Made by a program: the position numbers and the translations under genes
Shown here: in pieces, positions 1 to 64,000 of the stretch
How the letters are laid out: each line of letters starts with the position of its first letter
Position numbering within the stretch: the stretch's first letter is position 1
DNA from: Octopus vulgaris
Taxonomy: Eukaryota
Assembly (NCBI GenBank): GCA_951406725.2
Contig: OX597814.1
Location: 35,216,001-35,280,000 of the forward strand
Length of the DNA stretch: 64,000 nucleotides
Reading direction: 5' to 3'
Notes under the pieces: model-generated
Told to the model about the DNA's origin: nothing
Seen by the model: the letters and a program-made list of their open reading frames with translations, nothing else
The model's database searches: none

Positions 1-3000
1 TTTCCCATTTCTCGTTGTGACACTTTTCTCTTAAACTTTAGTGAGATAATCTGTATCATATTTGCAAGCATCTCTCGTAGAAGCTATTACACAATAGCAA
101 AAATGGTTATAATTGTTATTGTTGTAATTTCCATTTTTTTTTTGGTGCGTTTTGTTTATTGTTTTGCATCACACACCAAGTCAATGCTACATTGCTAGGC
201 AGAGCATGACGGAGTGACAAGCATGAATTTGCGTCATGCAGGTGTAAGATGATTATCTACATGGAATACGTAGTTGACATACTTGCATACACAACCTAGC
301 AAACGAGATTTTACGTGATCCTTCACCCTACAAGCGAGAAAGAGAGAAGGAGAGAGGGGGAGAGAAATACACAGACAGAGAGAGAAAGAGAGTCTTGATG
401 ATATTAGCAATTCTAAGAGCTATGTGATGCGTTGTTTAAAGGTGTTTAAATGGCTGTTGTACTGAATAGTCAGAGGAGCTATATTCATAAGAATGTATAC
501 GTAGTGGGGGATGGTATTGAAAGTTTGTGAGAAAAAAAAGCTTAGCAAGTGTTTACAAAGTAGATGGAGAAGAAGAAACAACATATGAATGTTTTTTTCA
601 GCTGAAATACCGCTAAAAGAGACCTCTTGGTTAAGGAAACTTTACGTGTTGGTATAGTGTAGCAACGGAGCAGAAGTTTATTACATGTAACAAGCATTTC
701 AGCATTTGATTCCCTGATGACAAACTTGCAGAATTGCAGGGAAGGTAAAAGCGATTCTGTTGGTGATAAGTGAATATTTCCATAGGAATTGTAAGCAGAT
801 CATAAATTTTACGAGGGACAGCAAATGCGCATATTGAAATTAACCATTATGATCTGTCAAGGACAGTCATGGATGTTTAATATGCAAACTCTTATACTCC
901 TTATATTTCATGTTCCTGTTAAATCAAGTGAGCAGAGTCTGGCTACAGGAGGAGCTTTGACACTGAATAATTCTATAACTTTCAATGTATAACTGATGAG
1001 TATTTCTAACATGGTTACAATGATCATTGTTTTTCATCATTCCTACTATGCCTTCTTCCATTCGTATCAGTATAAAAACTTGCATAAAATGTATCAATAT
1101 ATCTTCACTCTGAAAATAATAACGAGAAATAGGATAAACAAAGCAGATATGAAAAACAATGCAGGAAAGATTATTTGTATTAACATAGCAGCTGATGACT
1201 ATCTGTTAATAAAAGTCTCTTATATAAGTTATTTTTGTTCTAAACACATGGAAATAGCAATCAATGTACTGTTTTTTGTAATGTTATCTTTTATCAGCAT
1301 AAACAAAGATTAATCTCGGATTAGTTTACTTTTGGGCATAGGCATGTTAAAATGTAAATTAATCTATAAAAATCAATGAAGATGCAGAAACAAAGCATTA
1401 AAGACGTTGGGTGTCTCGTTACTATTCAAGACTGTGATTTGAAGAGGTGCTCTCTAAAATTAATCCCTAAAATAATACCATCTTTACTGACCATTTCGAG
1501 AAATCATAACATCTTATCTTGGTAATACTGACAGAGATATTGACAATGAGTTTACTACGCAAATAGTTGTTATAAATCAGTAAAGTTTCAGAAACAAATA
1601 AAGATAAACAAGGAGAATCTAGAATTAATAAAAGCATGCTATAACTAGCTCGAAAGTGTTCTGAATAAAGACAGATGTCAGTTTTGATTTGCGCATAACG
1701 TTTGTTTCTGATAGAAGCCAAAATGCACCTACATTTTCGTGGTGACATCAACAGAGAAGAAGTGAGATTTTTAGATCCTGCGTCAAACTGAAATAGCCAA
1801 AGTTACAGTGAAAATAAAAGCTGTAATATTTAAGTGATAAATATGAAAAAAGAAACTCTCAACATGGAAGAAACAAGATAGTGAAGTTAAATTACGATGA
1901 ATCGGGATTCTAAGAATATACCTGCTTCTATAAGTAAACACCTATTACTGATATCAACGTTGCACCATTCTTCAGAGAACTAAGAAAAAATATGAGCAAA
2001 AGACACACTAAAAAATAGATACAAACGTATTCTATTAAGAGCTGAAGTGATATATATTAGAGATATAAAATAGATAAAGAAGCGTACCACAGATAAATGG
2101 ATAACGTATGAAAAAAAATGAGAAAAAAAATCAATGGATGATAACAGAAAACAACTAATAACTGAACATCACAGAACCTGGTCAAATAATCAAGTATGTA
2201 GCTGTGTTTGTGAATAGTAGTAAGTGCATTCATACCGTGAATAATATTCACGAAGATCTAATTCTATTGATAAAGCGAGATTCACTTTTTGCATAAACGA
2301 TACATTACGTGACATTTGTGCAAGAAAGAACTATGATGCTCTTTGGCACTAAATGTTCACTGATTGCTGAAGCTGGAGAAAATTTAGGATTAAGTGTAAG
2401 TGAAGAGCAACAAACGAACTGACTTATGCATGAAGGAAATACAATTAACATTGAGGTTGTGAGCATGTAATGCATAAGAGTGGTATATATTTTGTATGCT
2501 TTGTATATGTAACGAATGTGCGCGTGTGAATTAATGGTAGAAGTGAGCTAAATTCGAAGGAAACCGATATATAAAAAAAAGTAGAATAAAAGGATTCGTA
2601 TGGATCTGAAAATGGTAGAACCTACACATGACTTTACGTAGGATCAAGATAAAAGGATAAATTCTAGTTGTAGGAGTACCCGATCGAAATCGTTATTAAA
2701 GAAAAATGATATTAAAATGATGCTAGTATTGCCACTGTTTATAGTAGTACTATTGTTGCTCGTGTTATTTCCGGTTTTGGTTTTGTTGCTGCTGTTGTTG
2801 TTGTTAAGCAACAAGACGGGTAAAAGTGATTAGGTGATGGTCTTGGGCTTAGTGGCGGGAGACCCCAGACCCTGGAAAAAAAAAACTTTGATCGTCTTGT
2901 AGTCGAGGGCTCTTTGTTGACGCCCGACACCACTGGGAGGTGGCCCTCGAAGTCACTGGAAATGGAGATCTCCAGGTCCAAATTCTTGAACAGCTGTTGC

Positions 3001-4137
3001 TGCTGTTCTTGCTGTTGCTACTCTTGGTAGTGTTGCTGCTGATGTGGAGCTACTACTAATATTGTTATCGCTGCTGCTGCCGAAATTGATGAGTAGGGCA
3101 AGGAGTAGAAACAGTATGAAGATGAGGATGATGATTACAATTATGATGAGCAGGTGAAGGAAGAGAAGAAAGTATCATTTAGGATACGTTGGTAATCTCA
3201 AACTTGTGAATTAGAAAAATAGAATATTTTCATATTGATACCTTCTCAAAGCATCAATGTTATTAGTCATCTGCTGGAATTGCAAGTCGGAAATCTAAAC
3301 TCGATACGATTAATTTTTTTAAAAATATTTGTTACATCATTCGGCTTAATATAAAATCTATCGTTTGCATAATTTTGAATGATTCGTTTTCAGCTAATAA
3401 GGGTTATTATTGACTAGAATTTTCAAAGGGTCCATTGCACACTTGAGACTTAATTTTACTATGTATTTATTGGTCGATCCTTTGAATGTCTATTTTGACA
3501 AGATTATGTTAACCTATGGTCTTCAAACAAGAAATTGTTTGTTATCCGATATCCTTATTGATAATATTAACAATCTATATCCTATTATGAATGGTCTTAC
3601 AAGAATCGTCCACGATCAACTATTACCTGTGGAAATTCTAATTGGATCACTGGTAATTTTGAACCTTCAAAGAAACATCGATGTGATCTTTTGGACAGAA
3701 CAGAGATGGTAGAAAGAAGAAGAAAATTATTTTATATTGTACTATGCAAAACCATCCATCAGATACCATGGCCAGATTCAACATGTGGATGATGTTAAGG
3801 TACATTGGCTCAACGTTTGTTCAATTGTAACACTCACTTAGATGTTACACTGGAAGGGTAGGACGGGTATCTCACGAAAAAATCTCCAAAAAATTTCCCA
3901 TCGGTGTCGAAACACCCCATTTTCTTGCTAAATTACTTTTTCTTTGTTCCTTGCACAAACAGACGTACCTCACTGCAATGACGATTTGGTACGAAGCAAT
4001 GAGTGATGTTTTACTTGTTTTATTTGACTGAAGAACGTCAACGGAATCATCGATGTGCAGTATTCAGAAAATAATGCACGTCAGTTTATACACCCAAAAG
4101 AGCATGACACATGCTCATACACGTACATACATACATA

Positions 4138-4524
4138 GGTGCAGGAGTGGCTGTGTGGTAAGAAACCTGCTTCCCAACCACTTTCGGGTTCAGTCCCCCC
4201 TACGTGGCATCTTAGGCATGTCACTTCTATAGCCTGGGGCCGGCCAAAGCCGTGTGAGTGGATTTGGTTGACGGAAACTGAAAGAAGCCCGTCGTATATA
4301 TGTGTATATATAGGTGTGTGTCTTTGTGTCTGCGTTTGTTCCCCCATCATCCCTTGATACCCGGTGTTGGCGTATTTATGTCCCCGTAAATTTTGTGGTT
4401 CGGCAAAAGAGAACGATAGAAGTACCACGCTTAAAAAAATAAGTACTTGAGACGAGACATTCGACTAAAAATTCAAGGCCGTGCCCCAGATTGGCCGCAG
4501 TCTAATTACTGAAATAAAAGATAA
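4138..4524 (+). mobile_element. tRNA-derived SINE family A, full length
   Basis: Head GCAGGAGTGGCTGTGTGGTAAG...GGTTCAGTCCC (A/B-box-like), body GGATTTGGT.GACGGAAACTGAAAGAAGCCCGTCG, tail GGCCGCAGTC..TGAAA. Many copies in the window. Confidence 0.9.
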
Positions 4525-5608
4525 CATACACACATACATACAAACATACATGCACATAAATGTATTAGGGAATTTGAAAATACCCTGGCATTCGTTTTTA
4601 TTTTTAAACTTTTACAGACCTAACCGGTTTCATAGATTTCTCTGATTTTCAAAAGGTGAGATAGAAAAACGTGGAACTATGGCTCTCAGAGGAACTTAAA
4701 AAATGCCTTGTTTTTATATCGAGAACGTTTGTACAGAGGCAATTCCCGTTCACATAACCATTTGACAAATTAAATTTAGAGAGCCTTATTTTTGGACTGT
4801 TACTAGAAATGTTCACTCAACCGTGCCAGCCTCAATTTTCGTCACGAAAGAATACAGTCACATGATATTAAGTCACAGACATAGTGGGGAACTACGAAAA
4901 ATTTCTAAAATTACTAATTATGTGATCTTCCTCTACTATATTTGACATAAAATTCAGGGAGCGTTGATTGTTAGATGTTGCTACTAGACATGTCCACTCA
5001 ACTGTAATAGTTTTGACTGACGGCACCAAACATATTGTCATATGATATTAAAGAACGGACGTAGCGGAGAACTTGCAGACGTTTCTAAGCCTGATCCCAT
5101 GACCATCCTCGCTGAAATGAAATTCTTCGAAGTGAGCACCCTTTCTAGACGAAATGGAGTTATCTCCCTTTAAACAATTCGGGTTGCGTACATTTTCCGT
5201 TCACTAGTTAGCAAGTAGGGAAGGATATTTTTCCCTCATGAATATTCTCTAATGAAGGCACGGACAAAACACTTTACTTCTTGAAGTTACCTAGGCCCTG
5301 GATAAGCGAATTTTGGTGGGGTCCTTGCTCTCTCAACCAAATTAGATTCGCATCATCTGCTTCCGTTGAGGCACGCTCCAATCTGTTCTAAGAGCTTCCA
5401 ATTAATCTTGTATCGCGTTCACTCTTCTTTTAAACGCCATATGTAATTGATTAAAGACGTAACGTTGCGCCTCTCTAGGATCTTAAAGTGGACCTGTGGT
5501 TACTTAGTTGCAGCTTAAAGGGGTCAACCGTAGATTCAACATAATTCCGTGTATGTTTTCTTACATCTTCGGTGCTACTACTGTTGTTGTTGCTGCTGTT
5601 GCTGTTGA

Positions 5609-5973
5609 GCGAACGGTCTTCGTCCCAGAGCTCGCAAGATGGGAGAAGTCCGAAACGTGGTCCTTTGCTATTCGTAAGACCCGCAGAAGAGAAAGCAGGT
5701 CAACACCCCACATCGAGAGCATCGACGGATGGATGAATGCACACTCAGGCTCAGCGGTTGCGTAGGAAGTCGGGGACAAGAAACAGGAAGAAAGAGTGAG
5801 AGAAAGTTGTAGCGAAAGAGTACAACAGGGGTCGCCACCACCACACTGCTGGAGCCTCGTAAAGCTTTAGGTATTTTCGCTCAATAAACACACACAACGT
5901 CCGGTCTGGGAATCGAAACCGCGATCCTCCGACCGCAAGTCCGCTGCCCTAACCATTGGGCCATTGCGCCTCC
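5609..5973 (-). mobile_element. tRNA-derived SINE family B (resembles octopus OR-type SINEs), 3' variant 1
   Basis: Head GGAGGCGCAATGGCCCAATGGTTAGGGCAGCGG...GGTTTCGATTCCC with A/B boxes; inserted in (GTT/GCT)n. Confidence 0.88.
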
Positions 5974-5974
5974 A

Positions 5975-6212
5975 CTTGTTGTTGCTGTTGCTATCGATGC
6001 CGTTGCTGCTGTTGATACTGGGCATGTTGTTGTTGCTGTTGCTGTTGTTGCTGGTGTTGCTGTTGCTGCTATCGTTGCTGTTGCTACTGTTAGTACTGCT
6101 GGACATGTTGCTGGTGCCGTTGTTGTTGCTGTTGCTGCTGCCGTCGCTGCCGTCGCTGCTATCACTGACATTGCTGCTGTTATTCCAGATACGTCGCTGG
6201 AGCTGCTGCTGA
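5975..6212. repeat. (GTT/GCT)n degenerate trinucleotide tract
   Basis: Direct reading; source of the poly-L/T/N ORFs. Confidence 0.9.
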
Positions 6213-6779
6213 TGTTATTATTATCACTGACAGACACCACCTCTGCCTCATAGACCACGGCCTCGGAGTTGCTTTGTTAACCCTACATGAGCACCATGTC
6301 TCTGTGCGGGATTTAGTGGCGTTCACTAAAGTCTTTTTTAAAGTGGGCGCAATGCTGAAGTAGACACTTAAATTGTTCCTATTAAATTATCATCCGTGCT
6401 TATGAGAGTGCGTGATTCCTTATCCACTAATCTAAGGAATATCCTTCTCGTGAAAGGTTTTACACTGAGTGAAAAGGGTGGGACAAACCAAATGACTTGA
6501 CAGTAGCGCTTTCTTTTGTCGGTTCTAAGAAGAACTTAATTCACATGCTTATCTCCCTTAGTCTTAAGATGAAAATTGAGACCAAACTCATTGTAATTAA
6601 CTTGTTAGATGTTATGCTCGCAAATCAAAATCTGTCGTATATCAACGCAGCCTCTTACCACCGACCTATGTATTTAAGAACCCGGTGAGGGTTGTCAGTA
6701 AATGGATTTAGAACCTTTTCTCAAAATTAAGACATCTCCTAACGCTTTATTACAACGAGGCTTTGGCAGCCAGTAGGTT

Positions 6780-7250
6780 TAATGACACATCTCTGTTAGG
6801 CTGTGACGTCTTCTCTAATTCCTTTTCAGAAACAACCTTTAAACAACAAACGAAGCTCATTTTGCATCTAGCTCTCGTCATTTCAACCACAGGCAATGGA
6901 TCCGAAATATGGACCTATAACGATTAGATACGAAAAACGTAAGTACTATATCCAAAAGAATCCTCTATAAACCATAAGCATAAAATAACAGAGCTACATC
7001 ATTCGTATTGCAGCCACTTCTCGAAAAAGTTCAAATATACAACTTAGAAGCAGCCAACATCAAACACTGCTATTGTCAATCTGTGTGTCGACTATCCAAC
7101 TACATGTTATGTCATCAGACTTGCCCTCCAGACTCTATACAAAGAATTCAGCACCAACAAAAGTCATCGCAGTTATCATCTGCAACGTTTACATGATGAG
7201 CTCAAACAGACTGCCAGCTTGAAAATTTAGACAGAAGCATTAAATTATTT
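6780..7250 (+). mobile_element. Decayed RTE-clade LINE, C-terminal RT region
   Basis: QTKLILHLALVIST..NGSEIWT...LLEKVQIYNLE resembles RTE TK..VY.A.V.S.LLYGSETWT. Confidence 0.55.
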
Positions 7251-7585
7251 CGTGCACTGCGAAACAGTTAAAATAAGACAGTTGCAGAAGCCAAAAAACT
7301 CCGCTATACTCAGTCGCATTCACCTTCGTTTATCAAGTGAAACTCGTGTGGATGCAATATACAAAAATGAGAAAGAAAACAAGAAATAACGAACGATGAG
7401 ATAGACTGGAAGAAGATTATTTGCATTCATTTTATGTAGATATCTTCCCGATAAAAATCTAGCTGTCATATGGTAGAGTATTTGATCTATTAGTAATGAA
7501 TTTTTCATAGAGAGAATTCCAACCATTTTTCTTTTCTTCGTTGGAATATCAAATGAACAACTTAAACGAATTTCAAAACAGCTTG

Positions 7586-7796
7586 TATCTTTTATCTTTT
7601 ACTTGTTTTATTCATTATTCTGCGACCAGGCTGGGGCATCACGTTGAGGAATTTTAGTCGAATGAATCGACCGCAGTACTTTTTATTAAAGCCCAGTGCT
7701 TATCCAATCGGTTTCTTTAACCGAACTGCTAAGTTATGGAGACACAAACACATCAACATCGTTGGTCAAGCAATGGTCAGGCACAAACTCTCTCTA

Positions 7797-7827
<31 letters not shown>

Positions 7828-7986
7828 TACTTCGGGCTTCTTTCCGTCTATCAAATCCACTTACAAAGCTTTGGTCGGCGCGCGGCTATAGTAGAAGACA
7901 CCTGCTGGAGGTGCTACGCAGTGGAACTGAACCCGGAACCGTGTGGTTGGGAAGCAAACTTCTAACCACATAACCACTCCTGCGCT
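7586..7986 (-). mobile_element. SINE family A
   Basis: Reverse-complement match to 4138-4524 and 14160-14570. Confidence 0.9.
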
Positions 7987-8276
7987 TATAATAGGTGATT
8001 ATTTTATTAACTCCCAGATAAATCAAATTTAAAATGGATTCAAGTGGACTTTGGAGTTCGGTGTAGAATAAAATAATAAAATGTTGTCGACTTAATCATT
8101 TCCACCAGCTTTGATTTATATTCAGTTACACTGAACATGGCAAACCATTGACAACAGTATTCTTTCAATCACTTTATGGACCAGCGCTACGACAGCGTGC
8201 CCCAGAGCTGGCTCATAACCTTGTCAAACTATGTATGTATGTATGTATGTATGTATGTATATATGTATGTATGTAT

Positions 8277-8620
8277 CTAACAAAATTTTGGGAAATATCT
8301 CATCCTGTCTTCATGCAGAACAACTTTTGGGAGCTATCAGCTGTTGGATTATCACTCTCCTTCTTAACAGATGAATGATAACGCGAACAGTTGTTAATAA
8401 TCATGTATGTATGTATGTATGTATGTATGTATGTATGTATGTATGTATGTATGTATGTATGTATGTATGTATGTATGCATGTATGTATGTATCTAACAAA
8501 ATTTTGGGAAATATCTCATCCTGTCTTCATGCAGAACAACTTTTGGGAGCTATCAGCTGTTGGATTATCACTCTCTTTCTTAACAGATGAATGATAATGC
8601 GAACAGTTGTTAATAATCAT
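8277..8620. repeat. 128-bp direct duplication, each copy preceded by (TATG)n
   Basis: 8277-8404 and 8493-8620 differ at 2 positions. Confidence 0.95.
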
Positions 8621-9010
8621 ATTCTTTATACCAGTAAATATTTTTCCTTTTTCAGTGATCCCCAGTATAGCTTCTGTAGAATAAAATATAAGGTTGTTCG
8701 CATTTACTAGTGGCCCTTCACCCTGTAGCCTACAATGTTGTAATTTCCTCCACTAAAGCGTTCGTGCACGTCTAGTATATAAGAAACATTTAACTGACTG
8801 CAATGTTGAACTCAAAATAAGAAGCAGAATAAAGAATAATACTGAATTGATGGACGTTCTACACATGAATCGGTATTCGTAGCAAGGGTATTTAATGAGC
8901 CAGTCTGACAAATTGATGTCTTATTTCTACTGGAATATTCACTGTTTACACTCTGTCATATGAAACTATTGCAGTTTTATAACTTTTTATTGCTTAAAAT
9001 ATTTATATCA

Positions 9011-9400
9011 AATTTTGGCACAAAGCTATCAGGTTTTGAGGGATTGGGAGTCGATTACATCGACACCAGTACTTTACTGGTACTTATTTTATCGAGCCGG
9101 AAAGAACAAAAGGCAAATTTGACCTCAGCGGAATTTGAACTCAGAACGTGGAGACGGGTGAAATTCCGCTATAGATTCCGCGCGGTGTGCTAACGATTCT
9201 GCCTGCTCGCCGCCTTCTATTGTTTAAAATACTTATTTCAGATCTCGGCCCTAGTGTTCACTTGAAGCTTATTTTATCGACCCCCGAGAAGGGATGAAAG
9301 CAAAGTCAACCGCGATGGAATTTGAACTCAACGTAAAGACGAACGAAATATTGCTTAGCATTTCCTCCGACGAGCTGACTATTCTGGCGGCTTGCCACCT
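9011..9400 (-). mobile_element. Two SINE family C copies (9011-9216, 9270-9400)
   Basis: GCGGAATTTGAACTCAGAACG and GCTAACGATTCTGCC..CTCGCCGCC. The first copy is flanked by an imperfect ~23-bp direct repeat. Confidence 0.85.
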
Positions 9401-9689
9401 TTTAATCCCCTCTTTTTTGTGTATATGTGTATGTTTGTGTGTATTAGTGAGTTTGTAAACATGTGTATGACTAGTATCAAATGATACTTCTGTACATGCA
9501 TTTGAATACACAAATAGAATGCTTTATTTTTCTTCTAGAGGCATATCATATTTATTATTTAACAACCACAATTGCTTAATTTATAGTTATGAAAATGTTT
9601 TAAGATGAATACTCACTTATCACAGACGTTATCCTAATTAGTTTTAAAAATTTCATCTGTTATCATGGCAATATTAATCTACAAATGCA

Positions 9690-9871
9690 AGGCAGTGAGC
9701 TGACAGAATCGTTAACACGACCGGGCAAAATGCTTAGCAGCATTTCTTCCGTGTTTACGTTCTGAGTTCAAATTCCGCCGAGGTCGAGTTTGCCTTTCTT
9801 CTTTTCGGGGTCGATAAAATAAGTACTATTTGCGCACTGAGGCCAATTTCCTCGACTTAGACGAACCTCTC
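9690..9871 (+). mobile_element. SINE family C with 18-bp TSD
   Basis: CAATATTAATCT(A/G)CAAAT at 9669-9686 and 9872-9889. Confidence 0.88.
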
Positions 9872-10705
9872 CAATATTAATCTGCAAATATGATGTAATT
9901 AGTATTAACCACAATAAATCAAACTGAGACAGAAACGAACCGTGTTCGACTATTGTCTCAGATTGGTGACTAATAGCATTTTACGGAGAAAATCGGAGTT
10001 CATTGACTTACAAAATTACAGACATGATACTGCCTCGTACGTTTGGGAAGACTGTTTATTTTCTGCTGTTGTCTATCAAAATTTTAGGTTCTGTTGTTGT
10101 CCATCCAAATTTTCATTGCATGCTTGGATGGAAGTGTGTGTTTGTTGTTGTTGCTACTGAAACTATCAATTTAGGTAGATATAACCTGCTAGAATAAATC
10201 ACTCTAAATATCCGACTTATTAAAAAAATATATCTTGCTCATGGTCACATTGAAGTAACCGTAATAAGATCAGAACTTAAAACCATGTGATTAATATAAC
10301 TTTAATATTCTTACAACCATTGTACTTCCTATGATGAGGTAAAATCTTGCATTTTCCTAACGTTTATTATCTCTGGCCATTAATAAATCAGAAATAAATA
10401 AGTGATAGTATGTTCAGAATGCTGCACTCAGTTTAATATAATCAATATATGTAGTTGTGAGAATGTCAGAAGTCGTTAGATAAAAATTTTACTGTGTCAA
10501 TATCTGGAGGATATCACTAAAATTTCTGTTAATAAAATATGTTTTGCTGATATTGCATCTGCCGCTATTTCTTTATTACTTCATATAGTAAAAGACTTAT
10601 CAACAATTATGCTAGACACACGCAGTTTTCGATCTACAGTTACTGCGACAGGATTTCTCTCCTTTAAACTTTGAAATGTTGTGATTCCTTTCCCGTTAAT
10701 GTATA

Positions 10706-11970
10706 CACAGGTGCACCTTACAAAATTAGAATATTGTGAACAAATTGGATATTTGGGGTCAGTTAAGTCAGAGCGTCAAAATTGCAATTGCAGGATCACT
10801 GATCTATTCGCAGTGTTTTGTTGATATTCGATAACATTTATGCTTTCCACGCAGATGGAACATTGAAAATCTAATATCTCAAAATATTAGTGTGATATAT
10901 CAGAACATCCAAAGAATTCCATTACAAAAGAGCAAGTCGGTTGCAAATTGAAAGATGGATAGGGAAAGTAAGAATTAGTATGCCGTTGGAGTTCTTTTCG
11001 TTTTTATTTCCGGAAAAATGCCGTGGTATAGAAGAAACAAACATATGATAATGCTCAATTGTGAGAGAAACTCAGGTTGTCTCGATAGCAGCTTCCACCC
11101 CTACCGTAGAGCTGGGTCGCAAGCTCACCAACATTCTTTTCAAGTATACCCTATGGATTCAATATAGGTCAAGTGAATTCTCTTGCAAGGAAGTACGTCG
11201 ATATAATGTTTAGCGAATTAATCAGTGGTCGGTTGTTTCTGGTCAGTGTGCAGGTGCCAAATCTTATGGAAAGAGTCATTCCGCCGCACGAAATAGCTTG
11301 TTGGATGAGGAAGACGTAATATGCTCCAAAATTTCATGGTATACTTGCATTGAATCTGAATCTGAAGAAATGCGAGGCCTAAAAGTTTGGGTATTACATA
11401 CCTAGCACCATCATTACCTTGCAGTGGACTTCAAAATCTTGTGGAAAATGCCATTTCAACCCTCATCCTAAATATTTGAATTTGGTTTTTGAATAAAATA
11501 CGAAATTAATTTTCCCCAGAAAGTAACAGTTTAGACTATTTTTCTGCTACTTTTTAACTCAAGTCAACCATTTGTGACGCTGCCTGTCTTTAGGCTATAC
11601 ATTTGCCTGTTGTTCGTGGTGGCCATTACATTTACAGGTAATTCTCCCATATTGTTAGACCTACTCCTTTGCAACTTTGCTCTTAAAGTCTCACCGAATA
11701 CTTTTTCGTCAGTCACTTTTTATAGTTTGAGAAATATTAACGTCTGCTTTCATTCCTCTGATGATAATTCAATGACTTCCAATTTATCATATTTTCACAG
11801 CTCTACTGCTCCTACTTTTCAACTTATAATTCATTCAACTACTCATTAGCCCACATTAGTCCGGCAGTTTTATATATACGTTGTAGCAATTATGTCTCTC
11901 ATGATGCTTGTAAAATCTTGCACTTTGCTAATATTACAATATTTTTCTGCATGGAAATTGATGCTTATAT
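10706..11970 (-). mobile_element. Decayed Tc1-family DNA transposon
   Basis: The left end CAGGTGCACCTTACAAAATTAGAATATTGTGAA resembles a Tc1 TIR. Minus translation VYHEILEH..SSNKLF...DLAPAH...ENSLDL.IE matches the Tc1 DDE region (QQDLAPAH / WPANSPDLNPIE). The right boundary is approximate. Confidence 0.75.
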
Positions 11971-13279
11971 ATTAATTGAAATCATTAACAACACATTAAA
12001 ACAACTGTTTCACATAAATATAATTTCAATTTGTAACATATTGCTCTTTAATTTAATTAATAATTATAAGTAGTAGCATAAACACAAACCAAATATTTCA
12101 GTGAATGTTATTGGTCTGAGTATTAAACTGTAACTATTTTATTCATAACTGCAGGATGAAGATCGAAACTGATCTCAGCGGAACATGAACTGAGAACGTA
12201 AATAAATGTAGTTAATTTCCCTAAGGTTGTTTTGTCTGTTATTCTACCGAGTCTGCCATAATTTGTCTAATTAATAACAATGAGAATTTCTTACAAAGAC
12301 AGAAAGCCAGACTTTTCATGGTGATTCGATGGTTGTTTATTTCAAGACCAATACTTGATCGGTACACATTTTATATCGCTACATAATATCGATACAGCAT
12401 TCAACGTCTCTCATTAGGAGTGGTTGAGTATTGAAAGGAAGCAGACAAACTCTATTCAATAAAATTAAGATTACTTTAAACGTTTAAAACATATCTGACA
12501 TCTTTGAAATTGAAGAAGGATTATATGGAAGCAAAAATCTATTAAATAATGTGTGTGTGGAGCGTTGGGGGTGTAAGGGGGCGCCGAAAATGTCATTAAT
12601 AAATTTTAGGGTTGGTACATGGTATAGCTCATTTTAAAAGCCACTCTGCACAATTAGCATTCGATAATAATAAGTACAAGCCGCACAGCAGTCTCTGTAC
12701 AAATACCATCGAATGACATAACGCAACCCACGCAACAAATACTCAGTAATACAGAAACAAGGGTGCACATTTATTATCGACTCAAATGGGGGATCGAATT
12801 CAAACTTGGTGGTATTTACATTCATATTGGAAAGGGAGGTAACTAAATACTTCATGGTGCTTTGTCTAGTAATTTACAGTTACTTACACACTGAATCTTT
12901 CGAGATAAAGGGCGGAATTAAAAACAAAGAAAACATATCTAAAGCTTGAGATCAGTTTTTTAAAGAACTAGATTACAATTTTGTACATTTGGTCATTGAT
13001 CCTTATACACATATCAACGATAGAGTTACAGTGGAAACGGAACGATTAGTTGGGATCTAGCTCCCTTCGGAGATTAGTGGAATTGCTGTCATGGTAAACA
13101 ATGATAGCAATTCCACTAAACTCCACTGTAGAGATCTAACCATGCCGTTGCGATCTCTGTTTCTGTTTGCCTAAACCTTCATTCATTCATTTTTTTCTTA
13201 TTTGCTTTTTCAGTAAGAAACCCTTCAGTTGGTTCTCACATATGGTCACAATTCATATTTACCTGTAGCACCTGTAGTG

Positions 13280-13890
13280 ATTGCTTTCCTCTTCGCTCCC
13301 ATAATGAATCACAACTCCAAAATAGTCTTGTTGTCGTCGAAGGTGAGCGTGGTATACAGGAATTAAATATCAACTGTGGTGAATTGCCTTCTTTCTCACT
13401 ACATGCCTGTAGTATTGCTCAAAGCGACGACAAGAAAAGGATCAACATTAGTGTCAATATCTCTCGGAGACCTACGCTACTATGGTACCGTCATGAAACT
13501 TTATCCAACAAATTCGGTTATAAAGATTGATAATAATTACTTATATCAAATTGTAGGAAATATGTTTTTCTTCTATTATTTAAGGAGCAGAACCAAGTGA
13601 TAACGTCACCGGTACTATTCTTTACACTAGGGATAATCTTAACAAAAATAGATTTATTTATTCTACCAAGGTCGGATTTTGATGGGCATATTAGTCGAAC
13701 AGTGGGCTTACTTTCATGGTCGTTAAACATAAAATCGGGAATCTGTACATAAAATGGGGAATCTGTAAGGTTCAGTTCGATCCAATAATTTTAATTCTTT
13801 AATTAAAGCATAATGTTTTTTATTGATTATATTCAATTTATTATCAGTTTCTATTTTATATTTAGAGTTGAGCATCTCTACGAATTTTTC
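13280..13890 (-). mobile_element. Penelope-like element, N-terminal RT remnant (inverted segment)
   Basis: Minus ORF 13518-13730 DHESKPTVRLICPSKSDLGRINK...VITWF..L.NRRKTYFLQFDISNYYQS fits the Penelope RT pattern KDHK..KP.RLINP.KS.LG..SK..WF...FIQFDI..FYPS; frameshifts are present. Confidence 0.8.
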
Positions 13891-14920
13891 TTTAAGTTCA
13901 TTGAAAAAAACTTTCATCCGGATCATAAATATCACCTCATCTTTAACAAATCTAGTTTAAAATTGTTATATTCAACGTCACCTAATTCAAGCTCCATCAC
14001 TGCTGCTAATAATAGATCTAAACTTAAAAAGAATACTCAGGAAAAGTAATCCATGGAACGTAACCAGGGAAGCAGTAATATGAATTCCATAAAAGAACTT
14101 GTAATTGCTGATCCCTAAAATTTTGCCCGTTAAAAGGGTCCTGTTTAAGAAAAGATGTACTCTTTTACTCTTTTACCTGTTTCAGTCATTTGACTGCGGC
14201 CATGCTGGAGCACCGCCTTTAGTCGAGCAACTCGACCCCGGGACTTATTCTTTCGTAAGCCCAGTACTTATTCTATCGGTCTGTTTTGCCGAACCGCTGA
14301 ATGACGGGGACTTAAACACACCAGCATCGGTTGTCAAGGAATGCTAGGGCGACAAACACAGACACACAAACATAGACGCACACATATATATATATATACA
14401 TATATACGACGGGCTTCTTTCAGTTTCCGTCTACCAAATCCACTCACAAGGCTTTGGTCGGCCCGAGGCTATAGTAGAAGACACTTGCCCAAGATGCCAC
14501 GCAGTGGGACTGAACCCGGAACCATGTGGTTGGTAAGCAAGCTACTTACCACACAGCCACTCCTGCGCACATGTAGTTTACAAATGTGAAGTAAGTACTA
14601 AAAAGCACAAGAAAATCTATATAAGGAGCACAATAAACTTTAAAACGAGATATAGGGAGCATAAAAATTCATTTACAAACCTCAGCACGAAACATTCGAT
14701 AGCACTAGCCAGACACATAGATATTTAAAAGTGCAAAATATACAGTTTAAATTAGATTGGCCAATAATTACTCAAACTACTCCATATAACACACACACTA
14801 GAATGTGTCGATTAGGCACTAAAAAATCCATTACTGTACTTCGTACAGGTAGAAATAATGTTATTAAATAAAATTTCGGATGCTTTAATATTTTGTTAAT
14901 ATAAGTATTTTTCAAATTAA
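13880..14920 (+). mobile_element. Penelope-like element, RT thumb/linker plus GIY-YIG endonuclease remnant (interrupted by SINE 14160-14570)
   Basis: FFKFIEKNFHPDHKYHLIFNKSSLKLLYSTSPN, then CNC...CPLKGSCLRKD|VVYKCEV...IYIRST..FKTRYREHKNSF...LDW.II...PYN...C.L...LLNK. This is the Penelope Cys linker followed by GIY-YIG. Confidence 0.85.
14160..14570 (-). mobile_element. SINE family A, well-preserved copy inserted in the Penelope GIY-YIG region
   Basis: Full length; flanked by ATGTA (14155-14159, 14571-14575). Confidence 0.93.
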
Positions 14921-15139
14921 AATTTTTTTCTAGTTAAAGTATAACTAACCCATGTTAATAATTGAAACCTAAATTCCGACCTTTCATCTCTAATATGTTT
15001 TAGAATAGCCGTCAATGCATCATTTTTCTGTAAGATTTATAGTATATTTAACCCTCATTTTAGAATTTTATTTTAGTTATCTGAACAGACTTTTATTACA
15101 ACATAAGACACCTGGTCCAAGCACGAAGTCTTTTAAAAT

Positions 15140-15600
15140 CTCGAGATGTGGCCATCTAGAGAGCATTAAATGATATTGAATCAACATTGCAAGTACATGG
15201 GTTGTGCTGCAGAGATTTGCATCTTCCAGCCCCGGCTGCAGCAGCCGTTCATAAAGTAACTGCTAGAAAGAACAATATGGAAGGGGTTGATATTAAGCGG
15301 CGCATTGCATCCTCCACTGAGGCTCAGCGCCAGGTCTATGAACACATTACTGTAGCCATCAATCACGATGAAAGACAATAGATGCTTTTTCCTCGATGGC
15401 GCTGAAGGTACGGGAAAGACCTATTCGAGTGTTAACTCTTGTGAAATCCTTAATCATCTCCTCCTCAAACTGGTGGTACAACTGCGAAAGATTAACTGGA
15501 GTGTTGGAGATGCAAATGAGAACAAACAATTGTCTTAGTTGAAATGAAAAGATAAGGGACGCTTCTTTTATGCCCCTAATCCTATTTTGTAGGGAAGCCT
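15140..15600. mobile_element. Helitron RepHel (Pif1-like helicase) fragment in two oppositely oriented pieces
   Basis: Plus strand: ALNDIESTLQVHG...EAQRQVYEHI...CFFLDGAEGTGKTY (Walker A). Minus strand 15425-15600: EAS..QLRQLFVLIC..P.N..QLY..FEEEMIKDF, the segment that normally lies just upstream in RepHel. Confidence 0.8.
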
Positions 15601-15866
15601 CTGCTGGCATATATAATGACGACGCTCTCTTTTACAATTTCATCTCTCTAATTGATATTACTTTCTCTCACGCCCTCTAAGTCATGGCAATTACTCTCAC
15701 TACTTCTCCTTCACTGAATTACTTTTTTCTCTCCGCTCCCATCATTTGTACTACTCTTTCTCTCACTCCTTCCTACTGCGTGATTTAGGACAAATATATA
15801 TATATATATTTTTTTGTACTTGTTTCAGTCATTTGACTGCGGCCATGCTGGAGCACCGCCTTTTAG

Positions 15867-16020
15867 AGTGGTGAAAGAGTACAGCAGGGATCACCACCAT
15901 CCCCTGCCGGAGCCTCGTGGAGCTTTTAGGTGTTTTCGCTCAATAAACACACACAACGCCCGGTCTGGGAATCGAAACCGCGATCCTCCGACCGCAAGTC
16001 CGCTGCCCTAACCACTGGGC
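15867..16020 (-). mobile_element. SINE family B fragment, fused to a family A tail (15817-15865)
   Basis: Near-identical to the head of 33284-33665. Confidence 0.85.
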
Positions 16021-16067
16021 ATATATATATATATATACTAATATATAAAAGCACTATGCTCATTAGA

Positions 16068-16111
16068 TGATGATGATGATAATAATAATAATAATAATAA
16101 TAGTAATAGTA

Positions 16112-16190
<79 letters not shown>
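16068..16190. repeat. (TGA)n/(TAA)n microsatellite, 5' flank of the Dong-like element
   Basis: Direct reading of the sequence. Confidence 0.95.
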
Positions 16191-16191
<1 letters not shown>

Positions 16192-19019
16192 TTTGTGATA
16201 TAATTTCAGCTAATGATGTTGATATCACAAACCTCAACCACCTATACTATGCATCCGCAAAAATCTCAACGATCCTATGTGGTGTAAAGATTAGAAAACG
16301 GCAACATTCCCACAAAAAGCCTTCTTGGCAAGAGCGTCTGCAACAACAAATTAAAATATTTAGATCTGACATTGAATATTTGAAAAACCTTAAGGCTCAC
16401 AAGACTACTAAACCTACAAAAACCCAAAAATTACAGAAAAAATACAATATGAAAACTATACTTGATATTGATGCCACCATAGAAACCATCAAACAAAAGG
16501 TATCTGCCAAAGCTGCCCGCATAGCGAGGTATGAAAAGCGAGTTAGATTTTTCAAGGACAACAACATGTTCAAAAATAACACCAAGAATTTTTACAGGAA
16601 GATAGGAAAAACAGCGTTTACTGCAAGGTCTGTACCATCAAAAGAAGAAGTGCAGGGATTTTGGAATAAAATCTGGGCAGAAGAAAAAACACACAACGAA
16701 AAGGCCCCGTGGATTGACAGAATATCTACAGAACTGGACCCCTTAGAAGAGCAAAAGTGGGAGGGTGTCAAGGTAGAAGATATAAGATCTGCTCTCAGGA
16801 GGTCAAGCAAATGGAAGTCTCCAGGAAAGGATAAAATTCCTAACTTCTGGCTGAATGCCTTCCCAGAGAGCCATGAACTGCTAACAGAACTGTACAATGA
16901 TGTTTTGCAACACCCTAGTAGGATGCCTCCTTGGCTAGTTAATGGGTTAACATTCCTGCTTCCAAAAAGTGAAGAAACAAATGAACCAAAAAACTATAGA
17001 CCCATAACCTGCTTAACAACTATGTACAAAACACTAACATCTGTCCTGACGGAATATACCTATAGTTTTTTAACAGACAGCAGCATATTCCCTAATGAAC
17101 AGAAAGGATGTAAACGTGGATCCTACGGCTGTAAAGACCAACTACTCATCAATAAGATGATCTTAGAAGATTGTCACAAACGACACAAAAACTTATCAAT
17201 AGCCTGGATAGACTATAAAAAGGCTTTTGATAGCCTACCACATAGCTGGATTATGAAATGCCTGGAAATGTATAAGATAGCACCTACTCTGCGAAACTTC
17301 TTGACTGTAAGTATGAGATCATGGAGAACCACACTAACTCTGAACAGTGACAATGAATCCCTAAATGCTGGTGATGTAAAATTTGCGTGTGGCATTTTCC
17401 AGGGTGACTCACTGTCACCACTCCTCTTTTGTTTATCCTTAATACCTCTCTCAAAGCTGCTCAATGACGCGCAGTACGGGTATAAAATGTTTGATAAAAA
17501 TATAAATCATCTCATTTACATGGATGATTTAAAGCTTTTTGCAAAAATTGACCAACAACTCAAGGGCTTACTAGCGATAGTCAAACAATTCAGTGACGAC
17601 ATCAGAATGCAATTCGGCCTCGATAAATGTGCAAAGGCTACCTTTATCAAAGGAAAAATGACAGAAACATCTAACGTTAACCTTGACCAGCAGAATGTCA
17701 TAAAAGAACTATACCCAGCGGAGAGCTACAAGTACCTAGGGGTAATTGAAGGGAACGGAATAAGGCATTCAGAGATGAAGGAAAGGATCAGGAGAGAATG
17801 CTATCGAAGAGTGAGAGCAATACTCAAGACAGAGCTGAATACAAGAAACAGGATCGAAGCGATCAATGCATTAGCCATACCAGTCGTGACTTACAGTTTC
17901 AATATTGTTAACTGATCAATTACTGAAATATGTCAGCTCGACAGAAAAATAAGGAAACTGTTGACAATGCATAGAATGCACCACCCTAAGGCAGATACAG
18001 AACGACTCTATCTGCCAAGAAAAGAGGGAGGCCGTGGTCTTTTGCAACTGGCAATAACAATGAAGATTGCTACAATTGGCCTAGACACCTACCTGAAAAA
18101 CTCAGTCACAAAACAGGCAAAGGAATATCTAAGTGAATTCCGAATACAACCAATTTCGGAATTAGAGATAGACATACAAGAAACAAACACAGAAAAAGCT
18201 AGGCGCATGAAAAGCCGTGCCAAAACTGCGGCCTTAGATATGCTGAATAATAAATGGCAAGAAAAACCTCTCTATGGCAAATACCCAAAGAGAGCGAATA
18301 ATGCAGATATCGACAAAGCCCTGACCCATCAATGGCTAATGGCCTCTGGCTTAAAATCTGAAACAGAGGGGTTTATCATAGCAGCTCAAGATCAATGCCT
18401 ACCAACAAGAAACTACCAGGCCAACATATTAAAGAACGGCAGTAGCCCAACATGTCGTGTATGCCGACAACAAAATGAAACCATTGACCATGTTGTCTCC
18501 AAATGCAGTCTTCTAGCGCCTACAGAGTACCTCAGTAGGCATGATAGAGCAGCACAATATATTCACTGGGTAATTTGCAAAAACCTGGATTTGCCCCATG
18601 AAAAAAACTGGTGGGAACACAATCCACCTCCTGTGCTTGAAAATGACCACATCTCACTCCTCTGGAACTTCACCATTCAAACTGACAGGAAGATAGATGC
18701 AAATAGGCCAGACATCATATTGAAAGACTCCAGACAGAGAACATGCCTCCTCATTGATATGACTGTCCCAATCGATATAAACGTATCTGTCAAGACCTAC
18801 CAAAAACTGAGCAAATATAAAGATCTTGAAATAGAAATCAGCAAAATGTGGAAGCTGAAGACTAAAACAATGCCTGTTGTCATAGGTGCCCTGGGAATGA
18901 TAGCGAAAGGGACTGATTGCTACCTAACTCAGATACCAGGAAACCCCAAAATGGCAGAAATTCAAAAGATAGTGCTCATGGGAACTGCTCATATTCTACG
19001 CAAAATACTCTCTATGTAA
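16191..19019 (+). pseudogene. RT-RLE polyprotein ORF interrupted by one in-frame TGA at 17913-17915
   Basis: Track ORFs 16380-17915 and 17961-19019 are in the same frame (offset 1581 nt). The bridge reads NIVN*SITEICQLDRKIRKLLTMH. The frame is also open upstream from 16191 (FCDII..KPSWQERLQQQIK), with no element start visible. Confidence 0.9.
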
Positions 19020-19245
19020 TCCCAAGGTTTAAAACAAACTTTTTTTTTATTTTTATTTTTTCTAATTTATTTTTTTTTGTTTATTTTTTTATTTTTATGT
19101 ATTAGACATTCACTAGTACAACACCAAAAAAAGAGAAAAAAAACCCCCAAGTATATGGCACAGAACTTCTAACCTGTTGTCTCTTGAGGTCTCTGGGTGA
19201 GACTTGGAGCCAACTTGTACAGACATAAAGCAAAAGTCAAACATA
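16191..19245 (+). mobile_element. R4/Dong-clade non-LTR retrotransposon (RT + restriction-like endonuclease), 5'-truncated, inserted in (TAA)n
   Basis: One reading frame from 16191 to 19019 with RT motifs (KSPGKD, YRPITCL, DYKKAFDS, GIFQGDSLSP, YMDD, YKYLG), a CCHC knuckle (CRVC..ETIDHVVSKC), RHD, and a PD-(D/E)xK nuclease (RPDII..IDMTVP..KLSKY). A 3' UTR of ~225 nt ends directly in (TAA)n, and (TAA)n also abuts the 5' end. Confidence 0.95.
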
Positions 19246-19338
<93 letters not shown>

Positions 19339-19357
19339 TAATAATAATAATAATAGT
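19246..19357. repeat. (TAA)n microsatellite, 3' flank/tail of the Dong-like element
   Basis: Direct reading of the sequence. Confidence 0.95.
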
Positions 19358-20476
19358 AATTCTTTTATTGGCCACAAACACCTTAAGAACAAAAATTAGT
19401 GGAGCACGTCTTTATGGGGATCAATCTATACAGAGTTAGCCTTGATTGGTAACCTCCGACAGATGGTGTGTCGATAAAAACACTGGTGGTTGCAAAAACT
19501 CTCCAACATAACCTTCTTTATAAAGTTAATACTAGTTAAGTACAAGAGTCGATGTAATCCACTTCCCCCTCTTCAGAAATTGCTGGCCTTGTGCCAAGAT
19601 TTGAACTCAATAATATAGGACATAGGTATAAGTTCACTAATTTCATGAAAGAGGATATATTAATTTATTTAAAGGGTATTTATTTTAGCGATGAAATACT
19701 TGAGCTCGAGCTCTGTACGATTGTTTGCTCGGAGCATACAAAGACTCCGCAAGACATTTAATCTACTTTTCTATCGGTTCTGTCAGTCCTCGCTCTCCAC
19801 TGCGATAATATTAATAATAACAATCGCATTTATTGCCTGTTTTAGCTTCTGCTAACTTAATAAGTAGCATTATTCGGCAATGATAGATATTACCATCATT
19901 GCTTTTACTTTCAGATCAGAAGAAAGACCGGACTAAGATGGGTTAGCGATGCTGCAAATTATGCATCGTCAGATTATATACAAAGAGGAACTAGTTCAAT
20001 GAAACGAGGTTGTCTGAGAATATATATCCAAACATCAAAATGTAAGAAATATATGAAATTAAACCTGGATATTTTGATGGACGAACAATTCACGAAATGT
20101 TGTATTCATATTTATTTATGTATTCATATAAGTAGTGGGAGTAAAGTGTATGATAAGTAAACCTTTTCATATACTTCGATTATATGTCTGTTTTTGATCA
20201 TGCAGAATAATGGTTATTTTACAGATTCATGAATTCATACAGGGTAGTTATAACCATAAAATATTTACGATGCTTTTACGACATATATATATATATATAC
20301 CCGCATACGTAGACTGAAAATTATACACACTTATATATTAATACTCACATACATATAACTTAAACAATCAGTGTTCTCTACACTTTGTATGGAGTGGCCT
20401 CTTCCTCTTCCGCTTAGAGACTGTTACATTTGAATGAATATGTCTGCGTATATGTTTATTATCTATAAAACTACAT

Positions 20477-20580
20477 TCTTCTTCTTCTTCTTCTTCTTCT
20501 TCTTCTTCTTCTTCTTTTTATTCTTCTTCTTCTTCTTCTTCTTCTTCTTCTTCTTCTTCTTCTCCTTTCTCTTCCTCTCT
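20477..20580. repeat. (TTC)n microsatellite
   Basis: Direct reading. Confidence 0.95.
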
Positions 20581-20959
20581 CTCACTCTTTCCGATTGAAC
20601 ATATATGTCTGTGTGAGTGTGCATGCGTGAGAGTGTATATATATATATGTACATGTGTGAGTATACACATATGCATGTATATATGAATATTTATATATAT
20701 TATACATATGTACATACATATATGCGTATATATATATATATTTATATATGCATACATACGTATGATTATATCATACGCACACAGAAACGAAGAGAGTAGG
20801 AAAGAAGAGATGCCGGATTGGCCGCATGATCAAGTATCTCGTTTTGACACAACGTAATTTTGGGTTCAATTCTACTGCGCATCATATCCTGCTATAGCAA
20901 CAGGCCGAACGTTGCGAGAGAAGTTGGGAATTAGCTAGACGTACTTTGTGTGAGAGCAT

Positions 20960-20965
20960 GTCATA

Positions 20966-20996
<31 letters not shown>

Positions 20997-21107
20997 GTAA
21001 ATAATATATACACACACATATATACACGCACACAAACACAAACACACACACACACATATATATACACGCACACGCACACAAACACACACACACACACACA
21101 CACACAT

Positions 21108-21151
<44 letters not shown>

Positions 21152-21239
21152 CCATATTTATATGTATGTATCTATCTCTATATATATATTTATATATAAC
21201 CTTCGGTATATACGGTAGGTTGCTGATTAAAACATTTTC

Positions 21240-21322
<83 letters not shown>

Positions 21323-21325
21323 ATT
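20960..21325. repeat. Compound (TG)/(TA)/(CA)n microsatellite cluster
   Basis: Direct reading. Confidence 0.9.
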
Positions 21326-21363
21326 TTATGTTATTTTTAAAAAAATGTTTTTATTTTTTAACA

Positions 21364-21692
21364 ATGTTGAAGTTTGTTAAACATAAAAAATTGTAATGTT
21401 CATAAAGTTCAATTAGCGCTTTCATACGTTCGTAGTAATCATCAGATTTCAGAAACCGTGAAATTTAAGATGCATGTGGATTGGTTAAAACCGTATCCCA
21501 AGAATTCGGCTTGTTGGAGCCCTCTAAAATGTACAAAAAGGAAGAAGTCAGTCATTTTATTACAGTTGTCATGAATTCAGCAGTGAGGTAAATATATTTT
21601 GAAATCTGATTATTACCAAGAACGTATGAAAGCGTTAATTAAACTTTATGAACATTACAAAATATTTCTTAATGTTTAACACACTTCAACAT
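21364..21692. repeat. Inverted repeat with ~90-bp arms and ~150-bp spacer, between (TA)n tracts
   Basis: 21364-21451 pairs with 21600-21692. Confidence 0.88.
21411..21448 (-). ncRNA. Putative minimal hammerhead ribozyme within an inverted repeat
   Basis: Minus strand: AAT-CTGATGA-T-TAC-tacgaac-GTA-T-GAAA-GCGC-TA-ATT. Confidence 0.55.
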
Positions 21693-21776
21693 TTTTTAAA
21701 GTACCATAATAAAAACCGTGAAAACCAGACCATGTTTTAACTTTATTCTATACACATTTACAACTATTTAGAATAT

Positions 21777-21834
<58 letters not shown>

Positions 21835-22537
21835 TATATATGTGCGTGTGTCTGTATGTATATATAATATATATATATGTGTGTGTGTGTGTTTATATAT
21901 GTATATATATAACGAGATATGGAGTGGGAGAGAGAGATCTGATTGGTGATAGGATTGCTCTAAATATCTTTACTCTTTGTACATATATTATAGGGTCATC
22001 ATATGCAATATATATATATCATATTTTCGATCTGCAATATATATTGATTTCAAATTTTTACACAAAGCCAGCAATTTTGGGGGGCACGGTTGGGTATTTG
22101 GCAGTGGGGGTTTAATCGTGTATATCAACACCAGGGTTCAACTGTTACTTATTTTCTTATGGAATCCGACAGTCAATCTCCGAATTTGAACTCGGCGTAT
22201 TTGGATTCAGAACGTTAAGACAGATGAAATGTTGCTAAGCGTATGTATGAGCATATGTACGTATAGGTGCAGTTATAGATGTCATTCCATGTAAGGATCT
22301 TATTGCATACAAAGCATCATCAATGTTTAACATATTTTGACAGTTTGTAGCTACAATCTTCTGCTTAACCGTGTCTTTCTGGTTTTGTGAATTCCAGTTT
22401 TTGAAGATGGCTATTGAAGCAGCTGATAGTCAAGTGCTCCAATAATTCTTGGTAGAAATTTAGGTTTATTGTCCGAATTGAATACCTGTTGATTTCTCAT
22501 TAGATTGTCAGAAATGCATGTTTATACACACACACAC

Positions 22538-22590
<53 letters not shown>

Positions 22591-22941
22591 TGCACACATA
22601 CGTATATATGAAAATAGGATTGTCAAGGTTTGAGCGTCTTTGATCATGAGTCTAATCGATAAGGCTTAATTGATTGGAACTAACTACAACCACCGCCAAC
22701 AAAAACAATAATAACGATAACGTGAAGCAATGGCAGTATAAATTTAACAAACACTTAATTGGCTTTCGCAACTACATTCAATGCCTCCTTGGGCATGGCT
22801 AGATAAGGTTCTTATCCCGGCCCTTTTTCGCGTGGTCCCAAGTATTCTATAGAAGAAATCATTGTGTGTGGTATTCAGATATAAGGATAGAAGAGATTAC
22901 AATTTTCACTTTTCTGCTTTACACAGACAGACACAGACACA

Positions 22942-23029
<88 letters not shown>

Positions 23030-23769
23030 TGCGCACACACACTCACATTGTTGTCTTAGCGAATCTCCGGAAGACATGGATACCGATACTATCTTAAAGG
23101 TTCATTGGAGTTATCACTTTATTAAACTTAATTCGTGATGCAAATATCTATACAAGTCTTCAGTGTCTTGTACTTGTGTCTCAAACTGACAGCCTGTTGG
23201 TCTACTTCGACCTATTCCTTATATTTTAAACATAGCATTGTTTTTCAGTTGACTTACTCTTCTCTGAAACGAAACAATTGATACAAATTTCAAATTTAAC
23301 ACACGTCTGGTGGATTTTCTTTCTTTCTCTCTCAATTTCACCTTCTCATTGTCTGTCTTCAGCAAGATAAACTCTGTCAGATACTTAGAAACACAGACAT
23401 ATATTTAAACAGTCATAAATTCATACAAAAATCTATACGGACCTTCGATGAAGCCTGTATATAGCCGTTCGATCTGCTATAATTAGTAGGTAAACCCTAT
23501 TAACATCAAACGCTATTGATTTATAATCAGAGCTCTTTGTGTGGTGTGGTCTTAAACAGAGTATATCTGCAAAAAGATCGTATGGTGACGGATTGAATGA
23601 TTGTAAACATGTTTGTTCCATATGTGGTGCCTTGAGGATAAATAACAACAGATTAAGATACAGTGTGTACATATAAACATATACAGGCATACACACGCAC
23701 TCACACTTACATTCACATGCAGATACCAGCACGCACAAACACACACACACTCACACACACACACACACA

Positions 23770-23842
<73 letters not shown>

Positions 23843-24749
23843 GCTGCCAATGAAAGAGTCGACATACTTTTTGAACACTGACCAAATTCCAAATATTTTA
23901 ACCAACCAACCAACCAACCAACCAACCAGCCAAACAACCACAATAACATTACAAAAAGCAGATGTTCAGACACGCACACTCATAGACACATACAAAGATA
24001 TACACGCACACTCATACACACATGCACACTAACGCATTATAATTAAGAAATAAAAATAATTGGTTTAGCAAGGTCTTTCTAATAGCCACACAAAAATCGC
24101 TTAAATTTGAAAATTCATTAACCATAAATATGTCTTAAATTAGTTTCATAATTAAAATTAGTCGCAGACAAACAACTTTGTAAAGTCTCTAATATTTACG
24201 AACGACAACATTTACAAGCACAATACGGTAAAAAGCTCATGCCGAACCAAACCTGACCAAAATTCATGTCAAAAGGAAATCTAAAAAAAAAGAGTTAAGT
24301 AAATAAAAAATGAATAATCAAATTAACTACATAAAAAATAATTAATGAAGACACAAACATATCAGCCAATCAGAAAATGTACAACGTAAACCAACGAACA
24401 AACAATCATAAGACTAGAATCACATCACCAAATGAAAATATACGTTCACAAAAGAGTTGTAACAATTCTAAACAGAAGATCACAGTGTGAAGCTCGAGTC
24501 GTATGGTAAATGTTCAGATTCAATAACCTACATACATATAAAAAGAGTAGAGACCTCCCTTCGGTCATGAATGACTATGGCATTGCACCTAGAAAGTTCC
24601 CCTCTGAGACACAAGTCCGGGTAAGGTTGTTTATGGAAGACCAGCAGTCACCCATGCATACCAGCCTCCTCTCTCCATGCCTCACTTATTTGTGTCTAGC
24701 ACAATGAGAATACAAAAGAGGTAAATTTATTAAAAAAATGTAAATGAAC

Positions 24750-26900
24750 ATGTGCTCATGGAAACAACTCGCCAGTTATAAAGAAAATTGACTCTCGACG
24801 AACACAAACTGCTCACCAGAGTGGAATAATAACAGCCAACATTGAAGGAAAATTATGAGAATCGACGAAGAAAATAGAAAACAAAAATTAGTAAACATGT
24901 ATCAATGATAGTATAATTTTGTAGCTTCAGATCAACATTCATCTCCACAAATTACCTATGACCCTCAAAGAAATTGTTTCAACAGTAACAAATGTAGCCA
25001 ACAGCAGGCTGAATAATTTAATACATTCACAGATCTTGCAGTACTGTTAGATATTTGTTTGATGCTAATAGGAAGAGATTTTTCTTAAACCACGTACACT
25101 AGAGAGAAAAAAACAGTGGAAAGAAGATATATAAACGTGATAAAAATACGATAGACTTAATGAAGTAGGAAGGGAGAGTCTAATATGGAAAACAGAAACA
25201 CAAACAAACTTCAGGTTAAGAAAATATAACATAGAAAAAAATGATATACAGGAAGTTAAATAAAAACTTAATGAAACCATCTTAGCAAAGTCATGCCGTA
25301 AAAGGCGCTTCGTGAGAACATTTTTCATGATAATAAAATATTCTCAACAAATTCTAGAAGTTTCTAAAGAGATCAACAACAAAAAATTATTGAGATACCA
25401 ACATCTTCAGAAATCAAATCATATTTCAAACATATTTTAAAGAAAATATGAAATGAAGAAATTTCTTCATATTCAAGGAATACAGGATATTAGTTTGGGG
25501 AAAATGTAAAGAATGTAAGCATCATTCGTGCACAGCCCTATATGTCTATCGTAAAGTTAACGAATACAGTAAAAGCAGCTAGTACCTGGAAACCTTCCTG
25601 ACTCGAAGTCCTTAACTTTTAAAAGGTGTATGTAAACAGTATTCTTTAATAAGTGGCAAAACATTTAATACATTGCCAGAAGACAATATTAATCCTGAAA
25701 ATTAAAACATCCATAACTCTAAGACAAATAGCCAGTTTATTCAACCTTTATATACATTGCCATTAGCGTTCTGGTTGTTAACTTGGAAGTATTAACAGCA
25801 TAACAGATGAATATAAATTGTATCGTAAAGGGGTATATGAGAGTTGACAGTTATTTACCAACCAGGCAATTATTGAACAGAATATGAAGAAAAAGAAAAT
25901 CCTGAGCACACCTTGGATTCATAACCGACAAGTATTTTGCAGCATAAATCCTTTTACCAATTTTGATAAGAATATAGGGAGGATGTCATTAAGAGAAGAA
26001 AAGAATTACATCACTGCAAGCCAGGAAGATGGGGACAAAATTTAGCCCTATTGTCATAAGATGGAAAAATTCTCACTCTGACTACACTTGAGTATTTTTT
26101 TGAAATTACAAATTTCCTGGGTAAAAACCTCCGTTTGCACATTTCGAACCCATCTACAACGAAGCCATTATAAATAAGATATATCTTCTAGCATACGATG
26201 GAAGGCGCTTTGTACATTAGAGAATAGAGAAAAAAAAGAACAACAAAAATACTTTAAAGCAAGTGTCAGTGATTAATTTAATAAGGAAACATTTTGAGAA
26301 CAAAACCAAAATACGCTGAAGACAAACGTCTTAAATGAGAACAAAGCAACAAAAAATCTGAAAAATACGTAAAATATAATAAAAGACTGAAACTAAAAAT
26401 TTACCAAAGACAAAAAGAGAAAGGCTTCTCCCCTGGCAATATTCTAGACAGTGCAGAAATATATAAGATGAGCTCAAAACACTAGATGAAATGCAGAAAC
26501 CAAAGATTTGATTTTAGCTACTCAATATCAATTCCCATCCGCAAATAACTATAAAAAATGAAATAAATATACAATCATCGCAGAGAAATAAATGATTATA
26601 TATCATTTCTGATCGACAGACATTACTAAGTCAGAATATAACCATATACCAGGTATATTTATTCAGTAATTTGTTGATACAAATGGAATAAACCTGTATC
26701 AAACCCGCCTTTTAATATGGAAGGTTGATATATGTACTTTGCTGGTCCAGATTGAAAAGTTTATTAAAGTGAACCACCACCCAAATTAGGGACACGGACT
26801 CCAGTTACTCTTGAAAGATACTCAACTGAAACACGAAAAGCTATAACTCTACAGTTATTAACAGGTCTAGACGTTCCTGTTTAGCGATATTTTGTTGATT
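24750..26900 (+). mobile_element. Probable highly decayed LINE (CR1/L2-like)
   Basis: A-rich, strand-biased 2-kb tract. A remnant near 26725-26780 resembles D..Y.DF.KAFDKV.H. No open frame. Confidence 0.3.
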
Positions 26901-28764
26901 TCTTGAGGTGTGATAACTCCAAAACACGGCTAGGGTCGTCACCTACTTCTAAAGATTGGACACACTCACCATTACATCTCATATTTTTCGGTTATGCTCC
27001 TCTGCCATTTTTATCGGAATTAATCATATAATTGATTATTTTTCTCTTAGCTAAACAAAGTAATTTTAATTAATTAAATTTTGTTGCCCTACTACGTCAA
27101 ATATTCTAAATACCTACTTTATAATTAAGTTTCCATGCAGCTAGTGTCTGGTTAATTTTCTCAGCTATTCTTTCAAATTATTACAACGAATAGTTTGTAT
27201 TTACATAATCTCATATGTAACTCAAGTAGATGCATTATACAACCACCTTTCCATTACACTAGAATGACAACATCATGTATACACCCTGGACATTAGTGTA
27301 CTAAAACCTATTCTCGTATATTTTCGGTTTTGTACTCAAACCCGAAAACACTATATTATGTATACGTATAAAAAGTTTTTAAAATATCGTACAATTTAGC
27401 AATATCATGTTATCTTTTATTGCAGCTGTAATTGTACTCCAATGTTCTTGCTGGGCTGAACATTAGTACTTTTTAATTATTTTACAGATATGGTTACCTA
27501 AATGACTAATTCTTGAAAAATATAGATATACGCACTAATATATACAAGACGACGTATACGTGCAGGCGTAGAGGAACGCTTTAAATGTTTTAAAAAAGTT
27601 TTCTTATATATTTATGTCGACTCCTCCAGCCTAAGTCAGTAACTGCTTCATTTATGCCATTATCACTAAAAGAAATACCTTTTATTCAACATAGCATTAG
27701 TCAAACTTGATTTAATAAAATTATATTTGAAACCTCATGGAATTTCGCTAACAACGTCGTGGCTGCAAGTAATAACAACGCCACCGACTAAAACAGTAAA
27801 CAGCATCACTAAACGCGCTGAGAAGACGTAAGTACTTCTTTCATCTTAGTTGAGCGCTACACTTAAACCAAGATCTACTTCGATACTAGTAAAATGCCAG
27901 TGATGGCCCTTCTATTGAATAAATGAAGCAGCTAAAAATATATTGGGCTGAAGCTTACTCCAACTTAAGTACCTTTACTGTGAAACCACTTCGGCAACAA
28001 ACATCTTGCCATTTAAAAAAAATGGCTTGCTTTTGCGATGCAAATCGATCTACTCAAAGCTTGCTAGATAGAAGCTCGAAAATAATGTAAACTTCTGCTT
28101 GAAAATAATGTAAACTTGCGCAAGACAAAATATACCCACAATTTTCAAATGCATTCCTTGCATATCTGGTCTTATATCAAATTGAGCTTCTCTTAGAAAC
28201 ATGCTTTAACAAAAGCTGAGAGGTCTCTCACATCCAGTGGTCTTCCAGTACGTCAGGATTTCTGAGGACACACACTCTGTATACATACACTCGCGCGCGC
28301 ACACAAATACACACATGGCAGAGAGTCCACAACTCCATTCCGACTATTTCAAAAGGTTAGTGCAGCGATGGTTATCCCGGCACAAAATCTATTCTTTGCA
28401 AAATTAACGATCATCATCTTGCTCTATTACTGTTGCAAAAACCATGTAACTGAATATTCTTATATGGCTTTATAATTAATGAAACCCGTGAGTGGATGTT
28501 GTATCGCAATACTACAGAGTGGTTTTGTGAGCTACGAAATCCTCGTCGCTACTGTTATATCGCATGTTCGGATGACCTCTACTCAACTCCTCGACGTCTA
28601 GAGTTCTCCGTCTATATCTACGTATTGGACTTCAACACAACAGTGGAACAACTAATTTTCTATTTTAATCTTCCAATGTTAGCTTATTTTTTCAATGACT
28701 TAAATTGCCAACTGAGCGAATCCTTCCAGTATTGTATTTTAATATTACTAATTACATTAAATTA

Positions 28765-28980
28765 AGGCGGCAATCTGACAGAATCGTTAACTCGCCGGGG
28801 CAAAATGCTTAGCAGTATTTTGTATGTCTCTATTTTTCTAAGTTCAAATACTGCCGAGGTCGACTTTGCTTTTCATCTTTTCGGGGTCGATAAGTAATTA
28901 CCAGTTGAGCACTGGGGTCATTGTATTCGACTAGCTCTTTTCACTGAAATTACTGGCCTTGTGCAAAAATCTGAAACTAA
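28765..28980 (+). mobile_element. SINE family C
   Basis: GGCGGC..CTGACAGAATCGTTA...GAGGTCGACTTTGC.TTTCATC.TTTCGGGGTCGATA. Confidence 0.88.
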
Positions 28981-29369
28981 TATTACCATCTATAGTTTCC
29001 AATGTTCATGTTTTATGACACTATTTTCTGCATCACCATCATCACTTTCGTTCCTACACAACCACCACCTCCACCCTCACCCTCACCCCCATCGTCGTCG
29101 TTGTCCTCCTCCTCCTTTCTCCTTATCGTCGTGTACATCATCATCAAAATCATTATCCCCGTATTCGACCAAATCTTCATTTTTAATCGTGTTAATGCGC
29201 AAAATGTGAGATTTGAAATTCATTTACGTAATATAATTCATAATGAAATGCTATCATTTGTAAGACTTATCTTAAAATCTGTTCGAAGGTCACTTTCGAT
29301 AAACGACAATCTTTGCTAAACAATAAAATCAAATTCTCCATTTTCTATTTTCGAGCAGGCAGAAAATGT

Positions 29370-30560
29370 TATGATTTCTAAGCACACTATACAATCGCAA
29401 AGGGTTGTCATTCAAAATTTGAGTATCCTGCTTAAGCCGTGATTAAGGATCTTGTGAAAGTAATTCCGATCTAGCCCTTTGATTTCCGTCAATAGTAAAG
29501 GTGCTCTCTTTTGTGACATCTTAACGCTAGACTATTGGCTTTGCTACTACTGTCAAGATTATATGTTTAAGTGCCTTCATGTTCTTGGAATTTCCATGAC
29601 AGAGGAAATCACGCTTACGAAGTAATGTAAACAGCGATATGTGATCTAATTAATATTCAATATATTTCCCATATAACTGATAAATCCCAGAACAATTGAA
29701 ATACTTATTATTCTAAGGTGGTTTTACAAACATAATTCTTGCTACAAACCGAGGATTTGATGATATAACCTCCATTTTCTCTCTATATCACGAAGGAATA
29801 AAATAATCAGTCTATAACACAGATTTAGCTCCATTGATCGCTAAAACTAAATATTACAGCCCTTTTGTGATCTTATATATCTTGATCTGTAGACTTTCAA
29901 TAGTTTTAGCACCAATATATACATTATCCTGATAAATTACAATATTATCTATGCTATTTCTCGCATGTTCAGTCCCTCTTTGAAGCGTAGTTCAACCCTT
30001 TATTAAAACATTTGTGTGACACACACACAGTGGTGTATTTATCACAGTAACTTCATTTCATTCAGAACACATTTCAATCTGATTACATGCGTCTTTTAAA
30101 TCCAGTTTAGTAAATAATTCAACCCGGAATGGGAATGAATTATCGATTCACTATTGGATTTGGATAAGAACCTCAACAAATTCTTTCCTTTACACCTAAT
30201 TTATAGTCACCACCTACCCACCACATCTCCATCTGCTTTTTGCACAACCACTGAAGGAGCGCTATCGTGAGAAACTTCCAAATGACTTCCATTAATTAGT
30301 TTTCACAGCTTCGTGGTGACTAATGGTTTAATGTGCATTGCTAATGGGCTTGCCTTGAAATAAGATGGCCTAGTATTTCATTTGAGAAGAATGCTGGCAT
30401 TAAACCCTCTTAATCTTCCAAAATTTCCTGGAGCTTCAATCTCATGAATTAATGTTGAACTATCAACATTCATCACGTCCACACCAAGCAAGCAAGCCAT
30501 GATTTCTTTACATGCACTAACAATGACACCCATAACTTTTATGCTCTTATCAGTTTCAAT
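29370..30560 (-). mobile_element. Decayed Ty3/Gypsy LTR-retrotransposon pol (protease end, RT, RNase H)
   Basis: Minus strand: LLGVD...FGRLRG...YFKASPL...VVVQKADG..GDYK...ELFTKLDLKDA..Q....TVINT...FLGFISY. Many stops; no LTRs recognised. Confidence 0.72.
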
Positions 30561-31959
30561 TAATGCATCAAGCTTCAACAAAATTTCAGTGAAATTAAAC
30601 TTTCGTAATTTTAGTTTATTCAAATCAGTCAAAAAGGTCTGATATATCTGATATATTACAGAATGTGACTGTGACTGTCATCATGGATTTTAACGTTAAC
30701 ATTGTTGAGTTTTTCGTTGATCATTGCAGCATTTTTATACCGTTTTCATGAATATTTGTGAATCTTCATTATCACTTTCTTCAATTTCCTCACACGATTT
30801 TTTTTTTTTTATTTACATATTGCTTGGAAATGAATATTTTTCTACATTCTATGCACGTTTTAGTAACTGCATGACATTTTGTGGGTGTATGTTTATATCT
30901 GGATAAGAACACCTGAGAACTAGATTTATACTTGTTTCTGTGAACATGAGGCACTTGTCACATGTTTATATGATTTGTAACATAATGAATGTTTTTTCAT
31001 TGCCGGTTCTTTAGAAATACCCTAAAGATCACCGGGCGTGATCACATCAAACACAATGAAATCATGAGAGGAACTGTTGTAAGTATAGTGCAAGGCACCA
31101 ACACAGAGAGACGAAGTCGTCTGGCCACATATTAAGTTTAAAGTTGGAGAGGCCGGCAAGGACAACTGAAGACTGTGCTGGTAAATTTGACTGAGATGGT
31201 TGTAACCTTGGAAGAAGGGTACAGTTTGGCTCACACTGGGGTTTGGAGAGCTCTCATCGCCCAACGCTCTTTCAACAAACGGAGATAACATCATCAGTTC
31301 TGGTAGCATGAATAAATCAAGTCAACTTACGTTTTGATTTTAGTTAGCTGAAATTTAGAGAAAACTTTCACCTTGCTAAATGAATCGAATGCATACATTA
31401 AACACCTTGTCACCAGGATGAAAGTATTCTAATACTTTTATACAGTGCAGTGACGATTTTTTGTTATCATCAATGAGCCTAATCCGATTCTTCGTCAGTA
31501 TTACGGGTATTTATTTTCGGCAGATTTTACTACAGCAATGTAAATTAGAGGGCCTTCAGCGAGAAAGAAAAACTAGACGATAAACATTCCTGAAGATCTA
31601 GTTAAGTGCTATCTACCCTTGCTGAAATTCAGTTTGATATCTTTTACACATATTCCGATATCAGATATGTTTGAATTACATACCAGGAATATTTTGACAA
31701 AAATGTGTTCAATACCCTTTCGGGTCCTAGTGACAACTATCCAGATCATATACGCTATATTCTCTTAAAAATCTCCCCTTATATTCATCCTGTGAAATTA
31801 TCTAACAGGGTTCTGAAATAACATTGATATACTGTGCAGTCATCTGGGATAGTTCAAGATTCTTCAATTCAGAACAGTTTTCTTTTCATGGCGTAACTAT
31901 TACAACTTAAAATTCCCAGTAACAAATGTGTAATATGTTCTCTTCTGTTTTAAGTATTT

Positions 31960-32692
31960 AAATTCTTTCTGCGAGGAAAAAGCTGGCTTCTAACAAAGAT
32001 ACAAAGCCCCATCGTTGGAATGTGGATAACAAAAAAACCCCAACAAAACACAATGTCACATTTTAAGCTTGAGAAAAGACTTGCATATTTTTACGGTTCC
32101 ACTTACACATTATGTTTGCAACGTGTTTGTTATTTCGTAGATTTCTTTCACTAAAAATCCAAGCTTATCCAGATTGTCAGTTAGGCATCTGGTCACAAAG
32201 CCAAGTGCAGCAATCATTATTGGTATAAATGTGAATTTATGATCTGGTTATAGAAGCTGGAGTTTTCGAAGCAGCTGTCCATAATTTTCCTCCTTTGATT
32301 TTCAAAGAGATATTCACAACAGCAGGACAGCTGACCTTTATGACGGTACATACGTTTACTTGCCTGTCCCAAACAACAATATCTGGCATGTTATGTTCAC
32401 ACTTTACATAGGTTTAGATGCGAATATTCCACCAGTATGAGTTGTGTTGATATTTGTGTACTATCCAATTATAGGGAGATTTTCTATATTTATTCCAGGA
32501 CCGTCTTTTTTCCACATGGCATTGTATATTGTATTTGTGATAACATTGTGTCGCATAGTGATGAAGTAGCTTGATAACATAACTTAGGCCAGCAGCTAAT
32601 CACGTGTGATATCTTCCACAGAAATATGACATAATCTACATTTTCCGTTGTATATTGGAACTCCAAGGACTTCACTGTCTCTTGTTTATTAG
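31960..32692 (-). mobile_element. 3' fragment of a second RLE-type (R4/Dong-like) non-LTR retrotransposon
   Basis: Minus strand: KCRLCHISVEDI.HVISC..RHNV...YWWNI...HNMPDIVVWD..VIKVSCP...IAALGFV..L..LGF...SGTVKICKSFLK*. This is a CCHC knuckle plus PD-(D/E)xK nuclease. Confidence 0.82.
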
Positions 32693-32791
32693 GTATGTAT
32701 ATTTGCCTGTCTGTCCGTCCGTCTGTAGGTACGTAGTACGTATGTATATATTTATGTGTGCGTGTATGCACTTATATACACATGCCCTTTG

Positions 32792-33112
32792 CCTTTTACT
32801 TGTTTCAGTTACTGAACTACGGTCATGTTGGGGCACTGACTTGAAGGTTTCTATACAAACGAATGGACACAATACTTATTTTTTAAAGCCTGGTGCTTAT
32901 TCTAACGGCCAGTTTTGCCGAATCACAGAGACGTAAATAAGCCAACAATTTGTCAAGTGCTTGCGGGATACGAGCACAAATGCAGACACATACACACAGG
33001 TTTTAATCTATACAGAGCCATAGTATAAGACACTTTCTTAGGTGCCACGCAATGGGACTGAACCAGGAACTATGTGGTTAAGATACAAACCTCTTACCAC
33101 GCAGCCACTCCT
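32792..33112 (-). mobile_element. SINE family A, diverged and internally deleted
   Basis: Shares head and tail with 14160-14570. Confidence 0.8.
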
Positions 33113-33283
33113 ATGATATTATTTGGTGTTGATTAACAATTTAAAACATATATATAATTCTATATGTCTTATGCGCATTTTTGTGAAATCTAGTTAAAAC
33201 TAGGTCCATTTCTCGTCTACTTTTAAGATTCAATTATCAACTTCTACGCTAAGCAACCATGTATTTTTTTTTTCACATTTAGT

Positions 33284-33665
33284 GTGGAAGCATTTCATCG
33301 GTTACAACGACGAGGGTTCCGGTTGATCCGATCAACGGAACAACCTGCTCGTGAAATTAACGTGTAAGTGGCTGAGCACTCCACAGACACGTGTACCCTT
33401 AACGTAGTTCTCGGGGATATTCAGCGTGACACAGTGAGTGACAAGGCCGGCACTTTGAAATACTGGTACAACAGAAACAGGAAGTAAGAGTGAGTGAAAG
33501 TTGTGGTGAAAGAGTACAGCAGGGATCACCACCATCCCTGCCGGAGCCTCGTGGAGCTTTAGGTGTTTTCGCTCAATAAACACTCACAACGCCCGGTCTG
33601 GGAATCGAAACCGCGATCCTACGACCGCGAGTCCGCTGCCCTAACCACTGGGCCATTGCGCCTCC
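33284..33665 (-). mobile_element. SINE family B, 3' variant 2, full length with TSD
   Basis: Same head as 5609-5973; flanked by ACATTTAGT (33275-33283, 33666-33674). Confidence 0.93.
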
Positions 33666-34228
33666 ACATTTAGTAACAATGCCACAAACAACTTCTATAT
33701 TCGTACTAGTTTACATCTATGCGTCAAACTTGCCCGAAATATCAATGGCTGATCTATCAAATTATTTTAGCTTGAAATTACAGTTTCTTAATTTTAGTTT
33801 TTCCAAAGCCATCCAGATGTTCTGATATATCACAGTTAACAGACTGCTAGTGTCAGCTTCTTCTTTGCTTTAACGATGTTGTATTTAACTTTGACTTTTG
33901 AAGTATTTTAGGCCAATTCCATAAATGTTTGCATTTAAATTTCTTTATTTCGAATTCCTAATCGGATTTGAGTGTTTTATTTTGGTTGCAGAGGCAGAAT
34001 TTATTTTCATTATATCCTTTGTTGATTAACTCAGTTTTTGTGTGTAGAATGTCTGTTATTTCAATTAAAACTTGTAATTTCTTCTCGTTGCAGATACTAC
34101 TGAAAGTATTTGCGTTAATGAATATACATCCTATTGTAAGCTGCGCTGGATTATGAGCTTTTAAATAGGAATCTCTCTGTGTTGTGATGCACAGCTATAC
34201 ACACACACATGTATATGTATGTATAAAT

Positions 34229-34275
<47 letters not shown>

Positions 34276-34496
34276 CACACACACATACATACACAAACAC
34301 ACACAACCACAACTGAATTTAAAACGTATATCCTTTCAGAGCGATACATTCTTAGCATGGCCATAGTTGAATTACTGAAACAGGTTAAACCACAAACAGA
34401 TGCTCTACTCATAATAACCAACTGAATTTACAGAAGTGTCTTGCGTCCTGGGCAAAAGAATAAAATTGCCCACGCATGGAGAAATTGCTAGCATTC

Positions 34497-34541
<45 letters not shown>

Positions 34542-35755
34542 CAACCTAACATGAATGCCTGCCGTCATGTATCTATCTATATATCCATGTATGTATGTAT
34601 GTACGAATGTATGTACATACCCACCATTCCTAGACGCTCCACCTACCGCACAGGATATCCTTCAAGATACGTATTTTCACGTTTGTTCCTTGGGAAACAC
34701 TTCACACACCAGTTCTTGCACACACATACACACACACACACACTTGCCGCAAAAATAATTAATTGTTCTTTACCATCCTTAGGACACTCGATTCAATATT
34801 CTCGGACCTTTCACTAGTGCTCTGCGCTCTTTAAATAACTTTTATCTCGCAAAACTCCTATAATTTTTTAGATTTTACCAATAAGTTGTAATTATTTTTC
34901 CCTGACTTCTCTGCTCCCGCAGAAATTGAATCTTTTCTCTCACTTTCTTTTCTTGTAGTTCAGACTCTTCACATTTCTCTTGCCTTCCCTTATGCCTCAC
35001 TCTTGCGTCCATTCTTACATTTTTTGTACATTCATGCTTTCTTCACACACTATGATTATACACAAACCAATATCTTATACCCCCTACTAACCTTTACCAT
35101 TAAACTTCCATACTTGCACGCTTCTATTCACAAACACAAACCCTAAAGAGTAACATACTTCATTCCCACACGGATACACACCTACACCTGAACATACACA
35201 CCAACCTTTCCTCCACTCTTACTTTCCCTATACAGCATTATTATTACCAGGCTTCACTTTCCACTTTTTCTCTTTTTTCTCACTATTTTTTCTCTTTCCT
35301 TCATGCTTTTCTCTTTCTTCTGATGAAGTTCTAGAGCAAGAAACGACTCTTTCTTTTCCTTTTAAAGCATTAACCTAACACTCTCTTTGTTAAAACCTGC
35401 CTCTCCTGTGTTGTCTTTGGTTTTCGTTCTTTTATTGCTCACTTCGTTAACCAGGACGCAAGGCACGTCAGCATTTTCACTTTGCCATTTTCAGTAGAGA
35501 CAGACAATATGGCACAGTTGCTGACGGCTAAAATTATAAATAATTATAACTAAAGCTAAGAATCCAAAGACGGAAGAATTATTACAGGAAAATATCCTAG
35601 GTTGGCCGTTTAACTGGAAAAATTGGCACACTGAAAAAATGGGTGATATATACGTTTGAAATATTCTTGACTTACCTATCCATTTCGTCCTGACATATTC
35701 GTTTTACTATTTCCTCGCATGGTCTATGCACGTGCATTAGTATAATTGCGAAAAA

Positions 35756-35804
<49 letters not shown>

Positions 35805-35963
35805 CATACACACACACACACGTATGTATGTATGTATGTATGTATGTATGTATGTATGTATGTATGTATGTATGTATGTATGTATGTGTGTATGTATGTA
35901 TGTATGTGTGTGTATGTGTCCGTGTATCTATGTATAAAAGCAAAATCGCTAGTAGTTGTACTA

Positions 35964-36044
35964 ACGAGTGATGTTCGTAGCCACTTCAACATGGCTGTCC
36001 GTTCGAAAGGGCAACCATGTTGAAGTGGCTATGAACATTACCCG

Positions 36045-36045
<1 letters not shown>
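35964..36045. repeat. Near-perfect 33-bp hairpin (MITE-like)
   Basis: 35968-36000 pairs with 36009-36041. Confidence 0.9.
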
Positions 36046-36107
<62 letters not shown>

Positions 36108-36579
36108 AGCAATTGAGATTCAGTTGAAATAGGTATTTAAGTTGAAGCACCAAGTCAGTTCCATATTATCTGCATAGCTCGAAGATGAATAAAATCAAAA
36201 TAAGCAACACGATTTCGAGAAGTGATGCAGTACGACCGTTTCAAGCCACTCCATTTAATACGTGTGTGTGTGTGTGTGTATGTGCGTTTGTGTGTGTGTC
36301 CGTGCGTGTGTTTAAGATAGGTCAGCAATTTGTGAGGAGTGTGTTGTTCAGTTATATAATATGTAAATGGTAAATTTGACCTCAACAGGATCGAAACTCA
36401 GAACATAAAGTGAATACGAAGAGACATTTTCATTCGACGTTACTATCGAGGCAAATATCACCTATTAAGCTGAAACAACCGTATATGTGTGCCTATTTGT
36501 GATGCGTATGCGATGCTTATATATTGATTTATATATTGATAAAAATGCGTTTTGCTCCTCTCTTTCTCTCTGTCTTGCG

Positions 36580-36614
<35 letters not shown>

Positions 36615-36735
36615 CATACATACATGCATACGTATATATTACATATATTTATGAACGTATGCATATTATATATATAGAGAGAGAGACAGACAGAGAGATA
36701 AACTGACAGATAGATAAATGTAGATATGTATATGT

Positions 36736-36801
<66 letters not shown>

Positions 36802-37457
36802 GCATTCATATATATTAACATGCATTTATATATTCTTTGAAGCTTTGATTTTCTTGTAGGCAAATCTGTAATGAACTGGTATGCTGTACAGCAGGAAGCG
36901 CAAAGGCTGATGTTACTACATTGGTGATTCTGTTAAATAAAAACACTATAAGATCCTGTAAACCGTGACACTTTCAATTAGTTCGAAAATGCAGGAAAAC
37001 AAAGTACAACAACAACAAAGCCAAACCCACAGGTATGACTTCAGTCATTCGTTGTTCATTGACTAAATTTACTGTCGAGATTGCTTAAATCTAATAGCGA
37101 CACACCTCACTACATATCGATTAGATAGAACACGATTTCTTTAAGTCTTCACTTGGTGCTACTATAATGTATTGATTCTACAATGTTATAACCCTCTCTC
37201 CTTCAGATTTGGTTGGGTTCTTTTGGTGTGACATTGGTGGAAAGAAATAGAAATACGGTGGAGAGCTGAAATGATACAGAGATACAATTTCTATTAAAGA
37301 AAAGTGAACCTTTTACTAGAGTATTTTATACATAAAAAAAGCTAGATATTCGGCAGAGGTTTAACATAGTTTTAGAAAGAGATAGCTTAGAATTTATGTA
37401 CTCAGGAATATATTCGCTGCTGTCTCTTTACTTACGAGACTATATATATATATATGT

Positions 37458-37516
<59 letters not shown>

Positions 37517-39106
37517 GAGAGAGAGGGAGAGAGAAAAAGAAAGAGAGAGATGGACAGACAGATTGATAGATATGTATGTGTGTATGTATTACTCAGTCAA
37601 TAAGTGTAGTTTTTGAAATTGGATGAAAGAGCAGCCCAGAGGAACTGATTAAATTTACTTCGAGCAGTGTTATAATAAAAAATTAGAATGACACTTAAAA
37701 GCAACCTATAGAGTAAAAGTTAATTAAGTTAAAGAAAGAAAACTATGTCGATTTGACCTTTCTGTAAGGTCAACAACAGAGAAGATATGAATAGAGATTG
37801 AGAGATACAGCGATTGTGATAAAGGAATACATTCTGAAAACGTGACTACGAGAAAGTGAGAGGTTATTAGTGGAAGGCGAATGATAGCTAAAACCCTCTA
37901 TGCTGTCGTTTATATGAACAAAATTATATACAACTAAAATCAGTTAGATCTTCTCTTAGCATATGTCTCCATACAGAAGATATAAATGAGATACAAAAGA
38001 TAATTTTCTGATGATTTTGTTATAAGTTTTCTTTAAGAAACTGAATAAATCTATTTTCTTCTTCAGAATTTTTTTCTTTGAAAAAGAGTGATGCTGCTTT
38101 TTTCATCAAAAAAGTAATGCTGTTTGTTGAGATGCGAATGTGCGATAAACATCTTTGCTTTGCCATATAATCCTATTTTCAAATCTGCGTTCAAATTTCA
38201 CCAGAGTAGACGTAAATACAAGTAGTATTCTCTTGTCACTACAATCAATTATGCATTTTCTCCTGTCTATATTTGCTATGTTTGTGCTTGTATTTTTTTT
38301 ATATTGGTTTCAGGCATTGAACAGCGGCTATACTGGGTCATCAACTTCAAATGGTTTCACTCGATTATATCGATCCATTAATTTATCTGTTGCTTATTTC
38401 ATTGATCTTGAAAGATACGAAATGTAATGGAGATATTAACCAAAGAAAAGATAACTCGGTCAGAGTAAACACAACACACTGCTTCCGTTCGAATGTACTG
38501 GTTTTTGTTTACACGACTCTGATATAAGCACATACATACATACACACACGCGCGCACGCACACACTCACACACACACAGACGCGCACATACACACACAAA
38601 CACCCTTACACACGCACACACGCTCACACCCGTAACCACAGCCACCTACCCACAGCCGCACTCACCCACCTCTATGAATTTTATGTATGTATATATACTT
38701 AGATATGTTTTATTTAAATAAAGCATATTACTCTACCTCTGGTATTTGAGTACTCTTTTTACCACCTTGTTTCACATTTATGTGCTTACTCCGGTATGTA
38801 GATAGATTGATAGATAAGAGGTAGATGTATGTATATGTGTGTCTATGTCTGTATATATATAAACAGTTTCTCTCCACCACCTCAGCTCGCAAGGCGGTGA
38901 TGGACTCGATACTATGATGGAAGACATACGAAGTAGTGCCACGCATTGCGATTAAGTCTAAATCTAGGTGGTTATTAGTCGCTCTTGCATATTCACCCAT
39001 TACCTATTTTTCCTATCTCGTTGTTTACATAGACGTGTTCGCTTAAAAACGTCGTAACTTGCAGTGCTGACTCTGAATTCTATAGAATTCTACAGAACAA
39101 GTATGA

Positions 39107-39340
39107 AGGCGGCGATCTGGCAGAAACGTTAGCACGCTGGGTGAAATGCTTAGCGTTAATTCGTCTGATGTTACGTTCTGAGTTTAAATTCCTCCGAGGT
39201 CGACTTTGCTTTTCATCCTTTCGGGGTAGATAAATTAAGTACCAGTTACGCACTGGGGTCGATGTAATCGATTTAATCCGTTTGTCTGTTCTTGTTTGTC
39301 CCCTCCATGCTTAGCTCCTTATGGGCAATAAAGAAATAAA
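39107..39340 (+). mobile_element. SINE family C with TSD
   Basis: AACAAGTAT at 39096-39104 and 39341-39349. Confidence 0.9.
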
Positions 39341-39498
39341 AACAAGTATAGACATAGAATTAAAAGTGAGGATATGAAAATGCTTGCATAAGGTAAGACA
39401 GTAATGAATTGGAAACTTGTAATATGTAGTACAATATCCTTGGTAGAATATTATGGTTACAAAACGGAAAGCTCCTCTCCTTGCCAGCAATTGATATA

Positions 39499-39510
39499 CG
39501 TGTCTGTGTG

Positions 39511-39545
<35 letters not shown>

Positions 39546-39785
39546 GGGTGTGTGTGTGTGTGTGTCTGTGTGTGTGCGTGCGTGTGTGTGCGTGTGTTTG
39601 TGTGTTCGTTTATGTTTGTGTGTCTGTGTGTGTATGTGCTCGTCCGTGTGTGTGTGTGTGTGTGTCTGTGTGTGTGCGTGCGTGTGTGTGCGTGTGTGTG
39701 CGTGTGTTTGTGTGTTCGTTTATGTTTGTGTGTCTGTGTGTGTATGTGCTCGTCCGTGTGTGTGTGTTATGTGTGTGTGTGTGAG
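39499..39785. repeat. (GT)-rich array with a duplicated ~100-110-bp higher-order unit
   Basis: TTCGTTTATGTTTGTGTGTCTG...GTATGTGCTCGTCCG occurs twice. Confidence 0.88.
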
Positions 39786-39799
39786 ACGAAACGATTTTT

Positions 39800-40410
39800 T
39801 GGTAAGAGAATTACTTATCTAGGTGGTAAGATTCATAGCGGCATTAGTTGCGAGTCTGAGGTCCTAAAAAGACTCGGACGAGCTGGTGTAGTCGTGTACT
39901 CATTGAACAAGGGTGGTTAATGCTCTCCGATATCTGTCCGGGAGGACAAAGTTTAGGGTCTTTAGGTTTCTAGTCCTCCCTCTCCTGATTTATGTTTCTA
40001 AAACTTAGGTACCGTACGGAACCCTTAAAAGTTGTCTGAAAACCTTTGGTATCAGGACGCTTCGCAGGCTTGTGGGTTACCATTGGTCGGATTTCGTATC
40101 CAACCAGTTTAACTGCTCAGGAACTGGGATACATCCTGTTACTTGTGAGATTCAGAAGCGCCAGCTCATTGCTTGGCCATGTTGTACAATTTTTCTACTT
40201 AGACCCTGCTTACTATCTTCTGTTTACTGACACGTGTTGGTCGACCACATGGCACTTGGTTAATGGCAGATGAGAGATTATCTTGCAGAGATGAAGACTG
40301 ACTTGGACTCTGGTCAACGCGTCGCCCAGGAGGACCCAGGTATATACAGACAAATGGTGAATACAGCAACGCACTGCAACGGTACATGCCTTAACACCTG
40401 ATCTGACATA
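39800..40410 (+). mobile_element. RTE-clade LINE 3' fragment
   Basis: ITYLGGKI...EVLKRLGRA..SLNK...TKFRVFRFLVLPLLIY...LLGHV; ends in ACCTGATCTGA, a short-repeat-like tail. Confidence 0.72.
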
Positions 40411-41657
40411 ATTCAATTGTATTGATAAGCTGGGCTCATATCTTACCCTGACTGAATATTCCCTTCAGCCAAATGGAATCAAGAAAATATTTACCAACAA
40501 TATTCATGAGTAAATGCAATTAGCATAACACTTTCCTTGCATACACTTCCATAGCATGCTGTGCAAAGTAATATGTATTTGCTACATACAAAGTCATGGA
40601 CTATTAGCAAGATCTAATTTCACAACAGAACAGCTTCCACTCTCAACTATCCTAATTTAATATAAATTACATCATTATTAATTGCGGAAAGCACAATCAT
40701 CACGCTATTATTTTACCTCTTTCTCTATGAAACTGAATTTCTAGAGGGATCTCTAAACATACTGACAGATTCTGAACTCCCATTAGTAAACTCTTTTATT
40801 TGGAGTTCCATTTAGTTCCTGTTACTTTGGTTCATTTTTCTTCTACTTCAATTTTAAAAATTTTATATTTTAAAATAATTAATTAATAAAATAATTAATT
40901 TAGTTCATTTAATATTTATCATGTGTCTGGTACTCCCAAAAATCAATAATTATTCAGCAATCATGTTTACCCATTCCGCATACATAGCTCAATGTATCTC
41001 TCCATGAAATCGCCACTGAACGAATGTTTCTATCAAGAGAGCTGGTCTCCTGTAACATGCACCAGTTGAGAACTTTGATGAAGTATTATTGTTGAATACT
41101 ATGCCAAGGAAGACCTTGACTATAGCTATCATGAGAACTTTCTTTGCTTTCATAAATTGACATTAAATGTCTCAAAAGTATTTAATCTGACAGTCAATCA
41201 TCTCAGACTGCACCAGTATAAGGTGACGATGGAGCTCTCATCAACAATTACTCTGGCGTATCCTAGCAATAGCTAATATATCCCATATTGAGTTTTCTGT
41301 ACATGAAAACTAACGAGTTGTCCAACCAATAAAACACACTCCTATACAGATAGTACCATTCTTTCAGCTTCCTTCACCATCTAGGCATAGATATTGTTCA
41401 ATCCTATCACCTCAAGTCAGATATACATTATAAATATTAAGCTTCATAATTTCTAATTATCTCTCAAGGAAACACCTACTTATATTGTAGAACAATGTTG
41501 AATCAAAAAAGCGATAGATTCATTAGAGTTAGGAGTTACTTCAGTACATACTAATCAACTGTAAAGCTAAGGTAAGGCTCATATCAGTATATCGTACTGA
41601 TATATATGGAAGGACATTGTTTCGAAAAAGAAGCTTATCGGCAGAGTGACAAATATT

Positions 41658-42053
41658 CTTTTCTACTCTAGGCACAAGGCTTGAAATTTTGGGGAGGGGC
41701 TAGTCGATTACATCGACCCCTGTACGCAACTGGTACTTAATTTATCGACTCCGAAAGGATGAAAAGCAAAGTCGAACTCGGCGGAATTTGAACTCAGAAC
41801 GTAAAGATAGACGAAATACCTATTTCTTTACTACTCACAAGGGGCTAAACACAGAGGGGACAAACAAGGACAGACAAACAGATTAAGTCGATTATATCGA
41901 CCCCAGTGTGTAACTGGTACTTAATTTATCGACCCCGAAAGGATGAAAGGCAAAGTCGACCTCGGCGGAATTTGAACTCAGAGCGTAACGGCAGACGAAA
42001 AACCGCAAAGCATTTCGCCCGGCGTGCTAACGTTTCTGCCAGCTCGCCGCCTT
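41658..42053 (-). mobile_element. SINE family C, internally duplicated (dimeric) form
   Basis: The body segment occurs twice in tandem, as in 49301-49709. Confidence 0.9.
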
Positions 42054-43057
42054 CGGATTAACAAATACTGACTTTCCAGTACGTTTCATTCAATAGGTCT
42101 CGAGTGTAATGCGTTTTCTCTGTATCTTTACTGCTTCTACTGAAACAGTACCACCCCTTTGCATAAGCAAGCTGCATACCCCACAGCTGTATATTCTATC
42201 ATCCACAGTCCTATGGCTTTCATCTCCCAAATCCACATTAACACTTCTGCCAACTTTTCCTCCATTCTCTATAAACCGAAATACACGTCCCTGATTTTCC
42301 TTTAGACACCGATTGTGTATTTACTTAAAATTTGAACATTAACAGCGTCAACATCGCTCGTGTATGAGGGGATTCAATGGTCACACACACTTTTAATTGA
42401 GTTTGAAGTTAGAAGCGTGGTTTATTACTATGAGCCATTTTGATGGTTACTTATATAACAATATGGCAAGAAATGCTACAAAAGAAGAGAAATCTCTACC
42501 AAATCATGCAAGAAAGCGTCTTAAAATAAAGCGTCTCTTTGCTCAATATAGTTTATGGCCTAAGAAAAATATAGGAGTCACGACAGCAACGCATTTTATC
42601 ACACGTCTGCTCGACGAAGCATATCCTGCAGTTTAAGAGCATTAAACAATAAACCTCGACACAGTCCATCGACCGACAGACTACAATTACAATCCAAAGA
42701 TCAATGAAACTGTGACCTACCTAATATTAGGGAATGTAGGCTCTGGTATGCGAAAAAAAAGTGGGTATTCATGGCTGAAGATATTAATGATAGAAAAGCT
42801 CATTTGAAGGCTGATCTAAGTCTAAAAAATAGCTATTAATGTTTAACAGAGAAATTTGCACTCCAGTAATTCACGACAAGTCATGTCTCATTTACCATGT
42901 CAGAGCTATTTCGTAAATTGCCCCTTGTTCATATGGTATGATACATAGTAAATAACCACTAAATATAACCGAAGGCCAATGTCACTGATAAAACGCATAC
43001 GTTCAATATATTGTGCTACAGCTCCTATGTATGTATGTATGTATGTATGTATGTATG

Positions 43058-43088
<31 letters not shown>

Positions 43089-43117
43089 TGTATGTATGTA
43101 TGTATGTATGTATGTAT

Positions 43118-43403
43118 TTGCAGATTTCTATGTTTTATGTATGTATTCTCATGCATATAGTTGCAGATTTAGACATGCTCACATATATTTAAATGATAAA
43201 CTTCTGGAAAGTTTTAGAGATTTTTACAGCTCCAGTGATGGATTGAAGCTGTAGACTTCGAATTAGCTTTCTCCTTTCTGGCTTTGAGAAGTCTACTTCC
43301 TCAAGATTGGTATTTAGGCAGTGTGTTACATATTCCAGGGCTTGCATGTTATTGGGGTCTTCACTGGCACATTCCACCAATACTTCTCTTTATTATGAAT
43401 GGC
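43118..43403 (-). mobile_element. 3' end of an RLE retrotransposon (related to 31960-32692) embedded in (TATG)n
   Basis: IHNKEKYWWNVPVKTPITCK is joined directly to LEYVTHCLNTNLEE..RKLIRSLQLQSITGAVKISKTFQKFII*, so the catalytic PD core is deleted. The 3' UTR runs into (TACA)n, and (TATG)n lies on both sides. Confidence 0.78.
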
Positions 43404-43507
43404 TATGTATGTATGTATGTATTTATGTATGTATGCATGTATGTGTGTGTGTATGCACAGAGATGAATATATATGTACACAGACACACAAAAACACACAC
43501 ACACATC

Positions 43508-43557
<50 letters not shown>

Positions 43558-43736
43558 GACATATATATTTTATTTTTATTTTATTTTATCTAGTTTCAGC
43601 TTACGAGCTGTGGCCATGCTGGGGCACCGCCATTTGATATATATATATGCAAACACTTATAAATATTTCGTATTTGGATTTGGTTTGCAAGATTCTTTAT
43701 ATGAGTTCGTGTGTTGAAGCATATTCTATTGTGCCT

Positions 43737-43944
43737 GGGGAGAGTCATTTTCTTTTTGTGCCTTATAATATAACATACTCACCAGTAGAAAAGAACGCAG
43801 TGTAAAAAACAGACAGAGTCAAGACTGTTGAAAAGGTTGCAAGACGCAACGAACATTTTAGAAAAAAGAAAATAAGAAATACGTGGAAATTTTACCGGTC
43901 AGTGTGTTACATTATAAGACACAAAAAGAAAATGACTCTCCCCC
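43737..43944. repeat. Inverted repeat, ~55-bp arms
   Basis: GGGGAGAGTCATTTTCTTTTTGTG.CTTATAAT.TAACA / TGTTACATTATAAGACACAAAAAGAAAATGACTCTCCCC. Confidence 0.88.
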
Positions 43945-44049
43945 ATACACAACACAACGCATAAATATGTTATATATTATATATATATATATACGTTTAT
44001 ATATTCGCTTTGCAAGATTTTTGATGTGAATTCGTGTGTTGAAACAGAT

Positions 44050-44263
44050 ATTGTTGTACTTGGGGACGGTCACGTTGCCAGTTTAGCCAATGGAAACTCA
44101 CGCACTATATAGTTGGTGTTCACTTGCTTCAGTTTTATTTTACATTAATTGTATTGCGTTGTATTGTAATATAAAATAAAGCTGAAGCAAGTGAACACCA
44201 ATATATAGTGCGTGTGTTTTCATTGGCTAAACTGGCAACATGACCATCCCCAAAAACAACAAT
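44050..44263. repeat. Long palindrome, ~97-bp arms, ~20-nt spacer
   Basis: TTGCCAGTTTAGCCAATG...GGTGTTCACTTGCTTCAG / CTGAAGCAAGTGAACACC...CATTGGCTAAACTGGCAA. Confidence 0.92.
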
Positions 44264-44280
44264 GTATACATACATGATAC

Positions 44281-44313
<33 letters not shown>

Positions 44314-44581
44314 ATTTAATAATAAGAGTAAATATTTACTGGTAGAATTCGGTATGTAAATATAGCCGATTACCGGCAGGAACTTCTGTAAAGTTCAGTA
44401 TATATATTGTATATAAGAAAAAGGGACAAGCAACAGGTTGCTTGACCGCATACCGAAAAAATAGAAATAGCAGTCAAGAATGCTTATTTCTATCAAAGTG
44501 GGACTCCGAGCACGACAAACCCTGTAATTCACATATGCAAAACAGAAGGAATAGATAACGAAAACGAAGTCTGGTGGTTAT

Positions 44582-44695
44582 CTGTGAACATCATGTTTCT
44601 GGATTATAAACATATTGAATATATATTTCATATATATTTTTTTATATATATTTCATATACATTGCATATATATTTCACATCCTTCTTCAGCACAG
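44582..44695 (-). ncRNA. Putative type-I hammerhead ribozyme (inverted copy)
   Basis: Same motif on the minus strand, with stem II GGAT/ATCC. Confidence 0.7.
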
Positions 44696-45574
44696 CTTTC
44701 CTTGAAATAGATTTATCATAGATTTATCAAATGCTACGTACCTCAAACCTTCTGACCATGCGACATCAAAATATTTGAAGAAAGTGAGCAAAAGCTAAAC
44801 CTACATAGACGTTTGAATTCGTAAATCTTCCCTCCAAAATTTTGCCATGCGCACTACAAAAATAGTTCCATATGAGTAGGAACCATTTGGTTGTCGTAAG
44901 GGAGTGAAAAATCCAATTAGTAATTTAATAATAAGAGTAAATAAGATGTGAAATATATATGCAATGTATATGAAATATATATAAAAAAATATATATGAAA
45001 TATATATTCAATATGTTTATAATCCAGAAACATGATGTTCACAGATAACCACCAGACTTCGTTTTCGTTATCTATTCCTTCTGTTTTGCATATGTGAATT
45101 ACAGGGTTTGTCGTGCTCGGAGTCCCACTTTGATAGAAATAAGCATTCTTGACTGCTATTTCTATTTTTTCGGTATGCGGTCAAGCAACCTGTTGCTTGT
45201 CCCTTTTTCTTATATACAATATATATACTGAACTTTACAGAAGTTCCTGCCGGTAATCGGCTATATTTACATACCGAATTCTACCAGTAAATAATTGTGG
45301 TTTTTTAAAAAAACCTTTATAGAAATTATTTACTCTTATTATTAAATTACTAATTGGATTTTTCACTCCCTTACGACAACCAAATGGTTCCTACTCATAT
45401 GGAACTATTTTTGTAGTGCGCATGGCAAAATTTTGGAGGGAAGATTTACGAATTCAAACGTCTATGTAGGTTTAGCTTTTGCTCACTTTCTTCAAATATT
45501 TTGATGTCGCATGGTCAGAAGGTTTGAGGTACGTAGCATTTGATAAATCTATGATAAATCTATTTCAAGGAAAG

Positions 45575-45688
45575 CTGTGCTGAAGAAGGGTGTGAAATAT
45601 ATATGCAATGTATATGAAATATATATCAAAAAATATATATGAAATATATATTCAATATGTTTATAATCCAGAAACATGATGTTCACAG
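45575..45688 (+). ncRNA. Putative type-I hammerhead ribozyme
   Basis: Stem I CTGTG/CACAG; core CTGAAGA; stem II GGGT..ATCC; GAAA; stem III ACA-TGA-TGT; cleavage triplet GTT (after 45683). Confidence 0.7.
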
Positions 45689-45862
45689 ATAACCACCAGA
45701 CTTCGTTTTCGTTATCTATTCCTTCTGTTTTGCATATGTGAATTACAGGGTTTGTCGTGCTCGGAGTCCCACTTTGATAGAAATAAGCATTCTTGACTGC
45801 TATTTCTATTTTTTCGGTATGCGGTCAAGCAACCTGTTGCTTGTCCCTTTTTCTTATATACA

Positions 45863-45902
<40 letters not shown>

Positions 45903-45909
45903 ATAGTGA

Positions 45910-46240
45910 AGGCGTATGGCTCAGTGGTTAGAGCGTCAAGATTACGATCGTGAGGTTGTGAGTTCGATTCCCAGACCGGGCTGCGTGTTGCGTTCTTGAG
46001 CAAGACACTTCATTTCACGTTGCTTCAGTTCACTCAGCTATAGAAAAGAGTTGTGACGTTACTGGTGTCAAGCTGTATGGGCCTTTGCTTTTCCCTTGGA
46101 TAACATCGGTGGCGGGAAGAGGGGAGGTTGGTATGCATGGGCGACTGCTGGTCTTCCATAAACGACCTTGCCCAGACTTGTGCCTCGGAGATTAACTTTC
46201 TAGGTGCAATCCCATGGTCGTTCATGACCGAAGGGAGTCC
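45910..46240 (+). mobile_element. tRNA-derived SINE family D, full length (3' fragment also at 24550-24678 on minus)
   Basis: A box TGGCTCAGTGG and B box GTTCGATTCC. The 3' part matches the reverse complement of 24550-24678. Confidence 0.88.
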
Positions 46241-47147
46241 CCAATATATATATATGTATAATTTGCCCGCTTTTCTATTTGCAATTCTGAAGATTCTTAT
46301 TCAACATTTACTATAAGGATTAACCTGAATGATACATGGGAAGAAATCAATAGTTTCATGCATTACATTATATTGCAAGATTAAAGGGATTGAATTAAGA
46401 TGAAACTGTTGTAAATTGAAAGAACAAAATGGCTTGCTCATTTCCTTCTTGTTAACCATTATGTATGCATATGTGTAGGTATATATGTTTATATGCATTA
46501 GTTATGGGATGCAATAAAATTGAGGCACATAAACATGTAGCTCTCTAGAAATGGTTACGGACAATAACAGGATTCACTGTGAAGTAAAACAATCATGAAG
46601 TTATCAGGTATTAGCAAGATACTGTAGATATGTAAGCACAAAATCCAATTTAAATTGTAGATCCGATTCAGGGTTGGTGCGGATTAGGTATAAAAAAAAA
46701 CATACACACATTTTTATACTTCATACAAGTTACCTAACAGGCTTCGAATACTACTATTTATCTCTTACATTTTAGCTTTCTCTTTATCCATATTCTGTAA
46801 CGTTAAATATACTTCTCTCATTTAAATATTATTTAAATCTCTAAATATCATTTAAATTATATGTCACAATATGTCATAGGCCTCCTGGCTCCACATTCTC
46901 ATTGGATTTGTTTGTAACCTTTATATTAAATAACTAGTAAAATATTTGATAAGCTAGAGTATGACCTCCTAACTACCTGTCATTCGTCTACACATTGTTA
47001 TGTCTTGTATATATTTCTTTATATAATGTTTTTTGTTTTATATCCTTATATTTTATATAAGTATGTTTGTTGGGCTGCATGCGTGTGAATGTATATGTAT
47101 ACGTGTATATGTATGCGCACTCACACGCATGTATATGTGGATGTATA

Positions 47148-47183
<36 letters not shown>

Positions 47184-48349
47184 TGTATGTATGTATGTAT
47201 GTATGTATGTATGTATGTATGAATGTATATATATGAGTATATATATGTGCGTGTGTGTGTGTACCTGTATATGGGTATATGTAGATGTATATATTTGTAT
47301 ATGTATCTACGTATATATACATGTATGTATATGTTTATGTATTTTTATGTGCATATGTGTGTATATAAATCTGTAAGTATTTATGCATACATGTATATTT
47401 GTATGTGTGTATATGAATATATATATATGTGTGAGTGTGTGTACCCGCGTGAAAAAATGATGGCAGTTTTTCTTACTTTCTGCTGGCCTTACGTTTGCTT
47501 TCTTTTATTTCACTTAACCAACAAGATATCAGCCTCACGTTAATAACCTTCAGGATATCTCATGGCTACATTATGTCTGTAATTCTCGTGCGTTCTCATA
47601 GCTTGCGTTGGTTATAAAGTAACTTAAATAATATCGTCGTTTGATTCCTTTTCTTCTCAATTGCTCCTTACTGCCATTCCTACTAATTTTTCTATATATT
47701 CAAATGTTATTTTCAAAATACCACATATCCAACAATTTTGATTGGATACGTCAGAACAAGGTATTATACCAACTGTTTGTTACCTGTTTGAAATTTTACC
47801 CGACGAAGGTGGATTATTTGTTATGACTGTCGAAAGAGTTGTAAATTTCAAACCCATGCGTGTCTCGTTTCATATGGATATATTATATATGTGTATGTGT
47901 GTGTGTGTGGGGGGATAAAATAAATGAAAAATGTATGGTAAATAAACAAACGACATAACGTATACAACCAGACGTGAGACAGACACAAAAGGTTCCTAAT
48001 TCTTCATCAGTTTTCCAACCAATTGGTGCGTACCAGTAATGATAAGACTATGGCCTCTCGTATTGGTGGTGCCCACAAATATTTTTTTGCGGAGAATTCA
48101 GGGTCGAGAGCAAACAAAACAAAGCAAAACAACACAAGTGTGATGTAGGACGGTGGACAATTGCGAACAGACGAGCAAAATACTGTGTTAGGGCCAGGAA
48201 GACAAAAATAGTGGTAACAATTAGAAGATATCCTAAAGGATAGAGAACGGAGAGATAGAGAATTTGTGACTGGTCAGCTACAGGACCAGTGTGAGAAAGG
48301 GAGAAAGCTGGCCGCGGTTCACGCCACAACAGCAGGCAGAATCTTTTCC

Positions 48350-48477
48350 CTTGTACTTGTTTTAGTCATGTGACTGCGGCCATTGCTGGTACACAATCTT
48401 GAATGATTTTAGTCAAACAAATAGGTACTAGGACTTATTTTGTTTTTAAGCCTAGTACTTATTCTATCGGTATCTTA

Positions 48478-48513
<36 letters not shown>

Positions 48514-48722
48514 TGTATGTATGTATGTATGTATGTATAGACACACACACACACACATAAACACACTTACGTGCGCACGCACAAACATATCAGGCGCAGG
48601 CGTGGCTGTGTAGGCGTACACGTGACTCTCTGGTAAGAAGTTTGCTCCTCAACCACATGGTTCTGAGTTCAACCCCACTGCGTGGTACCATTGGCCAGTG
48701 TGCTTTCTACTATAGCCTCGGG
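48350..48722. mobile_element. Two SINE family A fragments (3' piece on minus 48350-48475; 5' piece on plus 48593-48722)
   Basis: Match to the family A tail and head respectively, separated by (TATG)n/(CA)n. Confidence 0.75.
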
Positions 48723-49272
48723 GATGAAGTAGATGATGTTGGAGATGATAAACGTTGTAGTAGTAGTAGTAGTTATTGCAAGGTAACAGTAAACATTTGA
48801 ATATCACAATACACTCATATTAATCATTGTAATAAGATATTCTCTCCACATTGTATCTTCGCTGACAATTAATTATTGTAAGTTCCTCGCAGTGTCTTTC
48901 TGATGACAGAATGAATTATTACTTACTATATACCAACTGCGTAGAAGCATATAACTTAATGTTTAGAGTGTTGAGCTCATGATCGTGAGATTGTGGTTTC
49001 GAATCTTGGACTGGGTAACGCGTTGTCTTTTCAAGAAAAATAATTCCTTCCATGTTGCTGCAGTCTACGCAGCTGTTAAAAATGAGTAATCCTACGACAG
49101 AGCGGCATCATGTCCAGGGATGAATATATATATATGGCCAGAGAAACCGAGAAACCGGCCTTATGATCATTATGAAGTAATATCGACTAACCATAAACAA
49201 GCTCCATTGTACGTTATGATTCACAGAGCTGAATTTAGTATGTATTTTGAATTTAGGATGTCATAAATAATA

Positions 49273-50068
49273 GGTCCAGGCGAAATTGTGTGGTAAGAAG
49301 CGGTGAACTGGCAGAAACGTTAGCACGCCGGGCAAAAAGCGTAGCCGTATTTCGTCTGAGTTCGTCTGAGTTCAAATTCCGCCGAAGTCAACTTTGCCTT
49401 TCATCCCTTCGGGGTCGATTAAATAAGTGCCAGTTACGCACTGGGGTCGATGTAATCGACTTAATCCATTTGTCTGTCCTTTTTTTGTCCCATTTGTGTT
49501 TAACCCCTTGTGGGTAGTAAAGAAATAGGTATTTCGTCTGTCTTTACGTTCTGAGTTCAAATTCCGTCGAGGTCGAATTTGCCTTTTATCCTTTCGGAGT
49601 CGATAAATTAAGTAACAGTTACGCATTGGGGTCGATGTAATCGACTTAATCCATTTGTCTGTCTTTGTTTGTCCCCTCTATGTTTAATCCCTTGTGGACA
49701 ATAAAGAAATAAGAAGCTTGCTTCTCAACTACATAGTTCCAAGTTCAATCTCGCTGCGTGGCACCTAGGGCAAGTGTCTTCTATCATAGCCTCGGGCCGA
49801 CCAAATCCTTGTGAATTGATTTTGGTAGACGGAAACTGAGAGAAGCTCATCATATGTATGTATATATTTATGTATATGTGTTTCTGTCTGTGATTGTTCT
49901 CCAACATCGCTTGACAACCGATGTTGGTGTGTTTACGTCCATTTAACTTAGCAGTTCGGCAGAAGAGACCGATACAATAAGCACCAGGCTTACAACGAAT
50001 AAATGCAGGGGTCGGTTTCTTCGACTAAAAGGTGGTGCTCCAGCATGGCTAAAACAAGTAAAAGAATA
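49273..50068 (+). mobile_element. SINE family A whose head is split by a family C insertion (49301-49709)
   Basis: TGTGTGGTAAGAAG|...|TAAGAAGCTTGCTTCTCAAC continues the family A head. Confidence 0.85.
49301..49709 (+). mobile_element. SINE family C, dimeric form, nested in a family A SINE
   Basis: TSD TAAGAAG(C) at 49294 and 49710. Confidence 0.9.
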
Positions 50069-50644
50069 CCATAAAGAATAACGTATAAAGAATAACAATG
50101 ATAATCGTCGTCCTCATAACCATGATAATCATCGTTCCTGTTACTGCTCTTGTCATCATTATCATCATTATCATCATCTTCATCATCATTATCATTATGG
50201 TCATCCTCATCACCATCTTTTTTCATAACCAGGATCTAAAACTATTACGCGTTTTGAACTTAAAATATAGAAATTTTGTAAAATCAAAACTGCTTCATAA
50301 GGAATAACTGCAGGGTACATGATACCAAGTTTTAAATCTGCTCCTGTAAAATCCTCTGCAGTATTTTAATATATATCTCTATGTGGATTTAGTTAATTGA
50401 CATGTTTACTCTCGCTTTTACCTGCCTCATCTTTGTTGTAGGTTATATCGGACTAAAACTAAGAATGCAGTTCCTATTCTGAAAATGTTTTAACATTTAC
50501 ATACATACATACGTACGTACGTACTTATGTATGTACGTATGTATGTATGTATGTATGTATGTATGTATGTATGTATGTATGTATGTATGTTAGTATGTAT
50601 GATGTACGTATATACACACACATATATATATATATATATATATC

Positions 50645-50693
<49 letters not shown>

Positions 50694-53600
50694 GTGTGTG
50701 TATGTGTGTATGTGTGTCTGTATGAGTGAGTGTGTGTATAAAAGAGCCAACGTAACTGGTCCATTCTTGTTACCCATTAATCTGTTTGTCTCAAAGATGC
50801 CATTTCTTCTATGCACTTGATTGGTTACTAGTCCTGATACTAAAAACCGTTTGCTCCATCCAATCATATGGCAAATGTCCAAAGTATCTTGAAAGACCAT
50901 CCTACACATCATGCTAGCAAAGAAAACAGGATGTGTGTGAAATTGTTCAAATAGAAAACTATCATTAGTTCTTGTTCATTTTGTTTTCCTCTACAATCAA
51001 TGCTCAGTATTGCATTGACAGAACATAGAATTTTTATTAGATATCATTTATTTACTTTTTCCATTTCTTTTTTAAATTTTACCTTTCGAACTGTCTGCCA
51101 TTTTCTCCAAGTAAAGATCTTAACAATTAAATGTTGGAATTGGAAAACATTGAATGTGACAATGTCTTACTGTATAAAATGTAATTTAGAAATCCCCTAT
51201 TTCCAGTACCTCATTGTTAAAACACAATATATGAGAGAGAAAAAGAAAAAATATAAAAGAGATAGGAAAAGTTGAAATATATAGACAAACAAGAAGAAAA
51301 TAAATGAAAAGAGAAAAATAAAAGGTTTCTAAATAATTGCACTGTAAACTTCAAAACTCTTACGTGCTAAGTTCAAGTATTGTCAGAAATATTTACGAAT
51401 ATTTCTGTCTTCAGAAGCACCATTAACTCTGATTTCTCTCCAAGAACATTTCAGAGAAAAAAGAACACAGTATTACTATTAAATACACCTGAAACGTTTC
51501 TGGAAACATCAATGACACAATTCAGTGGAATCACAGTAGTTGAGTGGTTAAGGTACTTGAATGTTTGCTAAATTTTCGTAGCCGATATTCATGTTATTGT
51601 TGGCATCTGGTGAACTTCCTGAAAAGAAATTTTGTAAAATGGTATATTTGAACGTTAAACGAATATCTTAAATAGCTTTTACCCTGGACATTCTATTCAT
51701 CAGTAGTCCCAAAACCTTATAAATAGTCCGTCGTATAATATATGGTACAATAATACATTGTGTGGATATCAAAATATATTGATCTCCAATTTATCAATAT
51801 ATTCAAATGCAGAAGTAATATATGTACAGACAGAGTGTCATCGATCAGTGTACGACAGAATATAGCGGGGATCTTGAAAAACACACTTGGTTTTGACCAC
51901 TACTGTACACTATATACGCTTAAACTAGACCTCTGGAAACACATAGGCAAATAGGGAAAATAATAACTGTAAGGTAATTGTGTAGTCGATGTTTGATATC
52001 TGCTTGTTGCACCAGACCGACATTTAAAAACTGATTTTAATAGGTAATTGGTCGATAATCGTGTTCTATGTTCGTTTCAATATGTTTTTAGTATGGATTG
52101 AGTGTATATAATTATGCTTGCATCTAAATATATGTACATGTAGGTAAGTGTGTATGTATGCATAAGTGCATGTTTATGTGCATACTGATAAAAATGTATT
52201 TATGTAGAGAAGTTAATACTGAAGAAAGATTCCTTAATAATTATTTGCAACTTTGAAGCTGAATATTAGTGTTAGTCTAAATATGCCTTTATGAATCATA
52301 TCATATACGATATTGTATAATTGTATTACGTATACCTGATCCTATTCCAAATTGCAGAGGTCCATATCTTATCTTCAGTTTGAGACGATAAGGGATATAT
52401 TTCCCTCTTATTAGGACACAAGAATATCCGGCAAAACGTTGAACTATTACAGAAAACTAATGAAATAATCTTCAATTCCACACTACTTCGCTGTTTAGAG
52501 AATTGAAGGCACAAATCATGTATTTGATGTCATGCTCTCCCTTGGTGTTCATCAATTTAATTTCTGACTTAACCCACCATGGGTAGCGTTTCCTTCATGT
52601 ACTGTAATCAATTCAGAAACTCCTTTCATATTGAAAATGTGATACTGTTAAAGAAATCCATATTCATCCATTCTAGTGTAAACAGCGTTCGAATTTCTAA
52701 ATGCGCTTAGAATTGAGGTGAAAATATGTAAAGAGAATATTAAAATTATGCTAAGATTTTTGGTGTTAAAATTTCTATTTGAATAACGTAACATGTTAAT
52801 TCTGTTGTTGCTCTTATTCTATATTTATAATATTCACGATGTAGTTGATAGGAACCATATTGCAATAGCAACTTTAAAGGCGTGTCTCAAAAGAAATAAT
52901 CTATAAATAGATAAGGATATTAAATCAAAATTTTAAAATTTTCCCCAATTTCTTTCAATTGATTTCGCGATGAGTATCAATGTATTTGAGATTGCGTAAG
53001 ATTATCGAAGAAAAGAAGGCTGAGTGTAATCCTAGGTAGATACGCCAAATGATGTAAAGACTCAATGAGGTGATTCTTTATTCCAGATCCGGTTTTCTGC
53101 AAATAGAATATGTTGCATGTGATCGTAGGTGTGGGCGTGCATATTCGTGTACACATAGGTATATATGGAAATATATATACATATACACATACATACATAT
53201 GTGTGTGTGTGTGTGTGTGTGTGCGTATTTATATAATCATACATATAAGACAAAATCGGAAGATAGTCTATAGTAACCTTTCATAAATATATGGACATTC
53301 AGAGATTTCATAAGCTGTAATCATTGCCAAGTAAGTAGAAAGAAGAAAATTCAAAGTTGCTCTTTACAGCTGTTTCAAGGATTCGGTGGCACATACATGA
53401 AATAATGTTGATTATTCATATATATATGGCCACTCGGTGCCTTTTAACATTCGGCGTCGTGTTGGGGACTTTTACCAGCAAATAGCCGCTTAAACAAATT
53501 ACATGTATCATATTTCTAGGACTGATTATGTTTACATTACTAGATTTGCTTTTGATTCGTAAAATAAATTTTCTCCACGTGTGCTACGCCGTAGTACATC

Positions 53601-53916
53601 AGCAAATAAACTTCAGTCTATTTGCATGTTAATCTCCAACCGGCGAATTTTTTGTTTCGAAATGATCCGAGTACATGATGTTGATACAACACAAAAATAG
53701 CGAGATATCAGTTTTTACTGATCTCGATCGCATCGGGGATAACTGTCTCGCCTGGTCTGCGACCTTTAGTATTCTTTAACATTAGGTATCGTGCTGGGAG
53801 TTATTCCCAGACTTTATACTGCAGCAAATAGATGCAAATCTAAAACACATCCACTCATACACTGTGTATGTGCGACTAATAAAAATTACATTGCTAGAGC
53901 TACTTAATTCGTTAAT

Positions 53917-53947
<31 letters not shown>

Positions 53948-54056
53948 GAGAGAGAGATTTAAGTACACATTCACACAGATATGTATGTATATATGTACGC
54001 ACGTATGTATGTATTATAAAGACAGACAGTTATATAGATCGATTCCGATCGGGTTT

Positions 54057-54120
<64 letters not shown>

Positions 54121-54189
54121 CTATATCATAGCAATATAAAATTCTGAGTAGAGGTATTTTGCGTTAGAACATGGCCAGTAGTTGCATAG

Positions 54190-54780
54190 ATACCCTTATG
54201 AGCTCACATTTTTACAAGTTCTTCTTACTGCTAAGGCTTTCCCATGTCTTCCCATTGACTTTGAGGTCTTTCAAGTGATCCCTTCTGATCACTTAGACAC
54301 CACTCGTTAAAAGCACAGGTTCACCTGTTTCCCGCGTTATTTGTGAGTCGTGCGATACATCCCTCCATCCCAGTGGAACTTCTGCTTACCGCTATGACAT
54401 TGTTTACTCCATCCATATTTTATATGCTCCTGCTATGATATTTCAAGGCTCTCTCTTTCCATAACCCTCGGTGTGGTAACCACTCGCTATCCCTCCATCT
54501 TTGTTGTGACGCATTTCACATCTCAGAAATGAACATTTTGGACCTTGGTGCATGATAAAAGTAAATTCCAGGATACGAGTTTTCATGCCAGTTTTTCACA
54601 CAAGATGAAACATATGCTACCGTTTGCTCTCGCTACCTCTGCCTTTACTTGTCTCAAGATATTTCCGTCCTTCGAAATTGCTGCTAATTCTTTCCTTCGA
54701 CGTATTTTACAGTCCTTACTCCTCATATCAAGTTCTTTTCCTTTCCTCCAATAAATGGGTTATACTCGTTTTCTTCTTTT
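54190..54780 (-). mobile_element. Decayed RTE-like LINE fragment
   Basis: Degenerate minus-strand RT C-terminal-like translation and composition; motifs are only partly recognisable. Confidence 0.4.
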
Positions 54781-55584
54781 GTTAGAGACCTACTCATGTA
54801 GATGTATATAACACTTTATTATCCGACTGCTTGACTGCTTACAGGTACCTGAGATTCTTAATATCACGTCGCTGGGATATCGGTCGACCAGAAAGACGAC
54901 CCGCAGGAGACTGAGGATTGTCTTTTCGTCTATTCGCATTGCTTTAGCTTTTATAAAAAAAACTATATGTACAGGCTGACGGTACAGCTTTAGTTACGTC
55001 TTCAGTTTTGCCAGTTTTCATTCACTAGTGAACTCTGATGCTACGAGAAGACTAACTCGCTTTTACGAGACTGTCTCCCCGTAAAATCGCCAATTCAGGA
55101 CTTCTGCAGCCTGGTTGAACCTGACTGAACTGGTATCTCGCCACCATAGCTACAGCACAGACACTGTAAGTCACTGTTGCTCCGCTGTGTGTCACTGAAG
55201 TGAGATTTTGAAACACGCTTATACATATCTACATTTACGTACTTAGATATGCGCTATCGATCGGATTCACTATGTCTATTGTAGGTGTTTGTGTGTGAGT
55301 ATGTGTGTATGCGTGTGTGTGTATAGATTTGTGCCTGTGCGAATGCGTATCGGCGTGGGTGAGTGCTGAAGTCAATCGATATCGCTGAAGCTATGATTTT
55401 CAGACATTTTCTGTACGCTCATTTTATGTCGAATTATTTTCTCGTTGAACGAAGATCGTCAACGAGAAACTCAAACTAACGAATTGTGAAATTCCAGCCT
55501 TCAATAATTTATATCACTCTACTTTTATTATTAAGAACACCATGTTATTTTTTCTTGTTTACGCTATGTGTGCATGCGCTTGTA

Positions 55585-55782
55585 AATGTATGTATGTAAG
55601 TGTATGAGTACACATACATCATATATATATATGTATATAAATGCATATATACATATACATATATATATATATATAAATATATATAAATATGTATGTGCAT
55701 ACATATATATATATGTATACACACATGTATATATATATATATATAACTATATATATATATATATATATGTATGTATATACAC

Positions 55783-55822
<40 letters not shown>

Positions 55823-55844
55823 TATATATGTATGTATATATATA

Positions 55845-55895
<51 letters not shown>

Positions 55896-56183
55896 CGTGT
55901 GTCTGAGTGTGTGTGTGCGTGTGTGTTTTTAGACCCATCATCTTGATGTTTTTCAATATCGGAAAATATTGAAACATTTATATTTTCCACCATTTTTTTT
56001 TTTTTTTTTGTCAGTTGAACTTCTAAAAAGCCGAGTAAAAAGTAAGAGACGAAAATAAAGTGAATTACTGAAAGAAGCTGTTAAGTTATAAATTAAAGTT
56101 TAAGATTCCTCTGAAGTCATATACTATATCTGATTCATTGAAATGATGATGCAACCTGGTTTCATATATTCAACTAGTAGTTC

Positions 56184-56222
<39 letters not shown>

Positions 56223-57000
56223 CCCATCTATCTATCTATCTATCTTTCTACACACACACATACATACATACTCATATACACACACACACATATCCGCACA
56301 TATCCTGTCTGTCTATTTCTCTCTCCGTCACATTGACACACTCTCTCTCTCTTTCTCTTTCACTCTGTGTGCGTGCGCGCAAATGGTTATATATAATGAT
56401 AGTTTCATACATACATATACATATATAATGAATATGTATCTACTTAAAAATAACACACGCACATGCATATATACGCACACACACACATATAAATAAGTAG
56501 ATATTTATATACATATAATGAAGGTGTGCGTGTGCGTGTATCTATGTATCTATCTATATATCTATATATATACACACACGCACATACATGTAGACACATA
56601 TCTATAAACACATATATACATGCACATGTATATATACATATATATAAGCATATATATACATACATATATATATATATATATTCACACATATACATATATA
56701 TGTGCATTTATATATATATATGCATGCATATGCTTATCTGCCTATATAAATGTATGTATAAGCCTGTACGTTTATACAGGCACAAATGTGTGTGTGTGTG
56801 TATACACACACACATACATATATATACACACACATACACACAATACATTAGTGAAAATATATATTATATAAAGATATATATATATATATATCTAAGCGTA
56901 TATAATTATGTCTATGTGTGTATACATATATATATATATATACAATATACATATATATTCATATAAAAACGCTTATATACATATATGTGTGTGAGTGTTT
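55585..57000. repeat. Large compound (TA)/(CA)/(CT)n low-complexity region
   Basis: Direct reading. Confidence 0.9.
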
Positions 57001-58390
57001 ATGTGTACGTTTTGCGTGTATATAATACAACCATTGAAAGCAAGTACTACCAAAAGAGTGAGACCTGTTTATATTTTCATTTATTATTTTTCTTTCTTTT
57101 TAACATTCTAAACTAAAAAGCCTCATGCAATAGATGAAAGGACTGTAAAAATGGCATTATAGATATCTTCTATTAGATTTGAAAATATCAATATATGAAT
57201 TTGTTTGCTTTGAAAGGTCTCCATTAGTCTTTATTTCATTTTCTACTTCTTCGTTTGATTCCTCACCTTCTACTTCCATTTCTGATGCCTATTCCATTTC
57301 ACCTCCCCCCCCTCCACTTCTTTATCCTCCTATTACTAACTTCTTTTACTCCTCTTCCTTTCTTTTTTTTTTTTTTGTATATTATATTCATTCAATTATT
57401 GCGTCTGCTTTCTTCGATATTTCACCTGCTCTACGTGTAACCCATTCTACTTACATCTGAATTTGTTTAGGAAAGAAGGAAAGTGAGAAAAAAGTTTTTT
57501 TAAATAATCGTAAAGATATTTTAAAGTTGTATACACATAAACATATATATATATATATATGCTTCCAATCGGGTATACACACACACATACACATGCACAT
57601 GTCTGACTACATATGTATTTATATACATACATTTTTGCACATTTTCAAGTACAGACATCTGTATTCATGGATGCATATACATATATATATATATATATAT
57701 ATATGCCTGTATATGTATGTGTTTTTATGTATGTATCAATTATTACTCTGTTAGTACGTTTTTAAATATTTTCCTGTGGGTGGATTGTGAAAAAGAGGTT
57801 TTTCTCCTTTTATCAAGTATCAAAGTATATATGACAAATTGCCTGTATCTAACTCTTTGATTTTGAAAGTCAATATCAGGAAATATTATTTGTTTTTTGA
57901 TGGTATAAATGTTAAAAATCTCTTATATGTAATGTTGTTATTTGTTGCTACGATTCTGGCTGATGCTGTTTTAGTTTTTAGTTCAAACATCTTTATGGAA
58001 CAGAAATTGTTCGGAATATAGCAGTGTGAAAAACTTGAGTTACTGTTGAGATTTTGTGCTTGTTATTTTCGTGTTGAAAATAGTGTCATGTAGTGAATTG
58101 TATTGTAATGAAGTGTAATGTGGTACAATGTACTGAATTAATTGATGGTTACTGATTGGTTGAACCAGTTGACACGTCATTTCCATAATCATAATAGAAA
58201 ATTATGTTTCTGAGGTCGAAGTACAGTCTACGGTTGAGAGTAAGCAGATGCCATTGTCAGAAACAGGAGAAAGCCAAATCCAGTGTCCTTGGTAACATGA
58301 CAGCTCTATTATTATCATTGATATTGACTCGGTAGCAGTTGTCCTTGTTGTTAGTGATGGTGATGAATGATAAATACTAACGCATACATC

Positions 58391-59921
58391 TACTCTGAAC
58401 CGCTAAAGAAGAGTGAGATGCGTGTGACTGTGAAATGTGTTTGAATTTCATTATGTGAGAAATGTATTTTGATAAATCTGTTAAAGTCAATTTCTTGGAT
58501 GCACTCTGACCACAGTCTATGGGTCGTTGCCATGTGTTCTGGTAGCACATCGAGATTGTAGGGCGTGACATGTTCAATACCATGTATGCTACCCCCACCC
58601 CCGGGTGTTCAAAACGGCCACACACCATCAATACATGGAATGTATGAGTCGGTTCACAAAAGCCATTGGCACCTGTGCCCACACCCTGAGAAAAGCTGCC
58701 TTCAGTTTTACATTAGTTGTCACCCTTGGAACCATCTGGTTCAGCTGTCACCTTCATCCTACGGTACGTTGTGAGTTCTTAAGACTTCCTCAACGTAGCG
58801 CTGCGCTGTGATGCCATTCCTTCTGCCTGCACCAGTTTGGAAGACATGGGCCCCAATTCTCTGAACATTTGGGACACATGGGCTTCAATTCTCTGATGCA
58901 GGTTCAAATCCGGACTGAGAGCCGGCCACTGCATGGTTCTGCTGTTGTGCTGAGGCAGAAAGTTCATGGCTATGGTGAAGAGCACGTTGTGAGATCTTAG
59001 GATCTCGCCAACGTAGCGCTGCGCTGTGATGCCATTTGGTCTGCCTGCATCAACATTTTGGAACACATGACCCTCAATTCTCTGATCCAGGCTTACAGTA
59101 CCCCAAACCATGATGCTTTGTCCATTCCACATGTCTCTCTCCATGACACATGCGTCTCTGTAGAGTGCTGTGTAGCTCACTGTAGTCGTGCCTGACGGTG
59201 GCAGGTAGTGAGGACAGGCACTCGAGCAGGACGACAGCAACGCAGGTTGTTGGCGCCCAGACGAAGTCGTACCGTATCGTCGCTGATGGGTCGCTATCCA
59301 GTGACAGTGGTCTCGCGAGCTGTCACCTTGGCCAATCTGAAGAAACCACGGAGTTGTTGCAGGTAGAGGAAGCTGTCCTGCCTAGGCGTGGTTCCTCGCC
59401 AGAGGGACTACTCATTTTTCAAATGATAAATTTTGGGTGCAAACACCCAGCGAAAACAATGATAATTTCCCCCTTCACACAAAGGAGAAAAAGTTAAAAC
59501 ATCTGTCAAACGCAGTAAAACAATTTTTTTATTATAAAAACACACAACAGATGAAACAACGGCAAATTCAAACACTTAAATTAACGATAACTAGCAACGT
59601 ATAATACGTCAACACAGCGGAAAAATTACAAATGCAAGGAACGCGGTTCAAGTTGATTTTTATACCCATAACCTCCACGTGATGCACGTGCCTTTCAGTT
59701 TTCATGACCAGTTATTGGCGACTGCTACCTACGGCATTCAGCGCAGCTGCACTTTGGCTTCACGCTTCAGGGAAAGTTGAAAGGTTACTTGCAATTTGGG
59801 TCTCAGACATAAACCAGCATGTCTTGGGATATTTACACTTACATTCCCGAAATAAATTTTCAGAATTTACTATATAAAAATGACATTTGAAAAAATCGTG
59901 TTTCTTTTGCGGTTAAGAGTA
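58391..59921 (-). mobile_element. Tc1-family DNA transposon with TIRs and a defective transposase
   Basis: Inverted ends ATCTACTCTGAACCGCTAAAGAA (58388-58410) / TTCTTTTGCGGTTAAGAGTAGAT (59902-59924), 21/23 match, with TA at the probable ends. Protein motifs TTPRQD, IS..TVRLRL, RP..PVLT..HRQARL, SIMVWG, TAQRY..EIL, WPALSPDLN, LIHSM..C.AV. Confidence 0.88.
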
Positions 59922-60049
59922 GATACACACACACATACACATACACATACACACTCATACACACACACACACACACACACATTGATAAACATTAACGCAT
60001 ATATATCCATCTGAAGTATCCAGATAATAAAAAAGGAAAGAAATTGTGA

Positions 60050-61300
60050 TACTGGAAAGCTTCAGTGTTCACAATGTTGGTAACTTTTTTCAAGATATTC
60101 CCTATACATGCATCACATTGTGAAGTTTTGGGCAGAGCTACGTACAGTTAGTCATATGCATTGAAGAAGAATTGAGCAACGTCATTCAACGATTCACAAT
60201 GAGATTTATTGACAGTCATTGCAAGAACCATTTGAACTGGAGACTGTGACAACGTAAAGGTGAATGGTAGAGTGGCATCTCAATTTTAATTCCTGACAAA
60301 TGACATGTTTTCTATAATGTTCACCTTCTCTAACAATATCACCTTCAATTATACGTTTATAGAAATGGGTTGATAGAATTGAAGTGTTGTTCCATTCACG
60401 AATTCACTTGCCTTATTTATATTTCAAGTTGAAAGTAATGAGTGAGATACTCCATTAAAACAAAGCTGTTTAAGGAGCCACTGGATAATTGTACAGATTG
60501 TCTTTATCAACGCGCAACTATCAATGATTCTGTAACAGTCTTTCTTCATTAAATATAATTATTTTCACATTTGCGGAATCAAGCACGTCATCAAAGTTTT
60601 TGTAGTACCTAGGACCCTTAATAAAGGAACATGAAATCACTCTCTGTCTTACTATAAAGCCTTTCAAATTGTCATTTTGAATTTTAGCTGTTCTTAGTTT
60701 CCTCTTATTACCTCGGAACAACTAGCAGTGGGCATTCTTCATCTTTATAGAAGCTATGGACAATGTTCTCCTGTAATAATTACCATCCTAAATGAAACAT
60801 TGCTTCAATGCCTCACACCTAAACTTCCCTGTCCATCATTTTAAAATGTTTGTTGTTATTATTAACTCCCAGGAATGTCATTTGCAGTCTTTAGTTCTTC
60901 TTGTGATCGACAGAACAAAGGGCGGCGTATCTTGATTCAGTTTACTAATTTCCTGCAATATTTCTTTTTTTTTTTTCAGGAATGAGAGTTACTATTACGG
61001 AAATAGCTTAAATATAGTTTTTCGTAGAACATGAACCAATAACCAAAATGAAATGTTGCGACTACCACTTTGAAATCGTTCAAATATGGATTAATGTACA
61101 TTCGATGATGATGATCATCTCTAATGTTGGTATCTCAGATGTAAACGAAGACCAAGTGCATTGTGTGATCAGAGGCAGGCAATACACTAGCTCACAGGTA
61201 TTACACAACACCTTGAAATATTCACATGCCATTTTCATTTCTACATCATTCACTTTCTCTTCTATTTTCATGTAGGATTTTGCTTATTCCTTTCTTGCAG
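60050..61300 (-). mobile_element. Decayed Helitron helicase C-terminal region
   Basis: Minus-strand translation retains LPFTF..QSPVQMVLAMTVNKSHCESL...LYVAL (compare LPF.F.R.QFPV.LAFAMTINKSQGQ..LYVA.SR), plus NGT.L and LNS motifs. Many stops and frameshifts. Confidence 0.75.
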
Positions 61301-62658
61301 TTGTGTTCTCTCTAATGGCCCTTCTTTTTTTATAATGTATATGTATAGAAAAGTAAAAGATATTTGGACAGGGACTACAATGTATAATAATGGTTAATTA
61401 TATCAGGTAACAATGTATTGTCGGTTAAACAATATTCGTCTACCCTATCTGTTCAATACGAGTAGCTGCAGAGTAATAAAATGTAGTTCTCAGTGATAGA
61501 GACAAAGAGAGAGGAAAATAGCACTTACCTAACATGAAATTATTTTCAGTGATAAGAAAATCGATGTGCAAAAAGAGAAAAAGGGTGGGGCGGCAGGATA
61601 AATGACTTTTAGTGATAATAGAATAATTTACACTGTATATGATCATGATATTTCTACTAGTGACATACCTCCTATGTAACAGACAACGAGTGCAGAAATA
61701 GGAAATAAAGCGAAATAGGAAAGAAAGTAAATAACTCAATTTTTAGGAAACATCTCATCCCCAACACTACGCTTCATTGCGAAAATATATCCCTCCTCTT
61801 CCCCGTCTGAGGTAGTGAAGGAAAATCACAAACTATTAACTGTCTGTGATTGCTGTTTATTTCAAGGTAGTGTCGCGTTCTACTCTGGTTCTTGGGGTTG
61901 ATTAGTTTATACTGCTGCTACTGGCGCTGTTCCTGTTGATATTGTGTTGTTGTTGCTGGTGTCTCTATTATTGTTGACTTTCGAAAGATGGGATATTGGC
62001 GAAAACCACAACAGTTAACATAAATACCTTAAAACTGATCTACTGAGGAAAGGTAAAATACGTCGTACCACCCCCAACATTAAAAATGTTTACACCGCCT
62101 TTGAGCATCCAAGTTTCAAGATGAGCAGTGAGACACAGACTGTTAGAAGGCTAGCAAAATAAGTAAGGAGGAAGCTATAACTTCTCACTTGGATTTGAAA
62201 TACACTGTTCATATTTATTGTTGTCTGATTGTCGTACCTCACCAGATGAGAGTGTTTACTCTTTCATTTTATACCTCCATCTATTCTGAGAGTCAATAAT
62301 TTGAGGTTAAGTTGTAGATATTCACAATCGAACGTAAAGCCTCGCATTTTCTCTAGAACTAATCACAGCAACAGTTTTTGTCTTCTTTCTTGTCGACGAA
62401 GATCAACTGAGGAATCGTTTTCAGAGGATGGCGGGGTTTTTTTTTGTTTCATATAATCTCTACAGGCACAGAAATATAAGCAGGGCCTGTTCCATTCTGG
62501 ACCAACACGTTCAGTGTACAAGCACTGTTGCTGGTTTGTAGAAGAAAGCCAAATACTTGATGTTGCATGTAGAGCAGTACAGGCTAACTGCCTAGTCCTT
62601 CATGATACTTGTTTTGCGGGGTGGGCACACAAACATATACACACAAACATATACACAC

Positions 62659-62737
<79 letters not shown>

Positions 62738-63082
62738 TATACAGCGAAGCTTTACAATAGCGTCGTATATTATCGACTGCTACTTCCAGTAAATATTGGT
62801 ACATTGTTGTGCCACTATCTTATATATATATGTGTGTGTGTATGTGTGTGAGTGGGTGTGTAATTAATTCGTGGGAATCATATCCTCATAAGGTATTCGT
62901 ATTCCACTGGTTCAATCCGTATCATAGAATACGAAATTCATTGGTATATGTTAAGCATTATTGAAATTATTATCAATATTGAGGGAAAACAAAATGATAA
63001 GAAGAGAATAAACGTATGTAATTACTAATTTATTTGTATGTTACAAAAACGTAACATTAAAAACACACACACACACACATAC

Positions 63083-63117
<35 letters not shown>

Positions 63118-63179
63118 TGTATGTATGTATGTATGTATGTATGTATGTATGTATGTATCTATCTATCTATCTATCTATC

Positions 63180-63210
<31 letters not shown>

Positions 63211-63219
63211 ATGTGTGTA

Positions 63220-63433
63220 TATGTTTGTGTGTCTGTGTTTGCCCCCCCCCAAGATCGCTTGACAACCGATGCTGGTGTATTTACCTCCCCTTAACTTAGC
63301 AGTTCGGCAAAAGAGACCGATAGAATAAATACTAGGCTTACAAAGAATAAGTCCTGGGGTCGATTTGCTCGACTAAAAGGCGGTGCTCCAGCATGGCCAC
63401 AGTCATAAAAGAAACAAATAAAAGAGTAAAGAG
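63220..63433 (+). mobile_element. SINE family A, 3' half
   Basis: CGCTTGACAACCGATGCTGGTG...GGCGGTGCTCCAGCATGGCC..AAAAGAGTAAA. Confidence 0.88.
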
Positions 63434-63523
63434 TTGAATAAAAAGACTATATATGTGACCGCGTGTGTACCGTTGGCGATTTTTTCCTCCGTCTTCCCTT
63501 CTCTGGATCTTTCCTTTTCCTAT

Positions 63524-63558
63524 GTTTCTGACGAAGAGCTCCGCTCGAAACGTTAAAC
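63524..63558 (+). ncRNA. Minimal type-I hammerhead ribozyme in a ~205-bp (TA)-flanked repeat (63448-63652)
   Basis: GTTT-CTGACGA-A-GAGC-tcc-GCTC-GAAAC-GTT-AAAC: intact core, perfect stem II, palindromic AACGTT at stem III. Confidence 0.8.
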
Positions 63559-63676
63559 CCTCCTTCTTTCCTGAGCGTCCAATAACACTATACTTGTTCC
63601 CCGTCCTCGCGTTGTTGTGTTTCCTCTTTGTGTTTTCATGTTTGGATTAACTATATATATATATATATATATGCAT

Positions 63677-63777
<101 letters not shown>

Positions 63778-64000
63778 TATACATATATATATAAGGGTGG
63801 CTTATTCGCAATTTTTCAACCGAAAGGCAGAAATATATACGTCACTAAAGTGACCAAGGGCACCAGTCAACGCCGGCATTGCTAGAAATAAGAGTTAAAA
63901 CAACTCATAGCCACCAGTCAGATATTATTTATGTTAATGACTGACAGTTATTACGATAAGTGCTTTGTCGTGGCTAGTTGTTTTCACTCTTATTTCTAGC

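Follow-up and report, generated by a model that had tools for sequence, protein, structure and literature searches.

The motif at 45575..45688 of the window (the whole 64,000-nt stretch of DNA that was analysed) is read as a hammerhead-shaped RNA belonging to a young non-coding repeat of 645 nt, which was likely mobilised by Penelope-like elements (PLEs). It carries an extra A before G12 that is conserved and likely functional, and it would self-cleave after GUU, best as a dimer. The probability of this reading as a whole is put at roughly 0.6. The extra A is common to many families and is the most interesting point of the motif. In the alignment of the homologous families, stems I and II show compensatory changes, indicating that the hammerhead fold is under selection.

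The hammerhead motif and the insertion that carries it

The core positions C3, U4, G5, A6, N7, G8 and A9, the positions G12, A13 and A14, the pair A15.1-U16.1 and H17 are all present (Table 1), the site being GUU, and three helices with stem I open are backed by covariation. The motif departs from the strict consensus at the pair 10.1-11.1, which is separated from A9 and from G12 by one base each. It is a hammerhead variant rather than a strict-consensus member. When the sequence was re-read, stem I, the CUGAAGA and GAAA boxes, the extra A on both sides, stem III and GUU were all present as the earlier note had claimed. Its long AT-rich stem II was also confirmed, with the lengths given in Table 1, and the insert forms a long hairpin (z = -3.1) and no loose loop. 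A relaxed hammerhead descriptor gave two matches in the window and none in 100 of 100 dinucleotide-preserving shuffles. The folding z-scores of the two full copies against shuffles were -2.7 and -3.7. The predicted fold keeps all three stems in the 546-nt context and also in the circular unit; it pairs A14 with U17, which counts against activity.

Stem III consists of 3 bp and a triloop, with pair probabilities of 0.65, 0.69 and 0.45. The intermolecular stem III duplex would have eight pairs and a G-G at -6.4 kcal/mol, and the isolated hairpin is at +2.1 kcal/mol. The suggestion that the weak stem III points to activity as a dimer stands in part: the palindrome fits dimer cleavage, but 3 bp are present, so the monomer may cleave as well. 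GUU is a weaker cleavage site than GUC or GUA. The expectation that standard searches would miss the motif was borne out: Rfam gave no match at the gathering score, and the limits of the Cervera 2014 descriptor are exceeded. With the threshold relaxed to E<=10, the Rfam models still matched low-complexity sequence only and none of the hammerhead families.

Table 1. Features of the insertion and of the hammerhead motif, in positions of the window
Feature	Position	Strand	Remarks
Whole two-armed insertion of the 645-nt element	44313..45873	.	(TA)n on both sides
Minus arm, unit 1-617	44313..44944	-	28-nt deletion; 'tail' end (CTTATTAT, then TA repeat)
Full hammerhead copy	44582..44695	-	family-consensus GGAT
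Plus-arm 5'-truncated unit, positions 265-645	44945..45325	+
Half hammerhead	44945..45044	+	keeps GAAA, stem III and cut site (after 45039)
Plus-arm unit 1-548	45326..45873	+	second fixed end (tail-less), then (TA)n
Full type I hammerhead	45575..45688	+	basis: sequence, folding, covariation
Stem I, CTGTG / CACAG	45575-45579 / 45684-45688	+	5 bp
CTGAAGA box	45580-45586	+
Extra A between A9 and 10.1	45587	+	A, C or U in related families
Stem II base, GGGT / ATCC	45588-45591 / 45666-45669	+	4 bp
Stem II insert	45592-45665	+	74 nt
Whole stem II	45588..45669	+	82 nt: long AU-rich hairpin on a 4-bp base and a 3x3 internal loop
Extra A between C11.1 and G12	45670	+	conserved across families
GAAA	45671-45674	+
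Stem III, ACATGATGT	45674-45682	+	near-palindromic
GTT	45681-45683	+	predicted cut after 45683, placed by hammerhead consensus
Palindromic stem III and GUU	45674..45683	+

The two arms of the insertion are divergent (minus arm from 44944 to 44313, plus arm from 44945 to 45873), with differences at 2/546 and 1/352 positions. The two full hammerheads are inverted, and on the plus strand a full motif and a half motif stand at a distance of 644 nt. The earlier note had expected tandem transcription to provide the dimer. The two full copies lie on opposite strands, so tandem transcription does not join them in the window, where the tandem extent is 1.4 units only; tandem arrays occur at other loci. 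The third copy, described as cut close to CUGAAGA, does begin there, at 44945 with the second G of GGAT, 2 nt past the box. This half hammerhead is without the 5' strand of stem I, CUGAAGA, A9.1 and G10.1, and could therefore serve as a substrate strand only.

No ORF of at least 100 aa was found over 44313-45873, and the 645-nt unit is without the RT and GIY-YIG ORF of an autonomous PLE. Its GC content is 32%, below the 45% retrozyme limit. As in non-LTR retrozymes, a type I hammerhead is found in consecutive tandem units with no protein coding. The unit is a young protein-free repeat and likely a mobile element.

Several other features lie in the insertion or beside it. The segments 44399-44944 and 45326-45871 form a near-perfect 546-bp inverted repeat, and a transcript that ran through both would make a long double-stranded RNA. 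The left insertion end is adjoined by a 214-nt imperfect palindrome (44050-44263), 86% self-complementary and MITE-like, and the right end by a dispersed SINE-like repeat (45906-46240), which matches other loci at 78-84%. On the minus strand, 45274-45320 gave a weak histone 3' stem-loop match (26.7 bits versus a cut-off of 34), antisense of the tail hairpin and probably due to chance; the minus arm and L010 have both lost this tail hairpin. A 50-nt block (45793-45843) is common to all related families, and in contigs of runs guessed to be RNA it is also seen at higher depth with other flanks, which points to another related element. Elsewhere in the window, 16191-19019 of the plus strand holds a LINE-like RT (RVT_1, weak zf-RVT) interrupted by one stop codon, and a T-rich run follows at 19040-19096.

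Genome-wide counts refer to one 2.8-Gb genome (G000). There, 469 exact matches to the 3' core motif were found (97 of the 100 listed carry the extra A), together with 372 exact matches to the 5' motif. The copies are 96-100% identical among the best 40 scored of 1624 candidates. They are dispersed or in head-to-tail arrays, and arrays of 6, 9 and 13 units are ORF-free between the units. Tandem arrays lie at G000:C14:68.53 Mb, C1:120.16 Mb and C4:46.55 Mb. Copies with deletions in the insert also exist, with motifs of 104 and 91 nt.

The difference GGAT versus GGGT in stem II, which had been noted as a change that keeps pairing, is present, but it is a private substitution and no covariation. 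GGGT occurs in one of the 100 listed copies of the 372 matches, namely the plus-strand copy of the window, so it gives no evidence of covariation and was rejected as such. The A>G at 45590, private to the plus-strand copy, may have come about by editing or by ordinary mutation. Among the runs guessed to be RNA there are assembled contigs over the motif, including one across the unit junction; because tandem DNA, a multimer or a circle would fit alike, these contigs were not counted as evidence. At position 45670, no difference was listed across four runs, which carry four organism labels.

Compensatory changes and the two extra bases

The 645-nt family has a divergence of about 1-3% and is too young to show selection alone. 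Five older homologous families (B-F) with a short stem II were found by pattern and BLAST searches, and their 3' flanks are 69-83% identical to the 645-nt family over aligned positions. The covariation alignment held 26 rows from six families, taken from 27 candidates; L196 was dropped because the pattern had caught another hammerhead, and the window copy was used in place of L003. In this alignment 97.2% of the cells were paired, and a double-sided change was observed in 10 of the 15 pairs, although the 26 rows are related by descent and the pair-change counts are not independent events. The covariation score was 0.575 versus 0.208 for the shuffled alignments (0/500). Slid registers scored at most 0.143, and the +1 slide, which pairs the extra base, scored 0.090. 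The pattern by which the rows were picked already required the core and some of the stem II base. Double changes were found in 5/6 pairs of stem I and 3/4 pairs of the distal helix, neither of which was imposed by row selection. Covariation across genomic copies, proposed beforehand as a check on the motif, is thus present in stems I and II. The covariation of both stems around an unchanging extra A fixes the register as N9.1 - pair 10.1/11.1 - extra A - G12. When 148 motifs were clustered greedily into 15 groups, some stems I were parsed wrongly and family B was largely missed, and the grouping serves only as a rough guide.

Related families have a stem II of 23-35 nt, with the base and 3x3 loop as in the 645-nt family, and the 3x3 internal loop is kept in families A-F. 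Stem II of the 645-nt family contains three copies of an 11-12-nt motif. Compared with these families, the 74-nt insert is a recent AT-rich expansion outside the core, self-folding and tolerated. Other families in the genome have a stem II of 50-60 nt, so a long stem II is nothing unusual in itself and adds little that is new. L160 and L068 carry hammerheads with a stem II of this length and no extra A before GAAA.

The 5' extra base (45587) is a known trait of PLE hammerheads, which carry an unpaired base between 9 and 10.1 (PMC4209133, in its accessible text). At the 3' extra position, A was found at 30/30 loci, taken by BLAST rank, of family B, the one nearest to the 645-nt family, and the first stem II pair of these loci was A-U in 19, G-C in 4, G-U in 3, A-C in 3 and U-U in 1. 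At 30 loci of the sister family C, the same position was C in 24, T in 4, A in 1 and G in 1. Because family C has mostly C, A at the 3' extra position is not essential. When the position was left free in a genome pattern, A was found in 99 of the 100 listed (159 matches, control 2). This pattern favours certain stem III lengths, and a looser one was therefore run, which gave 469 matches with A versus 167 with one of the other three bases (controls 5 and 24), some matches being counted twice.

In 30 loci of the looser pattern, N7 was G in 13, U in 11, A in 5 and C in 1, and N9.1 was C in 14, A in 9 and U in 7. The unimposed stem I positions 3-6 were paired in 25, 24, 29 and 23 of the 30 (controls 0.34-0.39), position 2 was paired in only 17, and stem III was a perfect palindrome in 18. 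By eye, the extra-A loci make up about ten families, several of which have no similarity to the 645-nt unit. Kept in so many families, the 3' extra A is likely a working core variant rather than damage.

In L178 (minus strand 471-534), the extra A and the U3-A8 swap occur together, just behind the end of a PLE. A metagenome pattern scan gave 61 matches, of which 60 were without a convincing stem I and palindrome and look like chance. L261:293-341, in a GC-rich metagenome contig, is a full-looking extra-A hammerhead with a 5-bp stem I, an 8-nt palindrome and GUC.

Few parts of the hammerhead are as strongly conserved as the stacking of G12 on the first stem II pair. According to isostericity tables, a sheared pair at 9.1/extra base would accept A-A, C-A, U-A and A-C. 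It is possible rather than probable that the extra-A hammerheads form a distinct subclass, in which an N9.1-A pair, probably sheared, lies between G12-A9 and stem II and the conserved 3x3 loop is a docking site. Such a subclass would be catalytically active and old, would also occur outside this genome, and would mostly escape Rfam as well as any descriptor in which core-adjacent mispairs are disallowed.

Insertion footprint and proposed mobilisation

The arm ends of the insertions are mostly of two kinds. Among 51 arm ends at 26 loci, 25 lie at the tail end, 17 at unit 548 and 9 elsewhere. TA repeats of at least 8 nt follow at 44 of the 51, and at 14 of the 26 loci both kinds of end occur, each on its own strand. 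The insertions have an inverted truncated arm, a tail at one end and a microsatellite target. In the accessible parts of the literature, PLE insertions are described with an inverted truncated copy, a one-end tail and microsatellite targets (Craig et al. 2021, 10.1101/2021.04.23.441226), and two RT start sites have been demonstrated in vitro (Frangieh et al. 2024, PMC11167929). The idea that unit 548 reflects classical twin priming on a chance microhomology is weakened, because 548 can also be the only end, as in L005 and L008, and because an end equivalent to it exists in the autonomous PLE. The 5' starts of the arms are not clustered at the cut site, with 1/55 within 5 nt.

At 16 of 19 multi-unit loci, the units are closer within the insertion than to any other sampled locus. 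Private variants are shared at 9 of the 19, and at 3 the units are no closer within than between. The within-insertion similarity fits repeated copying of one circle, and it also fits a homogeneous source array.

A young intact PLE with a 781-aa RT and GIY-YIG frame lies at L212-L214 (G000:C16:33.68 Mb, C17:42.76 Mb and C2:17.35 Mb). It has a CX4CXXC linker and is Neptune-like by that motif, and upstream of the 781-aa frame lies an overlapping one of 330-380 aa for which Pfam gave no match. Frames of 781 aa hold 19 of the 150 listed GIY-YIG matches. Two kinds of end are found as in the unit, with similar terminal motifs. The hammerhead of this PLE has U3-A8 and no extra bases, and no BLAST similarity was found between the PLE and the 645-nt unit. 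It is a candidate partner of the unit only. Among the loci examined, no ORF-linked element with an extra-A hammerhead was found.

Several other loci were rejected as the autonomous partner. The G000:C12 pair (8.9 kb) and the C7 pair (3.8 kb) are duplications without PLE ORF, the C3 pair flanks a LINE-like ORF, and the GIY-YIG loci carry other hammerheads. A tblastn search with a Poseidon-like RT fragment found nothing linked to the unit. L037-L066 are mostly one family with the conventional PLE minimal hammerhead, and L051 and L058 carry Poseidon-like RT fragments. The insertion ends, which are alike in the 645-nt unit and the Neptune-type PLE, record the mobilisation route that was proposed for animal retrozymes.

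The proposed mechanism starts from the ORF-free unit, repeated in tandem and dispersed, in which the compared stems I and II hold their register around a constant extra A. N9.1 and the extra A would form a non-canonical pair that stacks under G12-A9 and replaces the direct stack on G10.1-C11.1. Multimers of the arrays would probably cleave slowly through the intermolecular stem III, possibly with the help of protein, and give 645-nt monomers. The monomers may be ligated to circles, at slightly less than even odds. A Neptune-type RT-GIY-YIG protein would likely nick (TA)n and prime at unit 548 and at about 667 from both DNA ends. Reverse transcription through more than one unit from two DNA ends would then give the back-to-back arms in the window.

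Alternative explanations and known systems

In vitro, many of the published relatives cleave slowly, with the help of protein or not at all. In the accessible text of these reports, PLE hammerheads cleave poorly even as dimers (PMC4209133) and 8/9 dimers of Xenopus retrozymes were without cleavage (Li 2026, 10.64898/2026.07.22.740005). The Anolis PLE hammerhead cleaved only with the PLE protein and was dispensable for insertion in vitro, where mutants inserted anyway and no reads ended at the site (PMC11167929). The main rival is therefore that the selected fold is a protein-binding or protein-assisted module, which has no measurable cleavage alone and of which the uncleaved multimers are the templates. 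The unclustered 5' ends agree with it, and the extra A beside G12 would fail the core-adjacent mispair criteria of PMC3088659 as available. However, all catalytic bases are kept, N7 is free, and the compensatory C3-G8 to U3-A8 swap is the pattern expected of catalysis; the module is considered unlikely, though it carries appreciable weight. A different possibility is that the class is active and the window family is crippled by its long stem II and GUU and carried passively. That the insert is derived (short in families B-F), that copies with deletions in the insert exist and that the family is too young to show selection itself would all suit this. On the other hand, the insert folds away from the core with three stems still predicted, stem I differs from its relatives by compensatory changes, families B and E use GUU, and other families in the genome have stems II of 50-60 nt; a crippled family is improbable.

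The unit could also be the terminal repeat of an unfound autonomous PLE, with the loci as its 5'-truncated copies. The PLE insertion footprint would be expected in this case, and the search covered the best 40 of 1624 candidates and 30 of 150 GIY-YIG matches plus 10 regions. Yet the long head-to-tail arrays are free of ORFs between their units and no examined locus runs into a PLE ORF, which makes a terminal repeat very improbable. Ordinary satellite DNA with a chance hammerhead-like string is refuted by the covariation and by the fixed insertion ends in (TA)n, and 0/100 shuffles gave the motif; the ease with which AT-rich sequence self-pairs and the lack of an Rfam match speak for it, but it has hardly any probability. 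The preferred reading is still a hammerhead RNA of a mobilised non-coding repeat.

The motif is like the PLE-type minimal hammerheads (PMC4209133, as far as its text is accessible) in being of type I, with CUGANGAH, an unpaired 9.1, a G-C at the stem II base and a palindromic stem III with predicted dimer use. The descriptor in that paper permits 'a possible extra N11', and 1/56 rows of its Fig. S3 reads AGAAA (the 29th in extraction order, the row being uncertain), so the extra A is rare and not unprecedented. In contrast to those hammerheads, about ten families of this genome carry the extra A as a rule, and the motif lies in an ORF-less unit. The same descriptor requires a loop 2 of 3-10 nt and GAAANNUH, whereas here the insert gives a loop 2 of 74 nt and the stem III insert puts 7 nt between GAAA and UH.

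Metazoan non-LTR retrozymes (PMC7229834; Li, Clavereau and Pollet 2026; both as available) likewise carry a single type I hammerhead in each tandem unit, code for no protein, are low in GC, range from monomers to multimers, and have been proposed to be mobilised by PLEs. The length of 645 nt compares with 170-400 nt in PMC7229834 and lies inside the 51-972 of Li 2026. Unlike these retrozymes, the unit carries a PLE-type hammerhead with two extra bases and not a canonical one; among them, axolotl HHR_Amex2 has a U-U mismatch at the helix II base and cleaves. With Neptune-type PLEs (Craig et al. 2021 and PMC11167929, in their accessible parts) the unit shares the inverted 5'-truncated arm, the single-end tail, the (TA)n targets and two fixed RT start points, but it has no ORF, and its tail is about 115-120 nt versus 30-40 nt. 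Natural core insertions (A6a, U13a, 2a/2b), a U10.1-U11.1 mismatch and the U3-A8 swap have been described, and some of these variants cleave (Perreault et al. 2011, PMC3088659). In the accessible text of that paper, none of the insertions lies between 11.1 and G12, and matches of that kind were filtered as core-adjacent mispairs.

The extra-A families suggest that hammerhead censuses undercount, and the natural families with a covarying stem II are ready-made constructs for probing the flexibility of the active site. Lunse, Weinberg and Breaker reportedly described small PLE hammerhead variants in 2017. A description of the extra A as a conserved class was found in none of the literature covered, though that 2017 paper or supplementary material of PMC7229834 or PMC4209133 may show it. 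The accessible parts of PMC6155905, PMC7936874, PMC6765202 and PMC1636495 hold nothing on the position before G12. Retrozymes and PLE hammerheads are already known, and the conserved extra-A class would be the new part.
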